Origin: Candidatus Thorarchaeota archaeon
GTDB lineage: Archaea; Asgardarchaeota; Thorarchaeia; Thorarchaeales; Thorarchaeaceae
Reading direction: 5' to 3'
Assembly (NCBI GenBank): GCA_004524445.1
Contig: SDNP01000048.1
Span: forward strand, 1 to 13,792
DNA length: 13,792 bases
Shown one piece after another: positions 1 to 13,792 of this stretch (positions within the stretch are counted from its first letter, which is position 1; each line of letters begins with the position of its first letter). The translations under genes and the position numbers were made by a program. The notes under the pieces were generated by a model. That model had not been told where the DNA came from, did no database searches, and saw nothing but the letters and a program-made list of their open reading frames with translations.

Positions 1-15
1 TTCAGAGGCATAAGC

Positions 16-420
16 ATGGACCTTCCCTCATCACTAGAACCCGACAGGATTCAGCCGAGTCAGCTCTATATATCACAGAAGAAACTCGACGCGGTTCTGA
101 GCCTCTTTGATGAGGCTAGAGAGCAAGAATTGGAGCCAATACCAATCAAGAGGTTGGATGATGAACTTGTCTCAACAGACGGCCATACACGGGGGCTTGC
201 GTGGTATCTGAATGGATACGAAAAAGTGCCAGTTGAAGTGGAAGCTATGGAGCTCGAATGGGAAGCATATGGAATCTGTGTTGAGTGGTGCAAATCCGAA
301 GGAATTGGATCAATACCGGATCTTCAAGATAGGGTCGTTGATCACAGGACGTACCAAAAGGTTTGGCTGGACAGATGTAGAATAATGCAGGATGAGCTTG
401 CAGAGAATCGTTCTCTATAG
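16..420 (+). CDS. ParB/sulfiredoxin-fold (ParB N-terminal-like) hypothetical protein
   Basis: 134-aa ORF with IQPSQ near the N-terminus, a 'LEPIPIK' strand and a 'TDGHTR' motif matching the ParB/Srx DGHxR signature. C-terminal CxxWC and RC. GAGG at 5-8 precedes the ATG. The frame is also open from position 1, so a longer N-terminus outside the window cannot be excluded. Confidence 0.65.
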   Translation: MDLPSSLEPDRIQPSQLYISQKKLDAVLSLFDEAREQELEPIPIKRLDDELVSTDGHTRGLAWYLNGYEKVPVEVEAMELEWEAYGICVEWCKSEGIGSIPDLQDRVVDHRTYQKVWLDRCRIMQDELAENRSL

Positions 421-440
421 GCAAGAAAATTTTCTTCCTA

Positions 441-457
441 CGAATAGAATTATAAGT
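441..457 (+). promoter_or_regulatory. Putative archaeal BRE+TATA promoter of the tusA-iscS-iscU operon
   Basis: Purine-rich CGAATAGAA immediately followed by TTATAAG (450-456), about 45 nt upstream of ATG 501. Confidence 0.55.
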
Positions 458-473
458 CAATAATTAACTATTG
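458..473. promoter_or_regulatory. Putative operator (16-bp near-palindrome) directly downstream of the TATA box
   Basis: CAATAaTTAAcTATTG is self-complementary at 14 of 16 positions and lies between the TATA box and the expected TSS. Confidence 0.4.
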
Positions 474-500
474 TGTACTGAGAAAGGTGTATATTTGGAG

Positions 501-746
501 ATGAACTCAGAAGAAGTAGATAGCGAGCTAGATTGTATAGGTCTATACTGTCCACAACCCTTATTTCAAACGCGGAAAGCAATTGATGAGTTGGAACCAG
601 GTCAGGTTCTGCAAGTTCTTTCAGACGACCCCGCAGCAAAATCAGATCTTGAGAGATTCTGCAAGCGGACAGGTCATGAGCTCCTCAGTTATGATAAGCT
701 TGGAGATGGAGTTCAGGTCTTTCTAATAAAGAAGAAGAGCGAATGA
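501..746 (+). CDS. tusA: TusA/SirA-family sulfur carrier protein
   Basis: LDCIGLYCPQP (CPxP persulfide motif), GQVLQVLSDDP and C-terminal VFLIKK; 81 aa, typical size. ATG 501 is preferred over the track's TTG 471 because AGGTG (485-489) and GGAG (497-500) precede it and the family begins here. The stop overlaps the iscS start (ATGA 743-746). Confidence 0.9.
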   Translation: MNSEEVDSELDCIGLYCPQPLFQTRKAIDELEPGQVLQVLSDDPAAKSDLERFCKRTGHELLSYDKLGDGVQVFLIKKKSE

Positions 747-1945
747 GAATGAGTGGCGCATTAGACGAGCAGGTGTATCTGGACTACCAATCAGCCAAAC
801 CTGTGGATAGACGAGTATTAGAGCAGATGACCCCATATTTCTCTGAGAAGTTTGGCAACCCATCTTCTCTGCATCATGTCGGCGATATAGCAACTGAAGC
901 ACTGGAGCAGAGCAGGAAAAAGGTATCCGAGTTCATTGGATCCGACATGGATGAGATAGTCTTCACCTCTGGTGCGACTGAATCTATCAATTTAGGGATT
1001 ATTGGCTTTGCCTTACGAAACAAGAGGAAGGGAAAGCATATTGTCATCTCAGAAGTGGAACACATTTCTATCAGAAACATAGCGAAGTATCTTGAGAAAG
1101 AAGGATTCTTGGTTTCAAGGGTTCCAGTTGACCAATACGGACAGGTAAAACTTGGAAAACTTGAGAGTAGACTCCGTGATGATACAATTCTTGTTTCTAT
1201 ACAATATGCAAACAATGAGATTGGTACTATTCAGAAGATACAAGAAATCGGAGAGATTGTTCACGACCATGGAGCCGCGCTACATACAGACGCAGTTGCA
1301 GCTGAAGGATTAGTACCCATTAATGTTGAGGCAGACAATATTGATTTGATGTCAATGTCGTCTAATGATATCTATGGTCCCAAGGGAGCAGGTTTCTTAT
1401 TCATGAGAAGGGGGTATAGAGTGAATCCACTCATAATAGGTGGAGGCCAAGAGAGGGGACTAAGGTCAGGAAGCGAAGATGTAGCATCCATTGTCGGTAT
1501 GTCCGCAGCAGCCGAGATTATCCAAAAGGAAATGAATGACGAAATAAAGCGGTTCAAGAAATATCGTGACCGAATTATCGATAGCGTCCTAAATGAAGTC
1601 CCTGACAGCTATCTAAATGGGCATCCCGAGGAGCGACTTCCAAACAACGCTCATTTCAGGTTTGACGGGATTGAGGGGGAGTCGATATTGCTTTCATTCA
1701 AAGATTTGGGTATTGCTATCTCCACAGGATCTGCATGCACTTCAAAGACCCTTGAACCCTCGCATTGTCTCATTGCCACAGGGTTACTTCATGAAGAGGC
1801 GCATGGTTCTCTTGAAATTACTGTGGGACGATACAACACAGATAACCACATAGACAAGGTAATAGATGCGGTTCCTAAAGTTGTATCACGACTACGCGAG
1901 CTATCTCCTATTTACACTCCAAAAGAAAAGGTGATGAGTAGATGA
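743..1945 (+). CDS. iscS: IscS/NifS-family cysteine desulfurase homologue, probably catalytically non-canonical (PLP Lys replaced by Asp)
   Basis: YLDY, GNPSSLH, FTSGATES, EH, ANNEIG, HTDA, YGPKG, GGGQERGLRSG and STGSACTS (Cys332) are all recognisable group I desulfurase motifs. The canonical SxHK is SSND (N208/D209). Confidence 0.92.
   Translation: MRMSGALDEQVYLDYQSAKPVDRRVLEQMTPYFSEKFGNPSSLHHVGDIATEALEQSRKKVSEFIGSDMDEIVFTSGATESINLGIIGFALRNKRKGKHIVISEVEHISIRNIAKYLEKEGFLVSRVPVDQYGQVKLGKLESRLRDDTILVSIQYANNEIGTIQKIQEIGEIVHDHGAALHTDAVAAEGLVPINVEADNIDLMSMSSNDIYGPKGAGFLFMRRGYRVNPLIIGGGQERGLRSGSEDVASIVGMSAAAEIIQKEMNDEIKRFKKYRDRIIDSVLNEVPDSYLNGHPEERLPNNAHFRFDGIEGESILLSFKDLGIAISTGSACTSKTLEPSHCLIATGLLHEEAHGSLEITVGRYNTDNHIDKVIDAVPKVVSRLRELSPIYTPKEKVMSR
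1929..1934 (+). promoter_or_regulatory. Shine-Dalgarno site of iscU
   Basis: AGGTGA 7 nt upstream of ATG 1942; ATGA overlap with the iscS stop. Confidence 0.7.
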
Positions 1946-2721
1946 AATCAACAGAATATTCAGAAAAAGTTCTCGACCATTTTAGAAACCCTAGGAACGT
2001 TGGTACACTTGAAGGTGATAATGTTGTACGCGGCAAAGTGGGCAATCCTACGTGTGGGGATATCATGGAGATATTCCTCGAGATTGATGACGATGTCATA
2101 AAGGATGCAAGATTCAGAACATTTGGGTGTGGTTCAGCCATAGCAACCACAAGCATGGCCACGGAGATGGTCAAAGGCATGACCATAGACGAAGCCTTGG
2201 AACTCACTCGCGCCGATGTGGCTGATGAACTAGACGGACTGCCGCCAATCAAGATGCACTGTTCAAATCTGGCGACTGAAGCACTTCACGAGGCCATCAA
2301 GAATTACAAGATGGGCAAAGGCGAAGCAGTCGTAATGGAACAGAAGGAGAAAGAGGAGGAACCCGAATGTGTTGTGGGGAAGGATGAATTCCTGGACAGA
2401 GGCGTCTACCTGTCTTGGATGGATACGAGTCAATTCGAAGACAAGCGAACTCTTGTATTGCACACCGGCGATGAATCCGTTGAAGCTGCACTTGAGCTGA
2501 CTGATGTAACTGACAGAGTAGTTCTATTGACCCCAGAACCAAGAATCGTTACAACCGATGAGTTGAAACAAGAACTTCGCAACTCGCCTGTCAAGGTGCT
2601 TTATGAATCACGACTGCTTGAAATCCGTGGAGAAGAAGAAGTAGAAAAAGCACTAATAGTGAACCTTGACGAAGATGAAGAATATGAACTCTTTGTCGAT
2701 GCCATCCTAATCATCGAATAG
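1942..2721 (+). CDS. iscU: IscU/NifU-N Fe-S scaffold fused to a degenerate thioredoxin-reductase (TrxB) NAD(P)H-domain-like C-terminus
   Basis: Residues 1-125 carry YSEKVLDHFRNPRN, NPTCGD (C38/D40), FGCGSAIA (C63) and LPPIKMHC (H106/C107). Residues ~143-259 follow the TrxB middle-domain pattern (GxxEFxxRGV...K.vlv..Gd.avEaAl.Lt...rV.l...V.vl.es.l.EI.G.eeV...l.n....e.el.VDai.i). Confidence 0.9.
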   Translation: MKSTEYSEKVLDHFRNPRNVGTLEGDNVVRGKVGNPTCGDIMEIFLEIDDDVIKDARFRTFGCGSAIATTSMATEMVKGMTIDEALELTRADVADELDGLPPIKMHCSNLATEALHEAIKNYKMGKGEAVVMEQKEKEEEPECVVGKDEFLDRGVYLSWMDTSQFEDKRTLVLHTGDESVEAALELTDVTDRVVLLTPEPRIVTTDELKQELRNSPVKVLYESRLLEIRGEEEVEKALIVNLDEDEEYELFVDAILIIE

Positions 2722-2852
2722 ATGAGAATTTGATAGTCACATGTTTCCCAATTGAATTCGTGGAGGTTACCCATAACTAGGCTAATAGGTAGTGTAGCCG
2801 TTTTGGCCCAACAGTCTATAGCGGTTTTCTGTAACTCCGTTGGCACCTGTTA

Positions 2853-4652
2853 TCAGATATCGTCAACAATATCGGGTACACCAATGTCTTCAATATCCAT
2901 TCCTTGCTTTTGGAGGTGGATGATGGAGAGCTCGTATGCCTTCAGTACATCCGTCTTTGTTAAGAAGCCAATCATTTTGTTGGGATTTTCGGGCGATGTG
3001 ACCACTGCATGTCCTTCATCTTGTTCCATCATAGCACGAAGAGCGCCATCCATTTTGCAGTCAGGCGATAACCGTAGAAATCTTGTGGTCATGATATCTC
3101 GTATTACTATATTTCCATCAGACTGAGTTTCATGAAAGAGGTCTTCTGCAATGATTGTGCCTATGATGCTGCCATCATAACCGATGACGGGGAATTTAGT
3201 GTGATGCGTATTGTCTATGATTTTCAAGACCATCTCAGGTGTCATATTTGGACTAAGAATTGTGGGATCTCTGGTCATTACCTCACCCACTTCGATTGCT
3301 TTCAATGCACCTACATGAACACCCCGCTGTAGGTTTACTCCTCTCCGAGTGAGTTTTATCGTATAAATACTCGAATCATCAATTAGCGATGAAATCAGAT
3401 AGGAAGCTGAAACCGCAGCCATAAGAGGAAGAATCATGATATAGTCGTGCGTCATTTCCATTATTATAACAATAGCCGTCACAGGTGCCTTTGCGCTTCC
3501 AGCCAGCATAGCAGCCATTCCAACCAATGCAAATGCCATTGGTTGTTGAATAATTCCAGGGAAGATAGCTGAAAGACCCAGCCCAAAGACAGCACCGAGA
3601 GCGGAGCCCATGAAGAGGATGGGACCGGAAACACCACCAGAGCCACCTGAACCGAGAGTGATGGATGTTGCAATAGCTTTTAGAATTGCAAACACCAGCA
3701 GAGACATAATACCTACAGTTCCCAGCAGTGTAGCATCAATGAACGGGCCACCCGCGCCCATAATAGCTGGGAAATACGGTTCTTCAGATCCAAAGCTCCC
3801 GTTATAGCCGAATACCTGTTCGAAATGTATTGCCAATATGCCCAATATTCCAACTAGCAGTCCGCCAAGGCCAGGCAAAATATACTTCGATGTTGGTAAG
3901 TGTTCAATACCAGTTTCAAAATGGTAAAATCCTCTGTTCCATACAACGCTTAAGACTCCAAAAGCAAGGCCAAGGAACAGAAAGAAAAGCAATGATATGG
4001 GATGTTGGTATGAAAAGAGGGGGGCCGTGAATGATGGAAACGGGCCTATCATCCAATATGTTATTGCTGTTGCGATTACCGATGAGAGGATGACAGGAAC
4101 AATTGAAAAGCCAACAATACCGCCGGCAATAACCTCAATTCCAAACAAGGTTCCTCCAAGTGGTGCATTAAACGTGGAGGCAATACCCGAAGATAGGCCA
4201 CAAACAAGAAGAGTCTTTCTTTCCTTCTTGTTGAGGTGAAATTGTTTCGCTATGACAGCTCCGATCCCGGCTCCTATTTGAGCAATTGGGCCCTCTTCAC
4301 CACACGAACCACCTGAGGAGATTGTCAATGCAGATGCAATAGTCTTGACAAAAGGAACTCGAGATCGCATCTTCCCGCCTTGAAGAGCATATGATGTCAG
4401 TACTTCAGGCACACCATGTCCCTTTGTTTCAGGTGCCAAGCGCAAGGTAAGAAGAGCCACAGCAAGGCCACCTATTACAGGAGCCACTATCCAGCCGAAT
4501 ACTCCAATGACTTTAGGAATCATAGTGAAGAGGTGACTTGATAATAGAACGAGGTGTCGGAATGCGACAGACATCAGCCCAGCAGCAGTTCCCACGATAG
4601 CCCCTAGAGTATATAGCTCTACACGTTCTTTGAGTATCTTCTTCCTAAGCAC
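2853..4652 (-). CDS. ClC-family chloride channel/transporter with C-terminal tandem CBS domains
   Basis: Filter motifs GHGVPEV, GGSCGEEGPIAQIG, FNAPLGG.LF.IE, GSGGSGGV, GMAA, APVT, EMT.DY and SIYT, then two CBS repeats (VGEVMTRDP..., IRDIMT..., IGFLTKTD). The track starts at 4775. GTG 4652 (GAGG 8 nt upstream) is preferred because the first 41 codons do not resemble ClC and overlap hairpin-rich intergenic DNA. The start is uncertain. Confidence 0.88.
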   Translation of the reverse strand: MLRKKILKERVELYTLGAIVGTAAGLMSVAFRHLVLLSSHLFTMIPKVIGVFGWIVAPVIGGLAVALLTLRLAPETKGHGVPEVLTSYALQGGKMRSRVPFVKTIASALTISSGGSCGEEGPIAQIGAGIGAVIAKQFHLNKKERKTLLVCGLSSGIASTFNAPLGGTLFGIEVIAGGIVGFSIVPVILSSVIATAITYWMIGPFPSFTAPLFSYQHPISLLFFLFLGLAFGVLSVVWNRGFYHFETGIEHLPTSKYILPGLGGLLVGILGILAIHFEQVFGYNGSFGSEEPYFPAIMGAGGPFIDATLLGTVGIMSLLVFAILKAIATSITLGSGGSGGVSGPILFMGSALGAVFGLGLSAIFPGIIQQPMAFALVGMAAMLAGSAKAPVTAIVIIMEMTHDYIMILPLMAAVSASYLISSLIDDSSIYTIKLTRRGVNLQRGVHVGALKAIEVGEVMTRDPTILSPNMTPEMVLKIIDNTHHTKFPVIGYDGSIIGTIIAEDLFHETQSDGNIVIRDIMTTRFLRLSPDCKMDGALRAMMEQDEGHAVVTSPENPNKMIGFLTKTDVLKAYELSIIHLQKQGMDIEDIGVPDIVDDI

Positions 4653-4802
4653 AGGTACAGCCTCATTCAATTCTGCTGTCTTTATGGTAAAATAAACATC
4701 AAATTCGTCCCCGGTCGAGGCAATTAAAAGGTTGTGCTTTAATATGCAATAGCTCAATACGGCGCTAGTAGACATATTAGTGCCGTTTTAGGGTGCAGCC
4801 AC

Positions 4803-4830
4803 TACATTGAGTATCATAGACCTCAATATA
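4803..4830 (-). terminator. Hairpin just downstream of the ADH stop (possible terminator or 3' stability element)
   Basis: Minus strand TATATTGAG-N10-CTCAATGTA forms a 9-bp stem with one G-U pair, 7 nt after the ADH stop codon. Confidence 0.35.
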
Positions 4831-4837
4831 TCTTCAT

Positions 4838-5947
4838 CTAGTCCCATGGCTTTATTACAGCCTTCACCGACTCTCTCCGTTCCTGAGTTTCTAATGCCTC
4901 TTGAGCCTCATCTAAGCTGAAGGTATGAGTGACCAGTTCTTCAAACGGAAATCGGTCATAGTGGGATGAGAGAACCCGTATTGCTTCATAGAGGTGCTTG
5001 GTTTCGGATCCCCAAACGGTTCTGACATCCAGATGTTTTCTATTCATAAGATGGGGATTAATTTCGACATCCCCGCCATCAGTGTATTGTCCGCAGATAG
5101 AGTATGCCCCGCCTTCTCGGACGAGGAGGATGCCTTCTCGGATTGCCAGTGGATTGCCGGTGGCCTCGTAAACTATGTCAGGACCATGGTCCTGTGTGAC
5201 GTTTCTAGTGAATTGGATTCTCTCTTCCAGAGATGTTGCTGAGAGGTCCAACGTGTGAGTTGCACCAAACTTCTTTGCCAGTTTCAAGCGATTCTCAGCT
5301 TGGTCTATTGAAACAATTGTAGACGCACCGCTAATGCTTGCAAGGATTGTAATCATAAGACCAACTGGGCCTGCACCTTGAACAACCACGTTCTTGCCGA
5401 ATTTCATTGGGCTACGGTTTACTGTATGAACAGCAGTTGGCATAGCACATCCGAGAGCACTCGCACCATCAAAGCTGACATGATTAGGGAGTTTAACAAT
5501 GTGCGTTCCAGGGGTGAGATACACATACTCAGCATAACCGCCAAGAAGATGCGGCCACTTCTCTGGGTTTCGCGTAATACCATAGACTTCTCGATTCGGG
5601 CATTTAGTAGGGTTTTTTGCGATTAAACAATGCCAGCAAGAATAGCACGTTTTTGTGACGTCATGGAAGACGACTCTGTCGCCCTTCTTGATGGTATCGC
5701 CATCGATATTCGTAACCTCAGTGGGGCCAACTTCTGCGATGGTGCCGACAACCTCATGTCCCAGAATCAGCGGATAAGGTACCCCTGACAACTTCCCATG
5801 CCATAGATGCACGTCGGTTCCACATACTCCAACATTAGCAACCTTCAGCAATGCAGAACCAGAAACAAGTTCAGGGATTTCATATTCACGAATCTCTAAA
5901 TCAGCATTAGGCTCAGGAACAACAGCGGCTCTTGCTTTTTTCGGCAT
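4838..5947 (-). CDS. Zinc-binding medium-chain alcohol dehydrogenase (MDR family), probably NAD-dependent
   Basis: VCGTD, LGHE, structural-Zn CxxCxxC...C (TCYSCWHC...KC), GCA third ligand, GAGPVG Rossmann motif followed by acidic 'ID', and C-terminal THTFSL...KAVIKP. SD GGGTGA upstream of the ATG. Confidence 0.92.
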   Translation of the reverse strand: MPKKARAAVVPEPNADLEIREYEIPELVSGSALLKVANVGVCGTDVHLWHGKLSGVPYPLILGHEVVGTIAEVGPTEVTNIDGDTIKKGDRVVFHDVTKTCYSCWHCLIAKNPTKCPNREVYGITRNPEKWPHLLGGYAEYVYLTPGTHIVKLPNHVSFDGASALGCAMPTAVHTVNRSPMKFGKNVVVQGAGPVGLMITILASISGASTIVSIDQAENRLKLAKKFGATHTLDLSATSLEERIQFTRNVTQDHGPDIVYEATGNPLAIREGILLVREGGAYSICGQYTDGGDVEINPHLMNRKHLDVRTVWGSETKHLYEAIRVLSSHYDRFPFEELVTHTFSLDEAQEALETQERRESVKAVIKPWD

Positions 5948-6099
5948 TGATTTTCACCCTTTTGGCCTGACGTAGCAGATACAAAGTGACTGATATAGAA
6001 TGGGATTGCGGAGGAACTCAAAAGCAATTGGTATAAATAATAAGAATAATATTGGAAAGCAGTATAGAATCCAAAATCTATAAACAGGATGTTAGAAAA

Positions 6100-6264
6100 A
6101 TGGGACTACATTGTCATGACATGAAAAAGGGACAGGTCTATACCTGCGAAGAGTGTGGACTTGAGATCAAAATAGTCAACGAGTGCACGGAATGCTGCGG
6201 TGATGATGGGCAATGCGGTTGCACATTTAGCTGCTGCGGTGAAGAACTCACACTCGTGGAATAG
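6100..6264 (+). CDS. Small Cys-rich metal-binding protein, desulforedoxin-like with a Cys-rich insertion
   Basis: 54 aa: MGLHCHDMKKGQVYTCEECGLEIKIVNECTECCGDDGQCGCTFSCCGEELTLVE. GxVYxCxxCG...CCGEE matches the desulforedoxin pattern; 10 Cys and 2 His. ATG 6100 is preferred over TTG 6052. TATA-like boxes at 6032-6039 and ~6078-6084. Confidence 0.8.
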   Translation: MGLHCHDMKKGQVYTCEECGLEIKIVNECTECCGDDGQCGCTFSCCGEELTLVE

Positions 6265-6280
6265 TAAAATCAATTTGAAT

Positions 6281-6321
6281 CAATATCCGGGCGGTAATAG
6301 AGAAATACTGCTTGGATATTG
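6281..6321 (+). terminator. 16-bp RNA hairpin in the 3' UTR of the Cys-rich gene (terminator/stability element)
   Basis: CAATATCCGGGCGGTA-atagagaaa-TACTGCTTGGATATTG gives 13 Watson-Crick and 3 G-U pairs on the + strand, followed by TATAGTTTT. Confidence 0.55.
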
Positions 6322-6326
6322 TATAG

Positions 6327-6334
6327 TTTTATAC
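6327..6334 (+). promoter_or_regulatory. Putative TATA box of the nuclease gene (leaderless or near-leaderless transcript)
   Basis: TTTTATAC ends 22 nt before ATG 6357, and there is no clear SD. Confidence 0.35.
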
Positions 6335-6356
6335 TTGTGAGTGAGCACTTGGATAT

Positions 6357-7061
6357 ATGAGCTCCTCTGAGCATGAGAACCATATTGGGACGCTTAGCGA
6401 AAGTACACTCCATTCCCAGTTGAAAGAGGAATATGCTAGGGATGGCGATCTCATCGAGGCTAGCGTAGGTAATTTTGTGGCTGACATTCTCAGAGGAGGA
6501 CATATCATAGAAATTCAGATCAAGAATCTAGCAGCCCTTCAAAACAAACTAGAAGAACTTGCCAAGAGATATACTATCACCATTGTCCATCCGATAGCCA
6601 AGGAGAAGTGGATAGTCAGAGAGAGCATGGACAGAAGTGAAGTTCTAAGCCGAAGAAAATCGCCCAAAAAGCAGAATGTTTTCAACTTGTTTGAGGAATT
6701 AGTTCATGCGCCACTGCTGCTCGGGATAAGAGGCCTCGATTTGGAAGTAGTTCTAATTCAAGAGGAAGAAATCTGGGTGAATGATACCAAAGGGAGCTGG
6801 AAGAGAAAAGGGTGGAGCATAGTAGATCGGCAAATGTTGGATATTGTTGAGAGATATCGATTCGAAGAGAAAGAGGATTTACTTGCACTGATTCCTGATG
6901 GCTTAGATATGCCCTTCACAAACAAACAGCTTGCAAAGGCGCTTGGTATCAAGAATCGGATCGCGCAAAAAGTCACCTACACTCTGAGAAAGATGAATCT
7001 CATCCAAGTGTCTGGAAAGAAGGGGAGAGCCTTCCTCCACAGGATTGCTCCAAATAGATGA
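6357..7061 (+). CDS. PD-(D/E)XK-superfamily nuclease-like protein with probable C-terminal winged helix
   Basis: N-terminal ES.LH..LK helix, IE....F.AD, IIEIQ (D...ExQ catalytic pattern as in CoiA-like nucleases). C-terminal PFTNKQLAKALGI...AQKVTYTLRKMNLI...GKKGRAFL is HTH-plus-wing-like. Confidence 0.65.
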   Translation: MSSSEHENHIGTLSESTLHSQLKEEYARDGDLIEASVGNFVADILRGGHIIEIQIKNLAALQNKLEELAKRYTITIVHPIAKEKWIVRESMDRSEVLSRRKSPKKQNVFNLFEELVHAPLLLGIRGLDLEVVLIQEEEIWVNDTKGSWKRKGWSIVDRQMLDIVERYRFEEKEDLLALIPDGLDMPFTNKQLAKALGIKNRIAQKVTYTLRKMNLIQVSGKKGRAFLHRIAPNR

Positions 7062-7083
7062 GCAGGTTCCCCTCATTGCAGAG

Positions 7084-10000
7084 CTAGTCTAGCATGCCCA
7101 AATCTGATTCCTCTTCATTATGGCCTCTCAACCGATCAACTGCCCTTGGAACTCCTCTGACAATTCGTGATGAAACAAATGGAATCAAGATGAGAAACAC
7201 AACTGGAATGAGAACAATTGCTGCCATTGAGTAGTTGCGCAGGAAATCGAGCTGCATAATCGTGGTTGCTCCTAGGATGAGTAAGAACATGAGAAACTTG
7301 ATGCGTATAGAGGACCCCGTTCTACCTATCAATAGAGCTTGCTCCTCTTCTACAACGTCGTGTGGTGTGCCAGCTGCCACCATTTCATCAATCCTGTTTA
7401 GTCCTTTCCGATTGTCCCTATAGAAACTGATCACCACAACTACAATGCTGCTGAGGTAAGTACCTAGAATTGTTGCTAATAGAGGCGGAATACTGATTTC
7501 TCCAATAACAAATTGTGGTACTTCCAAGATGTATCTCTGGAAATGTTCAAGATAAGCACCATAGGTGAAGATAAGAAACACAATGAACGGGACCAAGAGG
7601 AGATGCCAAACGCCCAAGGCCGTGCGCTTCTTGCTAAGACTCCCATCTAGGAGAATCGATTTGTATGCGTCTCGATAGAGCCAAAGCCCGTAGAGTAGAA
7701 CGGATGCACCCAGTAATATGATGCCTTCAATCAAGGAGTACAGAAACTGTCCTTCCATATACAAGAACCACGAATGCACAAACAATAATCCCGTTAATGA
7801 AACCAGAAAAGCATAGACGCGATCAAGTTGCGTGATGCTTCTCTTGATATCATCCTCTCTCCTAGGTTTAGTGGAGATTGCTGAAGATACCTTCACGAAT
7901 ATCATCATGCCAATGAGGCTCAGAAGCAATGAAATACTAGCAGCCATTGAAATTTGACTGGTGCTAAGCGACTCCAAGCTTGGCGTGTAAACCTCAACGA
8001 AGACAGGCACATGATTACTGTGTGGTTCGGAAAGCTCGCCTTCTATGGTAACCGAAATGTTGTACCAACTATGATAGGTGTTTCCAACATCAAATGCGGC
8101 GAAATATACACCTCTTATGTCAGTTTCTTCAGCATTTGTTTGCATCGATGCGAATTCGACCATCACATCCAAACCCGAGATCGGATTCCCGTAGAGGTCT
8201 GTAACTTCAATGTCCACGGTGAGAACTGATTGCTGCACCGGTTCCATTGTGGAGGGCATTATTCTGATTGTTGGATCAGCAACAACTGTCAGGTTCCCAC
8301 TTGTTTGAAATGGATACATGTATTGATGTTCAATAATCAAGTAGTAGGTATGCACTCCAAACGGCCAACCCACAGTTGAAATATCAGTCTGGTAGATACC
8401 TCCGCTGACGGGTTCAAGGTTGTACGTTGTACCTCTGACCAACAGGCTTAGGATGGCATTTTCTGCGGGAATAATGAGCCAGTCTGCAATCTCTACTTCA
8501 ATGTTTGTTGATTGACTCTGGTCTACGTTCCAATCATCTGGCGGCATTCTCAAAATAACGGGGTCAGACATAACGAATAGGTCGCTAACTACAAAACCAT
8601 CATTGCTGAAGTGGGAACCATAGAAGATAATAACGCTCCATTTGCCCATAGAATAGGTTGCATTTAACCGTGCCCGGAACCTACCTCCACCCATATGACT
8701 TGCCGTGACATTCCTTCCATCAATCTCAATGGTTACCCACGAGTCGCTGGGCACAGCTCCATAGTTGTCGCTGACAAACACTGTGACATTGAACATCTCC
8801 CCGCCAGTGACAGGGGGTATCTCTGGCACCTCAACATTTAGGCTCCCCATTGTCACTACATTGAATTCGCCAAAGTTTGTATCCTGGAGGAATTCATGCT
8901 CCACATAGATATCAAAGGAATGATTTCCTATAGCCAGAGATGCAGTGGTATTCAGATGGTAGCATCCTGATTCTAGTTCTTCTAGTACTAGCTCAAGGTC
9001 CCCTCCACGCAGGATTACCTGTGCGTTCTCAAATGGGTTATCAAAGATATCAGTGATATTGAGCCAGCCATTGAACTCCTCATCCTGTTCTACGATATCA
9101 GGCATATCTCTGTTAATCTGAACAGCATCAGTTTCTACCCTGACTATCGCTGTACTAGATGCAGGACTTGAAGCATAGAGATGGTAACCAGTGGCGTTTA
9201 CCACATATTCACCAGGAATGCAGTCTATACTCGGGATAGATAGGCGGTATTGCGCTTCCTCATATACAGCCGGATATTCGGTTCCATCAAGATCCACGGC
9301 CACCATAGCATCTGGAACTCTTACGCCAAGACTATCAACAACCGTAATGTTGGCAGAAAACGTACTATTCTGCATCACGATATCTCGTGTATAGACAATA
9401 ACCTCTAGTGGGCTTCGTACAGTCAGTGCATTAGGATAGTACTCCTCCGCCAGATCATAAAGAGGATGACTAACAGTCACACTGAAATTCACAATGCCCA
9501 TAGGCCAACTGGCTGTTATGGATGTCGAATAGACTCCGGTGTCAAAAATCAATGCTTTTGTTTGGTTGATGATGGAGCCACCAGATGGGTAGTGTATTGT
9601 CACATATACCTCAGCATCGCTGATCACTTCAGAATAGATATTCGTGATGTCAGCAAAGACCATAAGCGAGTCACCCTGCAAAACCTCACGAGTTGAATAT
9701 GCCAGGGATGCATTCAAACGCCGAATCAGCACTATGTCACGAATCACTCCTATCTTCGTGACCCCATTCTGGACTAGCGGGTATGATACAATCTCCTCTC
9801 CATATCCTAGGTCGATATTGCTGAGTGGCATCGAACCATAACCCTGACCAACCGCCATTCTTCGTTCAACAATCCCGTCTAATGACACGATTGTCAGCTG
9901 CTCATCCTGCTTGGTGAAGACCCCATATTCCTCTTCGCCATCACCATCAAAATCAACAACAACCGAGCTGAGATAGTCAGAGGTGCTGACAGGAACGCTC

Positions 10001-12579
10001 CAAGAGATTTCAACTGGGTTTCCAATTATTATCAGCGAAACCTCATCTGAGAAGTAATTTAGGCCTATGATTTCATCAGTCCCGTCACTGTCCACATCTA
10101 TCAGTGTGGGATCCATGTATACGATATCTCGGATAGTGAACAGGGGGGTCTCATTGATTCTTGGTGTGCTACCATCAAAGACATGATAGCCCATTGAATA
10201 TCCAAGTTCATCAATGAGATAGAGATAGAGTAAGAATTTCGTAGATTCTCGGGATCCATTATGATAAGCGTATGGACTAACAGGAATTGTAGCGGAATGG
10301 GTAGCAGATGTCACGTTGTGTGTTGAAATCTTTGTCATGCTGGTTGCATTTATGATGTCTACCGGACCTGTGCTCGCCGATACACAAGCTTCAACCGAGT
10401 TCTGATTGATTGTCTTTGCCAGACTCAATCCATAGTTCTCCGCATCGGATCCAGTCAATGACACATTAGACCATTCCCCACTGGCATCCAGTTGTAGCAA
10501 ATAAGCCGGGGCATAACTCCAATTGAAGTAGTGCTCCGAGATGAAGAAGAATTCCTCAACTCCATCATTATCGCAATCGAATGTCTGTGGTGAATGAGGA
10601 AAAGTGAGATTCAATGGGTGTTGAGAGCTCCACCATAACGAGCCCGAAGAGCCATGATATATTGATACATTGATGGTTCTCGAACTGCTATTATACAGGA
10701 GTACGACAGGATCGAGAACATTGTCACCATCCATCATTCCGGTGTATATCCAGAAATCACTGAATGTGCGATTTGCTACCAAGGCTAATGTTTCATTATT
10801 ACCGCGAGGAGTATACCGGTCAAGATAGATTTCATTCATTATAGAGTCAAGCGTGTAAATCACCTCTCCACCATCTGAGTTGTTGCCTATATCCATTAGA
10901 TGGTGGCTGAGACCGGTATCCTCGTATTTCGATGCAGTCCAAGCCAAGTGTCCGGCCACTGTGAAATTCATGGGATGGCTTGCATTTCCTACGGATGCCA
11001 AATTCAAGTATGTGTCTTGAAACTCTAGGAAGTACTCGTAGTATCCCTCAGCCATTCCGACCAAGAATGCGAAGTATTTGTTTCCCGAATTCTGCATTTC
11101 TTCAATGGGTTGAGTCCAATTGCCCCCTTCGTAACGCAGGTAAATATCTGCGAGAATAATCGATGTATCATCCTCCACGCTCACTTCGATTTCTATGTAG
11201 TCGTCGTGGATTGTGGGATGAGGAGGAGATAGAGGCTCAGGAATTATGATGGGTGGTTGAATGTCACTAAGAAGAACATAGACCGTTTGACTCTGTAGGA
11301 CTATGATATCATCCCGCAAATTGTCATTGACATCGTATGTGAGGATTTGACTTGGTTTAGTGGATATTGTTGGTTCCTCGTAGCCAAATGTGCCATCTAC
11401 TCCTCTGAGGAAACCCACATCACCACCATCAGCAGTCAAAAGTGCATAGTCAGTTAGGTTGTCGGCATCAATAAGACCATAGTCTAACAGGGGACTGGGT
11501 GGGTCTCCTGTGGATATGCCTTTCATAGCTCCTGAGATTTCCACTGTTTGACGGATTACTGTTCCATCTGTCCCGTCTATATAGACGCTGTAATTGGTCT
11601 GGGTAGGCACAATAACCAGGTCCTCCTGACCATCATGATTGAGGAAACCAGTTGTTACAAAACTCCGTTCAGGATGACCTGTAGTGTTGAATAGGGAGGC
11701 CATTGTGTCGGGATTTATGGCTGTCAGATTTCCATCAAACATCATAGCCGCAAGGTCATCGAGTCCACTTCCATACTCGAATTTTGCAATACCGAATATC
11801 TCGGTATGCATCATCTTGGTTCTCAATATGGTCCCGTTTCCACCAATGATGGTCAGGTTGCCATCCTTAGTGGATGTATAGAGACCCATTGCTATCGAAT
11901 CTTGAGAAGACTCAAGGAAATTACCGATTGCATAGCAATCTATCTCGAAACCAGAAAAGGAGAAATTGCCCAGCATTTGATGTGTTTGAACATCTAGTGT
12001 AACTACTCCAAGACGCAGGAATACCGCCACATCCAAGTGTGAATCTGCATTGAAGTGCCCGGTGGAAATTCCCGTTGGTTCGCTGACGGATAGATTGTAG
12101 AGAGTTGTTGTTGCGTCGTTGAAATCAACAATCAGAAGATTGAATGTAGTTCCGTTGTGATTCAATATCAAGAACTCAGTGCTACCGTCGCTATCAATGT
12201 CTGCTCCAGTAATGGTCTTTTCTTCGAGAGTTCCTGATTCAATTGTCTGGTTGAGGGTGATGTCATTAATGGGATCAACGAACCTGAGGACATCTGCAGC
12301 ATCATCAGAGTATGCAAATCCCCGGTAGGTGTTGACGTTACCCATGGCGATATAATCTGAGTGGGCTGTAAGCTGGATAGTCAGATAGTCTTCATCAGCG
12401 ATAGCATTGTTCTTCACTATCTTATCAGTACTGGAAGAGCTCTCATGCCTAGTATTTCCAGACATGATAGGACAAACGAGTACAAAAAGCATAAAGGCCA
12501 ATAGACCCAGCTTTAGAGTATCAAGTTGGTAGTTCTTCAATTGACGTGTCTTAATGCGTGGCGCAGCATCTCTAACCAT
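7084..12579 (-). CDS. Giant cell-surface membrane glycoprotein: signal peptide, two FG-GAP/VCBS-like Ca-binding repeat regions, Ig-like repeats, ~7 C-terminal TM helices
   Basis: 1831-aa uninterrupted ORF with an N-terminal basic plus hydrophobic segment. About 11 DxDxDG-like loops (DIDSDGSTE, HFNADSHLD, FLNHDGQED, LIDADNLTD, DVNDNLRDD, MMDGDNVLD, DCDNDGVEE, DVDSDGTDE, DFDGDGEEE...). Six ~95-aa beta-rich repeats of the V.D..G.p+..a.V...G.Y type. Many NxS/T sequons. Seven hydrophobic segments in the last ~290 aa. Confidence 0.85.
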   Translation of the reverse strand: MVRDAAPRIKTRQLKNYQLDTLKLGLLAFMLFVLVCPIMSGNTRHESSSSTDKIVKNNAIADEDYLTIQLTAHSDYIAMGNVNTYRGFAYSDDAADVLRFVDPINDITLNQTIESGTLEEKTITGADIDSDGSTEFLILNHNGTTFNLLIVDFNDATTTLYNLSVSEPTGISTGHFNADSHLDVAVFLRLGVVTLDVQTHQMLGNFSFSGFEIDCYAIGNFLESSQDSIAMGLYTSTKDGNLTIIGGNGTILRTKMMHTEIFGIAKFEYGSGLDDLAAMMFDGNLTAINPDTMASLFNTTGHPERSFVTTGFLNHDGQEDLVIVPTQTNYSVYIDGTDGTVIRQTVEISGAMKGISTGDPPSPLLDYGLIDADNLTDYALLTADGGDVGFLRGVDGTFGYEEPTISTKPSQILTYDVNDNLRDDIIVLQSQTVYVLLSDIQPPIIIPEPLSPPHPTIHDDYIEIEVSVEDDTSIILADIYLRYEGGNWTQPIEEMQNSGNKYFAFLVGMAEGYYEYFLEFQDTYLNLASVGNASHPMNFTVAGHLAWTASKYEDTGLSHHLMDIGNNSDGGEVIYTLDSIMNEIYLDRYTPRGNNETLALVANRTFSDFWIYTGMMDGDNVLDPVVLLYNSSSRTINVSIYHGSSGSLWWSSQHPLNLTFPHSPQTFDCDNDGVEEFFFISEHYFNWSYAPAYLLQLDASGEWSNVSLTGSDAENYGLSLAKTINQNSVEACVSASTGPVDIINATSMTKISTHNVTSATHSATIPVSPYAYHNGSRESTKFLLYLYLIDELGYSMGYHVFDGSTPRINETPLFTIRDIVYMDPTLIDVDSDGTDEIIGLNYFSDEVSLIIIGNPVEISWSVPVSTSDYLSSVVVDFDGDGEEEYGVFTKQDEQLTIVSLDGIVERRMAVGQGYGSMPLSNIDLGYGEEIVSYPLVQNGVTKIGVIRDIVLIRRLNASLAYSTREVLQGDSLMVFADITNIYSEVISDAEVYVTIHYPSGGSIINQTKALIFDTGVYSTSITASWPMGIVNFSVTVSHPLYDLAEEYYPNALTVRSPLEVIVYTRDIVMQNSTFSANITVVDSLGVRVPDAMVAVDLDGTEYPAVYEEAQYRLSIPSIDCIPGEYVVNATGYHLYASSPASSTAIVRVETDAVQINRDMPDIVEQDEEFNGWLNITDIFDNPFENAQVILRGGDLELVLEELESGCYHLNTTASLAIGNHSFDIYVEHEFLQDTNFGEFNVVTMGSLNVEVPEIPPVTGGEMFNVTVFVSDNYGAVPSDSWVTIEIDGRNVTASHMGGGRFRARLNATYSMGKWSVIIFYGSHFSNDGFVVSDLFVMSDPVILRMPPDDWNVDQSQSTNIEVEIADWLIIPAENAILSLLVRGTTYNLEPVSGGIYQTDISTVGWPFGVHTYYLIIEHQYMYPFQTSGNLTVVADPTIRIMPSTMEPVQQSVLTVDIEVTDLYGNPISGLDVMVEFASMQTNAEETDIRGVYFAAFDVGNTYHSWYNISVTIEGELSEPHSNHVPVFVEVYTPSLESLSTSQISMAASISLLLSLIGMMIFVKVSSAISTKPRREDDIKRSITQLDRVYAFLVSLTGLLFVHSWFLYMEGQFLYSLIEGIILLGASVLLYGLWLYRDAYKSILLDGSLSKKRTALGVWHLLLVPFIVFLIFTYGAYLEHFQRYILEVPQFVIGEISIPPLLATILGTYLSSIVVVVISFYRDNRKGLNRIDEMVAAGTPHDVVEEEQALLIGRTGSSIRIKFLMFLLILGATTIMQLDFLRNYSMAAIVLIPVVFLILIPFVSSRIVRGVPRAVDRLRGHNEEESDLGMLD
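7990..9715 (-). repeat. About six degenerate Ig-like protein repeats (coding-level repeat) in the giant protein
   Basis: Recurring cores ADITNIYSEVISDAEV, NITVVDSLGVRVPDAMV, NITDIFDNPFENAQV, VFVSDNYGAVPSDSWV, VEIADWLIIPAENAIL and IEVTDLYGNPISGLDV, each followed ~20 aa later by a G-x-Y/F strand. Boundaries are approximate. Confidence 0.65.
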
Positions 12580-12583
12580 TGCA

Positions 12584-12660
12584 TCTCCATCCCAAGCGAA
12601 TATGGGATGTAGAAGAAACTAGTGCATTTCTATGTTTCCGCTGCGAATGCTCTTTATAAG
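12584..12660 (-). promoter_or_regulatory. Putative TATA box (12659-12653) and 5'-UTR hairpin covering the RBS of the giant gene
   Basis: Minus strand CTTATAAAG about 75 nt upstream of the ATG. TCT-A-CATCCCA-tattcgct-TGGGATG-G-AGA ends 4 nt before the ATG and contains the GGATGGAG SD-like sequence. Confidence 0.45.
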
Positions 12661-12717
12661 CACGGCAATGGATTGAATTGATTAATCGGTGACACCAATG
12701 AAGCCGAAGAAAGGAAT

Positions 12718-13623
12718 CTACTGGTTGTCGATCTCACCCGTATCGAGTATCTTTGGTTCCGAAACCGAGAGTTCTTTGTCCTGAAATCTGCTCAGAAGAA
12801 TAACTCCAATTATTCCGCACACCAGCCCAAGAGCATAGAGTAGAGTATTGTTCAGTGATTGTCCAAATATGTAGAGTCCACCAAATATCACAGCGAACAT
12901 ACTAATGGTTCCAGTGATCGCATTGAAGCGCGCAGCAGGATTTCTTTGCAGTCCAATAGAGATTGTATAGACCCCGGCCGCAAATGTGAAGATGCCCAGC
13001 AAGATGAGAGGAATCAGGGCATTGATGAATCCTTCAATAATGTCGGTTCCTGCGAATAATGAAAGGGTGAACCACTGGGTGTATTGTGATGCCAATGCCT
13101 GCAGGAATGAAGTGATCGGTGCCCAGAGTATAGACAGACGGCGGGTTGCAGGCACCATAGTGCTAACTGCAATTAGCAAAATCACTGTGTAAAATAGAAT
13201 GCCATCATAAGATGCGAACATTATCGGTTCTGTGACTCCTCCAAAAGCAATGAACACGGGCGTCAAAATCAGCATGATAACGCCAATTATTGCCTTAGCG
13301 TCAATCTCCTCATCCAAACGGCGGTGCGAGAGAATGACCAGTGCGATGAGTCCAACGTTCATGAGCGGCTGGACCACAACGATCCCTGCCATTTGAGTGG
13401 CCAGCAGATATGTCAGCCCTCCAAGCAATGAGATTGCAAACCCAGCAAGCCATCTCTTGTTCTTGAATAATGCGCCGGTCTGCTTCAAGGCACCGGAAAC
13501 CTCTATATTCTCCATGGTGGATAGAGCCTCTTTCTGGATGATGGGGGCGATGTTCCACATTAGGGAGGTCATGATAGCCAGAAGAATCCCTAGAAACGCA
13601 CCGGTCATGAGAAGTTGCATCAT
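12718..13623 (-). CDS. DMT/EamA-superfamily membrane transporter (NIPA Mg2+-transporter-like N-terminus)
   Basis: 301 aa with about 9-10 hydrophobic helices. Motifs 'IIQKEAL', 'LFKNKRWLAG', 'VVVQPLMNVGL..L..L...LDE' and terminal 'GLVCGIIGVILLS' are typical of DMT/NIPA-like proteins. Confidence 0.75.
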   Translation of the reverse strand: MMQLLMTGAFLGILLAIMTSLMWNIAPIIQKEALSTMENIEVSGALKQTGALFKNKRWLAGFAISLLGGLTYLLATQMAGIVVVQPLMNVGLIALVILSHRRLDEEIDAKAIIGVIMLILTPVFIAFGGVTEPIMFASYDGILFYTVILLIAVSTMVPATRRLSILWAPITSFLQALASQYTQWFTLSLFAGTDIIEGFINALIPLILLGIFTFAAGVYTISIGLQRNPAARFNAITGTISMFAVIFGGLYIFGQSLNNTLLYALGLVCGIIGVILLSRFQDKELSVSEPKILDTGEIDNQ

Positions 13624-13740
13624 TGGTATCGCGTAACAAGAATGGAGGTCTGTAATAAGAGATATTATTTTCAGAGAGCATGCTGAAAAAAAAGGAATGA
13701 GTTATAGAGAGGGGATTCAGATTGATACCTGTTGGTTGTG

Positions 13741-13792
13741 ATGATAGAACGCATTCATGAAAGAGCAAGTAAGAAAATTCTGCTGGTAGCAA
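13741..13792 (+). CDS. Probable 5' end of a divergently transcribed gene (signal-peptide-like), truncated by the window edge
   Basis: ATG 13741 opens MIERIHERASKKILLVA..., basic then hydrophobic and open to the end of the window. An A-rich tract and GTTATAGA (13701-13708) upstream resemble BRE/TATA. Only 17 codons are visible. Confidence 0.35.
   Translation, partial: MIERIHERASKKILLVA

Follow-up and report, generated by a model that had tools for sequence, protein, structure and literature searches.

A lysine-less IscS between TusA and a reductase-tailed IscU in a Thorarchaeota-type genome: a possible inward sulfur relay for minimal Fe-S assembly

How does an IscU scaffold obtain its sulfur when the IscS encoded beside it has lost the Schiff-base lysine? 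This question is raised by a tusA–iscS–iscU operon of a Thorarchaeota-type genome, contained in a window (the whole stretch of DNA analysed here) of 13,792 nucleotides (Table 1). ORF calls placed all three genes on the + strand, and their joining by ATGA overlaps behind a single TATA box, as given in a preliminary description of the locus, is present in the sequence. The window begins at the end of contig C3 and is overlapped by contig C1 over 129 bases. Metatranscriptome contigs from four runs of two studies (95–99% alike) include portions of each of the three genes, and one spans the tusA–iscS junction; contigs of this kind cannot show transcription, strand or level. A homologue of the 134-aa gene at the start of the window also precedes tusA in locus L013.

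Table 1. Features of the operon and its surroundings (positions refer to the window).
Feature	Position	Strand	Evidence or remark
134-aa gene	16-420	+	no Pfam match; Atlas neighbours ParB N-terminal-like
Archaeal TATA box TTATAAG	450..456	+	function inferred from recurrence
Palindromic operator-like site	464..477	.	consensus TTAAC-N-AT-N-GTTAA; just downstream of TATA box
tusA, sulfur carrier, 81 aa	501..746	+	PF01206 E=6.8e-25
TusA active Cys17	549-551	+	in CPQP
ATGA overlap tusA/iscS	743-746	+	
iscS/misS, A. fulgidus-type inactive cysteine desulfurase paralogue, 400 aa	743..1945	+	4eb5_A match, residue table, clade
IscS Asp209	1367-1369	+	Schiff-base Lys position; SSND motif
IscS loop Cys332	1736-1738	+	retained
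ATGA overlap iscS/iscU	1942-1945	+	
iscU ORF, 259 aa	1942-2721	+	
IscU/MisU scaffold domain, aa 1-128	1942..2325	+	PF01592 E=1.8e-47, TIGR03419 above cut-off
Flexible acidic linker of IscU	2326..2367	+	pLDDT <50 for aa 128-142, mean identity 37%
Isolated NAD(P)H-binding domain of CxxC-less TrxB-fold flavoreductase	2368..2721	+	profile, fold, identity evidence
CLC channel with CBS domains	2853-4775	-	unrelated to operon
Zinc alcohol dehydrogenase	4838-5947	-	unrelated to operon
Membrane-anchored surface protein, 1831 aa	7084-12579	-	unrelated to operon
EamA-type transporter	12718-13623	-	unrelated to operon

Comparison of the operon IscS with its E. coli counterpart revealed the loss of Lys206, His205, Gln183 and the substrate-binding Arg354 (E. 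coli numbers), with Asp209, Ala186 and Glu358 at the Lys, Gln and Arg sites, respectively. All three residues required of an active class I cysteine desulfurase (Schiff-base Lys, Gln183, substrate Arg354) are thus missing, and the protein scores below the NifS and IscS equivalog cut-offs. Its best PDB match is A. fulgidus IscS2 (4eb5_A, E=4e-142), which has the same SSND motif. Across an alignment of 132 Asp-type IscS sequences the loop Cys (Cys328 in E. coli), His104 and Asp180 stay, the His205 position is mostly Asn, the Gln183 position is Ala in 95%, and the Arg354 position is Leu, Gln or Glu, with Arg not among the common states; 17/17 Lys-type controls keep Gln and Arg. A quick tree with 45 Asp-type rows grouped these proteins, both A. 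fulgidus copies included, in one clade (SH-aLRT 99). A second loop Cys (C342) was considered as a feature and rejected, being present in only 3/158 sequences.

The preliminary description had portrayed this IscS as lacking the PLP-catalytic residues while keeping its mobile Cys. Cys332 is indeed there, next to iscU, and Lys, His205, Gln and Arg are gone, but His104, Asp180 and Thr76 remain (His107, Asp183 and Thr79 in the operon IscS, kept in at least 99% of the clade), a pattern consistent with PMP binding of the A. fulgidus kind. According to two reviews (PMC8918507, PMC7585200), A. fulgidus IscS, with Asp199 at this position, binds PMP, has no desulfurase activity and uses its Cys as a cluster ligand; PMC8918507 adds that a D199K variant still carries PMP (structure 4R5F) and that the reason for PMP binding is not understood. 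Given the same clade and motif and the further residue losses, the operon IscS is very probably unable to liberate sulfur from cysteine, as had been suggested. It is probably a relay or cluster ligand, a role likewise anticipated, and one that the literature already assigns to A. fulgidus IscS while proposing sulfide as the source. A lysine-less IscS is therefore not new in itself. A close homologue was found in 175 of the 301 Asgard genomes searched, and every operon copy fetched carried Asp.

Other Thorarchaeia harbor a second, separate lysine-less IscS clade (L081, L084, L086, L088, L089, L091), in which Lys is replaced by Arg, His, Leu or Val, His104 is mostly lost, and the loop Cys and substrate Arg are kept. 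Its genes usually adjoin a short iscU, once a thiI-like gene and never tusA; no member was found in the present genome. Still other Thorarchaeia (L082, L083, L087, L092) encode proteins of ~750 aa whose N-terminal half resembles a Lys-type IscS and is followed by a further C-terminal half.

TusA (PF01206, 87 bits) has an intact CPxP Cys, as noted earlier, together with Asp43 and Asp49, the equivalents of both Asp conserved in E. coli TusA; 115 operon TusAs show no variation at the Cys, at either Pro or at these two key Asp. Its place beside this type of iscS is an old one. Of 132 distinct Asp-type loci for which the upstream DNA sufficed, found in Asgardarchaeota, two further phyla of archaea and two bacteria, 129 had tusA and/or dsrE directly upstream (≤900 bp): both in 87, tusA only in 37 and dsrE only in 5, leaving 3 with neither. 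Neither gene was nearby in any of 47 other IscS loci, a control set that is mostly bacterial. As the Asp clade has one origin, 129/132 reflects a single linkage of long standing and should not be read as 129 separate events. The preliminary description had named a non-conserved tusA linkage as a refutation; the linkage is strongly conserved. The A. fulgidus genome, whose IscS equals 4eb5_A save for one residue, carries tusA-dsrE-iscS1-iscU1 and dsrE-iscS2-iscU2. The usual unit thus comprises four genes, and the present genome has lost the operon dsrE. The three-part unit described earlier is real, but that account missed the dsrE of the usual operon, which in related operons encodes a protein with a single conserved Cys and stands before iscS-iscU.

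Several variations on this gene order were noticed. Three class genomes (L065, L073, L077) have dsrE and the lysine-less iscS, preceded by tusA where that region can be seen, but lack an iscU immediately downstream. Methanoperedens-type loci contain genes for possible electron carriers, namely a rubredoxin between dsrE and iscS (L187:2631-2792; L191:1730-1891) and a flavodoxin after a full IscU-reductase fusion (L186:5592-6023). In two Archaeoglobi-type genomes thiI lies directly upstream of tusA-iscS-iscU (L236:4966-6093; L238:5231-6361). Within a few kilobases of the operon a PP-loop gene is found repeatedly (L185:617-1429; L013, L098, L233), and also upstream of the window, on contig C1; its larE-like identity was assigned by eye, Pfam giving only PP-loop families. 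In one Asgard family (Lokiarchaeia-type) a ~795-aa fusion of flavoprotein reductase, rhodanese, TusA and rhodanese often follows the operon directly (L167:1379-3772, L168, L169, L177, L181, L183), a candidate persulfide reductase.

All five cluster ligands of IscU (C38, D40, C63, H106, C107) are present and invariant in 120 homologues, and the three Cys, Asp and His, the LPPxK motif and a TIGR03419 score above cut-off mark it as IscU/MisU. Its tail (aa ~143–259) matches the NAD(P)H domain of TrxB (TIGR01292, E=7.7e-14), with a predicted fold that matches TrxR at an rmsd of 1.2–2.0 Å over ~119 columns, so that the earlier account of an IscU with all ligands plus a degenerate reductase domain stands. 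Only this middle domain of TrxB is left: the FAD domain and CxxC are absent, and the glycine loop (GxGxxA) and HRR motif have decayed. The tail is acidic (mean charge –11) and conserved, with a mean identity of 67% vs. 79% for the IscU core.

Its origin, missed in the preliminary description, points to a larger enzyme. Full IscU-flavoprotein fusions of 440–450 aa, which retain the FAD motif intact and lack CxxC (116 proteins), occur in Jordarchaeia, Methanoperedens and ANME-type Methanosarcinales; the Methanosarcinales loci checked (4/4) have Asp-type iscS and dsrE upstream. Identity of the tail to aa 253–370 of these fusions is 33–39% (up to 77 bits), and to the genome's own TrxB 23% (45 bits). 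In the IscS tree, the protein encoded next to the Jordarchaeia fusion branches as sister to those of all tail-bearing operons (SH-aLRT 99); a tail-domain tree supports one origin of the tails (100/99) and does not place them inside the full fusions. From the BLAST similarity, the sharp domain boundaries and the IscS phylogeny, we infer that the tail arose from a full IscU-flavoreductase fusion by deletion of both FAD-domain halves. A separate FAD-only partner gene was not evident in the genome. A general role for tail Cys143 was rejected: it is kept in 94% of a mostly-Thorarchaeia alignment and absent in more distant tails. Extra basic IscS residues (R126, K139, R143, K320) occur in 96–100% of 26 tail partners vs. 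2–15% of 54 short-IscU partners; these residues belong to one lineage, so kinship confounds the comparison, which gives only a hint that the acidic tail may dock on a basic IscS surface.

A search of the openly accessible literature found no description of tusA/dsrE beside a lysine-less iscS, nor of an IscU-reductase fusion. Within that search, the earlier impression that the architecture had not been described holds for the conserved tusA/dsrE context and for the fusion, but not for the inactive IscS. In two further loci an intein with a LAGLIDADG domain interrupts IscU at the first cluster-ligand Cys (L020:4665-6251; L160:3222-4805), and the ~497-aa IscUs in L129, L137 and L144 may be similar intein-bearing forms.

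Upstream of tusA, TTATAAG recurs in 25 of the 28 Thorarchaeia-type loci printed. The palindrome scored at least 10/12 in 32/32 Thorarchaeia-type tusA promoters vs. 1.7% of shuffles, the motif having been defined from the same 32 promoters. Genome-wide, 20 sites reached at least 16 bits, a modest enrichment over permuted motifs (mean 4.8, maximum 16). Strong matches upstream of genes for the FTR1 iron permease, two peroxiredoxin-type proteins, pirin, NikR and a radical SAM protein suggest a candidate site of an iron or redox repressor; none was found at smsCB, sufS or trxB of this genome. The palindrome is absent in most non-Thorarchaeia operons. Archaeoglobi-type operons (L204, L206, L209, L222, L227) have a one-base-shorter palindrome, TTAAC-N3-GTTAA, just upstream of tusA. 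A sigma-70 scan of the promoter gave chance levels, its bacterial consensus being irrelevant to an archaeal host.

Whether the system does without cysteine depends on the rest of the genome, and here the label "cysteine-independent" applied earlier is not borne out: an intact SufS/CsdA-type desulfurase (Lys + Cys) is encoded on contig C30, without IscU/TusA neighbour, alongside an smsCB pair. The genome also encodes another TusA, from a gene close to a dsrE, as well as a dsrEFH-like trio. The survey for Lys-type desulfurase and SmsBC proposed at the outset found SufS-type genes in 83/87 class members (both motifs in 30/30 checked; adjoining tusA or dsrE in 0/30 loci) and SmsB in only 35/87 (15/24 near-complete genomes), so the operon may be the main Fe-S scaffold in many relatives. 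Among four single-contig Archaeoglobi-type genomes, A. fulgidus included, no Lys-type desulfurase was found; they showed only Asp-type IscS, plus SmsB, which makes cysteine independence likely in those genomes. Two further SufS-like proteins of the genome under study (L003:1462-2685, L004:1483-2607), in which a motif search found no PLP-Lys or catalytic-Cys motif, are possible pseudo-enzymes.

An IscS that cannot make persulfide but retains its mobile Cys, in an operon that also encodes a sulfur carrier, is most simply read as part of an inward relay. The operon would form a minimal (MIS-type) Fe-S assembly unit on an A. fulgidus-type inactive IscS. Judging from the structure of the A. fulgidus pair, this IscS would bind IscU, with the mobile Cys332 reaching the IscU site. 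Sulfur would not come from cysteine via IscS (as shown for A. fulgidus and expected here from the same and further losses) and would have to come from outside. Most likely it would arrive as a persulfide on TusA Cys17, with the single-Cys DsrE taking part in most relatives, and pass from Cys17 to Cys332 and on to IscU, Cys332 perhaps serving also as a temporary cluster ligand. Sulfane sulfur needs electrons, so the fused flavoreductase, which could provide them in relatives, fits an inward relay, and full fusions do sit in the same operon type; here, the NAD(P)H domain alone remains and probably serves for docking on IscS. Transfer of sulfur from DsrE to TusA is on record (PMC4175335), and the title of PMC4547094 names ferredoxin, FNR and NADPH as electron suppliers at this step in E. 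coli. That TusA, together with DsrE where present, brings persulfide sulfur to Cys332, for transfer to IscU or for cluster ligation, is our preferred reading, and we hold it to be evenly poised between right and wrong. Against it stand a gene order that gives no direction of transfer, an M. cuprina TusA unreactive with sulfide or polysulfide in vitro (PMC4175335), and thiI directly upstream of tusA in the two Archaeoglobi-type genomes, which suits TusA as an exit carrier.

The multimer prediction suggested earlier was run for TusA:(IscS)2 and weakly supports binding (score 0.37, best control 0.00; contacts agreeing at least 87%, partner pLDDT at least 82); in calibration, passes at or below 0.60 came from 7/80 solved pairs and from both passing mismatches (2/110). 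The score may be explained by likeness to PDB 3LVJ. E. coli TusA Cys19 and IscS Cys328 meet at about 4 Å (PMC2854127). At the E. coli helix-2 site for TusA–IscS binding the residues are only partly kept (W45 lost and E49 variable in the operon IscS, R31 and F58 changed on the TusA side), a point against the relay.

Two published points that weigh against the relay favor direct use of free sulfide: sulfide feeds IscU without IscS in E. coli, rescuing cells that lack iscS (PMC13015791), and it is the source proposed, as a guess, for A. fulgidus (PMC8918507). The operon IscS would then be platform and cluster ligand only, and TusA/DsrE would export or buffer sulfane sulfur, with tRNA thiolation, thiamine, Moco or LarE-type clients. 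The thiI or larE-like genes adjoining several operons and the dsrEFH-like trio agree with such a scheme. It is a strong rival to the relay, though we regard it as rather unlikely: an IscS without desulfurase chemistry has no obvious sulfur to give TusA, and the fused flavoreductase, as sulfide needs no reduction, and the persulfide-reductase-like neighbours would be left unexplained.

The relay from TusA through IscS to IscU could also be fed by cysteine in trans, a separate SufS/CsdA-type desulfurase loading TusA. An intact enzyme of this kind is available on contig C30 and in nearly all relatives, as counted above, but its gene never adjoins tusA or dsrE in the 30 loci, and A. fulgidus and the three other Archaeoglobi-type genomes keep the operon and showed no Lys-type desulfurase, so that feeding of this kind cannot be general; we consider it improbable. 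Far less probable still is that the operon IscS acts, through some unrecognised PMP/PLP chemistry, on a different sulfur compound and, like E. coli IscS, is itself the donor to TusA and IscU. Retention of His107, Asp183 and Thr79 and the puzzling PMP of A. fulgidus IscS would accord with this, but neither Lys, nor Gln, nor the Arg that binds the carboxylate is left, and no activity was found for the A. fulgidus enzyme (PMC8918507).

Among known systems, A. fulgidus IscS2-IscU (4EB5, 4EB7, 4HVK; D199K 4R5F) shares with the operon the SSND motif, loop Cys, substrate-Arg loss, clade, an iscU directly after and tusA/dsrE upstream; in contrast, its IscU is short (about 153 aa) and without reductase tail, its operons keep dsrE, and its genome showed no Lys-type desulfurase, where the present one has one. 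MIS (MisS/MisU; PMC13066941) has the same two-gene core of desulfurase homologue and scaffold without chaperone or carrier genes in the operon, but is defined by an active desulfurase and by nothing beyond these two components. In the present operon MisS is inactive and MisU bears a domain derived from a reductase; the operon would thus work like MIS but departs from its definition, the catalytic residues being gone and tusA (usually also dsrE) lying in the operon. E. coli IscS-TusA and IscS-IscU (3LVJ, 3LVL; PMC2854127) involve the same three families, with the TusA Cys, Asp and Arg27 equivalents kept; in E. coli, the IscS is catalytically active and passes sulfur on to TusA, which is encoded by an unlinked gene; several interface residues differ between the two systems. 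The DsrE/TusA relays of Metallosphaera cuprina (PMC4175335) resemble most relatives of the operon in the adjacency of dsrE and tusA, but serve dissimilatory oxidation beside hdr-like genes, whereas the one-Cys DsrE of these relatives precedes iscS-iscU. With TrxB-fold flavoreductases (TrxR; T. thermophilus TrxR-like 2ZBW) the tail shares the NAD(P)H-domain fold, but it is fused to IscU and has lost the FAD domain, CxxC and intact nucleotide motifs.

Reviews list the sulfur supply of A. fulgidus IscS-IscU without desulfurase activity (PMC8918507) and the electron donors of minimal Fe-S systems (PMC13066941) as open questions, and the conserved neighbours described here name candidates for both. 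More broadly, a widespread archaeal route might run IscS backwards, environmental sulfane sulfur passing from DsrE to TusA, to the Cys of an inactive IscS and to IscU, with an IscU-fused flavoreductase giving electrons in some lineages, and many Asgard archaea might rely mainly on this route for Fe-S assembly; we put this forward tentatively, thinking it possible while leaning against it. If true, it would identify where minimal systems take their sulfur from and one donor of their electrons. The A. fulgidus proteins have already been crystallised, and, with a homologue in more than half of the Asgard genomes searched, any answer matters for how the archaeal relatives of eukaryotes handle sulfur.

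Follow-up and report, generated by a model that had tools for sequence, protein, structure and literature searches.

A giant surface protein of Thorarchaeota, probably of an Asgard-restricted family, with two predicted beta-propellers, an Ig-like stalk and a membrane module of no known family

The window, which is the whole stretch of DNA analyzed (13,792 nucleotides), contains an intact open reading frame for a protein of 1831 amino acids (7084..12579, with the stop codon at 7084-7086). The gene lies on the (-) strand, as do all features described below, and coordinates given in parentheses are window positions. Taxonomic placement assigned the host to Thorarchaeota, which bears out the Asgard origin guessed at in the original prediction. 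The overall architecture is also the one proposed there, comprising propellers with Ca-binding loops, an Ig-like stalk and a polytopic C-terminal membrane domain, and the earlier boundaries differ from those reported here by only a few residues.

Residues 1-44 (12448..12579) were identified by hydropathy as a K/R-rich segment followed by a hydrophobic h-region. The hydropathy peak spans residues 21-40 and is preceded by five K/R residues, a pattern predicted to represent either a Sec signal peptide or an uncleaved signal anchor. The ectodomain carries 39 N-X-S/T sequons, compared to 14.2 ± 3.4 in shuffled sequences, and none of 1000 shuffles reached 39. It is also very acidic (206 D+E versus 54 K+R). 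Due to this sequon excess and acidic composition, both typical of archaeal surface glycoproteins, we place this sequon-enriched part of the protein outside the cell, as a secreted ectodomain that is predicted to be N-glycosylated.

Two repeat regions make up the distal ectodomain. Beta-propeller 1, which is FG-GAP-like, corresponds to residues 63-438 (11266..12393; residues 23-398 of AlphaFold2 model m249842a20176), and beta-propeller 2, which contains the FG-GAP_3 match, to residues 546-948 (9736..10944; model residues 504-908). Both were modeled as beta-propellers (pLDDT 83.5), each with 32 predicted strands. Complete DxDxDG loops are present at residue 127 of propeller 1, together with degenerate loops, and at residues 668, 828 and 876 of propeller 2. 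The Asp and Gly positions of these four loops (e.g. D127/D129) are invariant in the family. The original view of both regions as propellers with DxDxDG loops holds. Pfam FG-GAP_3 (PF13517) matches three stretches with an E value of 3.1e-11 (44.1 bits versus a cut-off of 26.9), the best being residues 828-883, and this match recurs in homologues. The integrin FG-GAP profile (PF01839) scored 13.7 bits, below its 22.1-bit cut-off.

The description of the propellers as integrin-type was not supported by structural comparison. Their closest folds are BamB, Bap1 and WD40-type eight-bladed propellers (Z 24-26.6), whereas integrin alpha-5 was matched with a Z of 17.3. Values for propeller 1 against eight-bladed propellers ranged from 26.6 to 25 in VIA searches. 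Propeller 2 aligned with BamB (8adg_B) over 315 residues at 3.0 Å (Z 26.2), and Bap1 (6mlt) aligned with the propellers over 339 residues (Z 23.8). Because 32 strands are predicted in each, the modeled propellers probably have eight blades, as in BamB and Bap1, rather than the seven of the integrin type.

A beta-sandwich that is all-beta in the model separates the two propellers (residues 445-545; 10945..11247). It is the best conserved part of the ectodomain, with 71% and 43% identity to homologues of clade 1 and clade 2, respectively. The original prediction had called this segment an Ig-like spacer; the beta-sandwich character was recovered, whereas HMM comparison gave no relation to the six stalk repeats. 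Those repeats (residues 955-1530; 7990..9717) were delimited by self-HMM scans, with units of ∼95 amino acids starting at about residues 955, 1055, 1160, 1241, 1344 and 1440. All six gave reciprocal self-HMM matches, such that six mutually related units are present, as had been proposed. The repeats are predicted to be Ig-like, with the last weakly resembling Big_1 (22.5 bits, cut-off 34.9) and Invasin_D3 (23.2 bits, cut-off 33); both matches are confined to repeat 6 (residues 1449-1517). Precomputed Big_1 matches are present in homologues.

The stalk ends near residue 1530, and about 12 residues separate it from TM1 (residues 1543-1563; 7891..7953), a connector helix located by hydropathy that is predicted to run from outside to inside. 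A six-helix core, TM2-TM7 (residues 1588-1805; 7165..7818), was delimited using conservation and the AlphaFold2 model, and is followed by a cytoplasmic tail of 26 amino acids (residues 1806-1831; 7087..7164) that is first basic, then acidic, and unconserved. Seven hydrophobic segments, the number predicted originally, were found within residues 1543-1805, and all are helical in the model (pLDDT 81, pTM 0.73). TM2-TM6 have pLDDT values of 84-97, and TM1 a value of about 70. The predicted inner loops contain 21 K+R and the outer loops 2. Based on hydropathy, the positive-inside rule and the model, the predicted topology is seven helices with the N-terminus out and the C-terminus in.

Identity of the membrane module to clade 1 and clade 2 is 69% and 44%, compared to 54-63% and 28-32% for the propellers and Ig stalk, and no part of the ectodomain except the inter-propeller sandwich is conserved to the same degree. 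Conservation peaks in TM3-TM7 and the inner loops, and the outer loops are variable. TM1 is the least conserved helix (4 of 21 columns at 90% or more); in the third inner loop, cyt3, 15 of 41 columns reach this level. Invariant motifs on the cytoplasmic side are WLYRD at the end of TM3, R..G.WH at the start of TM4 and YR[DE] at the end of TM5. Others are AGTP...E...SSIRIKF, which runs from the TM5-6 loop into TM6, and P..F...P..SS in TM7. The most conserved surface of the module faces the cytoplasm. Only R, K, S, F and P positions persist in distant module members. The membrane core contains no invariant charged residue, and its sole invariant polar side chains are H1659, S1626, S1711 and T1703. 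A membrane part this well conserved argues against a plain anchor. Seven helices, propeller models and a conserved TM region, the features on which the original prediction had staked itself, were all recovered. Note that high conservation of the membrane domain would be expected as well if it served as an oligomeric anchor or as a channel. The YR[DE]-type motifs after TM3 and TM5 were considered as traces of an internal duplication, and this was rejected (hhalign comparison of the TM2-3, TM4-5 and TM6-7 hairpins gave a probability ≤0.2%).

Full-length homologues are 1820-1910 amino acids long and share 55-62% identity with the window protein within one clade; for a second clade the value is about 32%. 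The family was found only in Asgard archaea, in 87 of 400 genomes of the phylum and in 56 of the 85 from the Thor family; besides Thorarchaeota, it occurs in Loki-, Hel-, Hermod- and Njord-type genomes, with 1-4 paralogues per genome. We conclude that the protein probably belongs to a family of giant proteins of the cell surface that is restricted to Asgard archaea. The membrane module is missing from a 94% complete genome of the same genus and is therefore dispensable. Searches of the literature on Asgard integrin-like, FG-GAP, 7TM and surface proteins yielded no description of this family. Asgard proteins termed "integrin repeat-containing" are mentioned in PMC9258230, citing Liu et al. 2021.

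An HMM of the module matched 135 representative proteins. The module occurs beneath different ectodomains (FG-GAP in Thor and BNR_2 in Loki genomes), and in paralogue classes the tail is replaced by an acidic helical tail of ∼100 amino acids or, in Loki relatives, by a double zinc ribbon (DZR). Tails of the 2500-residue class matched no Pfam family. In certain Loki and Hel proteins the six-helix core is joined to a cytoplasmic zinc ribbon, apparently without an ectodomain in the same polypeptide; these 6TM+DZR proteins begin with Met and a K-rich N-terminus. At one locus (L069) of a Loki-type relative, a gene for an ectodomain that ends in the counterpart of TM1 (941 amino acids) is followed 10 nt downstream by a gene for a 6TM+DZR protein (342 amino acids), and each half is homologous to the corresponding part of fused relatives. 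The clear split form was found in one genome among the 400 searched. The two L069 frames overlap by about 85 nt, and the split could therefore be an assembly frameshift. A further candidate for a stand-alone module (P0155) was discarded as a scaffold-gap artefact, since a run of N lies upstream and the frame is open upstream into an ectodomain. Based on the 6TM+zinc-ribbon proteins and the locus with adjacent half-genes, these relatives suggest a construction of 1+6 helices, as opposed to seven helices forming one indivisible bundle. Six helices probably make up the conserved core, with both termini predicted to be inside, and TM1 would serve as the ectodomain's own anchor.

The helix module yielded no Pfam, NCBIfam or PDB sequence match that names a family. 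Sub-threshold matches to Pex2_Pex12, DUF2178 and HlyIII were scattered and inconsistent, and a PDB sequence-profile search with the module returned nothing at E ≤ 10. Using Foldseek against the PDB, the best match of the bundle had an E value of 0.085, and no GPCR was among the matches listed. A wide VIA search with the bundle returned one GPCR (Z 7.6, rmsd 16.1 Å), which is at noise level, as VIA Z values under about 13 are unspecific for helical bundles. No 7tm family was matched by the protein at E ≤ 1 or by 53 family members at E ≤ 10, and no GPS/GAIN Pfam domain was found before TM1. The adhesion-GPCR-like 7TM bundle of the original prediction thus lacks a 7tm Pfam match, a GAIN/GPS domain and a significant fold match. 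Similarly, neither an Integrin_alpha2 leg nor a single-pass GFFKR tail was found in the protein. Integrin beta (PF00362) gave no match in the host genome, which is 90% complete, nor in the control genomes.

These results bear on whether the protein shares true homology with the adhesion GPCRs or integrins of eukaryotes. Such homology would account for the N-out/C-in topology, the Y-R-D motif that ends TM3, and the FG-GAP repeats atop an Ig-like stalk. It is largely refuted, and we regard it as extremely improbable, given that no 7tm, GPS/GAIN, Integrin_alpha2 or Integrin_beta signal was obtained and that the best GPCR alignment is the one at Z 7.6. The propellers lie nearer to eight-bladed folds (Z 26 versus 17.3 for integrin), integrin alpha-V appeared in the PDB profile search only at an E value of 0.4, and the core is apparently 6TM. 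The bundle matched no known family, and the protein is most likely neither a GPCR nor an integrin; the likeness is architectural, as the original prediction itself had cautioned.

Two other leads were dropped. Five of 53 members matched the HlyIII profile (best E 7e-4); a PAQR/HlyIII assignment was rejected since the window protein has no such match and the module holds a single invariant His, versus the Zn-binding His/Asp motifs of that family. No PAQR chain was among the top fold matches listed. A lead to MASE10 (PF20970), taken from language-model similarity (0.83-0.90), was unsupported by any profile match, with none in 53 members at E ≤ 10.

Should the module instead be a tethered channel or transporter, it would form a pore or carrier, perhaps oligomeric, that is gated by force or ligand acting on the ectodomain (a mechanosensor). 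The prolines conserved in TM4 and TM7 point to mobile helices, as do the small residues of TM3 and TM5, and the top fold matches are bestrophin, pLGIC transmembrane domains and OSCA/TMEM16. However, these matches are weak and at noise level (Foldseek E 0.085 or worse with TM-scores of 0.1-0.2, VIA Z 10.3 or less), and the membrane core is without an invariant charged residue, so that we consider a channel improbable. Slightly harder to credit is a membrane enzyme or biogenesis helper that would process a lipid-linked substrate at the inner leaflet, such as one that handles glycans or lipids for its own ectodomain. The invariant Arg/Lys/Tyr/His/Ser cluster at the cytoplasmic membrane boundary and the heavily sequon-bearing ectodomain (39 sites) would suit such a role, but no GT-C, flippase, rhomboid, CPBP, exosortase or PAQR profile or fold was matched, and the few residue types kept by distant members (R, K, S, F and P) form no recognizable catalytic set.

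A survey of neighboring signaling genes had been proposed as well. Known signaling domains were not found in the protein using Pfam and NCBIfam, and none of the gene types adjoining it in the window (TusA, IscS-like, NifU, CLC, ADH, HTH and EamA) adjoins any of 66 homologous loci. Clade-1 orthologues have no neighbor gene in common, and the survey of homologous loci gave no conserved neighbors at all in the clade. A conserved block beside the clade-2 paralogue resembles plain synteny.

The lack of signaling domains and partners would be expected of a structural envelope protein, in which the module is a strong, laterally oligomerizing anchor. It would fix a glycosylated canopy or an adhesin in the membrane of an archaeon that has no classical S-layer, and no signal would cross the membrane. 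The surface-glycoprotein features of the ectodomain and the presence of 1-4 paralogues per genome are compatible with this, and the conserved Gly/Ser/Pro helix residues fit tight helix-helix or protomer contacts. Nevertheless, we think this explanation somewhat unlikely. The strongest conservation resides in polar and charged residues on the cytoplasmic side and in the 41-residue inner loop, rather than in lipid-facing or outer positions. The module is also found joined to a double zinc ribbon on the cytoplasmic side, in polypeptides that apparently lack an ectodomain. Furthermore, many complete Thor genomes are without the module, and it therefore cannot be a general envelope component.

Most likely, the protein functions as an adhesin or receptor that depends on Ca and is coupled to a partner in the cytoplasm, and would thus be more than a passive anchor. 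We favor this reading, with confidence that falls a little short of even, in the form of a type-I adhesin fused to a six-helix module. The protein would have arisen by fusion of a single-pass type-I adhesin with an N-in/C-in module, and a GPCR-like N-out/C-in topology would have been gained through this fusion and not through GPCR descent. TM1 would hold the ectodomain about 12 residues above the membrane and pack against the six-helix core. The propellers may bind an extracellular ligand in a Ca-dependent manner (a glycan, or a protein of a partner cell or matrix). The juxtamembrane face of the core (WLYRD, R..WH, YRE and AGTP..E..SSIRIKF), together with the tails, could hold or regulate a cytoplasmic partner. 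These tails would be lineage-specific, being a zinc ribbon, an acidic helix or, as in the window protein, almost nothing. Weighing against coupling, no cytoplasmic partner, operon or signaling neighbor is conserved around the clade, and the 26-residue tail of the window protein is unconserved. Rather speculatively, the module could be an Asgard-specific outside-in coupler on which single-pass or fused adhesins dock via TM1, and which relays to zinc-ribbon or helical tails and a partner, possibly cytoskeletal; we would put this bolder proposal at unlikely.

Eukaryotes have no closer known relatives than the Asgard archaea, which form tight physical partnerships. To our knowledge, there is hardly any information on how Asgard surfaces bind partners or relay such contact inward. 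The family, which is large and found widely in Thorarchaeota, joins a clearly adhesive ectodomain to a module that fits no family described so far. Should this module couple adhesion to the cytoplasm, it would be a prokaryotic receptor of a new type and a concrete entry point to cell-cell contact in the lineage from which eukaryotes arose. If it is an outside-in coupler, an adhesion-receptor system would have arisen independently among the prokaryotes closest to eukaryotes, with GPCR-like topology reached via fusion. Even as a plain anchor, it would constitute a new family of membrane proteins and likely a major surface antigen of Asgard cells. Because no homology was seen, there is no bearing on the origins of GPCRs or integrins.

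Among known systems, adhesion GPCRs (class B2, e.g. latrophilins and GPR56) likewise have a big glycosylated adhesive ectodomain and seven N-out/C-in helices, and in both the TM5-TM6 loop is the longest inner loop. In contrast, the Asgard protein gave no sequence match and no significant fold match to them, lacks GAIN/GPS with ∼12 residues from stalk to TM1, and has no known G-protein-type partner; its bundle seems to combine a connector helix with a six-helix unit that is also encountered separately from an ectodomain. Integrin alpha shares a propeller head with FG-GAP-type DxDxDG Ca loops on an Ig-like stalk, and predicted Ca-dependent adhesion. It differs in that the Asgard protein has two propellers, probably eight-bladed, which match FG-GAP_3 with PF01839 below cut-off, and has a polytopic rather than single-pass membrane domain without Integrin_alpha2 legs. 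The nearest language-model look-alikes of the module are MASE10 and unnamed modules that precede HAMP/cyclase domains (scores 0.90-0.92), a weak lead. Such bacterial membrane sensor modules are also multi-helix and joined to cytoplasmic output parts; unlike the Asgard module, which is C-terminal and without a classical output domain, they are N-terminal. The best fold matches to both Asgard propellers are the eight-bladed propellers of Vibrio cholerae Bap1/RbmC and of BamB. These are bacterial surface or periplasmic proteins, and Bap1 is a biofilm-matrix adhesin with FG-GAP/VCBS-like Ca sites. The kinship is one of fold only, with 9-14% identity, and these proteins are soluble or lipid-anchored, whereas the Asgard propellers are carried on an Ig stalk and a polytopic module.

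The giant ORF (window 7084-12579, minus strand) encodes 1831 amino acids with no internal stop. Its product begins with five K/R residues followed by a hydrophobic stretch of 18-20 residues, and hydropathy places seven hydrophobic segments at residues 1543-1805, the number of C-terminal helices in the original prediction, whose other elements were all located with offsets of only a few residues. Predicted inner loops carry 21 K+R versus 2 in outer loops; the protein is exported, with its C-terminal helices oriented N-out/C-in. The ectodomain carries 39 N-X-S/T sequons, a count that none of 1000 composition-matched shuffles reached (14.2 ± 3.4), and 206 acidic versus 54 basic residues. Sequon density is 2.6 per 100 aa in the giant protein and 0-0.5 in the cytoplasmic proteins of the window, and heavy N-glycosylation is probable from these counts. 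A TATA-like candidate promoter (CTTATAAAGA, 12651-12660, minus strand) lies ∼75 nt 5′ of the ATG, and GGAGAT (12583-12590, minus strand) directly precedes it. Together the box and the GGAG suggest transcription of the giant gene alone, from its own promoter. The upstream neighbor on the same strand is an EamA/NIPA-like transporter gene (12718-13623, minus strand).

FG-GAP_3 matched the giant protein above the Pfam cut-off (E 3.1e-11, three stretches), Big_1/Invasin_D3 matched the last stalk repeat below threshold, and an NCBIfam search of the protein gave no match. Complete DxDxDG loops occur at residues 127, 668, 828 and 876, with Asp and Gly invariant across 26 full-length relatives. When each stalk unit was scanned as a profile against the whole protein, the six predicted Ig-like repeats were recovered as mutually related units of ∼95 aa (residues 955-1530), and segment 445-545 stood out as a distinct domain. 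Residues 41-950 were modeled with AlphaFold2 from a 20-sequence alignment (pLDDT 83.5); the top Foldseek rows for this model were tandem-propeller proteins throughout. A structural scan across representatives resolved two separate propellers (model residues 23-398 and 504-908), so that both repeat regions model as propellers. The best matches were eight-bladed (Rsa4, ODA16, Sqt1 and Cdc4, Z 25-26.6), a designed eight-blade protein also being among them; BamB matched at Z 26.2 (315/361 residues, 3.0 Å) and Bap1, a V. cholerae biofilm adhesin, at Z 23.8. Integrin alpha-5 reached only Z 17.3 in the same scan. Thirty-two strands were predicted per propeller, consistent with 8 x 4. Because of the eight-bladed best matches, the strand count and the weaker integrin match, the heads are modeled as FG-GAP/VCBS-type Ca-loop propellers and not the integrin seven-blade kind; the predicted model fits eight blades in each. 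Of the integrin-type Ca-binding propellers originally proposed, the propellers with their DxDxDG loops stood and the integrin type did not. A profile search of PDB sequences gave marginal matches to a secreted esterase (E 0.0012), a PL11 lyase (E 0.16) and integrin alpha-V (E 0.4).

Conservation of the TM bundle among homologues was a check named with the original prediction; the helix region proved better conserved than the propellers and stalk. Its identity is 0.69 to the close full-length relatives (clade 1) and 0.44 to a second full-length paralogue clade (clade 2), versus 0.54-0.63 and 0.28-0.32 for propellers and stalk; the inter-propeller beta-sandwich, the best conserved part of the ectodomain, alone matches it (0.71 and 0.43). 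Across 53 aligned module sequences (TM1-TM7), 37 columns are invariant and concentrate at cytoplasm-side helix ends. Invariant motifs are WLYRD after TM3, R..G.WH entering TM4, YR[DE] after TM5, AGTP...E...SSIRIKF running across the TM5-6 loop (41 aa) into TM6, and P..F...P..SS in TM7. Both Y-R-[DE] motifs are invariant, and no internal duplication was detectable within the module. TM1 and the first inner loop are much less conserved, as are the outer loops and the tail. The AlphaFold2 model of the module (pLDDT 81, pTM 0.73) has long helices that extend past the membrane on the cytoplasmic side by 11-20 residues; the outer loop between TM4 and TM5 contains a small hairpin. TM2-TM6 are modeled with the highest confidence, TM1 and TM7 with less. 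Since the helix region is conserved above propellers and stalk, with invariant positions on the cytoplasmic side, the membrane part is, judged by its sequence, not a plain anchor. For the same reason a purely structural or oligomeric anchor, though a serious alternative, is considered rather unlikely.

Five short module proteins from Loki/Hel-type metagenomes (P0118, P0179, P0149, P0152 and P0160; 318-391 aa) bear on how the seven helices are put together; P0118 and P0179 (347 and 348 aa) come from Promethearchaeota/Helarchaeota records. All begin with Met and a K-rich N-terminus, contain five or six hydrophobic helices aligning to profile TM2-TM7, keep WxYRD, the TM5 SS, the TM6 K.F and the TM7 P, and end in a double zinc ribbon. 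They apparently have no ectodomain in the polypeptide, and several short matches are not stalk fragments. Another candidate stand-alone module, P0155, was rejected as an artefact, as it lies behind a scaffold gap (locus L068, ∼4895-4952) with its frame open upstream. Locus L069 (1704-5568, minus strand, contig C162 of genome G175; 91% complete, from another family than the window's) has a two-gene form. The first ORF (941 aa) comprises a signal sequence and ectodomain, its last 150 residues containing one TM helix and a K/R-rich tail; the second (342 aa, six helices plus double zinc ribbon) lies 10 nt downstream in a different frame. The 941-aa protein aligns over at least 500 residues, to its end, with the pre-module part of fused relatives, and the 342-aa ORF is homologous to their module half. 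The independently assembled P0160 begins at the same Met as the 342-aa ORF. Among 400 phylum genomes the split form occurs in L069 only; it may be a natural fission or may result from a frameshift in the assembly. The short zinc-ribbon proteins, the L069 split, and a TM1 that is both less conserved and less confidently modeled are most simply read as a 1+6 construction, in which six helices form the conserved N-in/C-in module, TM1 anchors a type-I surface protein, and fusion of the two produced the seven-helix GPCR-like topology.

The best relatives are Thorarchaeota MAG proteins (1820-1910 aa, 55-62% identity), followed by clade 2 (∼32%) and a third class of ∼2500 aa. The Asgard host that had been guessed is correct: the host is a thorarchaeote, and named relatives are Asgard. 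Scanning 185,579 species genomes with a sequence pattern yielded 66 loci, all from Thorarchaeota/‘Promethearchaeota’ MAGs except one Hermodarchaeota and one Njordarchaeum, often with two or three paralogues per genome; the window's genome (90% complete) has one copy. The module profile was positive in 87 of 400 phylum genomes and in 56 of 85 genomes of the window's family, with patchy occurrence elsewhere. The profile found no module in a genome of the window's genus that is 94% complete, nor in several large families among the 400 genomes; the giant gene is widespread yet dispensable. Among 1.84 billion representative proteins, a profile search found 135 relatives of the module, which is C-terminal in every long one (1200-2500 aa); distant relatives carry Lokiarchaeota names. 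One module is thus combined with differing ectodomains and cytoplasmic tails: in a 1651-aa relative a BNR-type propeller replaces FG-GAP and a double zinc ribbon ends the protein after the module. The ∼2500-aa class (L024, L034, L038, L046, L051, L052, L060) has a long acidic cytoplasmic tail (C-terminal ∼100 aa) that ends in a conserved helical motif, LTKxELIxLLPExVK..G.EELKKLSKxQLExLL, and gave no match in a Pfam search. P0060 (RKY70245.1, 1451 aa, on a 4.4-kb contig) is labeled Candidatus Latescibacterota, a bacterium, most likely through a binning error because every other named member is Asgard. In two Thor genomes (L066:8758-9595 and G312:C57:8743-9370) the module region is split into short ORFs, with an open frame of 88-170 aa surrounding the conserved motifs, probably through pseudogene formation or misassembly.

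The window also contains an iron-sulfur/sulfur-relay cluster (471-2721, plus strand): TusA (471-746), a class-V, IscS/cysteine-desulfurase-like aminotransferase (743-1945, 4-nt overlap with TusA) and NifU_N (1942-2721), whose C-terminal part weakly resembles pyridine-nucleotide-disulfide oxidoreductases. The remaining products are a CLC channel that carries CBS domains, a zinc alcohol dehydrogenase, a weakly recognized HTH protein and the EamA/NIPA transporter. A survey for neighboring signaling genes had been proposed; none of the window's neighbors recurs near homologues, and the 55-62% identical orthologues have no neighbor in common with one another. The clade-2 paralogue sits in a conserved 15-kb block that includes, next to it, a conserved convergent gene and, farther on, a response-regulator receiver gene (L029:15581-17110, minus strand, with equivalents in 28 loci; L055:2929-3393, minus strand). 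The convergent gene product, a membrane protein of ∼510-550 aa, comprises a signal peptide, glycosylated ectodomain, TM helix, cytoplasmic CxxC...CxxC zinc ribbon, two further TM helices and an acidic tail. Since the whole block is syntenic throughout, linkage of the receiver and zinc-ribbon genes to the paralogue says little and may be meaningless.

The protein thus presents a surface-exposed acidic ectodomain rich in glycosylation sites, with Ca-loop propellers on an Ig-like stalk, above a polytopic module conserved chiefly on its cytoplasmic face. We tentatively prefer a coupling receptor. The propellers would bind an external ligand Ca-dependently, TM1 would pack on the six-helix core, and the conserved inner face, together with any zinc ribbon or helical tail, would hold or regulate a cytoplasmic partner. 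A tethered channel is improbable, and an enzyme or biogenesis role slightly more so. Across the giant protein and 53 members, Pfam membrane families other than 7tm gave scattered sub-threshold matches only, none consistent. A language-model search placed bacterial signaling membrane sensor modules nearest (MASE10, and unnamed ones with HAMP or cyclase; 0.90-0.92, low recognition), which is a lead and not evidence.

‘Integrin repeat-containing’ Asgard proteins are mentioned in PMC9258230, which credits them to Liu et al. 2021. Our literature search found no paper describing the giant-protein family, and the membrane module of this giant archaeal adhesin or receptor is itself an undescribed family. 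New here are the reading of the propellers as eight-bladed, the numbers for sequon and charge bias, the distribution across the phylum, and the 1+6 construction proposed from zinc-ribbon and split forms.

GPCR likeness beyond architecture did not hold up. The 7tm and GPS/GAIN Pfam families matched neither the giant protein nor any of 53 members, even at E 10, and only ∼12 residues separate Ig repeat 6 from TM1, too few to accommodate a GAIN domain. The module profile retrieved nothing from PDB sequences, Foldseek against the PDB gave E 0.085 at best, and an exhaustive structural scan peaked at Z 10.3 with a designed bundle. Its only GPCR row (Z 7.6, rmsd 16.1 Å) falls in the range that the tool calls unspecific for helical bundles. 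Adhesion-GPCR identity was therefore rejected, and true homology to GPCRs or integrins is extremely improbable. The giant protein is not a GPCR but an Asgard surface protein borne on an orphan module of seven helices: it shares the seven-helix topology of adhesion GPCRs but lacks their GAIN domain and family profile, and its bundle gave no fold match to them above noise.
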